NCBI GenBank assembly: GCA_904063045.1
Contig: CAJFCJ010000002.1
Span: 1,634,422-1,698,421 of the forward strand
DNA from: Dimorphilus gyrociliatus
Lineage: Eukaryota > Animalia > Annelida
Direction: 5' to 3'
Length of the DNA: 64,000 nt
Shown: positions 1 to 64,000 of the stretch, in pieces
Layout: the number at the start of each line of letters is the position of its first letter
How positions within the stretch are numbered: position 1 is the first letter of the stretch
Notes under the pieces: model-generated
Databases searched by the model: none
What the model saw: the letters and a program-made list of their open reading frames with translations, nothing else
Told to the model about the DNA's origin: nothing
Program-made: the position numbers and the translations under genes

Positions 1-152
1 CTAGCCACCTCTATAGTGAAGTGAAAGTAGAAAAGTAAAAAATTTCATTCCCAGTATATAGATTCATACAAACCGAATAACCTAAGATGCATATTGGTAA
101 TTGGATTGAAAGACCCGCATGCCAGAAGTATAATTTTCGTAACGCCAGGCAT
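1..152 (-). CDS. NMNAT: Nicotinamide mononucleotide adenylyltransferase, 5' part (runs off the left edge of the window)
   Basis: Absent from the ORF track. The minus strand from ATG at 152 reads [26 protein letters not shown], followed by a GT-AG intron (73-11) and [23 protein letters not shown] is the NMNAT1/3 signature containing the GxFxPxT/HxxH ATP-binding motif. Confidence 0.93.
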
Positions 153-1328
153 TATAGCTATGACTGCTCTGCAAAACGGTAGATAATTTTTTGTCGTCTG
201 CTACCAACAACAGTTTTCGTAAAAGATGTTGAAATTTCGACAAAACCCGTTATTGATTTTAGAGAGTGTAGCATAAACTTGAAATCTCTTTTAAAAACGA
301 ACAAAAAACCCAGCAAAATAATAATCTTAATTACATTGTTTATAGAATTTTAAATAATTGACATTCGTATTCGATTGATGTTAAAATTGAAAAGAAAAGA
401 GAAAAAATCAATTTCTTTCGATAGAAATTGTACTTTTCTTTCATTCAAAAATATACTATACTTGTTTATATTTTCTTATTGTAACAATAGGATTTTAGAT
501 GAATATCATCAATAATACAATTTATAATAGGAAAAAATTGAGAGATAATACATTCAAAAAGAGATTAGATTTATTATGTATTCTATTTATATGATATTTA
601 TAATGATAATATTGGAGTTATCTTGAAATTTTTTAAGTAGTTGCATGTAAATAAAGTTTAGATTATTAGAATCTACAATAAAAGAAAGAAATATAACAAA
701 TGTACTAAAACAGGTTAATAAGGACGAAAGCATCCTATTTCGTTAATACAGCGCATCTAGCGCTTGATATAGAGTTAATTATTAAAACATAATATTTTAA
801 ATATATTTTTATCTGATGTTAAATGTGTATAACAGCATATAAAATATCAACTATTAGGGAACACTATACTTCTAGCTATAAACTTAAAGATAGACGGGAA
901 GATGGGAAAAAACAACATCAGAATACAAATTTTTTATATATTACACCTTGTTTGTTTGGATTGTTTGCTTCTTTTTTCCATTTCTATTTATATTCATATA
1001 GATTGTTTTCTACATTGTATTCGTTATTAATTATATTGTAGTATATGAATGTATAAAGCCAAATAAGTATCAGCAGAGTTAATATGTTGTGTCAAAAAAA
1101 AGTCGAAAGAAGTAAGAATAAACGTCTTTTAAACGAAAGTAAAGGATTTCATTAAGTTGCCTTTAGACGTTTTACGATGCTTTATTAACATTTAAGAAAG
1201 TATATTACAGTCTCTATTCACATATTGTTAATTTCTTAGCTAAAAAACTACTCTGGAGTGTTCTTTATAAGCTCTTATTCCTTAGAATGTTATCTTACTA
1301 ATCTATAATTACAATATTTTATGTATAT

Positions 1329-1332
<4 letters not shown>

Positions 1333-1367
<35 letters not shown>
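1333..1367. repeat. (TA)n microsatellite
   Basis: Perfect TA dinucleotide run. Confidence 0.95.
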
Positions 1368-1369
<2 letters not shown>

Positions 1370-1928
1370 TGATCAACGTATTCCACATATTTATTTATAT
1401 TCCTAATTATACACTAACCATAAATATTGACCTTACTAAATTTATTAATATTAAATATTGACTTATTTACCATATTACTTTAAAAATATGCTATATCCTT
1501 AAACACTTTCAATATTAGTAAGATTTTCGAATAGCATATTATATCAATACTAGATATTTTACATTCTGAAGACAGTAATATTTATCTAACTAAGAATTTT
1601 ATCTTCCTCTTTGATTTAGTATTTATGTATATAAATACAATTGTATGCTTTATTTATTAACAGTTTATTATATTTACGTTAAGTAATATTTTTATAAAAC
1701 TGTAAATCAATAAAAAGGTTATAACTTTGACTATAAAGAAACTTTTTTGGGTCGAAAATGATAATATTTAGAAGAAACTAAAGGATTCCTTACCGGTACT
1801 GCGAGTGTTCCTTGTCTTGTGGTGCACTTTACCAATTGCTCTAGTTCTTATTTTATTCGATATCGTAGCGACATCGGACTAAGAGAAAATGGACAGATTT
1901 AGCTAGATACCAACAATTTTTTTAAAAA

Positions 1929-3167
1929 ATGTTGACTATGATATTGAATAGAAAAAAACGACTAAATTTAGTTGATTTTACTCATTTTATGTGTTCTGAA
2001 CAGCTTTTTAAGAAAGAGAGAGCGATATTACAGTATTCAAGCCATCAATATCGAAATACGGATAAATTTCATTTACATCAGAACAAATTGGGTCATAATG
2101 CAGTTTACAATATAGCTTATTCAAGGGAGGGAAATATTGTTTTGGCTGGCTATGAAGGAGGATCGATTTCAGCTTTCCACCCATTGATTCCCGAGGTCAA
2201 ACCATTATTCACAAATGAAAATGCTCACTTGGATAGTGTCAATGGATTTCATTTTATAAGTTCAACCAAATTCGCTAGCTGCTCAGATGATACTACTGTT
2301 AAAATATGGGACGTAAGATTTTTCAGGAATCCAATACAAACGCTTACCGAGTTGTCTGATTGGGCTAAGAACATCCATTACAATTCTGAAAGAAAGCTTT
2401 TAATAACTTCAGCTCTGCATAAAAGAATTGCTATCTACGAATTAAATAACGATGTTTTTCAGCCAGTTATTTTACTTGATCATAAAAACGATTTATTAAG
2501 GACAGCCCTTATGAGAAACAACGACACATTGTTTTTAACTGAATATAATACAGGCAGACTACATTGCATTAAAGACTTTGATAAATACCTACAAAGGATA
2601 AGAGAGCATTCTAAGGAGGCTATTTCTCATTGGAGGATATCTGAAGAAGATCTGACGCAAACATCTTATGCTTTTGAAGCATCGGATTCTGAGCAAGAAG
2701 CCTTCCAAAAAACTTTTGTTTCCTCCTTAACGCCTCATCCTCTCGATTGGTGTATAGCTGTTCGAGGTATAAGACAATTGAACTCGACAAATTACACGTG
2801 CGTGTTTGATATGCACAGCCCAAGTAACGGTTGTAGCAAACCAACAGCGTACGCTCGACCAACATTAACTCATTACCATAAAGAGTCAAACGTAAGGAGA
2901 GATTTTATAAAAGAAATATCTTTTTCGTGCGACGGCCGAGTTATAGCATCACCTCTTGCAAAAGGATTTCGATTATTTGGTTTTGGAACTGACTGTCCAC
3001 ACTACGCACCTATAAAACTTAATGATATAACAGAGCTAACAACAATTTACGAACACTATGATAGGTCTGAAGGTTACGTTTATACCGCCAAATTTTCTCC
3101 AACAGACTATCATTTAGTCATTGGATGCTCTAAAGGAACAGTAAAATTCTGCTATCCTAGATTATAA
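1929..3167 (+). CDS. DCAF10: DDB1- and CUL4-associated factor 10 (WDR32), WD40 protein, single coding exon
   Basis: 412-aa ORF with AHLDSVN..FASCSDDTTVKIWDVR (WDxR/DWD box). The C-terminal LTHYHKESNVRRDFIKEISFSCDGRVIASP..TAKFSPTDYHLVIGCSKGTVKFCYPRL matches the DCAF10 C-terminus. Confidence 0.9.
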   Translation: MLTMILNRKKRLNLVDFTHFMCSEQLFKKERAILQYSSHQYRNTDKFHLHQNKLGHNAVYNIAYSREGNIVLAGYEGGSISAFHPLIPEVKPLFTNENAHLDSVNGFHFISSTKFASCSDDTTVKIWDVRFFRNPIQTLTELSDWAKNIHYNSERKLLITSALHKRIAIYELNNDVFQPVILLDHKNDLLRTALMRNNDTLFLTEYNTGRLHCIKDFDKYLQRIREHSKEAISHWRISEEDLTQTSYAFEASDSEQEAFQKTFVSSLTPHPLDWCIAVRGIRQLNSTNYTCVFDMHSPSNGCSKPTAYARPTLTHYHKESNVRRDFIKEISFSCDGRVIASPLAKGFRLFGFGTDCPHYAPIKLNDITELTTIYEHYDRSEGYVYTAKFSPTDYHLVIGCSKGTVKFCYPRL

Positions 3168-3438
3168 TATAAACCGCTAAATTTAAATAGAATTTTCAAA
3201 ATGGTCTTTAACAAAAGTTCAAAATTTGTAAAAAGTTTATTTCCGAAGAAACTATTAATAAATTAAATCATTAATTTTGTTAACAATTTTTTTATACTTT
3301 TCCCTTTTGATTATTTATCGCAACTCAAATCAAGCTAGGAAGACGGTTAGCTGATTAGTTAGTAACTGATAGAAAGTATAGAAGAAAATATTATGCGATC
3401 CTTCGACCCTATATAAAGAATTATGCTGATTTGTTCTT

Positions 3439-4255
3439 CTAATTTGTTTTGGATTTTTTGTATATTTCATCCGTAAATGGCCTATCAAAATAATGGAAAA
3501 TTAATTAATAAATAGATAAAAATTCATTATTCTAACCCTTCATATCTGGTAGCACAGTAGTAGACAATTGAGACAAAAGTTGATAATATTAAGCCAGCTT
3601 GACTGGCATAAACAAACGAATAACCAAAAAATATTGCAGTAGATCCATAGTACATTGGATGTTCAAAGATACTAAATGGGAATCCCGTTACTTTTTTCTT
3701 CATAAGAAAACCAAAATAGTCTCCAAGAAAAGTTCCATTAAACCCTAACCTGAAAAAACTCGTAAGCACTAAAATTATTCCAAACACGTTCAAGAAAAAG
3801 CCTAAAAACAATGCCCAATTCTCTTGCAAAAGGTACCAGCTTGGCTGACTCCTAAGAGTATTCATAAACCTGAAGTAAAAAATCAGTTATATGAAATCTC
3901 TAATATTGCAAAATAAATACAAATGGTCTCTCATCAGGCCATTCACAACAATAGAAAATGCCAGTAGATAGACTGCAATTTGAGGTTTTCTTATAAATTT
4001 GCTAATGTTCTTCGTTCTGTATTCATATCTTGCAACAATATTCCAATATAACGGACAAAATAATATTGCGCACAGACAGTAATAAAAGTTGAGATCTTTG
4101 AAATTAACAGCATCAAACAATATGAAATGTTCGGGCATTTCAGCCTGTAAAAATTAAAATATTAGTTAAAAAAGTGTTAAATATTCACTTACTTTAGACC
4201 AATCTACTCTTTCAAACAATTCACAACAACTAAACTGACGATAATCGAAAACCAT
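3439..4255 (-). CDS. PEMT: Phosphatidylethanolamine N-methyltransferase (4 exons)
   Basis: Spliced translation gives PLYWNIVARYEYRT, SFFRLGFNGTFLGDYFG, FPFSIFEHPMYYGST and YEGPFTDEIY*, all PEMT motifs. An in-frame upstream exon (4255-4193) splices in via a 48-bp intron; a second ATG lies at 4138. Confidence 0.93.
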
Positions 4256-5121
4256 GTTACTAAAATTACTTTTACAACAATTTTCTAAAGTCTATATATT
4301 ATCTATATTGCTTCTTTTTACTCGTCTAAGCCGTATGTTTTACATATAGTTTTTTGTAACAGGTTCGCATATCGACAAAAGCGCTCCAAGTGTTTGAAAT
4401 ATATTTTTATTTTTCTCTAACAGTATATTAAACGTTCTTGTGAAATACTTTCATTTGCGATTGAAACTTCTAATATATTCATACTCTGGTTTGCTTTAGT
4501 AAATACAATTTGAACAAATCATTAACTTATTCTATTAATTTTTACTTATCTAATTTAGGTATTCGTCTTAGAGGTGAAATATGTAAAAAGTTGTTCTAAT
4601 AGCAAATATATACAAATAGAATAGTACATACAGCGTTCCCAGACATTCCGCAAATTTTTCAGTTTGTTAAGAAATCAATTACAGTTGACTATATACTCTT
4701 TCGGCTACTGAAAGGTCGATTAGAGTTTGAAAGGTTATTCAAATAACACAAAATTAATGATATGAGAGATATTACTAACTTTCACAGATAGTGACGTAGC
4801 AAACTTGATCTTTATCTAAACAAAAAAAAGAACGAATGCAAATGAAATGGAAAATTTCGTTTATAAAATATTATATTGAAGTGATGTTATTAATTTATAA
4901 ATTACATCAACAAACGCAACTAAATTCTCTTCGCTTGAATAGCAAGAATTTTTCAGTTTATCTCATTTGATAAACTATACAAACAGAACACTGACTATCT
5001 GTAGTATAGGCTGAATTTCTATCGAATTTTGACCGATCATTTCAAACTTAGCGCGGTGTCCAAAAAGACATGAGCGATAAAATAGCTTATTTCGTCTCGT
5101 GCTACACGAGACTCTGTCATT

Positions 5122-7608
5122 ATGGTTAAAAATAAGGGAAAACTCGATAAGATGGTTTGTACAACTTTTAAGTCATTATCTATATGTAATAATATTTATC
5201 TGGCCAGGAGGAGAAGCTTGATAAACAACGGCATGCCAAATTACTCCAATCTATTGGCAAATTGGATGGAAATACAAGGTACTGTTTGATATAATGGCAA
5301 TATTTTAAAGTAAAATATACTAAACTTTTATCATACGTGTTTTAATCAGCTTGGGTAAGATAGAAAGAACTGAAGCATCAGATAAATTGTCTGATTTCAA
5401 TTTAATGTCAACTGGAGAAAAAGTTGATGTTTCCGAGTTATTGCAATCACTGAATAAAGATAGAAAAGAAAAGAGCAAGTTGAAGAAAAGATTAGAAAAA
5501 CTCGAATCGAAAAAGGATACATTAAGTGCTCCTTTAGCAACAGCTACACAGCAAAGAGTATATATTTTACCTTAATATAGCTTTATGCTAAATAAGATTT
5601 CTTTGTAGCTTGAGAGGAAACAAATCTATAAAGACACAGTAGATGAAGTTTCAAAATGGGACAGTACTGTGGAAAAAAATCGTATGGCCGATCAATTAAT
5701 ATTTCCTTTAAATACGGAGAGGTTAGATGTAATTGACAAAAGTCATATATCCAAGACGTTTTCCAAGAAAAATTCCCTGGAAATGGAAGTTGCTCAAATG
5801 GTTCATGGAAGTGATTTTGCTGCAAATAAAGAAAAATCTCTAACAAAGGCTGAACAGCGTGCACTAGCGGCAATGAGTTTAGAAGAGGTAAATACATTTT
5901 ATAGCCATAAACGTCATATATCTACTTATTTTATAGGCTAAATTGAAAAGATCGGAAGTACAAAAAATGAGAGTAAAATTGTCTTATTTAGAAGAAAAGT
6001 TAAAGCGTCAGAAGCGTATTAAAAGTAGAAAGTGAGTTACAAACTTCTCCAAATTAATTTTATATAGACATAAATTCTTTCAAGGTTTCATCGACATCAG
6101 AGAATAGAGAAGTCTAAACAAGAAGAGAAACTATTGGAACACTTAAGTGAAAATGATCCTGAAAAATTTAATGAATATGTAAAAAAACATTTAAAAGATA
6201 GAGTCGAAGTTTGTGTTATTTAATTTATTTAATTTTCGAATATGACTATATCAATTGTTTGTTAAAGGAGCGAATGAGCCTAAAGCACAAAGCCAAAAAT
6301 AGCAGATTTGCGAAAAAAATGAAAAAATATGCTAAATTTGACACCATTGCTAAAGCAAATTTAAATATAATGAGAGAAAAGAGTCAGGCTCTACTTGCTA
6401 AACGAAAAGAGTTTGAAGTCAGCAGCGACGAGGATGAAACTATCGATCAGAATAAACCTATGGATGAATCTGGAGATCAACCTGAAGAAAAGAAAAATGG
6501 TCAGAAATTGATTCTAGCTAACAATCATTGGTTGGATTTATTGACTGGTAAGACACAAGACTCAACTAGTAGTCAACCAGTAGCTTTCGAAGAGGCAGAA
6601 TTTGAGGTAAAGCCCCTTGAAAAATCTAAGAAGGAAAAAAATTCTAAGAAAAATAAAAATTCAACTGGTAAAAAAGCAAAATCGAAAAAACGAAAAAGTG
6701 AAGAGACTGCAGTGACATCCGAAATTAGACAAACTGAAGAAAAGGAACTATTTAATTTAAAAGCAAATCAGTCAGATCCAATACCTTTAGTAAGAAAGAA
6801 ATGTATAGATGAGTATGATGAGGGCGATCTAGATAAATCTTTGGTTAGAAAGAAACTGAAGAAATCAAATGAAATCGATACTACTAAATTCATGAGGATT
6901 GATCAAACATTGAAGTTGGTCGAAAAGCCGAAAATGGTTGATGATCAAGCTGACGATGGCATATTAACAGATAGTGATGATGAGGTACTTATGTTAGATA
7001 CTTCTACAATTTGTAATACTTTAAATTTTAGAATAAGGTCACTATTGCTGAGGCTTTCGCCGACGATGATCTTGTAGCAGACTTTGAGGAGGAAAAAAAG
7101 CAAACAGAAAATCAGGAAAAAGCAAAGGATGTTGATTTATTTCTTCCTGGTTGGGGTTCATGGGGAGGTTCAGGTGTTCCAGATGCTCCAGCCAAAAAGA
7201 AAAAAAAGTAATAAGAAATTTTTTCTTTCATTCAATATATCATAAAAAATGATTCTGCTTTTAGATTTATTATTAAGGCGCCTGATATTGAAAGAAGAGA
7301 TGCAAAATTAAAAGATGTTATCATTGCTGAAAGCAAAGATGACGTAGTGTCTAAACATCAGGTGAGAACCGTGACTAGCAAATAAGAAATGGCATACATT
7401 TTAAAATTTTATTTTAAAGGTTCATAGTCTACCCTTCCCTTTCACGAAAGTGAAAGACTTTGAAAAGAGCATTAGAGCTCCTATAGGAAAAAATTGGAAT
7501 ACGCAATCCTCTTATAAAACTCTTATTAAACCGAATATTGTCTCGAAGATGGGACATAAAATTGACCCTTTGAGCAAATCGAGCAGAGAGGATATTAATC
7601 GAAGTTAA
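5122..7608 (+). CDS. UTP14: U3 snoRNP/SSU processome protein Utp14 (multi-exon)
   Basis: Spliced segments RHAKLLQSIGKLDG, SKWDSTVEKNRMADQLIFPL, KRQKRIKSRK, LPGWGSWGG and LPFPFTKVKDFEKSIRAPIGKNWNT..KMGHKIDPL are Utp14 hallmarks. Confidence 0.92.
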
Positions 7609-7834
7609 TTTGGGATCTTTACATCATTAGCCTTTGTTATGTTTGAAATACGGCTGTAAAATAAATTTAATAAATATTTTTCCAAAAATTTCGAGAATGT
7701 AACTTATAAAATGCTATAATTAAGTGAAATCCCCTCCTTGAGAGGTGTTGTTATATTTTCTTCTCATAAGATTTAATGATTTTGTGGATATAGTTTATTC
7801 TATGTAAATTGTATAGATATATAAAAACAATTAA

Positions 7835-8288
7835 TTATCGAGGAAAGGGATCAACTCTACTCTTTCGTAATAAGAAATCAACTTTTCTCTTCATTTCTGC
7901 ATCATACATTCGGATATTCTTTTCCAGGCAGAGTCTCTGTCTTGTTTGATAAGGTTTTTCATAATATTTCAATCTCTTTGATGTTTCAGTTATTCGCTCA
8001 TTCTTCAAAATACTGTAGCAAATTATGATTATGAGTTTAAAAAATCTAAAGATGTATTTTGTAAAATATATAATACAACTCTTCTTCAACAGAAGAATTC
8101 TAATTTAAGGAACCTAACGAAATCAGAACCAAATCATGTGTTTACTTTTATTCAATCAGATTGTGCAAAACATCAATAGTAACATACCGTTCTAAAGAGT
8201 TGTATGCGGCTTCCAAGTTTTTATTCTGAACTAAAACAGTTCGGGCAAAGAAGCCGGGATGTAAATAATGGCAGCGAAATCCGGGCAT
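7835..8288 (-). CDS. MRPS21: Mitochondrial ribosomal protein S21 (2 exons, intron 8187-8013)
   Basis: Exon 1: MPGFRCHYLHPGFFARTVLVQNKNLEAAYNSLER. Exon 2: ILKNERITETSKRLKYYEKPYQTRQRLCLEKNIRMYDAEMKRKVDFLLRKSRVDPFPR. Matches mS21 (FIARTVMVQ..AY..L.R..YYEKP..RK..FL.RK.R.DP). Confidence 0.92.
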
Positions 8289-9270
8289 GATTTTGACCTT
8301 AACGAAAGCTATTCTACTTCCGGTTGAATATTCTGCTCACATGTATTACGCGAATAGAAGATATATCATTCAAAGTTTCCAGTATAAGGAATTTATTTAC
8401 ATTTGCAATTAAAAAACTACAAAGTCTATGCCTTCAAAACAGTATAGGTAAAATTTAAGACTTTAAAACTTTTTGATTGTATTTTATAGCTATTTAAATT
8501 TTCTTTCATAATAATAGGATCTTCTTTCAAAATATTTATTAAAAATAACTAAAAATAACTTCAAGAGAGATGATTAGAAGATATTTTCTTTGATAAATAT
8601 TTAGATATTACAAGTTCTATTATTAGCTGATTTTAGAATATGTCAAAAGGTTAAGAGCTCAGAAAAGTTATATAATATATTTTTGTTAGACACTTTGTAT
8701 ACAGCAGCCTAAAAAATATACAAAAAGAATAATAAGAAATTAGATTTACACCTTTGACACCCCTTTTTTGAAATAATATCATGTTATTTATTTAGCAAAC
8801 AATGGATATTATTTCAAATATATAAAAATATACTTAAGATTAATTATTCCATTTAACATTTGTTAATAGTTTTAATGGATTTAATTGAAAGAAAAGATAG
8901 TCTAAGGTAAAAAAAAACAAAAATTTAAATTAAAGTATGGTTAAGCTCGTTTTGAGAGGGGAACTGGTACCAGAGAGACTATAATATGTTTATACGAATC
9001 AGATGATTTTTCGAAAGTAGATTTCACACGTAAACACTTATGTCCTCAAACGGTTTTTGATGACAGTTTGCGAGTAAAACAAGTAAAGTATTATTGGTAA
9101 CTATTTTACTCAACTAGAAACATTGCCAATTGATTTATTATGATAAGAGTGATAATATAGGAAATTTTTAGTGTCGTCTGTTTGTTATTTCCTTGAAATA
9201 CGTAGAGAAGCCAAAATACCTATTCTTCTTTCTGGAAAGTTGCAATTTTAGTGTAATATTTTTCAGAACG

Positions 9271-12200
9271 ATGGATCATGGTGCTAATAATCTGGCTGAA
9301 GTGGAAAATTTTCACTATATATACAGTTGTGATTTGAACATTCCAGTTGAAGTGAAAATGTAAGTTTTGGAGATAGTTCCATTTGATTTTAAAGTTTTTC
9401 ATTTAAATATGGTACAGCGGAACTTTGGAAGGGGATAGGAAGAAACCTTCTTACAAAGATCTATTGGACGATCCCCTATCCCATTTTATTCACACACAAA
9501 GTCCGAAGAATAACTCTGACTTGCTCGTAACGTGCCAGTTATTTTCAGGAGATAGAGAAATCTGTTTACCAATAAGTACTGCTTACAAACCATTTTCCAC
9601 CAGATTTAAGTATGAAATTAATCTTTTTATGCTAATTTCTTTCTATAAACTATATTAAAATGACATTCATATGAAATACAGCTGGAATGAATGGATTAAA
9701 CTACCAGTTCGATATAGTGACCTACCACGAGAAGCCATCCTTGGATTTACAATTTGGGAAGCATGCAGAACGGAGGATTCGAAGGCGGTTGGAGGGACTA
9801 CGTTGAATATATTTAGCAAACGAGGGTAAATTAATGATATTAATGATGAAAAGAGCTATAAAGCAAACTAACGTTTTAATGTGTGCATCTGTTATTAGTG
9901 TACTTAGGCAAGGCATGTATGACTTGAAAGTCTGGCCAAATGTTGAAGCGGACGGTTTACATGGAACCACAGACGGTCGAGTTAGTGGCCAAATGGATGA
10001 GATGGGTAGACTTTCTAAAGTAATTGATTTTTTTTTTGACTTAGAATAGCTTATAATCAATAAAAATGTTTCTTAAATTCACAGCTGGCAAAGCGTCATA
10101 GAAACGGGCAAATGCCAAAAGTAGATTGGTTGGATAGACTTGCATTTAGAGAAATCGAGAAGATAAACGCTCGTCAAAAGAAGGAATCGAATAATATTTA
10201 TCTAAATATTGAATTTCCTCGTATTCACTTGAACGACATAAATCATAGCGTTGTTTACTACGAAGAAGTAAGTTTAACTTATTTAATTGATATATACTGA
10301 AGGAACTTTTTGTTAGGGTGCCGACGATGTCAACATCTTTCAAACTGCATCGGAAGACTCCTTAATGCTTTTTGATCCCGACATTAACGAAGTTTGTAAA
10401 AATCAATAAAATATAATTATCATTTTCAAATTCTCTGTTTATTTCAAGGATAATCTAGTCGAAAATAAGCATCACATATTAACAAGATGTCAAAAGAGTG
10501 CAGCTGTAGATAAGGAGCTAAAACCTAATGCAGAAGATAAAAAGAGACTTGGGGTAAAATAGATACAATTTTATTTTATTGTTTAATTATTAAATGCCCT
10601 TTTTTAAGACAATCTTTCCTTTTCAATTAGAAAATTGTCGATTATCCCAGTAGTCGTAGTTTAACGGCAGATGAGAAAGATTTTCTTTGGAAATTTCGTT
10701 ATCATTTATCAGCTGAGAAAAAGGTTAATCGAATAATAATAATAAATAAATTAGGTGATTTTCATTCTTCTTTCCATTTAGGCTTTAACGAAATTCTTAA
10801 GAACGGTCGATTTCAACGTTACGGAAGAAAAGAATCATGCTTTAGAAATGATGTGGAATTGGGAACCTATTGATCCTGAAGATGCTTTAGAATTGTTGGG
10901 TAAAGAATGGCAGGAACAAAATATCAGGGAATATGCAGTGTCTAGATTAAATAGAGCAGAAAATGAGGATTTATTACTTTATTTATTACAGCTGGTTCAG
11001 GTACTGTTTTCTTCTATATTTAGTATTGATAATAAAGATATTAATTTTAAATATTATAGGGTTTACGATATGAAAATCCAGACTGTATTATGAATGGTTT
11101 AAGAGAAGATGAAAAGCGCTATAAAAATATGAATAGAAGACCGTCGACAAGCAGAAATGAGATTGAAATTAGCCGCTGTTCGGATGATACTCAAATTACT
11201 GATTCAACTTCATCAAAAATCAGTAATAAAATAAATGAATATAATAATCTTCCAGCATTTTTAATATATCGGGCAAAAGAAGATTTTGTTTTAACAAATT
11301 ACTTCTATTGGTACTTAGTAGCTGAACAACCGGATCAGATAGCTGGTAAAGAATCTAGTTCATTTCAAAATAATATATTCTCAAGAATGTTAGAATGGTT
11401 TGCTCTTGTTTTAAATTCTGTAAATATTTCTATTATTTAATTTAACGATTAAATTAATAATATTTATCTATTAAAAATAGTCTGATGAAAAAACAAAGCA
11501 AACTTATCATCATTTAAAGTGTCAGCAACAGTTAGTAAGAAATTTAACGCAGCTTACTGAACATCTTTCAAGATTTAATACAAGACAGAAGAAGGTATAG
11601 ATAATGATTATACTAATATATTGTTTGTATTGATTATCATTGTTTTATTTAGATTGAAAGATTAAGAGAAATGTTAAAGGATCAAGAACCTGGAAAGTTC
11701 AATTTCGTTCAATTTAATCCTCTACCATTACCTTTAGATCCTGCAGTTACAGTCAACTCTATAGTTGTAGACGATGCATCTGTCTTTAATGTAGGTCTTG
11801 GTAACTTAATTAGAATACTTAATATTGTATCATTTTACTTTTCAATTAAACAGAGTTCAATGGCACCATGTAGATTAACATTTAGGAAATATGAATCAAA
11901 TGATGATAAAGATAATTACGTAACAATATTTAAGCATGGTGACGATATGAGACAAGATCAACTTGTTCTGCAGATGATAACATTAATGGATAGAGTAAAT
12001 ATTCTAGTTTTTATTAGTTTTCAATCATTTTTTAATATTTGTTATTTATGAATAGATTTTACGAAAAGAGAATTTAGATTTAAAGTTAACTCCGTATAAA
12101 GTTTTGGCATTTGATAATAAACACGGCCTAGTTGAATTTGTAGAATCGCAACCAGTTAGAGAAATTTTGGGTAAAGATGGTAGCATATTAGAATATTTAC

Positions 12201-13060
12201 GGAAGAAGGCTCCTTGTAATGATGAAAAAGCTCCGTACGGTGTACAACCAGAAGTTTTAGATAATTATATCCGTAGCGTTGGTAAGTATAATAAGTAACT
12301 TTATTACAATACGAATGTCATTATTTATTATAATATCTTTTCAGCTGGTTATACGGTTATTACTTATCTATTAGGAGTTGGTGATAGGCATTACGATAAT
12401 CTACTCTTAAGAGAGAATGGTATATTTTTTTTAAATAAAAAGATAAATGAAATAGCAATAATTAACTATTTAAATAGTTTATATACAATTATAATAATTG
12501 CTTCTTATTCAAAGGTAAACTATTTCATATCGATTTTGGTTATATATTGGGAAGAGATCCAAAGCCTATGGCTCCACCTATAAAGTTGGGTAAAGAGATC
12601 TTGTTAGATGTTATTGGCGGTAAAGATTCTGAATATTTTACAACGTTTAAAAATCACACTATAACCGCTTATTTAAGCCTTAGAAGGTTCATTATTCTTC
12701 ATGTTTTTAACTGAAATTCTTATTGAACTATATGTTTTTTCTATAGATCAGCAAATTTAATATCCAATTTATTTTCCCTAATGTTGGATGCTAACGTTCC
12801 TGACATTGCCTTGGAAGCTGATAAAACATTAAAGAAAGTACAAGATAAATTTCATTTAGAGTTACACGAAGAGAAAGCTGTTGAAGAATTAACGGTAATT
12901 GTAAATGAATAATATCCTATTTATGTTCATCTATTAGACATTAATTCATTAATTACTTTATTATTTCATTCTATAGAAAATCATTGAAGAATCTATGTCA
13001 GCGAAATTTGCAGCATTCTTAGAACAATTACATAAATTTGCCATTAATATGCGACAATAG
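9271..13060 (+). CDS. PIK3C3: Class III phosphatidylinositol 3-kinase Vps34 (multi-exon)
   Basis: [18 protein letters not shown] (C2 domain), [41 protein letters not shown] (helical domain), [30 protein letters not shown] and [14 protein letters not shown]. Confidence 0.96.
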
Positions 13061-13586
13061 TCGTCTATTTTCTCTCTCTTTCATATTCTCCGCTTTTCGT
13101 CTAGTATTGTCATATCAAAATGATAAAATAATGAATTTATTTACAATTAATAATATAAATAGCATACAAAATTGAATTTTACATTTCTCTCTCTCTCTCT
13201 ACTATGTAAATATTTCACAAAACTTAGGACAATTGCGCTATTAGCCTTTAATCCATCAATCATCTTCAACTATACCTAATTGCTTTATTACTCTTCAGCG
13301 ATCATATTTTCTTTCAAACATTAAAATGGGTCAGACAACCTTATTATACTCAATTTGATTGAGAATTATATGTAATTAGCGTCATAGGAATCTTTTCTAA
13401 TGGAATAGATTGGATATTTTCCTATTAGATAGAAAAAAAAGGATAATTGACTTAAGAATATCATAGATTTTTATTTACTATCATTTTTATATCCGTACAA
13501 CAAATTTTTTATTTAATATATCTATTATAAATACAGTTTTTACAACAATAAGTTAAACATATTTTAATAGTAAAAGTTTGTCAGTT

Positions 13587-15059
13587 TTACAACTTAAAAT
13601 GTTGAATTGTTAAAGAGTTTTTATCATCTACCAAACAGACTATAAATTCTGTAGTTGTAAAACGATAATGAACAATTCTATATCTCATTGAGTCGTGTGA
13701 TAGTGGATACGTTGAAACTTCATTTTCGCATCCGTCAATAATGTAGGAATGATGACGATTTGTTAGTAAACAATGTCCATTCTTCAATTGATTTATTAAA
13801 TTTTCATCAATTGTAAAATTTTCATTCTTTAATCTCATTTTAGGATATTCGAATGATTGATTTTTTAAATTTAATGATAATATCTTGTTGTTAGTTAGGA
13901 GAAAGTAGACCGTTTCTTCAATGAAATTTATATCATCTATAATTAATGCCTCGGGAGGTGAGATCGACCATTTTTCGTGTCGATTATCAATATATTTGGC
14001 AATTTTCTTATCGTTAAATAGAATTATGCAGTCATCTAGACAGAGTACGCTACTCCATCCATTCTCAGACCTATCTAGGACAGTTTCCAATTTATACTTG
14101 TAACCAGTTAGCGTAAGAGATGATAAAACGCTAGAATCTTTACTATCCGTTTCCAATAGGTAAATTTCCATAATGGTTTTTGATTTAGCGTTAATATCAA
14201 CAACTGAATCGTTTGGACATGTTAAAGAATGCAGTAGAGATTTGGATGTTTTACCAATACCAATTTCATGAATGAAATTATCGTCCTCTTCTTTTTCTTT
14301 TGCAATACTAAGAACATAGATGGCTCTCTTAGACGATGAAACTGCTTTAATTTCCCCATCGAATTTAAAATGTAATCTTCTAAATGGTAATTCTGTAAAT
14401 GGAGAATACGAATGACCGTAATCGCAGTTGAAAGTTGCATTTTCCGAATTAAATTCCTCTTCTGTTTCCCCTGTTTGTTTTTCGTCCAAAGTTTCACCCC
14501 CAAGATTACGACGATCAATTGTCTCATCCATTATTAACAACTCTATAGCGTTGTCTAAAATGACATGTAATTTCTTATCTAATTCTGTAAAGAATTCATT
14601 GAATTCTTGCTGTAGGGAATCGAAATTTCTGCTTTGCGATATTGCAAGGCTTCTCTCAGTCTCTTCTATGGTTTTATCATATTCTTTCTCAGTCGCTTGT
14701 TCTTTTGTTAACATTTCATTTGTATCTTCCCTCTTTAAGAGATTATTATTTCCATTATATTTTACATAATTTTCCATACTTTCGGTTTCTTTTTGTTGAC
14801 AGTTTTGAAATGACATCACACCATGCTTAGGCCAAAAATAAGTTCTTCTACATATAGGACATGAGAATTTGTCGCCTGTTTTTAGATTATGAACCTTTTT
14901 AAAAGATAGCAAACATTTAATGCAAAACGAATGAGATTTATCGCAGGGTAAACATTTAGCATTTCCAATTAAACAGGAAGTGTTGCATATTGGGCAGAAC
15001 ACTTCCTCCTCATAACTTGAACATTTCTCCTGAATTTTGTCCTTAAAGATATGCGACAT
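13587..15059 (-). CDS. Intronless C3HC4 RING-finger protein with a coiled coil and a beta-rich C-terminal domain (TRIM/NHL-like putative E3 ligase)
   Basis: 490-aa ORF with CPIC..CDKSHSFCIKC..CPIC RING, a helical E/K-rich middle and a C-terminal half of short hydrophobic beta-strand segments. No B-box seen. Confidence 0.75.
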   Translation of the reverse strand: MSHIFKDKIQEKCSSYEEEVFCPICNTSCLIGNAKCLPCDKSHSFCIKCLLSFKKVHNLKTGDKFSCPICRRTYFWPKHGVMSFQNCQQKETESMENYVKYNGNNNLLKREDTNEMLTKEQATEKEYDKTIEETERSLAISQSRNFDSLQQEFNEFFTELDKKLHVILDNAIELLIMDETIDRRNLGGETLDEKQTGETEEEFNSENATFNCDYGHSYSPFTELPFRRLHFKFDGEIKAVSSSKRAIYVLSIAKEKEEDDNFIHEIGIGKTSKSLLHSLTCPNDSVVDINAKSKTIMEIYLLETDSKDSSVLSSLTLTGYKYKLETVLDRSENGWSSVLCLDDCIILFNDKKIAKYIDNRHEKWSISPPEALIIDDINFIEETVYFLLTNNKILSLNLKNQSFEYPKMRLKNENFTIDENLINQLKNGHCLLTNRHHSYIIDGCENEVSTYPLSHDSMRYRIVHYRFTTTEFIVCLVDDKNSLTIQHFKL

Positions 15060-15454
15060 TTCTAAAAAATACCAACTTTGATTTTTAATATAATTATTTT
15101 TGCTATCTATTACATAATAGCTTTTCTACAAGCGTTTCCAAGCACCTAACAGCAGGGAGAACTCATCTTTTTATGAGATGCTAAACACCAGAAAATGGCG
15201 GATAAACAAATAGATATTGACTTTTAGCAGACGACAAACAGTGAATAACTTATAATCTGATTAGCGAACAATAGAGAGAGAGTTTAAAAGATCTTTGAAC
15301 TTTTCTTTTCTTAATTATAAAAAGTCATATATATATAGATATATATATATATATATAATTTCCTGGGTTGTTTCTATTGTAATATATGTTTATATTGAGG
15401 TTTATTTATTGTTTTATAAACTTTCATAAACAAAAAACAAAATATATCTATCAA

Positions 15455-18400
15455 TTAACCAGAGAAGAATGTTTGTAAATCCTGTCCAACGGATTCTTCC
15501 ATATCTGTGAGAATTTTATGTACAGCCTTTGTAACGTCTTCGTCGTCATCTTCCATAAGTTCGTGCAAGGACGGTACAATATCTGGCATAAGATCTAAGA
15601 ATTCTCCACCCATTTTATTCGCAATATCACCTATTGTTTTCATTCCACTAATTTTAATATTAGGGTCAGGTTCCGTAAATTTCGATACTATTTCTTCAAC
15701 GACTTTCTTGGAATCGGCTGATTTGGCAACAGCCAATCCAGATAATGCTTTAAGTGTATCACCTTTACCTATTTTATTCGTAATAAGAGTAACTAGTTGA
15801 CCAATAGTTCTGTCATCCAAATGAACATCTTGCTCATAGTATACGCATTCTGCTACGGTCTTTAAGGCGTTTTCAACACTTTCACTTTCACCTTCAAGAG
15901 TTTCCATAATTAAGGGCCATATGGGGGCAGCACATCTTGTGAAGGCTGATCGCAACTTTCCTGCGAGCCTATTTTTTTTATAAAGAAAGTGATAGGCTTA
16001 AATTCAATAAATTAAAAAAAAAATCAAACTTACATTGAAGTTAACTGAAGTAAAACCTTCTTCCTTCTAAATACAATATCTTCTTCGTTGACAGTAGCCC
16101 AAGATACGAAATTCGACAAAATGGCCTTAAAAGTATCTTGACGGCTTTTCATTGCTACTGAGTAGAGGATTCTACTAGAGATGTCTAAACTCTCGGTTTG
16201 ACTTTCCAATGCAGCACAAACCACATCCACAATTTGAGAATAATATGTAGCAATATCTTTTACGTTCATTATTTCAACTGAACTAAGCAATATTTCCAGA
16301 AGATGAGCGTCAGCATGTTGTTTCAAGACTGGTAAGATCACTCTTATTTCAATATTATTTACTAAACAATCCTTGATTAAATTAAGTCGTTCAGTGTTCT
16401 TCGCCGTTTTATATGCCGATAATTTTGAGATGGTTTTTAATAATCTTTCCAAAAATGGTCCTAAAAACCTGATCATTTTCATACAAATCCTTGCTAACGT
16501 ATTAAGGCACGCAGTTAAAAATTGAACATTCAAATTTGACAGGTCATTAACACTCTCAATATGTAAAAATAAAGATTCCAAAATTTCTGACAAAAATACA
16601 ATGGCTGTCGCACCCAATTGATGCATTATTTCACCAGCACACATAAAAATATTACCGATTACTTGCTTATCTGTTTCTGTTTTCAGATGTTTTATCAATT
16701 TTTTTAGAATATCTTTGAAAGCATTTGCTTCAGTAGGTGTTAACATTTTACTTAAGAATCTTAAGCAAACGTAAGCCGTTATTTTTTCTATTTGATTTGA
16801 TGAGTCAATAAGTTTAGAGAAAGTGACCAAAAGATTTTTTAAAGCACTATTTTCAGCATCAGTTAGAACTCGCCTAGACATTGAACGAAGGAAGATTGGA
16901 GCTAAGTTGTTCATTTTTTTAATTATAACGTCGTCTTTTTTGCTTAGTAAAGTTTTCAATACATCCGAAAATTGCTCTGCGTCTAATAACTGCATAACCT
17001 ATAAAAAAAATGAACCGTTAAATGAATTAAAAAAGTTAAAATTAAAAAACTTAATATCATACTTTTCCCATGTTGTCGTCTTTAAATAAGCTTTGTAAGC
17101 TTAACCAGAATGATGTGGGGATTGATGAATCTTTCACGTTGACATAACTTAAAAATGCAGATGTTAACTTTGCCGAAACTTCTATCAGGTTAGAACACTT
17201 CAGTGTAAATGCGTCACTAGCCTCATCTTCAAGCTGAAAAATTTCCCACTTTATATCTTAGATTATGTTGCTTAGGCTGTTACACTACCTTAAATGATGA
17301 TAGGTATTCCAACAGATAATGACAGGAGAAAACTGAAGACATCAGTATATAACAAAGTTGATTAACAGATAAAGTTTCAGCCACGACTGGGAAGAAATAT
17401 TCTCTTTTTTGTTTCATTACTAATTTAGAGGGTTTTACTGGTAGACTGCTGGAACCTTCGGCAAATCTGCCAGTAAATTCCAAAATTCCCAAACAAGCAT
17501 CTGCGATATCTTCAGGTTTGCACTGATTTTGACGTTTTTCAAAGATTAAATTTATTTCGTTTTCAATGGTCTTCTTTAAATCATCTCTTTTAATTGCAGT
17601 TTTGCATATATCTTCTGATAGCATTGCTATGAACATTGGTAAGTAAGTGGGTATATTTAAAATATCGAATAGTTCTGAATATAAAGCTTGGCGTCTGTGA
17701 GATGGCACTCTTTTTCGACCCTGAACGATAACTCGAAGCAAATCGTATTGTTTATCGAATCGTTCTAGAACAGGTAAGAGAGATCTAACAGTATTCTCAA
17801 CTACTTTCAGAGAGTGTTCATCATCCATTTGGGGTAATAAATCTTCACCCATAAATGATAACAATGATAAAAGATTGTTAACAATATAGTCCTATAAAAT
17901 TTAACATTTAAATATTAGCAATATATCTCAGAATAAAAAATATTTTGAAAACAAACTGGATATAATTCAGCAAGACTTGTTAGGACCAACAGAGCTTGCT
18001 GCCTAATATGCAAGTTAGACGATGACCTTAAGCATAGTAGAAGATCGTCCATAGCTACGCTCTCTAATAAACGGAATAGTAATCTTAATGAATATTTGTT
18101 TGTTTTAATTGCTAAGCTTACCTTGTTTTAAACCGCTATTCTTGGATGATGCCCAAACAGTGCATAAACTATTGAGGAGAGTTAACACAAGTTGTTTATT
18201 AAAATCAAGATCAGTTTTATATTCAATTGTATCTTTCTGTCTTTCAGCGATATTCAAGCTAAAGGATAAATAATAAATAATATTTCTAATTAATACAGTA
18301 TAAAAAAAATATGATAAAGCCTTACTAGTGCAAAACTTTAAATAAACATGGTAAAAAGAGTTGCCAGTCGGATATTTCATCTTTTATGCACAAAGCTTGT

Positions 18401-21400
18401 AGAAGAATGCTTATTCTTATCCATTTTAATCTCTCTATAATTATTTCTTCAGTATCTTTCATTCTAAAATTATAAATTATATTTCCTTCTTGTATAAAAT
18501 ATATTTAACTTCTACATTACCTTCTCTCCTTCAGACTTTTTCCATCTTTGGAATATAAGCAGTTAAACTCATGTTCAACTTCATTAAAAGTTAAATCCAT
18601 CTAAAAAGTAATGTTTATAGTAAAAATTGTGAAAAGAATTATGATCACTATTAATAACTACCTTTGTCAAAAAACCTTGAACTTGACGTCTGGTTTCTGA
18701 AGTTGAAAAGTCAAAGAAAGCAACATCTAATACAGCAGTAATGATTTCTTGTCGATTTTTCAGGCTCTTGAACGATTGTTGTAGTTCGTCATCTTCAATA
18801 TTCTCTAACTGAATATCAAAGGAGAATGTAATACTTGCCTATGTAAATCCACATAAAAACAATTTGCAAATGTTATATACCTGGGGTAAAACAGCACAAG
18901 CAAAAGGTGTAGATAAAGTTTTTACAATCGATTCCAATCCCACACCGCAATCAATAAACTTTTTGATAATTAACCAAACAGTTTGAATATCAGTAGTTTG
19001 AAGATCTGACCCAGTTTTAAGTATACTATCATTCAGTTTTATCAAGATCTCGTTCACAGCCTGATTTTAAAATATAAGCATTATAAATTTTAAAATAACA
19101 ATAGATGAAAGAATAGAAAAGCATACTGTTGATTTAGCTTTATGAACAAGAATGGTAAGGAAACGTCTTAGCTCAGGCCATGTATCTTTATCAAAAAATA
19201 GACTTTTTAAGCCTTCATTAAAAGCTGAGCTTCTGTGTTGAGCTAGATATTTTTTCATCACCTGGAAATTTCAAATTATAATAGAAGACCTTCAAAATTG
19301 ATACCATAAAAAAATATTTACCGAAATAATGCACTTTTGATCAACAATAATTTCATTTGTAAATTCCAAGACGTACTCAAAAAATTTTTTCCATGGTGAA
19401 CTTAAATTTTTTTTAATAGCTTTAAGGGTACTAATACTCCAGCTACGTTCGTTCGAATCGGGTGACAATAGTAAAATGAGGCACAGTAAGAAATCTATTT
19501 GAAACATATCGAAAAGTCATACTTTATTTGGTAATGTTTTTTTTTACTATTTACTCGGTTTAGGTGTTTTTCCATCCTCATCAATGTCAGTTAAATAGAT
19601 ACAGAAATTTTCACAAACCGTATCATTCAGCTTTAGAGCGGGTAATAGTTTGAAAACTTCAACACCAAATGTAACATTTTCCTGAAAAAGATAGTATTAT
19701 TTTTTATGGTATTTCTCTGTATTTTCATAGTTACCATCATTAAATCGTGAACAACTTTTGTTAGTTTCTTTTTCATTTTCTTTATACAACCTAATGCACT
19801 AAATTTTCTCAAAGCCCTGAGTTCATTTTCAACCTGACCAGGTGACATAAAATTTCCTGTAAAACAAAAATATTTATATATTATTATTAATTTTTAATTA
19901 TACTAGTAATTGTTTTTTTTACCTAAATTACCAGCTTTAATGGATGCTACTGAAGAAAGAATACAAAATATTTTGGAAACTTTAACGAGTTCTTCCTCCT
20001 GGTATATGTCTAACCAGATTTCTAAATTTGCCTCATCAAACACCGTTTTCTGCATAACAAAAAATAAATAAATTCCTTTAAGAGTATCGTTACGAAAAAT
20101 CTGTTTGGTTTAACTGCTTACATCAACTCCTGATAAATCGAAATTATCTTCTAACAATTCAGCGCAAAAACTCCATACATACTCCCAATCTTTTCTGGTT
20201 TTACAGAGATGGAACATATTTTGACAGATAGATGACAGTAAGAATTGAAAATCTGATTTATCTTTCCACGATGACCGAAGATAGCTTAACTGAAAAGTTC
20301 GAAACAATAGCATTAAAATGTTTGTAAGATAGAAAAACTTCTTCATGCTTACTATTGAATTTTCAGTCTTATTTTTTAACAAAATCTCGGCTATTTTGTT
20401 TAAATTTTCACTTGGTTTTAAAATTTCCTCCAAATTGATACCTGTAAATATGTAAATAATAGAAAAAATCGCAAATTTTGAATGTTGTACTTTTTAAGAA
20501 TTTTTGTAGCTCGAAACAAACTAATGGACGGTGTTGTTTACAAAATTCGATAAGCAATTTATGAAATTCATTGGAATTAATAATAAATAGCGAAAAGAAT
20601 TTAATCTGCATATCCATTGGTAATTTTCCATTATCATCAAGTTGCCACACGTGTGATAAGAGCATTAGTGACTTTTCATAAATTTTTATCATTTTAGATT
20701 TCCTGTTTAAAAATAGTTGTTCAAATTCTTATTAATCTAAACATATATTTAGATTTTACTTACTTTTCCTGTTTATCACAACCGAGGCAGACTTTAAACA
20801 AGGTTTCAGTAAGTTTTGATGCATCAAATATACTTTTAAGTTTATCTCTACATTCAATAAACTGAAAAATATTTTGGTAATATTTCTTTTTTCTTTAAAT
20901 AATATAAATAAAATTATTACTTTTTCAGTCAAATCTAATAAAGCTGAAATAACTTTATATTGCCCCTCCTCTTTCCAATCTAACTTATTATAAATGACAT
21001 ATGAGAGCAACTTTTCATCCAAAAACTAAAATATATTATTTAAGTATAGTTAATTATTGACTATTTTTAATTTTATTTATATTTACCGCATTAGTTTGAA
21101 TCATTTCTTTTAGAGTTTGAATGCCGGTTACTCTATGAATTGCGCTTGTATGGAAAATATTCATAGTTAGAGAAGTTTCTGCGCAATCAGGTTTATCGGA
21201 TAAGGTATTTCTGTTTAGTATCTTGTGTAGTCCTTGAAGCTCGTCACATACATAAATAGCGATATCAAATGCAGCTGAAAAACGTTTCTCAAAAACTTGA
21301 AGCAATTTCAAGAGTCCTGGCCGATTCATTGAGGATTTGTCCTTTGTCAAATGTTTAAATAGAATTCTGAAAAGAATACTTTTGAAGCCAGGAGATGAAA

Positions 21401-22962
21401 AAATACAGTACTAAACTTACATTATTAGGCAAGCAGCTTTCTTTTCTTGTATAGAGCAATTTTTTATGAGACTTTTAATTGTTTTCGTGAGATTTTCGTC
21501 ATCATCATCTTCACAGGCCTTTTCAATCAAAGCTTGAATAATGAAGCTAGTAAATCGAATATTGCCTATTTCATTAAGTATATCCGATAGTTTCTCAATG
21601 TTGCATAAATATTTAATTAATCTATTGGAAAAATTTTTCAGTTAATATGAAAATTAACGAAATTTAAATAAACAATACTTTTTTGATAGACCATTCAATT
21701 GCTTTTGTTGAAAAGATAAAGCTAAAGTTTGTACAGCCACAGTACAAACCTGTTTATCTACTTTCTAAATAATTTGAATTAATTAATAAGTTTATTAATA
21801 GTATTAGAAGATGTTAACAAACCTTAAATCCGGCTGCAAGAATTTTTAACACTATTTTCTTTTCCAAGGTATGTTTAGATAGCAAATAGGAAGCTATGAA
21901 AAATCCAGTCAATTTACCAGATTTCATCTCCGAATCAAAAAGTGTTGAAAAAACAGACAAAAGTAACGTAACATGTTTATCATTAAATTTAACATGGTTC
22001 ATACAACCAATACATAAAGAAGATACATATGAAAAACATATATCTAGCGCTGAATTAACTGGTCCTTGAATCTATAAAATTAACAAGTTCTAATTAAAAG
22101 CATATATTACGTTACATCGATACATACTTCAATGGTGTTATTCAATAGATCAACTGAACTTTGAAGGAGCTCGAGATCAATTGCTAATTTCATTAGAGCT
22201 GTTTTTGTAGGTTGCACTCCTTCTTTCTTTAATTGATATTATATCATGAAAATAAATAATAGTAATTCCTTTTTTAAAAGAAAGACTTACAGCATAATCC
22301 TCTAAAAATTTCCATTTCTTATGACATTTGTCAAAATTAATTATTTTAATTATTTTAACAAAGATTGGAGAGTCATGACTAGGTAAAGATGCTTGGACAA
22401 GAGCATTAACATCATAAAAATGTATCCTAAATCTGTTAATTTAACAAATAATATTATATTAATAGCTTTTCAGATTTAAAGAAATGTCTTTATTTAAACT
22501 TTACTGAATATAAATAATGAATGATGTAACTTTACCTTTGTACTAGCCATTCCAATGCTTTCTTTGTACACTCTAATTGAAACCATGGAACGCAGTAATT
22601 TAAGAATTTGTTGATTTGAGACTGCAATTCTTCATGCTTTTCAGTTTGTAAAATTGCTCTTTGCAATGTTTTACTTGATAAATGGAACAGCGAATCTCGA
22701 AATTGTTGAAAAGATGGATCAAGTTTTTCTAAGTCGTCTAATCCCGATATTCCTATTGAAAGTAAGTATGCAAGGTGTTAGAAAAAATTTGAATCAAAAG
22801 TAAAGCTCGTGTTTTTTAACCTATTTCATAAAAGTCATCAAGATCAATAGATGCTGCTTGCTTTGGATCAAATATTAAAGAGCATTTTTCCAAATCTCGA
22901 TCAACAGCAAATGCTTCAGAGTTAACTGCTAATCTTTTTAATTGGCGAGCTAAACTTGTCAT
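15455..22962 (-). CDS. HEATR1: HEAT repeat-containing protein 1 / Utp10 (many short exons)
   Basis: The N-terminus MTSLARQLKRLA..SLIFDPKQAASID..GISGLDDL matches HEATR1 (MTSLAQQLQRLA..SLLFDPKEAATID). The C-terminal BP28CT-type segment reads FLDLMPDIVPSLHELMEDDDEDV..QTFF. Internal exon boundaries were not all resolved. Confidence 0.92.
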
Positions 22963-23023
22963 CGCTGTATTGTCGCTCAAATAAACGTGGTTTGAACTAC
23001 TCTATACTAAAATAGACAGTACT

Positions 23024-23035
23024 ACGCATGCGCAA
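23024..23035. promoter_or_regulatory. NRF1/Erect-wing-type GCGCATGCGC-like site in the HEATR1-PCYT2 divergent promoter
   Basis: TACGCATGCGCA, one mismatch from the TGCGCATGCGCA palindrome, lies in the 286-bp gap between the two divergent ATGs. Confidence 0.5.
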
Positions 23036-23247
23036 CATTTCGATTGAGAAGTTTTTACCACACTTTAGTATGGCTCTCTTTCGATATTTTTGATTTGTTG
23101 AAGAGAGGAATTAATGTGTCAAGGTCACTAATACGTAAAACATTAGCAACGCCTAACAGTTTTTTCCACACCAAAAAAATAAGGGCAATCGCTATTTTGT
23201 TCGTGGAGAGAAACTGATATCCTACCTTCTATTAGGAAATTTAAACA

Positions 23248-26580
<3,333 letters not shown>

Positions 26581-26687
26581 ACTTTTGTCATTATAGTTTC
26601 TATCCTACAATGATTTAATAAGTGTGAACCATTTTGTAGAATATTTAACTCTTTAGTATTTTTATTATTTCTTATAAAGTCTATATG

Positions 26688-26689
<2 letters not shown>

Positions 26690-26730
<41 letters not shown>

Positions 26731-26762
26731 AATTTATATATACTAATATATATATATATATA
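26690..26762. repeat. Interrupted (TA)n microsatellite between PCYT2 and the MICAL-like gene
   Basis: TA runs at 26690-26724 and about 26745-26762. Confidence 0.9.
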
Positions 26763-27311
26763 GACTATGTCTCTTTCTCTCCCACTTTCTCTCTTATTTT
26801 CTTTTCTATCTTTTTGATTAATTAATCGGAAATTGCAAATGTTTCTTTTCGATATTTTAGTTCTTCATTTCAATATTGAAAACACGGCCTCCATTGACTC
26901 ATTAATGTTGTTATGCTTGAATACTTCCAACAATGAATTTGGAAGAAAAATAAAGTATTGAACAAATGATATCATTGATCATTGATATAATAAGAACAAA
27001 ACTGGTTTCCTCTTTTTATTAACAGCTTTTTATTTGTTAACTTTCTCTTAGTCTTTAATTGGTAAGTGTTTTATAATACGAAATAGGCTTGTTGTGAAAA
27101 TATACCTCATTATCGTATAAGGCCTAGTCTATTGGCCAACAGTATTAACATATACAGTATATATATATATATACACATACGGTAAATACAGGCCAATATT
27201 TATATAACGAAAATTGGTAGTTGGTTTTATAATTTTCAACAGTACTTTCTCTACTTGTATAAAATGATTTTAACAACTTTCTATTCATAAAACGACAACA
27301 AGTGATACAAA

Positions 27312-29711
27312 ATGGCACCTCAATCTCAAGCGGACAAGCTTGGTAACCTGTTAAAGTGGTGTCAAATACAAACCAGAGGATACGAGAAATATGGGGTTAA
27401 CGTAAAGAATTTTACAACGTCGTTTAAAAATGGTATGGCTTTTTGTGCCATGATTCACAACTATGGACCGGATTTAATGTAAGTTGTCTAATATAACCAA
27501 TTAGTTTTAAAATACTAAGACAATATAAAATTAAATTCTAATAGGAGAGAGTGTATTTGGTCACGAACTCTTTTCTTTTTATAGAATTGTTGATAATACT
27601 ACTGTATTTTTAATCTATAATGTTATCTGTATTATTTACTTTTAATGCTATTAAAGATGCTAATTAATATCACGTTTTATTCTTCTTTTTTAACTTATTC
27701 AGCAATATGGAGGAACTTAATCCAGATGATGTTTTCTACAATAATCATCTTGCATTTACAGTTGGCTTTACTCATTTCAATATACCGCAGTATTTAGAAG
27801 CCGAAGATATGGTTGCTATGAGAGTTCCGGACAGATTATGTATTATTACCTATATATCGGGCATGTATAAAGAATTAGCTAAGAGAGAGAAACAAACTGC
27901 TAAAACACCTATAAAAAAGACTCCTAGTGATGAAGTAAAATCAAATATATCCAATAAACCTGTGCGTCCTACTGCAAGTACCGAAAGCAATTGTTCTCGT
28001 TGTAGGCATTGTTCGAAATCTGTAGAGTTTCTTATCGAAAGAGCTTTCAGCAACGGCGTTTTGTATCATAGGAGGTGTTTATCGCAAAAAAATCGAGAAA
28101 ATTTGACATTCGTTGGAACGAAAACCAGCTCTGATCCAGTTAGCGCAACAAAGCCGATAGTGAGTACTTCTATCGTAACCTCCTCTACCTCAAACGTTAC
28201 AAGTCATAGGAAACCCGATGTTATAATAGACCAAAATTCTAAGAAATTCGATTCCAAAGCTGATCATAATTCCAGAAAACCAGATATTTTAAAAGAACAA
28301 GATTTTAGGAAACCGTCTGCGAACATTGCCGATAGTAAGAGTAAAGTTTTAACCAGCACGATTCACCATCGCATAAACAATACTAGTCAGTCAAAACCAA
28401 ATGACAATTTACAACATGGGCTTAAACATGACTCAAAACCAACACCATCAGCTAGTGAAGAAGGAAAATTTCAACCAATATCCCCCAATAATCGCACAGG
28501 AAGTGTGGTATCACCGGAAGGGTTAAAAATTTTTAAACCACTCAATCGTGTTGAAAATCGTGAACAACAACCCACCATAATTCAAAAGTTTCCAACAACG
28601 GTTGGTAATACTACAGGTCCTACGATTATCGGACAGCCGCCCAAAACTAATTTTGGATCTAACAATGGCGTTTGGAAACCAGTTAGACCAAAAGAAAAAA
28701 TTATGAAAGATCCACCAATAAATAGTGTAAGCACAGAAAATAGCTTATCACCGAATGGAAAAGAAAAAACTGTGGATAAACCTCCAGATAGAAAACCCAC
28801 TATAATCGGACATTGTGTTATGAAACCAGTTATTCCTAGAAATAACGTATGTCAAGAATGCGGTAAAATAATATCGAGACCGTTCGAAGAGATAAAAGAA
28901 AATGAGAAATTTTATCATCAGCGATGTTTGAATAAGAAGAGAAAAAATCTCGCCTCGCAGCCAGAGCAAGTTATTGAAGTGGAAAAAGTCCCTAAAAGTC
29001 CTATAAACAACAATAAACAGGAGATTTTACCTCCAAAACCGTTAAGACCACCTAATCCACCAAACTTAAAATTGCACAACAGGCCTATGGAAAGCTACGA
29101 AAATAACCCAGTTAAACCTCCAAGAGGAATACCCGACGTAGTTGATAGTAATCAAAAGAAAACTATCAATACGGAGAAATTAAACGAAAGCGATAAAAAA
29201 TTATTAGAAATTAAGAATCAATTGGATAAACTTGAAGTTAAAGGACGTAGAATTGAAGAATTATATAGAATAGAGGAAACTAAACCATCGGGAAATCCTG
29301 ATGGAATACTTCCAGAATTCCTTTCGGTTATTACCGAAAAGAATGAGCTAGTTAGATTAGAGGAAGATATAATCTATAAGAGAAGAAATGAAGAGTTAGA
29401 AAAGGAACAAAAAGCTTTATTAGAAAAATATTATAAATTAAAAGAGAAATTAGGAGAAGGTAATTATTCAAAATCATTAAAAGAATTAGAAGAGAGAATA
29501 GTTAAAATAGTTGAAGAAAGGAATAGAGTAGTTCAAAATGTAGAAGAAGCAAGGAAGAGAATTTTAGAAGAAGACGAATACGTTCAAACTATGCTCGATT
29601 TAAAATTTAAGGTAAACTGTTGAAATACTAATAATTAATAGAATTATTATAAATTAATAATATACTTTCCATAAACAGGGTGTTGGTGGCCAGGAAAGAT
29701 ATATCTCCTAA
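27312..29711 (+). CDS. MICALL: MICAL-like protein (CH domain, LIM-derived Zn knuckles, Pro-rich region, C-terminal bMERB coiled coil); 3 coding exons
   Basis: Exon 1: LLKWCQIQTRGY..VKNFTTSFKNGMAFCAMIH. Exon 2 continues NNHLAF..IPQYLEAEDMVAMRVPDRLCIITYI (type-2 CH domain). C-terminal helical Rab-binding region LDKLEVKGRRIEE..EKNELVRLE. No monooxygenase domain. Confidence 0.82.
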
Positions 29712-29855
29712 TTTTTAGATTATACTCTTTTTTTTTACTATTAATAATTCAAAGAAAACAAATTTTATATTCAGTATATATATATATATATTTCTTATTA
29801 AGGAAAGACTGCCAGAATATGAAACACAAATAAAGAGTTTTACACAAAGAAAGAG

Positions 29856-29860
<5 letters not shown>

Positions 29861-29888
<28 letters not shown>
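29861..29888. repeat. (GA)n microsatellite
   Basis: Perfect GA run downstream of the MICAL-like stop codon. Confidence 0.95.
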
Positions 29889-29893
<5 letters not shown>

Positions 29894-30682
29894 AACGAAT
29901 GATGAATTTGAGAATAAAATCTCCTTATTCTTTATCTATCTATCTATCTCTCTCTTTCTGTGTGCCTCATAAACAGAAATATAACTATGCAAATTTCAAT
30001 GAACCTTAGATATTTTGTCTAATTTTGGACATTTTAAAGTTATAATAATAAAGTCTATATTCCATATTCTATATTTCTTGTCATGTTTATTTACACGTAT
30101 ATAAGTTAATTAGTTATTAATTGACTAATTATTATAATCAATTACGATATTGCTATTAAATACTGAATTAAATTATATCTTGATGAAATGGATAATAGAT
30201 AAGAACTTTACAATTATTATTCATATTAAAAACCAACGAAAAGTATTTTAGAATGTAATAAAGCCATAAAGAGTATGAATCTATTTTTTTACAAGCAGTA
30301 TTTTTTGCGGTTATAAAAACCTGAAAAGATATAAAAAGATTTTTTTATAGTCTTGTTAAAACTTTTTATTGTTATTCAAGTCCTGTTCTCAATACGTAAA
30401 ATCTTATGGTTTTTATTCACTTTTTCGACAAATTTTTCAGTATTGTCTCATTTAAATGTTCCTAATAGAAGTTCTTAGAATTTAGAATCAACTTTTACAC
30501 TTGAAATATTTAATTTTAAAAGTGATAAAAGAGAAAAACAATCAGTATGGTTATTATCAAAGTCGTTTATAGCTAGCTGTGTTTTTCTGTGGAATTCTAT
30601 ACCATATCAATATCTAAACGGGTGATTCTTTTAAAATGTTGACGTGATAACTTCACATGTTTGATCATATTTTACGCTCATA

Positions 30683-31886
30683 ATGAATCTTTTCGGTAGT
30701 GTCCTGTTACACATTTCTCTTTATTCTCTCGTTTTTAACTTAGATTTAATCGATGAAACATCTGATGGTGGCTGGTAAGAGTTAAGAAATAGCTTTTCTT
30801 ATTTCTTGAGTGATAATGGGGGGTTTTTAGGTCTGATCATTCATATTCCCGATCGCTTTATGTGGAAGAAGGGCCGTGTACAATAGTCAAGAAAAAATAT
30901 AACGATTTATCACAGGATGAATTCATAAAATCGTAAGAAACTTGAAACAATTATCCAATATTTCATTTTTTACTTTGCGGCATAGATACGCATCTGGTAT
31001 AGGACAACCGATCATAATACAAGCTGGAAGTTTTAACAAGGTTTTAATTATTATAAATTAAAATAACAAAAGAAAAAACTTGAAAAGATTAAAGAAAAAA
31101 GTTAATTCAATTATTTTAAACTTTTTTCAGAAATTTCAAGAGATGTGTAAAAAATGTAATCTCATTGAAAAATATGGCGATAAAATAATAGTATTAAGTA
31201 CAGCCAACTCGTATTCGTATAATAAAGGTACAAAGTAAATATATGTGAATAAACAACTAAAGATTAATAAGGACTTTTCGTTGGAAATTAGCTAAAATAA
31301 AATTTTCCGAATACGCTGAAAAGTACGTAAAACAGCAAGATTCGACTATAGAAGGATCAAGTAACGTTTCATCAAATCAAAATTATAATAGTTTTTATAC
31401 TTTGAGTACTTTGATTCTTAGGTACATATTATTGGTTTGGAGATAATAATCATACAGAATGGGCTGAACTCTTTGATATGTATAATCAGCCGCCATATAA
31501 AATTCCAAAGTTAACGGGAGCTTTAAGCTTTGGTGTTGCCGGCGCTTTGACTGGAGTGCCTTTTCACATTCATGGACCAACCTTCGCCGAAACTATTTAC
31601 GGTCGTAAAGTTAGCTGTCCAACTATTATATAACTCTTGCATACAATTACATTAATTTTTCCTTTGATAGCGTTGGTTCCTTTACCCTCCGTCGGCGTCA
31701 CCGCAATTCAACCCTGATTCTACAACTTTACTATGGATACTAGAATCCTATCCAAAATTGGAGGAGGCGGAAAAACCATTAGAATGTACACTAAAACCCG
31801 GAGAAATCTTATTTATTCCTGATAGGTGGTGGCATGCTACATTAAACTTGGATAATGCAGTTTTCATATCTACATTTATGGGATAA
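30683..31886 (+). CDS. JMJD8: JmjC domain-containing protein 8 with N-terminal signal peptide (7 exons)
   Basis: Spliced: signal-like MNLFGSVLLHISLYSLVF, DGGW, LSTANSYSY, YWFGDNNHTEW, SFGVAG..TGVPFHIHGP..IYGRKRWFLYPP, LECTLKPGEILFIPDRWWHATLNLD..VFISTFMG*. Confidence 0.93.
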
Positions 31887-32580
31887 AGAGATTCGTTGAA
31901 AACAAAAGATCTATGCCATCTGTATTCATTTATGAAGAGAATTTTTAGTTGAAAATTTATAATTTATTCTTAATGAAGTCATTATTTATTTATTTAATTA
32001 ATTAAATAAAACAACTATTACAACAATAGCCAATATTGGAAAAGTAGAAGACTACGAACTAATTATTAACCTTTTTACAAATGTATCTTAAGAATATGAT
32101 AGAGGTTTTATATGGAAAATTTTATAAACAAATTGCTGTAAACATAAACAACTTTTCATTCTGACAGTCAAAATCCTAAAAAGAACAATTATAGATTATA
32201 TTTCCTGCAATATGCTCTTCTATATATCGAAATAGAGAATCTTATATTAAGATTTAGTTAATATATATTACTATATTCTAATTTATGTATGTATATAGTA
32301 TATGCTTTTATAGTTATTCTATATACAGTATATACATGTATACATATAGATATATTTTCTGAACTTTTTATGTTTTAATTAGAGACAAAACAACTTTTTT
32401 TTATTAATAAAAGTCTGTTTATGCTTAAAAAGCTAGTTTGACAAATCAGAAACTGATTAGTATTAAGTTTTAATCACGTGATTAAAAGTTTATAGTTTTA
32501 TAGATCTACAATTTCGAACGTTATATTCTCCTCATTTAGGAGATTAGGATAGTAAAGATATAAAGTTGTTTAAAGCAAAA

Positions 32581-35500
32581 ATGTCGAAACATTTCTTTGA
32601 TTGGACTGATTATTTAACAATGTTTACCTTGCTTGCTGCAAGTATTGGAATAGGAATATTCCTAGCTTGTACAGGAGGAAAACAGAAGACTACTAGTGAA
32701 TTTTTACTAGGAGATAGGAAAATGAATCTTATTCCCGTTGCATTATCCTGCATGGTCTCCTATTTATCTGGTATATCTATACTTGGTTACGCTGCCGAAG
32801 TAGCCTACTTTGGAACTCAATTAATGGTTGGAATTTTTGGGCAAATAGTAGGAGGTGTCTTCTGCGCTTTTACCATTGTTCCATTCCTGCATAAGCTTGG
32901 TTATCTAAGTATAAATCAGGTTAAGGATAACTATATCACTTACTTTTGAAATTAATCCAACTTATACTTAAAATCTAGTACTTAGAGGAGAGATATCGGT
33001 CAAAAGTCGTAAAATACATAGGAACTGGAACTCAGATAATTAATGCAGTACGTATTAATATCAGTATTGATATCGATATTAATCCTATTTTAATAACTTT
33101 GTAGCTAGTTCTAAGTGGAATAAGCCTTTTTCCGCCAAGTGTTGCTATACATAGAGGTAAAACATACTATATAACATTCATTCATTTAACACCGTCTATA
33201 AGGCAAATATCTCGAGTAGAATTATTGTATCCTTTTCAGTCACTGGAATAAGTGTATGGTCCTGTGTCGTTATTCTGGGAATTACATGTACATTTTACAC
33301 AACATTAGTAAGAAATTAATCAATAGTTATGCAATAATTACTTAAAGAATAAAGATATCTTCTTTTAAAAAGGGAGGTATCAAAGCTGTAATTTGGACTG
33401 ATGTCATTCAAACAGGATCAATTGTTATCGGTCTCTTAGTGATAAACATCAGGGTGAGTACATATAAATATATACTGTGTATACAGTCACGATAATAAGT
33501 AATTGTTACAACAATGGAGAATGGAATTGTAGATTAAAAAAAGTGCAGATTTAATTCAAACTGAACAGCACAAGAACTGTTACAAAACTGCACAGTGACT
33601 ATTTAGATATCACTATCTTATGTAAGAAAAAGTTTATGCAAATATAAGTTTAATAGGATGAATTGGAAGAGTAGTCCTACTAAGAAAACCAGCTCTAAAT
33701 GGGGGATGTGGACAGACAAACCATCCTTGATTTCTGATAAAATCAGTTGTGTACAGACTGGTATGAGGTCTTGCATTGTCATGCTGTAACATAATCTGTT
33801 TTCCAGGCCTTATCCCATGCAGTCTCCTTCTTAATCTCTTTAGGGTCTCCACAAATGCTATTGAGTTGACTGTTTCACCATAATCCATAAATTCAAGATG
33901 AATTAATCCTGAACAGTCCCAGAAAACTGTACACATCAGTTTTTCAGCTGATTTAGTCATTTTTAGCTTTTTTTCAGGTGGGGATGATGTGTGTTTGTAG
34001 GTTAGGGAAGCCCTCTTTGATTCAGGATCATAGAGATGAACCCAAGATTCATCTCCGGATACTATTTTTTCCAAAAATGCTTCTTTTTTTGCCCTGTGTC
34101 TATCAAGTAGTTCCACGCAATGATTAACCCCTAACCTCTTTTTGATCCTGATAAAGATTATAGGGGATCCATTTAGCACAAATTTTTCTGTATCCCAGCT
34201 CCTTAATCATCTTCCCCACAGTCTCTTGACCAATATCTAAATTTTTGGCAATTGCTCTCTGAGATGTGGTTCGATCTTCCCTGATAAGCCTGTCAACTGC
34301 TTCCTTATTTTGATCTGTTAGAGCTGTCTTTGGACGACCAGATCAAGATTTTTTCTTCCTTTTTCTATTCTGATAACCCGCCTTCTTACTGAAGCTTCTC
34401 TCAGAGTTTCATCCCCAGAATAGCTTTTTAACCTAGTGTGAATATTCTTTGAAGAGGCCTCCTCATGAATTAAGAATGCAATAATTTTTCGCTGATCGGA
34501 ACAGGTAGACATGACTTGTTGTTTGCACCAAAATAATTTCGTAATGGCTTGACAGAACCGAATGAAAGTTTTCACAATGAAAGTTTACAGATTAAGTAAT
34601 ATATTTTGAAAGTACCAATAGTATTAGTTAGGCTGTTTTAAAATTAGAGCAAAACGTGTCATACTTTCAGATCGTACCTAATATATAATAATATATCTGA
34701 AAGAAATTCTCTCATTTCATTTATCTTCCCTTTAAAGGCTTTTCTTGCAGTTGAAAGTTATGATTTAATTATTGAAAGAGTGAAAGCATCCGGAAAAATA
34801 AAATTTTTCGATATCAATCTATCACTGTTAGAAAGATTTACACTACCAGCAACTCTTGTGGCATACTTTACAGTTTCCTTCTTCTTTAACGGATGCTCAC
34901 AAACCGTTGCGCAAAGAATAGCCAGCGTTCCAACTCCTAAAGATGCTAAGAGGTATAATTTTTCATTTTCATTCTTTATTTTCAATAGAAAAAAACGTAA
35001 AAATATAAAATGTAAATAGTTAAAATAAAAATTACGTTAGTTTATTTTAGAAACTATGCAAATTCTATTATTATAAAGAAACGTAAGGAATGTGGGAGTA
35101 TAATTTATACAGTACACAATATATATATCTATGTTTTTTATAATTATAAATACGGAGTAAATTCCGTCCAGAATCTAAGTCTAAACCTTATTTTTACAAG
35201 TGTTTATTTAGCTAAGCTATTCCTTTTGACATTTATACATACCTTCCATTAAAGAATGATCCTATTGTCGGCCATTTCATCAACATTGTGCGTGATACTT
35301 TGCTGCACGGGAGGACTTGCTGCATATTTCTATTACGAATCAATTGGGTGTGATCCTTTACCATCCGGTAAAATTAAGAGTACAGATGAAGTTAATATAA
35401 ACAGTATATATATATACATATATTAATAGATGTATCTATATTTGATATATGAATATATATATATATATATATATATTTATACTATATACGTATACATACT

Positions 35501-36489
35501 TGTTTTATGCTGTTTTTCAATTATAGATACTTATATATTTGGTTGGAGATATATTTGATCAACCATGTATCCTTGGCGTTATTATAACAGTCCTTATTTC
35601 TGGAACTTTAAGGTTTTATCCAACAAAAAATCATCATTAAACAATTTTATATAACCCTTTGCAAACTTTAGCAATAATTCATCGGCAATGAGTAGTATTT
35701 CGGCTATTGTTTGGAATGATATTCTTATGAAATTCTTTTCTAGAGTAACTGAAAAGACTAAAGCTTTGATTAACAAGTTAATAGTTGTCATTTGTGGTGT
35801 TTTGGCAATATTGATGGGTATAACATTTTCATACTTGAAAGGAACTTTACTTAAGAATACTATTACATTTATGAGTATTACTTGGTTGCCTATATGCTCA
35901 TTTCCATTGGCAGGAGCCTTTTTCCCTTTTATATCATCTAGAGTTTGTATTTGGTCACCATTTGAGATAATAGATAATAAATTCTTTTTTTTTTATTATA
36001 GTCTATATTATTGGCAAATTTCCTTAGTTGCGCATTCATTTCTTGGATTTCATTGGGTTCTTTTTTCAACGCAACTCAATCTAAGCCGATAACTTTTAGT
36101 ACGACAAATTGTACTAATTATACAGAGCCTACAATATCATCATTCCTTAATGAAACCACATTCGACGACAGGTTTTTGTCTATAAATTCAATTTAATTTC
36201 TATTTTATTATCAAAAGATAAATAGGTCGATAGTTCAGAAATACTTTTACGGAATATCCTATATTTGGTACCCGGCACTAGGTCTTAGTACAACTATAAT
36301 TTTAGCCCTCCTCTTCTCGATAATCCCTTGTACGTTAATCTTTACTATATTAATTTAATTAAAATGCTTAACCGAGTATGTTTGATATTGATAAAAGTGA
36401 TGAGAGATAGGAAAGTTGAAAAGAAATACGTAATATCCTGGGTAAGAAGATTCATTAAAGACTATGATGAAGAAGTCCCACTAAAATAG
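32581..36489 (+). CDS. Sodium:solute symporter, SLC5A5/6/8/12 (NIS/SMVT/SMCT)-like clade, multi-exon
   Basis: DWTDY..GGKQKTTSEFLLGDRKMNLIPVALS..SYLSGISILG..AEV, YLEERY, GGIKAVIWTDVIQ, SQTVAQR, CDPL..GKIKSTDE and ISYIWYPALG. The reading frame is recoverable across all introns, including the one containing the transposon. Confidence 0.88.
33482..34680 (-). mobile_element. Decayed mariner (DD34D) DNA transposon inside SLC5 intron 33454-34737
   Basis: Transposase remnant from ATG at 34512: HTH region (QRKIIAFL..IHTRLK..SVRR; SGRP..VDRLIRED..LGYRKICAKWIP), GDESWVHLYDPE, KLMCTVFWD and LQHDNARPH. Frameshifts occur near 34345, 34140 and 33690, and the YSPDLAPSD motif is destroyed. Ends are approximate and TIRs are only weakly similar. 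Confidence 0.9.
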
Positions 36490-37165
36490 TGATGAAAAGA
36501 GAAAAGATACTACTCATCCTATAATAGAAATCATATAGATAAAAAGAAATTTGATAGAAAAAGCAATTCGAAAGAAGAATAATAATTCTCACATAAGAAA
36601 GCAATTTTGTGTGGATAAAGATATAACCTTGAAATTCTTTTACAAACAAATCCGATATTGTTTGTTACTTTCGAAATTGATGGAAATTTCGTAATATTAA
36701 GAATTTTTTTGTATAAATGTTTACTTCCGGCTATATAGGAGTGGTTTTTATGATTTATATAAATTTTCAGTGTTTGATTTCTGTTATATATTGACTTTAT
36801 CTTTTTGTTTTTTCTCAAAGAAACATATATACTTATAAATATAACATTACCAAATCCTAATATAAGGATGAAAAACAATAAAGATCTACATAAGGTAAAG
36901 AGATATAAGTATGATTGATGTTAGGAAAAGAAGAAGGAGAAAGAGTAACATTTAAAAGAGATAAACTCTTTTCTTTCAGTGAATATTTTGTTAAATAAAT
37001 ACCTAAGAGGGAGAGAGATAGTATAAAATTACAAATGTATTTTTACAATGGTTGCCAGATGTTTATGAAATTCTACAAGTATATATAGAACGGTTAATTC
37101 AACAACGCAATAGTTCCAAGGTTTGTCCAATACGAGGAAGTTGTGGGAATAAAAACTATCCAATT

Positions 37166-37498
37166 ATGAAATATTTTCTGGTGTTTATTGGGGTTGTATT
37201 CTTCATTTCTGCAGTTGTTGATTCTACTGGGAGGAAGAGGAGATTTTCACCACTCTCATCTTGTCTTTTTAAGGGAATTATTTTCAGGAGAGGCGACAGA
37301 ATCCGTTTTGGAGATGATCTTATTGAATGTAAATTCAATGGCTTTTATTCTTATTTTGTAAAAGTTACAGAAGAAGAAAGTTCTGGTGAAGTTGACAGAC
37401 CAAACTGTCCTGTTCCAAGTTGTATGTATCCCTATCAAGCCATATATATGGCTAACGGATGCGAAGAATGCAGAGTCGTACTTGAATATTATAAATAG
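37166..37498 (+). CDS. Small secreted cysteine-rich protein (110 aa), intronless
   Basis: From ATG at 37166: signal peptide MKYFLVFIGVVFFISAVVDS, then RKRR and six Cys. Includes a VWC-like start (CLFKGIIFRRGDRI) and an antistasin-like end (CPVPSCMYPY..NGCEEC). Confidence 0.7.
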   Translation: MKYFLVFIGVVFFISAVVDSTGRKRRFSPLSSCLFKGIIFRRGDRIRFGDDLIECKFNGFYSYFVKVTEEESSGEVDRPNCPVPSCMYPYQAIYMANGCEECRVVLEYYK

Positions 37499-38165
37499 AA
37501 CGCTGATGGAATATCTTTTATTAAGCGATGAATAACAGAAGTAAGAAAAGATGCTTGAATAATGACTTTTGAACTTTTTTTATATTGAGAATTCATGATC
37601 TGAATAAATAAATAGTTTGCTATAAGAAATTGAGAGAAAGACAAAGTAATTAGTTTCTAAGATATGCAAATTGAATGACGTTAGCAGACGTAAAAATAGT
37701 AAAACATTCGGGTGTGTTCTCTCCTAAAACACACTCGCTTTTAAATGTTTAACACATGGAAGATATAAAAACACGCCTGAGAACGAAAACATTACATCAT
37801 TCTCCTCTTTAAAGATAATTAACTTAATTAAATGATATATACAAGTACTTATTAATTAATAATTAATTATCCAATCTCTAAAATTCGTGAAATCCCCTCC
37901 TATTCTTTAGCTTTGCGCTTTCTCTTTTTTAACTATATTAGTGTGACTGTTGATTAATTATAACATCTTATATTCTGTTGCTAATACATATATGAATTAT
38001 TGAACCATCTTTTATCTATTTATTTAATTGAATACTAATTAATTAGCTTGATTAATGCATAAAGAGAGGATAATCAAATCTTTAGACGCAATATTTCTCT
38101 CTAAATAACGTAAATTGAATTTTAAAATTGCGTTTACTGTTAGTAATCTTGAAAGATTACTTTGA

Positions 38166-38222
38166 CCAATTAATACCCTGCCACGTGATACAAGAAACTA
38201 GCCAATAGGCGAATAGAGAAGA

Positions 38223-38257
<35 letters not shown>

Positions 38258-38324
38258 GAGGGGATAAAGAGTACAAGAGCGAACAAATGAGTGAAGGAGA
38301 GACGGAGCGAGAAGCGTATATAAA
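38166..38324 (+). promoter_or_regulatory. Canonical Pol II promoter of the NHLH gene
   Basis: CCAAT at 38166 and 38202, CACGTG E-box at 38182-38187, a (GA)n tract at 38227-38254 and TATATAAA at 38317-38324, about 170 bp upstream of the ATG. Confidence 0.6.
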
Positions 38325-38491
38325 GTCTGTCGTAAGCGCGTATATGAGCACTTACAACTTGTGGGAGGCTTAGAGTCACAAAGTGAGAGAAAGATTATCG
38401 TAAAAGCGGGGAGTGTATCTATGCACTTAAGAACTGTGGATATTTGGAAAAGAAAATTGTTTATTACGGAGAAGCTACATAAAAAACAAAA

Positions 38492-38856
38492 ATGCCTAAA
38501 TTTGAGGTAATAAAGAAATAGTTTGCTATAAACATACCAATTATAATTCTATTATGTCTTTTCCTTAACAAATGCATTAGCACATAGAAGATACAACGAC
38601 AGGAAAGAGGCGAGGAGTAAATGCTAAAGGAGAGAAAAGAAAGAGGAGAAGAGCAACTGAAAAATATAAAACAGCTCATGCTTCCAGGGAAAGAATGCGT
38701 GTTGAAGCTTTCAATAGAGCTTTCAACAAATTAAGAAGATTATTACCTACCTTACCACCGGATAAAAAACTCTCAAAGATCGAAATTTTAAGATTAGCTA
38801 TATGCTATATAAATTATTTAAACCATGTACTAGAATTGAAGATTATTGTTTATTAA
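38492..38856 (+). CDS. NHLH: Neural bHLH transcription factor NHLH1/2 (HEN/NSCL); 2 exons, intron 38507-38580
   Basis: Absent from the ORF track in the correct frame. [63 protein letters not shown] is near-identical to the NHLH bHLH domain. Confidence 0.95.
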
Positions 38857-39817
38857 GAGTGTATGCGTAACTACTAAAAGGGAAGAGAGAGTGAGATAAA
38901 GAAAGAGAGATGAAAATATGCGAAATATATTATTATATACTGTGTATACTTTACAAATCTAATAAGTAAATAAACCTTTTAAGCAATATGCTTATAATTA
39001 TATTAAAAGCTATTTTCTGTACATACAATTTACTTTATTAGACTTATACGTTTTAATTTCGATTAAGACTTAATATATAATTGATACGGTTCTTCCTTTT
39101 CTCTTTCTTCAATTGCAATGATCTCTATGTTACATAGAGGCGTTTACTTACCTAGATTTTTATTAGAAATATATCTCTTAACATTATTCCCTTAGGACAA
39201 ACTTATTTGACAGAACTCAGAAAATAAATTACGTAATTTGTTACGTATGAGAATAATTTTGAATAGGGAATGAACGAGTTAAACATAAAACCTGTCAATT
39301 GATGACACCAACTTTATCGTCACCTTTTTCTGAGCGTGCTTAATTCCCTTTGGGCTACAGATTATAGAATTATTAAGGCGTTTCTAACGCATACTCATCT
39401 AGTCGTTTCATTTAAAACGTTCCACATCGTCTACTTTTAAATTGTTTAATGGGAAAAGAAGAAAAGACAACAGGAAACTAGTAGGAGAAAGAATTTGGAT
39501 TTGTTCCAAGTTTTTTTACTCTCTTAATCTCACCTTTTAACGCAACCCTTGTATATCCGGTAACATATTGCCTTTAAAGTAAGCTGTTAATGTCCCATTG
39601 TCTATCTTTAGTGGCAAAAGAATAATGTACAAACAAATAAAATAGAAGGTCAATGGATAAAGAAGGAAATGAACTTTCTGAATAAAGACTATCTGTTAAA
39701 GGGCTTTCCTCATTTTACGCTAAATATTGCTTATAAATAAATATATGCACGCTTTCTATGTGAATTTTCTCCTCATTAGTCATTCTAGATTAGCTGTTTT
39801 TCTCTTTCATAATTAGA

Positions 39818-39862
<45 letters not shown>

Positions 39863-39876
39863 GAGACAGAGAGAGA
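39818..39876. repeat. Compound (GA)n-(GACA)n microsatellite
   Basis: GA run followed by GACA tetranucleotide repeats in the NHLH downstream region. Confidence 0.95.
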
Positions 39877-40889
39877 AAGGGATATCTATGCTGTCTAATA
39901 TCACGATAAATTTTCCTCCAGAGCGTACTGGAAACGACTATCTAAATAATTAACAAGTTGTGAATATTTACAATCCTATGAGACCAATTTGAGATGAATA
40001 TATTTTCAAAGAGCTCTCCCTTTTTCCCTACTCTCGTTTCTCCTATTCTTTCGTTCCCTTCCCATTTTTATAGTTAGACTCTTTCTTTATGTAACATAAA
40101 TTTCATTCCTCTTCATTTCCCATCAGTTATCCGAATAGAAATTTTTCTTTTCGCTCCTCTTTTAACTTATTAGGAGAAATATTAGTGAATAAATATTTCA
40201 TTAGGTCCTACAGAGAAGATTAAACTCGGTGAAACTATTGAGAGAATAGGCTAAATTGTCAAATTATTTAGAAATCTCTATTTTTCTCCCCTAATCTTGT
40301 TGATTTCTTTCAAATAACAGCTGTCTATTGGATAGAAAAAAGAAAAAATTGTTCTTTGATCTACTTTCTCTAACTACTAGATGAAGAAGAAAAATAATAA
40401 TCCATTTTGAAAAATCTTTTCTCTATGATGTTATCGATACCATAATTATTAATAGTCTTATCGCATATTTTGTGATTTTCGCATGACTCTTTCTTTCTGT
40501 TTACCTTATATTGACCTATAAAGTAAATAGCTGTAAAAAGGAATCCCTTTTACAAAGGAAAGAAATATTAAAAGACTTTTTCGATATAAGCTTTATTATT
40601 CTATAGAGTAATGATAATTTTACTAGTTCCTTTTTTCTTAAATAGGCTATTTTTCTTGTATTTTAGGAGATGTAGGAAATACTTTCGTCTTTTTAATCTT
40701 TAATACGCCTAAATTGTAATACAAAAAATAAATAGTGGCTTTTTGTCTATCAAAACCCGTATAATAAACATATGGGATAATATAAAGTCGTGCTAGAACC
40801 CTGACTATAACGTAAACACTGTAAAAACAAGAAAACAGAGAGTAAATTTAATAGTGATTTTCATTGTCAGTTGAAGAGTTGAAGTGAAG

Positions 40890-41644
40890 ATGGGATCCTT
40901 CTCGGAGACTTCCTGCCTATTAAAATGTGTGATCTTCTTTGTTCTACCGGTAACAATGATTGTTCATGTTGTATCTTTGGGAACAAATCATTGGGTTTAT
41001 GCCAAAATTGCGTCTGCACTTGGAGGATCTATACAAAGGGAATATGGCCTTTTCAAAATGTGTGTTAGCCTAAAGGTTTCTATTGCTAGTCTAGCATCAT
41101 CTTGTGAAACGATAAAGAATGCTCCTGGTAAGAAAAAAACATTTATTTTTATTGATGAAATAACTACTTGTTTATTTCAGACTGGTTGAAATGCGTAAGA
41201 GCTATGATGATTATTGCTCTTATTCTACTTGTAGCGTCTTTTATATTCGCTGTTATCACTTCCTGTGGCAATATCGTTAAAGATACTTGCGGTAAAGCCA
41301 CCCTTGTTACATTGTTATTGCTAGCAGCTGTATGCACAAAAATTTCTTGGATTGTTTTCCTTATTAAATTTGATTTGGTTCCTGCTTTGGATAGAAATTA
41401 TTTTGCAGCTTTTGGACTTGCTGTAGCATCTGGTCTATTGGCTATAATATGCGCTATTTTAGCATTCCTGGAAAAGCCTAATCGCCGAGTTGAACCTCAC
41501 AATTATCCACATGATCCAGCCTACCCCGTTGTTTCAGCACCACCTCCCTACGGTAATAAGAATACGTCAGCAACATATCCAGGCTTTAATCCTGGGTATG
41601 GCTATCCAGACGCACCTCCTCCTCCAAGATATACTGCTCAATAA
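40890..41644 (+). CDS. Claudin/PMP22/EMP-superfamily tetraspan membrane protein (intron 41128-41180)
   Basis: Four hydrophobic segments, a first-loop W..GLFKMC..C signature, PDWLKCVRAMM, and a Pro/Tyr-rich cytoplasmic tail. Confidence 0.8.
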
Positions 41645-41968
41645 GCAAAGTCAATTTGTTACAATGAAACTGAAAAGGATAACTTGAAGAAAGTAAGCAT
41701 GAAACTACTTTTAAAATATACAGCATAGACTTTTGAATAAGATTATATATCCTTAAATACAGAAAAAGCCATTATTTTCCATACTAAACGAAGAAATGTT
41801 CAACAAAGTTGAGCAGTGAAGAAAATAGCATTCGTATCGAAATTTATTGTTCTATCTTGATTATCATTATAATAATAAATAATAATATAAAATAAATATA
41901 CAGTACATTATATTATATTAACACCTTTTGTTAATATTTGAACAATAAACGATAACATTTCGAATTTT

Positions 41969-43419
41969 TTAGCGTTTTTTCAACAGTTGATTTAAATCTG
42001 GTGTACATATTAATTTTTGATTGACTGGTCCTAATGATATCATTTCTCCGAATTCCTCTCCATGTAAACGAATTGATGTCAATTCCTATGAATTAATAAA
42101 TAACTTTAATATTAATCTATTTATCACAGTAAATATTCTTGTAGTTTATTTCCTACCTGATAATATGTCGAAGGAGCAGCTACCGATAAATCTAATTCAA
42201 CATTACCTAGGCGAAGTATAGTTTTCCCTGATTTATGTACAACAACTGTTCCTATACGACCTTCTTTAAAGTCAGACAAGCAGTTTTTATCCTGATTTGA
42301 TTCATTTTCCACCTGATCAGTCTCCCCCTTCACTCTTGAGGGCTGACCAGGTAGAACATCGGGTAACTGAACAAACATGTAATTAGGATAGGTGGCACCT
42401 AATTATTAAAAAAATTGTTTAATGAGAGTTGTTAGTAAAAAACAAACAAAATAATGAAAACAAACTGTCGTCAATTTGTAAAGATCTTAATAATTCGGGT
42501 ATGTTTTCGTCCTTTGTTCCCTCAAATTCAAGAGCATCCTTTTTTATCTTATCCTCTTTTAAAACGAAGACATTTTCAGTTAATAAGCAATAAAAGTCTC
42601 TTTTAATGAATTTACCTGTTTTTACAATGGAAGGTGAAACTGGTGTTTCTAACTTAATTGGTCTCATTGGATCATCATCATCTTCCCCTTCAGCAACATC
42701 GGCTATAAACTTTAAAAATTAAATAATTAGACATAAAAACTATTACTGTACATAAACTATAATTCAACTTACGTCGTCAGCCATAAGTTCATCAATATCA
42801 TGTGAGGACTCCTCTTTAAATTTAACTGATTTTGCAGAGCTACCTTTCTCAGATTTGCTGACTGGGGCTTCGGATTTATCTTATAATTTAATTAGACTTA
42901 AATATTAATATCAATTTACTATTCAATAAACAATTTAGTAAATTTACATTTTCTGGCAGAGGCTGGGGCTAATCCATCTTCAAAAATAGATTTTGCTTGT
43001 ATAACGTTGGGACTGGCTTGACCTCGGCCTCTTCCACGTCCTTCCCCTCTACCTCTACCTCTTCCTCTTCCCCTTCCTCGTCCTGACTTCTTTCCACGGT
43101 TAGATATTTCACTTGGTAGGGAATCGATTGGTTCACTGATTTATTTAAATCTAATTTTACTATACGGAGAGTATTGATTAAATTAGTGTCATACTCTTTT
43201 ACTTGTCTTTTAACATTAACGTTTGGCGTGAACTGTTTCTTAGGTTTTCCGCCTAAAGTTGTAGACCTTCCCTGCAATCTATAATTCATACTTAATATAC
43301 TAATTATTATTAGTAGCACAAACGCTTTACCTAATCGGAAGACCGCCAACAGACGACCTACCTCTCTGCCCACTGGAAGAACTACTATCTTTTCCACTTT
43401 CCTCTTTATTCGATGCCAT
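41969..43419 (-). CDS. POLR3D: RNA polymerase III subunit RPC4 (RPC53)
   Basis: TLGGKPKKQFTPNV, LFVQLPDVLPGQP, LSDFKEGRIGTVVVHKSGKTILRLGNVELDL..QEL..GEMISLGPVNQKLICTPDL. Confidence 0.92.
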
Positions 43420-44148
43420 TTCTTAAGATTGCGTTATCCCGATGCCGATGCGGTCTGCTTTAAATGTTGAGCGAAAATAGGGCAATTGGAAATATTCTCT
43501 TCAAACTCCTTTAATTTAATCTTCAAATTGATGAGTTATTTCAAGGTTATAGTTTCATAAACAACAAAATCTCATGTGAAAGCTATTGAACTTAATAATA
43601 TTTTAACTAATCTTAATATATTTTCAATTTTTTACTCTTCTCACATGAGAAGTTTAACAATATCCTGGGACTTACTAAATAATGACATGGATAGAATAGT
43701 TTTAATTCAGGAAGCCCAAACTGAAATTTCAAATACTAGTGTACTACTTTGCTTTAAATGTAATAATTCTATTTAAATAGGAAATTTATCTATATTCCAA
43801 AATGAGGAGTGAATTTAGTAACTTGTACCGGTCACCTCTCAAAGCCTAATACATTTCATTCCGTCTATCAAAATCCAATTTAACTACAAAATATTAAGTT
43901 AAGTTCAATGATAACAAAGACAAAATGTTGTACCATTCTATCAGTGGAAACTCTTGAAATTGAGTTTTTACTTCTGTGGTAATGTTTTAATTTAGTTTAA
44001 ATCAATGACTTTCATTTTATCAATAATAACAATCTTTACTAATGCAAAAACAAGATGAAAAGAAAATAATGATAAATACATTTATGTTTAATATATACTA
44101 TAATACTTATATTTATAGAAAATATAAAACAATGAAAAAGTAAATAAT

Positions 44149-47100
44149 TCAATCTAGAATCAAAAATTTAGCGTAATGAGGAGCCAATAAGCCAATATGA
44201 GCGTGGATCACACTTTTTATTATCTCAGTGTATTTAGGATCACAAACTGAAAATGTAAAATTGTTCTTGTTGAAAGATTATACAAAGGAAGAGAATATAT
44301 TTTAAAATACTAGTACAAACCTTTTAATCGTTTTCTTTCAGGAACTGGTGGATTTTCCTTTGAAAAGAAAAATAGTTTATTCAAAATACAAGTAAATTGG
44401 TTATAAAAAGTTAAAGGTAAACCTTGACGTAATTCCATATGTTTTGCAATAATCTATAAACTTCAAAAGGTGCAACTAAATGAACAATGTCTGATGAATT
44501 ACTGAGCATTTCGGGAATTAAATTCCCCTGGAAAATTTATTTAAATTGTAAGTCGTATTGGTTTTAATAAATTAAGCTTTGGCCTACCTTAGTCATTAGA
44601 CTGAGAATTTTACAAATTAATTCACTTTTTTCCCTATTTGGGGATCTCTCTTGACATGCGTTCCAAAAAGATAGTTGAATAGCAAAGAGGGCTCGCAAAA
44701 TACTAGAACAATAACACATGGCTCCTGGGGCTGAATAGGTAAATTATTTCACGTCAAAATTGTTTCTACGATATAAAAATATAAATATTACCTGTACTCA
44801 TAAGATCCATTACATCCCAGAGAACGGGATAATTTTTAAATTTCTGTGTAATAACTATATCTCTTTCAACTGTTATTTTCATATAGTCCTCATCAGGCCA
44901 TTGAATACCATTGTACATAACATCAGGACAAATCAGTTCAACAAGTAGTAAACTCATAAAATGTGCTGTTTCGCTTGGAATACCTTCTCCAGTACCCTCC
45001 TCGTGAACACTTGCCGCTTTATATAATATTTGTATATAAGTCATACGATTGTGTGCAAGAAATTCCTCATCTAGTCGACTATGATTTGGTTTTTCTCCCA
45101 AACTCTCACCAAAAGAAGCTCCGGTATGTAGCTTCGAACTAAGGAAAGGTGCCTGCAAGTCATTTACTTGTGGCATGAGATCATCCTCTGGAATTTTTAT
45201 ATTCTCTTCTCCATTTTGCGGGCTGCCTCCTAAAACACAAGCGTAATCAGCATTAAAAATTCCCTCCAATAGCTCTCTTATCATTGTTCTATTGGCTGTT
45301 GGAATTTGGCAAAGGCTGGTCACTAATTGTCGTACACTGAGAAGAACTTCAGATTTTGACAAACTTTCCTCCCTGTTTTATTAAAAGAGAACAATTTATT
45401 TGTACACAATCTTGATCCATTGTTAAAGAAATATACCTTCCCAGGTTTTCAAAAATAAAAGCTACTGTACTTCTAATTAATCTCATTAATACCGCATTTG
45501 CTGTTCTCCGTGGTAAACCTATTTGAATGAGAACAAGCAATGCGGTATCGGTAATTTTTTCATCATCATAAGTTAAAAAATTCGAAAATGTTACTAAATG
45601 ATTTTGCAACAGCTCAAAAGCTTGTGTTCTTGTAGGGAATGACATTTTGTTCTTTCTTAAACTTCTTTCCCATTTGCACAGAGAATATATATTTTCCAAT
45701 CCTTGTCTTAATTTCTGTTTATCATGCGGAATTTTAAACCAGCTAACAATTCTTTGAATAGTTTCCGGAAAAACTTTGATTAATCGTGGTTCCATCTCCT
45801 CATGCATGCAGACAGCCAAGCCTACCATTTCTGCCGAGCTTCCTTCGAGAATTATATGGGATAGAATATCTGCAGCTAAGGCACAACCATGATAAAATCC
45901 AAGCGAAGTGGCTATTCTATAAATTTGACAACGAGGTATTATATATTTCATTCTGTTTAAATTTATAAAAATTTATACCGTTGTAAAATTGATCTTTTTT
46001 GTCCCGGAGGAGATTCCAAAAGCCACTGAATCACTGTTTTCGTATGATTTCTCAAGGCATCCAAAAGAGGTATTTCGAAAGGTACAGCTTGTGGTGGTCC
46101 ACCATTCTTTGGCCAAGTGAACTTACTACCATGTAACTCCCTTTGAAGACTATTTGACGATTGTTCCAATAAAAATGAGCATTGCTCACGAATTTGAGTA
46201 CCCGAAGCATCAGATAAGCCATCCAACATAAATTTTAATATCTTAAGTGCTGCTGATGGATTATCGAGACGATAAAGATTTTGTAATGTAACAGAGTTTA
46301 ATCTATAATTTTAAAGAATTTTAATTAGCAATGCTAATGTAATTTAAATATTTTTACAAACTGTTTCCAATCTCGTATATTCCCAGGCAATTGTTCAGCT
46401 AATTTTTTCATGAACTCAGTCTCAACTATTCAGATTAAAGATTATCAATAACATTTTACATGTTAAAAATATTTAAACACCCATAAAAGATAACTTACCT
46501 AAATCAATCAAATAAGGAGAAAAGGCGTGATATAGCTGATCGGACATTGAAATAATATTGGAGATAAACGGAACAACATAAACTGATTTCTCACTTATCT
46601 CCTCATTTATGCTAGACTGATTAATTAGAATAGTATAATATCGATTGTAAATTGAAACTTTTTACTTACTCTAACAAAATGCAATAGACTGAGGCAAACG
46701 TCTTCTCTATGCTGACAACACATTTGAGTTAAAATACCAGTTATAGATTGTAGTTGAGACTTGTCCTTTGATATTTGAAAATATCCCATTGTAGTTAATT
46801 CTTTCAAAGTTGTTTTTAGCAAAAAGTCAATTATGGCACGTGGGAAGCAAGATCTATATTTTAAGACATAAAATTAGATGAAATTATTAGATTTCTATTT
46901 AAATGCTTACCCAACATATGCTACAACCCAATCAAAATATGGAGTGTACTGTTTTGCCTTTTCCCATAACCTTGGTTCGCAGTCAATGCTTGACATTTGT
47001 GACCTTTTATCGAAATTATTTTATAATAACTCATTAATAATGGCTATTAAACTAAACGTACATATATCCGAAAGATTTAGCAGTAATTTCTACTAAAAGC

Positions 47101-47835
47101 TTTGATGGCAAACAATTGATCCAAGCTTGAGTTATAACGTTCAAGTTAGTTGCAGTTTGGACCAAATTGATTTTATCAAAAAAGGTTTTACTGATGTGAC
47201 CCAGCATATCCATTGACCACTGAAAAGAAATATTTCATTGGTAGATATTCAAAGTTGTATGGATAGTCGGAATTTTCTAGACTTACTGTTGCTACTATGG
47301 GCGCCCAACCTCTAACATTTGTCTGGGATTGATCAATCAAATCACCAAATAAATTCCTAATAACTTCAACTGCATTGAATAAATCTTGCTTGGTCTTATC
47401 CAGATCCTTACGATCTTCTAATAACAATTATAATTTTCCTTTATATAATAATAGAGAAATTTTTAATACTAACCGGCTAGTACCGGCCCATGTAAGGTAC
47501 TTTGGAAATAAACATTTACAGCTTCATCGAAAACTTCCGAAAAGTAATTAAAAACTGCGGATTTCGTAATAGGAACTTCTCTTAGAACTTCTTCAGCTAG
47601 CTTTACAATACTTTCCTTGCTTGCCCTGCTCTTTGTTGCCTGTCTTAACCATTCTTCTGTTAGAGTCTTTTGCTGGAAATATATCGATTATATTATCGCT
47701 CAAGAAATTATAATTTAAAAGTTTTGGCCAAAAATGAAAAAAGTTTATAAATCATCGATATTATAATATCAGCATCCTACAAACCTCTTGGAATTCCTTT
47801 GAAACAGAGCTAGGGGAGGCTTGAGCTTCATCCAT
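44149..47835 (-). CDS. INTS5: Integrator complex subunit 5 (multi-exon; start codon less certain)
   Basis: KSAVFNYFSEVFDEAV, WAPIVA.WSI, DCFIDFL..SAISPFSPYLIDL, LLVELICPDV..WPDED..KITVERD, MCYCSSILRAL, VAPFEVYRLL..IW, and IKSVIH at the C-terminus. Confidence 0.85.
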
Positions 47836-48578
47836 GAGCTCATAGAATCGACCTTGACACTTGTAGTTTACCTAAATGCCGGAGAGAATGATAAACCGCT
47901 CAGAAAATTAGTCAGGTTCCCAGACTTTTCAAGTCCACTTGGTACTTAACTCCTATAATCCTCACATGTCACATGTAATATATAACATAGACATTATTCT
48001 GCAAGTAATTAAACTTTGGTGACCTGAGAAAGTTGTTTCTTCATCTAAATTGGTAAGCAACAATTAAAATTTCATTACTAATTCTAGTGTAGTGGAAAAT
48101 GATCTTTAGAGATATCAGTTGAATATAGCGCAGTTACGATATCGTTAATTATTCATTTGATCGTTAGAAGAATTTACAGTAGTAATATCACAAATTTCCT
48201 TCATAAAAACCAAATTTAACTCAATTTTTAGTATTATTTATTTATATTAATAATATATAACAAATATTTTATATTGTCAAACTAAAAAAAATTTTTAAGC
48301 TTATCGCGATCTAGTATGAAGTGTCTGTTTATTGTTTTTAAAAGAGTAAATTAAGGTATGAGGGGTTTATCAAACTTTTGTATCTGATCGGAAAGTCGAA
48401 AACATAGGGGTAGCGGTACTTTCGAAAGCACCATCTCCTTTAGCCAATTGGGATTTAGTAGTACTCGAGCTTTTGTATATATTGCCTCCCTCATTTCGAG
48501 GAGGATGTATAGAAAATGATCGAATCTGCAGGTTTTACAAAATTCATATAAAATTTAACAGTTATTGTTGAAGTGAAA

Positions 48579-49259
48579 ATGTCAGATGATCTGCTAACAC
48601 TTAATGTTGGTGGTGTGCAATATACTACAACAAGACACACTCTGCTTAGATACCCGGAGAGCATGTTGGGAAAAATGTTTGATGGAAATTTTGTGCCATC
48701 CTGCAAAGATAAAGATGGAAACCACTTCATAGATAGAGATGGTGAACTATTCCGCTACATCCTCAATTTCCTTAGATCTGGCCGATTAAAACTTCCTCAA
48801 AATTTTACTGACTTTGAACTTCTCGAGAACGAAGCCGATTTCTATCAAATTTCTGCCTTAATAGATGCTCTACAAGAGTTTAAAAAGCATTCTACTGACG
48901 GTGCTTATTTGGAGATACTAGACTTCGAAGAAACTGCATACTTTTACAGGTTTTATAGCGATCCGCCTAAAGGCATTAATTCGGATTTAAAGAATGGCGG
49001 ACTAGTCATTTCCGGTTCCAAGGAGGTTCTGTTGAGTCTACCGTTACCTGACAAAACTCACAAGGAAGTAGAAAAATCTGAATCACAGTATAGGAGTGTA
49101 AACATTAGCAGCACAGCCTGTCCAAAGATGGCTCTAGTTCATTTTTTGCAATCCAACTGTTGGCAACTGGTTAAATCATCATTTGCGTATAATAGTGACA
49201 CGGATGGTTCCTATATGGTACACAAATACATATGGTTTAAACCAAGTCTCAATTTATAG
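48579..49259 (+). CDS. BTB/POZ potassium-channel-tetramerisation-domain protein, KCTD6/21-like, intronless CDS
   Basis: LTLNVGGVQYTTTRHTLLRYPESMLGKMF..FIDRDGELFRYILNFLRSG..LLENEADFYQI. ATG at 48579. Confidence 0.88.
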   Translation: MSDDLLTLNVGGVQYTTTRHTLLRYPESMLGKMFDGNFVPSCKDKDGNHFIDRDGELFRYILNFLRSGRLKLPQNFTDFELLENEADFYQISALIDALQEFKKHSTDGAYLEILDFEETAYFYRFYSDPPKGINSDLKNGGLVISGSKEVLLSLPLPDKTHKEVEKSESQYRSVNISSTACPKMALVHFLQSNCWQLVKSSFAYNSDTDGSYMVHKYIWFKPSLNL

Positions 49260-49632
49260 AAAATAATCAGGGAAAAAGCAATGCATCAAGAATTCTAAGT
49301 CTATAACTGGTTTTATGCCCAAAGCCCTTGGAAAATTCCTCTCTACTGTTTATTACGTTTTGTCTTGGGTATGTGTCATTCCAAGAAGTATTTGTATGAA
49401 AGATAATTTAAACTGTTTTTGCTTTAAATAAAAAGTTGTCTACATGGAAAAAAAGAAATCAAAAATTCGTATTATTCTCAATGTTGAAATATTAGATGCA
49501 ACTCTTTTTTTTCTCTATATTTTCCTTAAAAAATCCATATTAAACAATTTGAAGAAGAAAGAAAGACCAATAATATCTTTCCTTTATTTTACAAATAATT
49601 TATAGAAAGTTTAAAAATAACATATAGAATAT

Positions 49633-51376
49633 TTATTGTCTTAAGAATTTAGTGCTAATTGGTATATGAAGTAGAGAACTTGAGGAAGATTGATTAACAT
49701 ACTTTTTCCTTATATAAGGCTGATAGGTTTGTTTAGGAGCACTAGGAGTTATTTTACCCAATTTCTTCATGGCTTTCTGCCTGTGAGAATAAAAAAAAAC
49801 ACGTGTACAAGGAGAAATTAATGTGGGAAAAAATATTTAATACCTTCGATGTTCTCGTCTCTCTTTACCCCAACTTGAGGCTGTAGCTGGTAGCCAATTC
49901 TTGGGTGTTCCCGCCCCTATTTCATCTTCATTGTTAGCACCTAGTCGATTTTTCGGTAAACGTTTTCTTTTCAGCGAAGCCACTTTTTTTTTCATCAATA
50001 AGAAAAAAACATTAAACATTACTTTATTAAACCTAGAAAGTTAAAGGTTATACACAAATCCATTAATAATACGCCTAAATCTACTCCTAAATAAAACAAT
50101 AAGTAGATTATTGTTGCGGCTTTTATACGTTATTTTTTTTTAAAAGTGTATTGTATAAAATTTAGAATCTCTACTTACGGTACCGGTCGAACTCCTGACG
50201 AGTTGGACCTATATTTACTTTCGAGTTGGCCGCCTGTTTTTGTTGATCGCACGTAGAAGATGGCAATAACCAGGGTGGTGTAGCTCCAGTGTGTACATTA
50301 CCCTGATTAGGCGTCGGCTAGAATAAACAAAACCTTTAAACCTCGACCTAACTGAGGGAATGATATACTCTTACCGTTGGTTTACTTTTAGTTAGTCCAT
50401 TTCTTTCGGATGTTTGTTGGATGTTAGTAGAATGGGTTTCAACCTTTGTTGCGCAATTAATCTGTTTATTTAAGGAATTAATTCGTACTAAAATATATTT
50501 ATAAATAATGTTCCATGAACATAATATAATAGATTTTTTGTTTTAAGAGCTTTAAAAAAAGATACGTCAACCAACACTTGTTATGTCTCTTCTTAAACTT
50601 TCCTGTGCAAGAATACTTTCTTTTATCTGGAATGTTCAACATCTTATTAGATATATTTTAAACAATATAATATATATTTATTTATTGCTCATAATATGTT
50701 AATTACGTACTAGATCCAATTTCGTAAATCTATCATTTTTATACTGATGGAGAGCCTTCTTATTCTTTTCTTTAAATCTAAATTTTTCGAATATTTTAGC
50801 CAAAACTTTAAATAGATAGCTAATTAGTCGAAAAACTTACTCGTCTACAAACATAAAATCGATAACATACTCTGTAATCACGTTCCTATCCAATTTATTC
50901 TCACGCCAAAATGATAATGTTTCTTTCATATGCGAATCTCTAAAATAGAAATCACTCTTTTAATTTATAATTGTACTTGAGCGCACTTATCTCATTTCTT
51001 TCTTGTTTATAAAATACTTACGAGTTTAAATGTTCAATAAATTTTTGATTATATATAATGAATCTGTCATTTATTTCATTCTTCTCTACATCTTTCCAAC
51101 ATAAAACACACCAGATTTTTTTATTTACTTCATTTCCATTACTCATAACGTCAGCAATGTTAGGTTTTTCCATATGATTTTTTGCATCTTTAATCTGCAA
51201 AAGTTTTTTTTTCTTTAAGATGATGAGTAAGAAACTTTGAGAGATTTCTTTTTTTGTGTTACCTTAGTCATAAATTTTTCCAAAGCTTTTTTCACAGAAA
51301 TTTTATGCTTCTTTGTGTAAACATGACCTTTGTTTTCGGTGTTTTTTTGGCACACTTTACAATAGAAATATTCCAT
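49633..51376 (-). CDS. CENATAC: CENATAC / CCDC84, minor-spliceosome-associated zinc-finger protein (3' end uncertain)
   Basis: CKVCQ..GHVYTKKH..ALEKF, WCVLC..FIEHLNS..H..FWRENK, GNVHTGATPPW, IGPTRQEF, KRLPKNRLGAN and WLP..SWG match CCDC84 (GHVYSRKH, GNIHSGATPPW, IGPSYEEF, LPPDRVGANF, WLPSFG). Confidence 0.85.
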
Positions 51377-52320
51377 ATCAAGAACATCAGCTGTTTGCGA
51401 TCCAGTACTGAGAATTTTTTGTATATAATTATACTAATTGGACAATTCTTTAAATGCGTTTATAAAGAATTTAAGAATGGCTATTATTAGATTTAGATGC
51501 TATATTCTATGCTTGTTAAATCAGTATAACCATGCGACAGAGAGCTTACTTTTCTTCAATTACTATTAATGCTTTTATTTTTCTAGAATTTCTATAAACT
51601 TGAATGGAAAGCTAGGTCAGATGACTAGTGTTTGAAAACAGATGAAAATTATTTAGCAGACTACTTTTTCAAAATGGCGCAAAAACATATACGTTTATAT
51701 TTTCGTATCTTTAGCCTATTTAACGTTTATATTTTACATTTAAAAGCTAAGAATGTAAATGATAAAAAACCTCTATTTAGAATTTTATACGAGACGAAAT
51801 TTTCAAAAATTGGAATTAGAAGCCGAAAACCTTAAATTTACAGGAAGTCGTACAATTCTAGTGCAGAGTTTTTGTAAATTTATAGATTACACCTATTATA
51901 CATGTTTGATGATCCTAATAAGAATTTAATTATGTTCTTTTGTAATTACCGTACTACAAAAGAAGAAAAAAATCAATTTTTGTGTCTTGAAAAGACCTTT
52001 ATCAAAAACAAAATATACTATTAAGTATAAAATATAACAGTTTATTAGAGAAATACATTACACGTGTTATTGCACGTAAATTAGTGTATCGTATTTTCTA
52101 TACATAGTTTTTTCGTCTGTAAAAAGGAATGAAATGATATTTCAAAAGTAAATCCTAAATTTAAGAAAGTTTAAAAACTTTCCATTACAATGATTGAAAA
52201 TGAATACTTAAAACTAATACTAAAACATAGCTTTTCTATTGTCCAATTGTTTGTTGAATAGATAGATGATGGTATGAAAAAAATGAACATAACCTAAATA
52301 TCTTAACAATTTTAGATTTT

Positions 52321-52981
52321 CTAAGTTGATAATACAACAAGCAGCGAAAGCAAACAGCATAACAATAACAAAATAAGATGATTTGTATAAAGTGCAGCCT
52401 GACCAAAAACTGATGGATCATAATCAAAACAATTGGTCTCTCCTTCTTCAACATAAAACCTTTGCCCTAGACAAAACTCGGCTCCTGTTTGATATTTCTG
52501 ACCAATACTATGCCTTTGAAATTCAGCTTGAGAGCATTCTTCGTAAATTTTCTCGCAAAATCTTGAACACACTTTAGCACGATCGTTTATATACCAAACA
52601 CCCTGTTCGGGGCTACAAAAATAACACATCAAGTAATTCATCATATTCTGGCACGTTTTAGTTGACTTGTATAGTGGATACATTCCACTAAAAACAGAGG
52701 TAACTTCTGTCCTCCGGCAACAAGCATTAGAAGCATACCAAGAACAATTTATTAAATTTCCCTGAGGTGATGAGAATCGTGCTCCTTCTGATCAAAGAAA
52801 ATAAAGATTTTCTTGGTAAATTGTCTAAATAGATATGTAGTTTCAACTTACTGCCGAAATAAGTACATGGCTTTGATTCACTAATCGTGGATGTTACATA
52901 TTGACATGTTATTATTATTAGTAGTAATATAAAAAAGGAAGAAATTATGAAATTTCTCCCATGAATTATATTAGCAACCAT
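52321..52981 (-). CDS. Folate-receptor-fold (Folate_rec) protein with signal peptide and GPI-type hydrophobic C-terminus (2 exons)
   Basis: Signal peptide, then PCTYFG..NCSWYASNACC..TCQNMMNYLMCYFCSPEQGVWY..KVCSRFCEKIYEEC..FC..NCF, which follows the Cys spacing of the FOLR/RBP/Juno/HHIP-N family. The protein ends in a hydrophobic tail with no cytoplasmic domain. Confidence 0.78.
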
Positions 52982-53091
52982 TATTGTTTACCGGCATGGA
53001 ATGCAGTTCCGATTCGGTCAAACTGAAGTGTCATTGAAGGCAGATCTCTGTGCCTGTTTGATTGTACGACGACAGATGTCGCTTCCATCAT
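52981..53091 (-). other. 36-codon upstream ORF whose stop overlaps the ATG of the folate-receptor-like gene (TAATG)
   Basis: ATG ATG GAA GCG ... GGT AAA CAA TAA, open for 111 nt. The last A of TAA (52981) is the A of the main ATG. Confidence 0.6.
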
Positions 53092-53260
53092 TCTATCCGT
53101 ACAATTTTCTTCGAAAGTTTCTTTAACATTTGAAATAAAAGATTAAAAGGAAGAGCAAATGGTCAGAATCCTTCACTTTGAATATAATTATAACAATAAA
53201 TAAATGTCCATTTCTCAATACTTTTCTATGTTGCACAATTCTTAACTATTTCAGACTTTT

Positions 53261-56200
53261 TTATTTATTTTGCTCATAAAATGCTTTTCCATCTTTGAAC
53301 AGATTACAAAATTTCCAATTACTATAAATCATAACAAAACCTATAAAACAACATAAGAAACCAATACCAATGATTGAAACTGTTGAATCAATCTCCTGTG
53401 GGAAGCAGCAAACCCATACGGCAATATCATCATTTAAATTACAAATTGAATAATTTGTATCGATAATAAAAACTTTGAAAGTGAATAGAGTGTTTTTTTT
53501 TACATTAAATGTTACGGAATTATGAGATTTGTTTAATATTTCATATTTCCTATCAGTTGGCAATTCTAATTCTAAACTTGGCTCGTCTGAAAAGCATTTT
53601 CGATAATTCTTAAATTTCCATATTTTTGACTTATTCTTAACGTTGTAAGAGGTTTTTATCATTTCAGACCAAGTTTGAGCTTTGCTTTTACATCCTGCTG
53701 TCTTTTCTGTATAAGAATACTAAAGAAAACTTTAGAAAATATTCTATGTTTTAAGTAAACACGTTATTCTTACTTTGAAATCATTTCTATCATTTAATTC
53801 ATATATTATATAATCAGCTTCAACTTCTTTTATGAACTTTTCATGGTCCCACAACTCAAGAATTAAATTTAATGACTGATAATTTTTTACTATTATAGGA
53901 CAACCAAATCTTTTAAAGTTATATTGTTTGCTGGTTCCATTTGGTAGGCTATATGTCATATTCAGAAATTGATTACAAACTGTATTTCGTTTTATTTTCA
54001 GATGCTGCTTTTTACAAGATGGAATGGTAGTGGCTAAAATTATCTGATTAGGGCCACTACAAAAGCCAGTAGTTTCGAAAGGTTTGATACCTATTGTTAA
54101 AAGGCCACCTTCTCTATATTTATGATGATATCTAAATGAGACATTTACTGATTTTATTATCATATTATCCATTATTCTATAAAATAATAAGGTGTTTAAT
54201 TATAGAGGCTTTTGGAATTTCATATAAAATACTTCATTGAGTGTTTAGTTTCTATGGTAACGCCTTCCTCTCTCCCTCTTATTTTAACTAGTAAGTTGTT
54301 AAATTTAGACTGCTTATGTATAATTTCAGACCATAGTCTTATTTCTCCCGCTAAGTCTAATCTATTCGAATATTCAAGGACATTAAATTTAAGACTTTCG
54401 TAAGGACAATCAACATCTTGTAATCTTCCTTTTAGATGATATATAGCAGATGTCATTTCTGCATGTAGAGGTATTAAATTTCTGTTTATGTTTTCCTGAA
54501 AATATATTTGATATTGTCAATTACACACAAATTTTGTAAGGATAAATCTTTACAAAACTATCTCTTTCGACGACATAAAATCTATCAAGCAAACTATAGA
54601 GCATCAGATTAGCCGTTTTATGAAAAAGAGGATCCAATTTTACGCACTGAGTCGCAGAATTTGTAACTAATATTAATTGATTCCCTCTTTCTAATAAAAG
54701 TATTACTCCTAAGTCATTTGATTTCACAGATTTTACGTAAGACAAGTAGCAAGGAGTGTCGGAATGTATATTCTTAACTTTTCCAAAGTAATTTTCATTT
54801 TCTCTGCTATATAAAACTTGTGACGATTGCCAAATTAAAAACTCTCTCTCGATTGAAGGTAAGATACTAAGGAATAAATCATCGTTTCGATCGACACTAT
54901 GAATTACGCTTAGGAGTATTTCTAAATTATCAGTTAAATAGTTCCAAAGGTAAACTTTTAGTATTCCTGTATGGTCTTCCAAAGCAACAATAGCTCCTCC
55001 ATGGACGATATCAGGAACGATATCTCTAATCTGTAATAGGGCATAGAAAATGAGAACTGAATAATTGAACATAGGTGGATATTTGATTTATTTAAACTTT
55101 AACTGTCATCCATCCTAAGAGCACCCTAAAATTCTTTAAAACGTATTTGTTATTGGTATTCGAATGTCTTATGTAAGCCAAGTTATGGTTAAACACAATA
55201 GAAGTTCTTTGCTTGGTATTTGCTAGTGGATGCAAAATTTTACATATGGCAATTGAGGACGTAGAAATATTTGTTATATCAAAAGTAATTTCGTCTGCAA
55301 GAGAAATATATAAACTATTCCTGTCTAACATCCAAATCCTTTTATCGATGAGTAAATAGATATAATTATCATCTATGGCAGCATCTGTAGCCTCAGGAGA
55401 GGTCTTTAAAGTAAAGATAAATCTTATAATGTAAAGGACAACAGGGACTCAGTATAGAATTTTATGTTACGAACAATTTGTTCTCTCTTGAAATTGCCAT
55501 ATATACTTTTACTTGTTATAAAACCATCTTCAGTTAGTTTAATTATTTTCCTATAAGGAAGAAAAGGTGAGCATTTCCATTATGAAGCTGAAATATAAAG
55601 GTGATTACGAGTCTAGGAAAATGGCAACGTGAGGTTTACAGCTGTCCTGTTAATTTTTGCATTAACTTATGTTTAAACTTGTTAAATGACAAGGACTCAA
55701 GTAACGACGCGTTTTTACTTACTATAACAATTTTTGGCTGATTTGTTGGATGACCTCGAATTTTTGAGAGCTGCTTGAAGTGAATAAATTGGTACAAACC
55801 AGGCACATTCAATTGTAATCACCAACCTCTCTACTTTCAAAGAATGGATTCGGGTTAAAAGGCTCAATTAGAACAAACGTGTCTCTATAAGAAAAAACTT
55901 ATGATAGATCTAGTAACAAATTTCTTCGGGGCTTTGACCGTTATAGTTGTGTATACTACCTTACTTTTGCGTCATCAATGTAAGTATTAAAGCCATCTAG
56001 CATAATTGCAAATCTGAATGCTGTTAATGTTGGTAAATTTAATTTAAGTTTGGAGCAATCTATATCTATGTAGCTACAATTAGGATAATAGACAATGTAG
56101 AATCATAAAAATTAGCATTTAAGTTTGATACCCTTCTTCATAGTTTATATGATATGCATCTCGTAAATCGCTATCTTCATAGAAGATGTCCCTTTGGTAG

Positions 56201-57145
56201 GGATGTTTAAGATAAAATTTATGACCGCTACTAAAATATAATTGAGTTAAGGCTTTTGAACTCTGAGGAGAAAGGAGATTGATTTTCTTTTAGAAAACTT
56301 CTTAAGAAAATTATTTCAGAGCGTACTTGGCTTGGTAGTAGTGCCATGTTCTCTCTTTCCGCTTTACTAGCGCTATATTCATCAATTATCCATATTCTTA
56401 GAATATTCTATTTTAAAGACTCATTTTTATTTTAAAATCATATTGATATTATTTTAATTACATTCAATGGGTAGTTATTCATGTAATTATTACTAGTATC
56501 AACTTCAATTGTAGATCTTATGTACAAACAGGTGAAAAAACAAATTTCCATGAATGAATGATATGAAACCTAGATTTACTACCTAATATTTAAGAACTTG
56601 TAATACCACAAGTAAGTTGCAGACTCCCCACTTATCCTTAAATATTTGCTTTTTGATGGCGAGTACTGTTATAAAATATTTTCATTACATCTTAAATTAA
56701 TAGACGGATGTAAGATGACTCACCCATAATTTGTAAATTCCTGGATAATTACAAACAATCCTAGAATTATAATTCACTTAGTTAATTTTAAAGAAAAAGG
56801 AAAACTTAAATTCAGACATAGCTAAATGATGATCTATGAAACAATTGCTTTCTGTCTTAAATTTTACGTTTCCGCTAATAACTTTAACTTTGATCTATAA
56901 TAATAGAAAATATTAAAAAATTATAGACTATTCACATTATTAACAACTTTTTGTCTTGTTTGAAAAATTCCTGGATCATTAATTTCAAATCTTGAAGATA
57001 CAGACATACATAAATTTATATTTATAATTATATACAGCATATTAAGTTATATATTGTACAGAATTGCTATAATATACCTCCAAATTTCATTCTGATTTCT
57101 TACAATTTTAAGAATAATTAGAATAATAAAACAGCAGTGCTGCAT
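53261..57145 (-). CDS. CATSPERE: CatSper channel auxiliary subunit epsilon homologue (many small exons, signal peptide, single C-terminal TM)
   Basis: Manual splicing gives an open frame with collinear matches to remembered human CATSPERE: IWR/LWR; YLWYY/FLWYY; LRIWIIDEYSASKAE..PSQSSKALT/ITVWAYDPESADPDE..PSINSIVLS; IPLHAE..CPY/YPLHLE..CPY; FGCPI..LELWD..FIKEVEADYIIYELNDRNDF/YGCPL..VQLFD..YVKDVEANFIVWEIHGRDDY; AGCKSKAQTWSEMI/SGCLHEAQTWKSMI; NYRKCF/NYKHCF; YEILN/YEIIN; FKVFIIDTNYSICNL/FRVKILDPNYSFCNL; then a TM helix. Confidence 0.88.
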
Positions 57146-57467
57146 TGTTTTAAAAATAGTTTCACCAATATGTACAATGTTCCATTCGTTTTGTTCTATT
57201 TTCACATATTATCACTCCAATCGTTTACGTTTAAAAATTTGCGATATTACGTATTGTTTTGGTTTTTGGCCTTTTATCTCATATTTGTATTTTCCCAATT
57301 CCCCTATTGCACCCCATGAAAAAAATCAGAAAAAGTAATCGAAATTTCAGCGCCACCTATAATAATAATAATATCTGTTAATGTTTTTTGTTATAAAAAG
57401 TAAAGAAGCGAATCATTGATTTATTTGAAATAAATAGTTATTCTGTTTAATACTAAGAGTCAGTTTT

Positions 57468-60400
57468 TCAAGGTTGCAGATTCGATAATTTATTTCTCAA
57501 CTCTTTTATTACACTATCAGTCAATTTCTTGCGATTCTTCTCCTCTGGGCTTTTACGTTTTAAAGTTGTGAGAACGGATGAACCTTTATTTCTTTTTTCT
57601 CCTTCCTTCATTCTACAAGGTTAAAAAAATGAAATCTTTGATAAAAAAAAACCACAAGAGTACTCAGAACCTGCAGCAACTTACTTTTCTAGTATCGTTA
57701 ATGCAACATTGCCATCGACTCTAGAATACCTTCCCTCTGGTTTTCCAAAGTCGGACAAGTACAAGCTCCAGTCATTGTTAAGAAATAAGTCAACAACTTG
57801 CCGTAAGTCGTAAAAGGTCATTGCTAAGAAGTCATCGCCTAAATCCCCAATTAATTCTTTTGATGCTTTATTAGCAAACATTTCGCACCATACAACATCC
57901 AATTCAAATTGTTGCAAAGCCGTTAAAGTAATAGCTGTGACTTGAGGATCAGTTATCATTTTCATTAACCAGCAGGCAATATGTTTGCAAGCTGATAAGC
58001 AGCTCATTTGAAAGACGTGTTTTGGTAGATTGGCAAAAGAAACAAAGGTTGCCTCGAGATAAGTAAAAGCATCTTTTATAAATGGTGACGCTTGACCTAA
58101 TGGCACATCAGATGTCCAATCATAATCGTTACAGCTAAACATTTCGTCTAATTTTTCTTCGATATTTCGATAAATGGCCACTTCGGCCTTACCTCTAGCA
58201 TCCTTAAACATAGAACTTCCCAACAACTTAGAAGTTTGCCCTAATGTAGCATCGACGTTACTTTCTTTCGATATGAATTCTTCAAGATATACACATGATT
58301 TTTCTAAATAATCCATATTAACCGAAAGTTGTATAAGTTTTTGTTGAACCTCATATCGTGGTGTATCTATTACCTCAGCTAATGATGTGTTAAAGATTGA
58401 TAGCACTGAGTTTGCATCTTTCCTTATCATATCATCTAGTTCCGCATCACTAATTTGTAGACCTTCTGTAAAATTTCTGCACGCTAATATATACTCCAAC
58501 ACTTCCTTGAACGATTTGGGAACCATAGATGAGAAAGGTAGAGTTGTTGGAAAGGTGATATTGTCCTGCTCGTAAATTTTATAGGGAAAGTCTTTGAACA
58601 GCTTTGCATATTCTTCTTCGCTTTCTATTTCCATAGGATGATAATTATCCTCGTCTGTTATTCTCTTGAAACGATCTCGCCATTCCGATACCAAAACATT
58701 GGCATACAACTCTCTTCAGATTTTAAAATCAATTACAATAGGATGCAATTAACATAAAAATGACAAACCTCAATTGAACTAAAGTTGACTCCATTGGACT
58801 AATATCAAACCCATAGCTCTATGTGATATAGATTATTAAGCATTTAAACCGTTTTATGAAGATAGCTAAAAGTATATTTTACCTGTAAAGTTTTACAAAA
58901 AAGTAGAAGCAAGTTTTTTACTTTAAGCATATATTCAGGATCTCGAATATAAGCAGAATATTTTAATAGGTTATTTGACAAAACTTGTAGGCCTGTCTTC
59001 CATAATTTATCCAAGAAAGTTTTTCCGTCAGCAGACTTAATAGTATTCATAACATGTTCTTCTATAATGAAAAAACCAGACACTTCATGTAAATATTGCC
59101 TAAAACAATTTAATACATTTTCCCCCTGAATTGATAAAAAAAAATGCACATTAATAGCTAAATTACCGATTTATTTTATTGATAACATACAAATAGGCTG
59201 TCATCCGGCTTTTTAACAATTTGACTCTGTTTAAGGAATTTCTGTTAGCGACAGATTTATTAATTTGATCTTCTAATACATACTAATGCTTGGGGAGGAC
59301 TAAGAGCTAGTTTTGATTGTTGTTCACGCTGGTCTTGATAATATTTATCAAAATTGGATCGAATTCTCTGTAAGACAAATATTATTTACAATTATTCGAT
59401 CTATTCTTGGCAGTTAGCTTACTAGAACTTGATATATGTGCAAACATCGATAAATTGGTGAATAATCAATAGACTCTTGAGGACTCATTTTATATTCATC
59501 GCACATTTCTTCTTCAGGTTGTTGGTGACTTTCAACCTCATCTGTAAAGGGATTTGGAGCAGAAGGAGCTGAAGGAGCTGGGCGTTTCTTTTTTTTCTGA
59601 GCAACTGATTCATCGATGCCATGATTTCTCGCTGATTGTATCATTGCTAATTCGCCGATTCTACTTGTACTCTTTCGTAAATTAGTTAGAAAACTATTTA
59701 ATTCAGCTTTGGAGCGGGTTTGAATTTTCTTCCTCATCTGAAACCACTCGTTAAAATAATATAATATGTCTATTTTAGGGCATATGTTTACTTCTTGAAT
59801 AGAATCCGTCATTGATTCCGCAAATTTATAATCTCGAACCCTTGGTAAACACGAATGTTCCAATTCTTCGAGCGTTTTCAACGCCGAGTAAAACTTATTG
59901 TTATTCATTTGTTCCTCAAGTTTCTTATACATTTCGAGAACTAATTAATGTAAAGAACATTATTATTGATACAATTATCTATTTCGAAAAAATACCTGGT
60001 AAGCACATGCTGAGATGTTCTATTGCATCAGCAATGTTCTTTTGCATTTGTCGTTTAGCTAACAGTTTTTGGCCTTTGACTGTTAATTTTTTACCAGAAT
60101 CCTGTAACTCTTTGTTATTTCTCTCGATTAATCTCTATAAATAAAAGAATCTCTCCATATTTACATAAAAAAGAAATCTAATTGATATTACGAAAAGTTG
60201 ATCAACATCTGATCTAACATCTAGTAATCCCAAAATCGACTCAATAAAACTTTGATAGTGGAAGTTACACATTGTCTCAATATCCTTATCATGCTCTTTA
60301 ATTCTTTCGTCGAGTCGTATGACAAATTTTTCAGGGGCCTTTTCCTTGTAAACATTTCTATGAAAAGATCATTAGTTGAATTTAAAAATTTAGTCAACTA

Positions 60401-60547
60401 CTACCTGATAGCTGTTCCCAAATGTCCCTCAGAATTTTCTATTTCAGCTATTATCAACTTGTGTTTTTTTTCAGTTTCATCTTCTATTTTATCAAGACCA
60501 TTCTCATCCGAAACAACTGATGTTCCGCCTCCATCAGCAGCCGCCAT
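57468..60547 (-). CDS. EXOC6: Exocyst complex component 6 (Sec15)
   Basis: YSALKTLEELEHSCLP, IDYSPIYRCLHIY, YLHEVSGFFIIEEHVM, FPTTLPFSSMVP, KLIQLSVNMDYLE..C..LEEFI, FYDLRQVVDLF..DW..YL.D.GK..GRY.RV. ATG GCG GCT at 60547. Confidence 0.95.
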
Positions 60548-61215
60548 TTTTCAATTTCGGTACTACTAAACTATAGTCATTGTTAGTATGTCTAATATCA
60601 AGACAGATATCAAAAGAAGCAACTAAGGATAATTGTGTTTTTTTACCGATCATCTTCTACTTGTTGTCAACAATTTTGTTCCTTAATAGAGTATTTACAT
60701 ACTACTTTTAGCTATAAAATACATTTTTTTCTTGTAAAATAAATTGGATAAAATTTTTAGAATAATATCAACACTTTATATTTCATTCGTCTAAAAGCTT
60801 CTATATTGCTACTTAATCGTTTAGTTCAAATGGTATATGACTATCTTTTAATAATGTATCTTGCTTAGTTTTATAGTACAGCCTGACTCGATAGGTTTTT
60901 CGCAGAATTTCAATTGCAATTATAGTAGTATTCAAAGCTTATATTGCTGATATGAATATTCAATATATTAAGTGGTAAATAAGTATTTAATCATGAATAT
61001 TTATGAGGTTTATTAAACGTTAAGTCATAATGAAGTAAATACTTATCAAACAATATACTGCCTCAACAAGATAACAGATCACAAAAACAAAGACGCTTTT
61101 AATTTCATTTTATACGTGACATTACATTGAAAATGGCACAGGAGAAAGCTTCTTCCAAAAGTGACAAATACACATGAAGCAGTCAAACCTTTTTTGTCTG
61201 TAAATGTTTCTTTCA

Positions 61216-61241
61216 CATATATATATATATATATATATATT
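61216..61241. repeat. (TA)n microsatellite
   Basis: TA run between EXOC6 and the PLCG 3' end. Confidence 0.9.
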
Positions 61242-61451
61242 AGTATTAGAATTAGTATATTGTTTTTATTGAATTTGTTTTTAATTGGATTATGTATACT
61301 CTTTTGTCGGTTATCTTTAGATGTTAGGAGAAACTTAAGACGAATGCGAGGGAAGTAGATATCCTTCGTTTCTTTTTTTGTATTGACTATTGAAAAATAA
61401 ATAAAGGAAGAGGAATTATGGTTTTAAATAGGCTTTTTTTATGTTATAAAC

Positions 61452-64000
61452 TTACTCTATCTCTCTCTTACGTCTCGTTTCTTGTAGATCTTTTTCGATT
61501 GCACAGAGTTCCGTTTTAATTGACTCGCTTTTAGGATTCATTCTTAGCTGCTCCCTTAATAAATCTGATCTGCTTTTGAGATCAGCAAAATTCGAGTAAA
61601 TATCACTATTACCATCTTTCTTCGGATAAGTTATGTCTATATGGACTAGTAGGGCAGCTAAGTCTAACGGCTCTCCGAAACCATTCCTTAGGGGTACAGA
61701 ACGATATCCAGGACGAATTAATGTTACTGGAATACAGCATTGCCCGAGGAAAACCTTATCGCTAAACATATCCTCGTGACAGACATAGAACCTCAAAACA
61801 GCTATAGATGGATTAGCGATATCAAATATTCGTTGTGCTTTCCATACTGGACACAAGGCATTATATTCAACAGAATGAGTTCTCCAAATACTATTATCAC
61901 ATTTTGCCCCAATTATTTCCAATTCGACATATGGACTAGCAACATGCTTACCTCCTACAGCTAAATGACGACCACCCAGGACACAAACTGCTAAGGTCAT
62001 TGGTTCATCTAATTGTTCAATTGATTCTTTCGAAAACGGATTATATGTGATATCTTGTTTATTCATAAAGTCCGGTCTTAGCACATAACCGCATTTTCCA
62101 TTTCGTCTAAAGAATCCTTCATTTAATTGAAGATTTTTATCACCAGTTTGATAATTTAGTGAAACTAATTGACATCCACACAACCAAGACCACATTGGAT
62201 TAAAGTTAGACGAGTCAAATCTATTTCCTCTTGGATAAATTCTTGATAATTGTGATTTATTAAAGTTTAAAAGTTTTAGGCAATTTTCTTCATTACACTT
62301 ATTACCTTTATAAGATATATAGCTATCAATTTTTGATTCAGATATGGAGCACAACTCTTTATGGTTTGCCATGTTATTGCAAGATTTCTCTATCGATTTC
62401 TCAAAAGACGCCGTTCTGCAATATACAATCAAATCTGACAACTCTTTGGCTACATTCAATTTTTTCTGCGTCCTCAATTGATAACCGATAGCACTCTTGA
62501 CACGTTTCTGGCATTCTTCTATTTTTGTGCACCATTCAGTTTTCTCTGTCTCATTTTGAGCTCTAAAACGAACTTCAAAATTATTTTGATTTACTGCGAA
62601 TCTGTAGACGTTTCCCTTAACTTTACTAGTTTGTATTACAAATTCACAAGGATAAGAACCAGCATCCTTAACTGGCTTAATAATGTCTGATAAATCAAAT
62701 TCTCCCCTGGAGCTTTCAGTCTCCATTTCTTGCTCTTCACTATCCTCATCTTCGACTTCTTTAACATAACTATGTGGAAATAACTTTTGAATTTGACCCC
62801 GTAAGTCTCCCTTCCAATATCCATTATCTGTCTCGTCCTTTACAACATTTTCAATTATGTCGTCTTTTTCGAAGGTCAATTCGTCAGGTAATTGACCAGT
62901 GTATGGAAAGAGGGCAACGACTTTTTGAGAATAATCCTACGTAAACAATGATAATTATTTTATCACAAGTAAACATAGAGAAATTAATTTTCTAACCGAA
63001 ATGTTCACTTCATCGAGATCTAGATAGTTTCTTGGTACTTGATAGATAGAATATAAATCTGGTTCCTAGAAATATGAGTACCAAGAGAATATATGAATTT
63101 AAATATTTATAAGTAAATTTTATTAAATTAGCAAACTCACTCCTCCGATTTCGTCCAGTAGAGTTTGTGTTACTGGCTCAGTAAGTTTTGTGCCTCTATA
63201 TAATTTGTTCTTCTTGTAATAATCGACTAGCGACGTTAACTTTGTAAAGCTTTGATTTCCAATCTATATAAAAACATATAAATACATATACTGTATATAA
63301 GAGTTTTCGCAAAGAATACGTGTCATATATATTAATCTATTCATACATTTTATATAAGCATAAAGTTTTATATGAATAAAATATGATTTATTGAGAAAAA
63401 GCTGAAAATGTAGACACTTAGTATTTTATGCACGACTACTCACATGAAATAGCTCTCCTTCATAAATAATTTTGCAGTGACGAACTCTTCTTGATGTTCT
63501 AAAGGATAATGTAAATTTCTCCAAGTCTATGTTAGGATGTTTTGTGATGTTTCTTATTAGAAATACGCCATCTTTACGAATTCGGGACAAGTCATGTTCT
63601 GCAACCTTTCGGTTCATACCAGCTTTAAACCATCTGTATAAATAATCATAAATAAGTAATTAAGCAATTTACTAGCTTTATTTAAAATTACGGTTGAAAG
63701 AAAAAATTCATTTTAGCTGGTACAGGATTTGTTAAGGTTTGATGAAAGTTGGCAGTTTTTAGAGGTTTTGTTCTATAATGGTGGACAAGTTCTTGAAGAC
63801 TATCGAATTTGTGGCTGTGCGTCAAGTAAAATTGACTATTTTCACTTCTTTTTATAATACAATGATGTTTATCAGTTCCTCTCAGAAATGATAAGGCAAA
63901 CTGTCCACGAAATTTGTCAGAGCAACGAACGAGAAACGTTCCGTCCTGAGGACTTACAGAATTAGAAATAAGGTCTTCAGCGCCTCTTCTAGATAATTCG
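61452..64000 (-). CDS. PLCG: Phospholipase C gamma, 3' part (nSH2, cSH2, SH3, split-PH C-half, Y domain, C2); continues beyond the window
   Basis: nSH2 DGTFLVR, cSH2 DGVFLIR..RHCKI, SH3 VALFPY..DELTF..YWKGDL, Y box ELSDLIVYC..QLSRIYPRGNRFDSSNFNP..GCQLVSLNYQT, C2 PYVELEI..GYRSVPLRN. Confidence 0.96.

Follow-up and report, generated by a model that had tools for sequence, protein, structure and literature searches.

In the sperm flagellar Ca2+ channel CatSper of mammals, the CATSPER1-4 pore is covered by a canopy made of the ectodomains of four single-pass subunits, among them the epsilon subunit CATSPERE. Epsilon pairs with CATSPER2, its ectodomains are required for assembly (PMC12851028), and its reported age equals that of the pore subunits, delta having appeared later (PMC5362262). 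According to Romero and Nishigaki (2019), Brachiopoda and some arthropods have CatSper together with sNHE and sAC, and Mollusca lack it (PMC6660944); CatSper1 is listed for an annelid (Lamellibrachia satsuma), for Lingula and for a springtail in Table 1 of PMC13674862, and the GO term 'CatSper complex' is enriched among the male-biased genes of the annelid Platynereis (PMC11195272). RefSeq already contains proteins named epsilon-like from a nemertean and a priapulid. Given these annelid, brachiopod, arthropod, nemertean and priapulid records, the original prediction overstated the case in taking most protostomes to lack CatSper; the channel is already on record in annelids and other protostomes, and what is new here is the re-annotated epsilon gene of Dimorphilus gyrociliatus.

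The window analysed (a stretch of 64,000 nucleotides) belongs to contig CAJFCJ010000002.1 of D. gyrociliatus (Dinophilidae; assembly GCA_904063045.1; PMC12890243), for which a single-exon neighbour gene from the window is also recorded, so that the annelid host suggested in the original prediction was correct. The genome is compact and comprises 73.8 Mb (PMC7854359); the paper describing this genome mentions neither CatSper nor sperm. With a probability of about 0.85, the gene found in the window is the D. gyrociliatus orthologue of CATSPERE, and its product is a predicted type I membrane protein of 938 aa with the full epsilon domain order. Mammalian CATSPERE (C1orf101; PDB codes 7EEB, chain H, mouse, and 9UBW, chain H) has the same order of domains, a similar length and a single C-terminal helix, and the motifs GC..AQTW..M, NYR.CF and IDxNYSxCNL are common to both; the worm protein, known from sequence alone, differs in its shorter cytoplasmic tail and is only about 20% identical to the mammalian protein overall. 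The motifs that had first drawn attention to the gene (AGCKSKAQTWSEMI, NYRKCF and IDTNYSICNL) are all located in the last exon, where they align with their counterparts in mouse and human CATSPERE. The best full-length match to the worm protein is Priapulus caudatus XP_014661862 (C1orf101-like), and Tubulanus polymorphus XP_074662650 (epsilon-like), a partial record of 448 aa, is among the top-scoring matches; both belong to the same metazoan epsilon clade as the worm protein, which, however, has diverged much further (19-24% identity) and lacks a firm grouping with the two. Unlike these two proteins, named in RefSeq, the worm epsilon is represented in the public annotation by an unnamed fusion product. 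CATSPERD (delta, 7EEB chain G) has the C-terminal domain PF22850 and the membrane helix in common with the worm protein.

The gene model was built from RNA joints, the reading frame and homology (Table 1). The window is AT-rich (~30% GC) and contains many short minus-strand ORF pieces between positions 57145 and 53261; the spliced ORF, which runs from the ATG at 57145 to the TAA at 53263-53261, consists of 18 exons and 2,817 nt, and its single stop codon is at the end. All 17 introns have GT..AG boundaries and a length of 53-87 nt, which fits the median intron of 66 bp in this genome (PMC7854359); three exons are about 40 nt long (43, 37 and 38 nt). In alignments with metazoan epsilons, homology is unbroken across every junction that lacks RNA support, e.g., L-L-P-S-Q/S-S-K-A-L-T at exons 7/8 and H-S-M-K/I-M-D-N at exons 16/17 (the slash marks the junction). 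The least certain point of the model is the donor of intron 13, GTTCGT, which was chosen because no other GT in the vicinity would preserve the frame and also give a normal intron length.

Table 1. Exons of the putative CatSper epsilon gene and its neighbours, in window coordinates; RNA joints are given as pairs of positions separated by a slash.
Feature	Position	Strand	Evidence or remark
Whole putative epsilon coding region, 18 exons, 938 aa	53261..57145	-	ORF without internal stop; collinear to metazoan epsilons over aa 7-921
Exon 1: start codon, predicted signal peptide (MQHCCFIILIILKIV...), W-R-F/Y motif	57078..57145	-	First ATG past an in-frame stop; RNA contig ends the exon at 57078; aligns to epsilon N-termini
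Exon 2, 43 nt	56948..56990	-	RNA joint 56894/56948; join of 57078 to 56990 implied by contig positions
Exon 3, 77 nt	56818..56894	-	RNA joints on both sides
Exon 4, 37 nt	56724..56760	-	RNA joints on both sides
Exon 5, 83 nt, Y-L-W-Y motif of NTD1	56583..56665	-	Upstream RNA joint; intron 5 (56582-56517) retained in RNA contig; homology across the junction
Exon 6, 55 nt	56462..56516	-	Frame and homology only; intron 6 without RNA joint
Exon 7, 81 nt, L-R-I-W-I-I-D motif of NTD2	56327..56407	-	Homology; intron 7 (56326-56263) retained in RNA contig
Exon 8, 131 nt	56132..56262	-	RNA joint 56073/56132; P-S-Q-x-S motif continuous across the exon 7/8 junction
Exon 9, 114 nt	55960..56073	-	RNA joints on both sides
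Exon 10, 58 nt	55827..55884	-	RNA joints on both sides
Exon 11, 48 nt	55723..55770	-	RNA joints on both sides
Exon 12, 38 nt	55609..55646	-	RNA joints 55645/55722 and 55549/55608; skipped in the alternative joint 55587/55723, which leads to a stop
Exon 13, 76 nt, L-T-E-D-G-F motif, 3' end uncertain	55475..55550	-	Acceptor RNA-supported; donor GTTCGT at 55474 chosen by frame
Exon 14, 306 nt, beta-propeller	55098..55403	-	RNA joint 55030/55098; propeller profile of aa 257-581, 59.2 bits
Exon 15, 477 nt, beta-propeller	54554..55030	-	RNA joints on both sides
Exon 16, 263 nt, end of propeller and start of Ig-like domain	54233..54495	-	Upstream joint; intron 16 (54232-54177) retained in RNA contig, leading to stop 54222-54220
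Exon 17, 403 nt, Ig-like domain and first part of CATSPERD/E C-terminal domain	53774..54176	-	PF22850 E 2e-8; PDB epsilon 5e-7 vs delta 0.6; RNA joint 53719/53774
Exon 18, 459 nt, remaining C-terminal domain, helix (~53386-53324), short tail, stop, AATAAA overlapping the stop	53261..53719	-	PF22850 E 2.6e-12; PDB 7eeb_H and 9ubw_H E ~4.5e-10; 51% identity in the relative
Folate-receptor-like gene	52981-52321	-	Separate gene downstream of the epsilon stop
CCDC84 gene	own ATG at 51376	-	Separate gene downstream of the epsilon stop
Sec15 gene	upstream of epsilon		3' end shares an RNA contig with epsilon exons 1-5

Hydropathy analysis of the product revealed a hydrophobic N-terminus and one strong C-terminal helix at about aa 898-918, with a single hydrophobic peak at aa 896-918; alignment and hydropathy indicate a predicted signal peptide, with a run of 12 hydrophobic residues after Met1 followed by a conserved W-R-F/Y motif, as in the homologues. 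The domain limits, transferred by alignment from the Pfam limits of a fish epsilon, place NTD1 at residues 11-86, NTD2 at 93-199, the propeller at 257-581, the Ig-like domain at 599-695 and the C-terminal domain at 734-918; the last of these, shared by delta and epsilon, ends with the membrane helix and is followed by a short tail. Both parts of the structure first proposed for the gene are thus retained: many small GT-AG exons, some of about 40 nt, form one open frame (18 exons, 938 codons), and the hydropathy and the domain profiles agree with a predicted signal peptide, a large ectodomain and one C-terminal transmembrane segment.

The public annotation contains one gene over window positions 49633-56727, and its 1,044-aa product has recorded Pfam matches to CATSPERE_NTD2 (weak), CATSPERD-E_C and CCDC84. 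This gene model is wrong; it drops epsilon exons 1-3 and fuses the remainder to two downstream genes. Since the folate-receptor-like and CCDC84 genes are separate genes past the epsilon stop codon, the public model represents three genes fused together. Contamination is unlikely, because the contig is long (4.6 Mb), the neighbouring genes are of the same compact style, and in a related species (run ERR14224705) the exons are laid out in the same way and likewise lie next to the folate-receptor-like gene; the last exon of the relative is 51% identical to that of the worm epsilon, through the membrane helix and the tail.

RNA evidence was taken from the contigs of one public run, X1, of unknown sample type, in which 70% of the words sampled from the stretch occur, a share near the exon fraction. 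The X1 contigs are spliced and at least 99% identical to the window, and they support 12 of the 17 introns (1, 2, 3, 4, 8, 9, 10, 11, 12, 14, 15 and 17); 11 spliced joints were seen directly, and intron 1 follows from positions within a contig. No joint was observed in the X1 contigs for introns 6 and 13, and introns 5, 7 and 16 lie inside unbranched contigs, where they are retained without a spliced alternative, each leading to a premature stop. The original prediction had held that premature stops in RNA, or junctions without RNA support, would speak against it; such stops did appear in X1 with the three retained introns, and the 12 supported introns stand on the other side. One contig extends from exon 14 through the stop codon and about 1 kb beyond, and a second links epsilon exons 1-5 with the 3' end of Sec15, the gene upstream. 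As the depth is a mean over the whole contig and these end contigs are common to neighbouring genes, they say little about the expression of epsilon; over the middle of the gene, the depth is only about 2-14. RNA contigs spanning epsilon and its neighbours are consistent with the fusion in the public annotation. An operon or a trans-splicing link between Sec15 and epsilon, which the contig joining both might suggest, was rejected because the genome paper reports neither in D. gyrociliatus (PMC7854359).

HMM searches relate the product to the delta/epsilon family. The Pfam profile PF22850 (CATSPERD-E_C) scored 47.1 bits with exon 18 and 34.5 bits with exon 17 (cut-off 27.4), and 118 relatives were obtained in a full HMMER search that used the last exon as query. 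Over aa 7-921, the spliced protein can be aligned to proteins of about 945 aa named epsilon or C1orf101-like by their source, including those of Priapulus, salmonids, a sardine, an echidna and a marsupial, and shorter or partial epsilon-named matches were found in a nemertean, an acorn worm, a brittle star and a coral; delta-named proteins match it only at aa 736-916. Residues 1-735 match epsilon N-termini with E-values from 5.5e-13 to 1e-9 (Z set to 1e6); in the phmmer search they matched no delta N-terminus, and thus neither the delta propeller (PF15020) nor the delta Ig-like domain (PF23747) was found there. Profiles of the NTD1, NTD2, propeller, Ig-like and C-terminal domains, made from other metazoan epsilons with the worm protein excluded, gave 19.6, 44.7, 59.2, 25.9 and 157.4 bits, respectively, and the best of 500 shuffles used as a control did not exceed 12.6 bits (6.5 bits for the four epsilon-specific segments). 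With single exons as queries, no match to the curated Pfam profiles PF22841, PF22843, PF22844 and PF22849 was obtained; PF22843 (CATSPERE_NTD2) is the weak match in the Pfam record of the public fused product. A search of exon 15 against the PDB gave no match, a region search with the Priapulus C-terminus returned turtle epsilons only, and a search with the Priapulus protein aligned to window exons yielded nothing besides its own query.

In the full-length tree, calculated in quick mode and with a long-branched worm row (end branch 2.2), the worm protein is located inside the metazoan epsilon clade (SH-aLRT 97), to which the delta clade is sister; grouping of the worm protein with delta was rejected by the AU test (p 0.015). 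The identity of the worm protein to other epsilons is about 19-26%. A tree of the C-terminal domain only placed it weakly, beside protist and fungal homologues, and this position was read as long-branch attraction because the full-length tree contradicts it. The expectation of an intact CatSper-epsilon gene, to be verified by profiles and a tree, was borne out by the open 938-codon frame, by PF22850 above its cut-off, by scores for all five domains, the epsilon-specific ones included, and by the position within the epsilon clade.

It is extremely unlikely that the product is not epsilon but a delta subunit or an ancestral form in which delta and epsilon are undifferentiated; the AU test speaks against a clade with delta, exon 17 favours epsilon by six orders of magnitude, all epsilon-specific domains are recognised by profiles, and the beta-propeller and Ig-like regions of CATSPERD have no similarity to the N-terminal 735 residues of the worm protein, the 938 aa of which correspond to the length of epsilon (~920-990) and not of delta (~730-805). 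The ambiguity arises at the C-terminus, where the last exon fits the mouse and human PDB chains of delta and epsilon equally well (2.5e-10 vs 4.4e-10) and the tree of this domain separates the two subunits weakly (support 69). A decaying or non-productive gene, transcribed mostly with stop-bearing introns and giving no full-length protein, might be suggested by the retention of introns 5, 7 and 16 in unbranched contigs, by the alternative joint 55587/55723, which also leads to a stop, and by the very long branch in the tree, but this is very improbable, as 938 open codons over 18 exons in DNA of about 30% GC are not due to chance, 17 of 17 introns retain their GT..AG ends, and all five domains still score against the family profiles. 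Moreover, the exons past the retained intron 16 are 51% identical in the relative, through the helix and the tail, and the contigs with retained introns are common to highly expressed neighbours and may represent read-through RNA. D. gyrociliatus has dwarf males. The low and partly unspliced X1 RNA would fit a male-restricted gene in such an animal. A more specific suggestion, that introns 5, 7 and 16 act as a detained-intron switch confining the production of CatSper epsilon to the dwarf-male germ line, with X1 possibly being female-dominated, is speculative and rather unlikely; according to the detained-intron reading, the introns neighbouring these three are fully removed in the X1 RNA.

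A true epsilon homologue might also have outlived the pore subunits and taken another role, perhaps outside sperm. The frequent loss of CatSper among animal lineages (PMC6660944) and some transcription in run X1 would be compatible with such an orphan, repurposed subunit; however, auxiliary subunits were reported to follow the loss pattern of the pore subunits (PMC5362262), and this possibility is quite unlikely. Because the worm protein retains every epsilon domain, a role in sperm is proposed for the CATSPERE orthologue by analogy with mammals. The ectodomain would take its place in male germ cells beside the beta, gamma and delta-type subunits, as part of the canopy that covers the CATSPER1-4 pore, the epsilon helix would pack against the voltage sensor of CATSPER2, and the subunit would be required for the assembly and delivery of the channel governing flagellar beating. 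The same sperm role in D. gyrociliatus would be the simplest reading, inferred by analogy.

The new gene model puts right a locus that is mis-annotated in an annelid reference genome, where the 1,044-aa product is devoid of the true epsilon N-terminus. The picture of CatSper evolution is unchanged by the D. gyrociliatus epsilon, because the channel was already known in annelids, brachiopods, some arthropods, nemerteans and priapulids; the gene adds, from a very compact genome, a spiralian data point on this ancient subunit, and its retention fits the published view of a conservative shrinkage of the D. gyrociliatus genome.

The public annotation of the CatSper epsilon locus gives a single gene product of 1,044 aa, which is a fusion of CatSper epsilon, the folate-receptor-like gene and CCDC84, and which is missing exons 1–3 of CatSper epsilon. 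An alternative RNA joint skips epsilon exon 12, a stop being reached after 14 codons, and the resulting isoform is non-productive. In an RNA contig with a mean depth of 387, epsilon exons 1–5 are linked to the 3′ end of Sec15/EXOC6, the gene upstream, and are followed by the retained intron 5; this contig looks like read-through transcription, since operons and trans-splicing are reported to be lacking in Dimorphilus gyrociliatus.

On the downstream side, the epsilon gene is directly adjoined by a small folate-receptor-family gene, whose product carries a signal peptide and is hydrophobic at its C-terminus; the epsilon orthologue of the related species (run ERR14224705) is likewise followed by a gene of this family. 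Juno, the mammalian egg receptor for sperm, is a folate-receptor family member, and any link between its role and this neighbour of the epsilon gene is speculation.

Features of the epsilon locus and of an epsilon-like gene in another assembly
Feature	Coordinates	Strand	Details
Public gene product	window 49633-56727 (L002:11055-18149, genomic record)		
Folate-receptor-family gene	window 52321-52981	minus	Pfam Folate_rec, 6.2e-10
Exon-12-skipping joint	window 55587-55723	minus	acceptor at 55587
Sec15/EXOC6–epsilon RNA contig	window 56489-57260 and beyond		
Sec15/EXOC6 stop	window 57468		
Epsilon-like protein P0063	L003:501-3536 (GCA_022702875.1, JAKGBN010043587.1)		1,011 aa; one unbroken ORF

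Outside this locus, the epsilon-like P0063 clusters with the Priapulus protein. In the full-length tree, the hemichordate protein P0071 (Glandiceps talaboti XP_077988239, named delta-like) shares a well-supported clade with the delta proteins of vertebrates, P0040 being noted alongside; CatSper delta may therefore be older than vertebrates. Full-length homologues of about 930–1,010 aa from the protists Gefionella and Rhodelphis and from zoosporic fungi (P0167, P0108, P0112, P0100, P0070) fit the report that epsilon originated before the metazoans.
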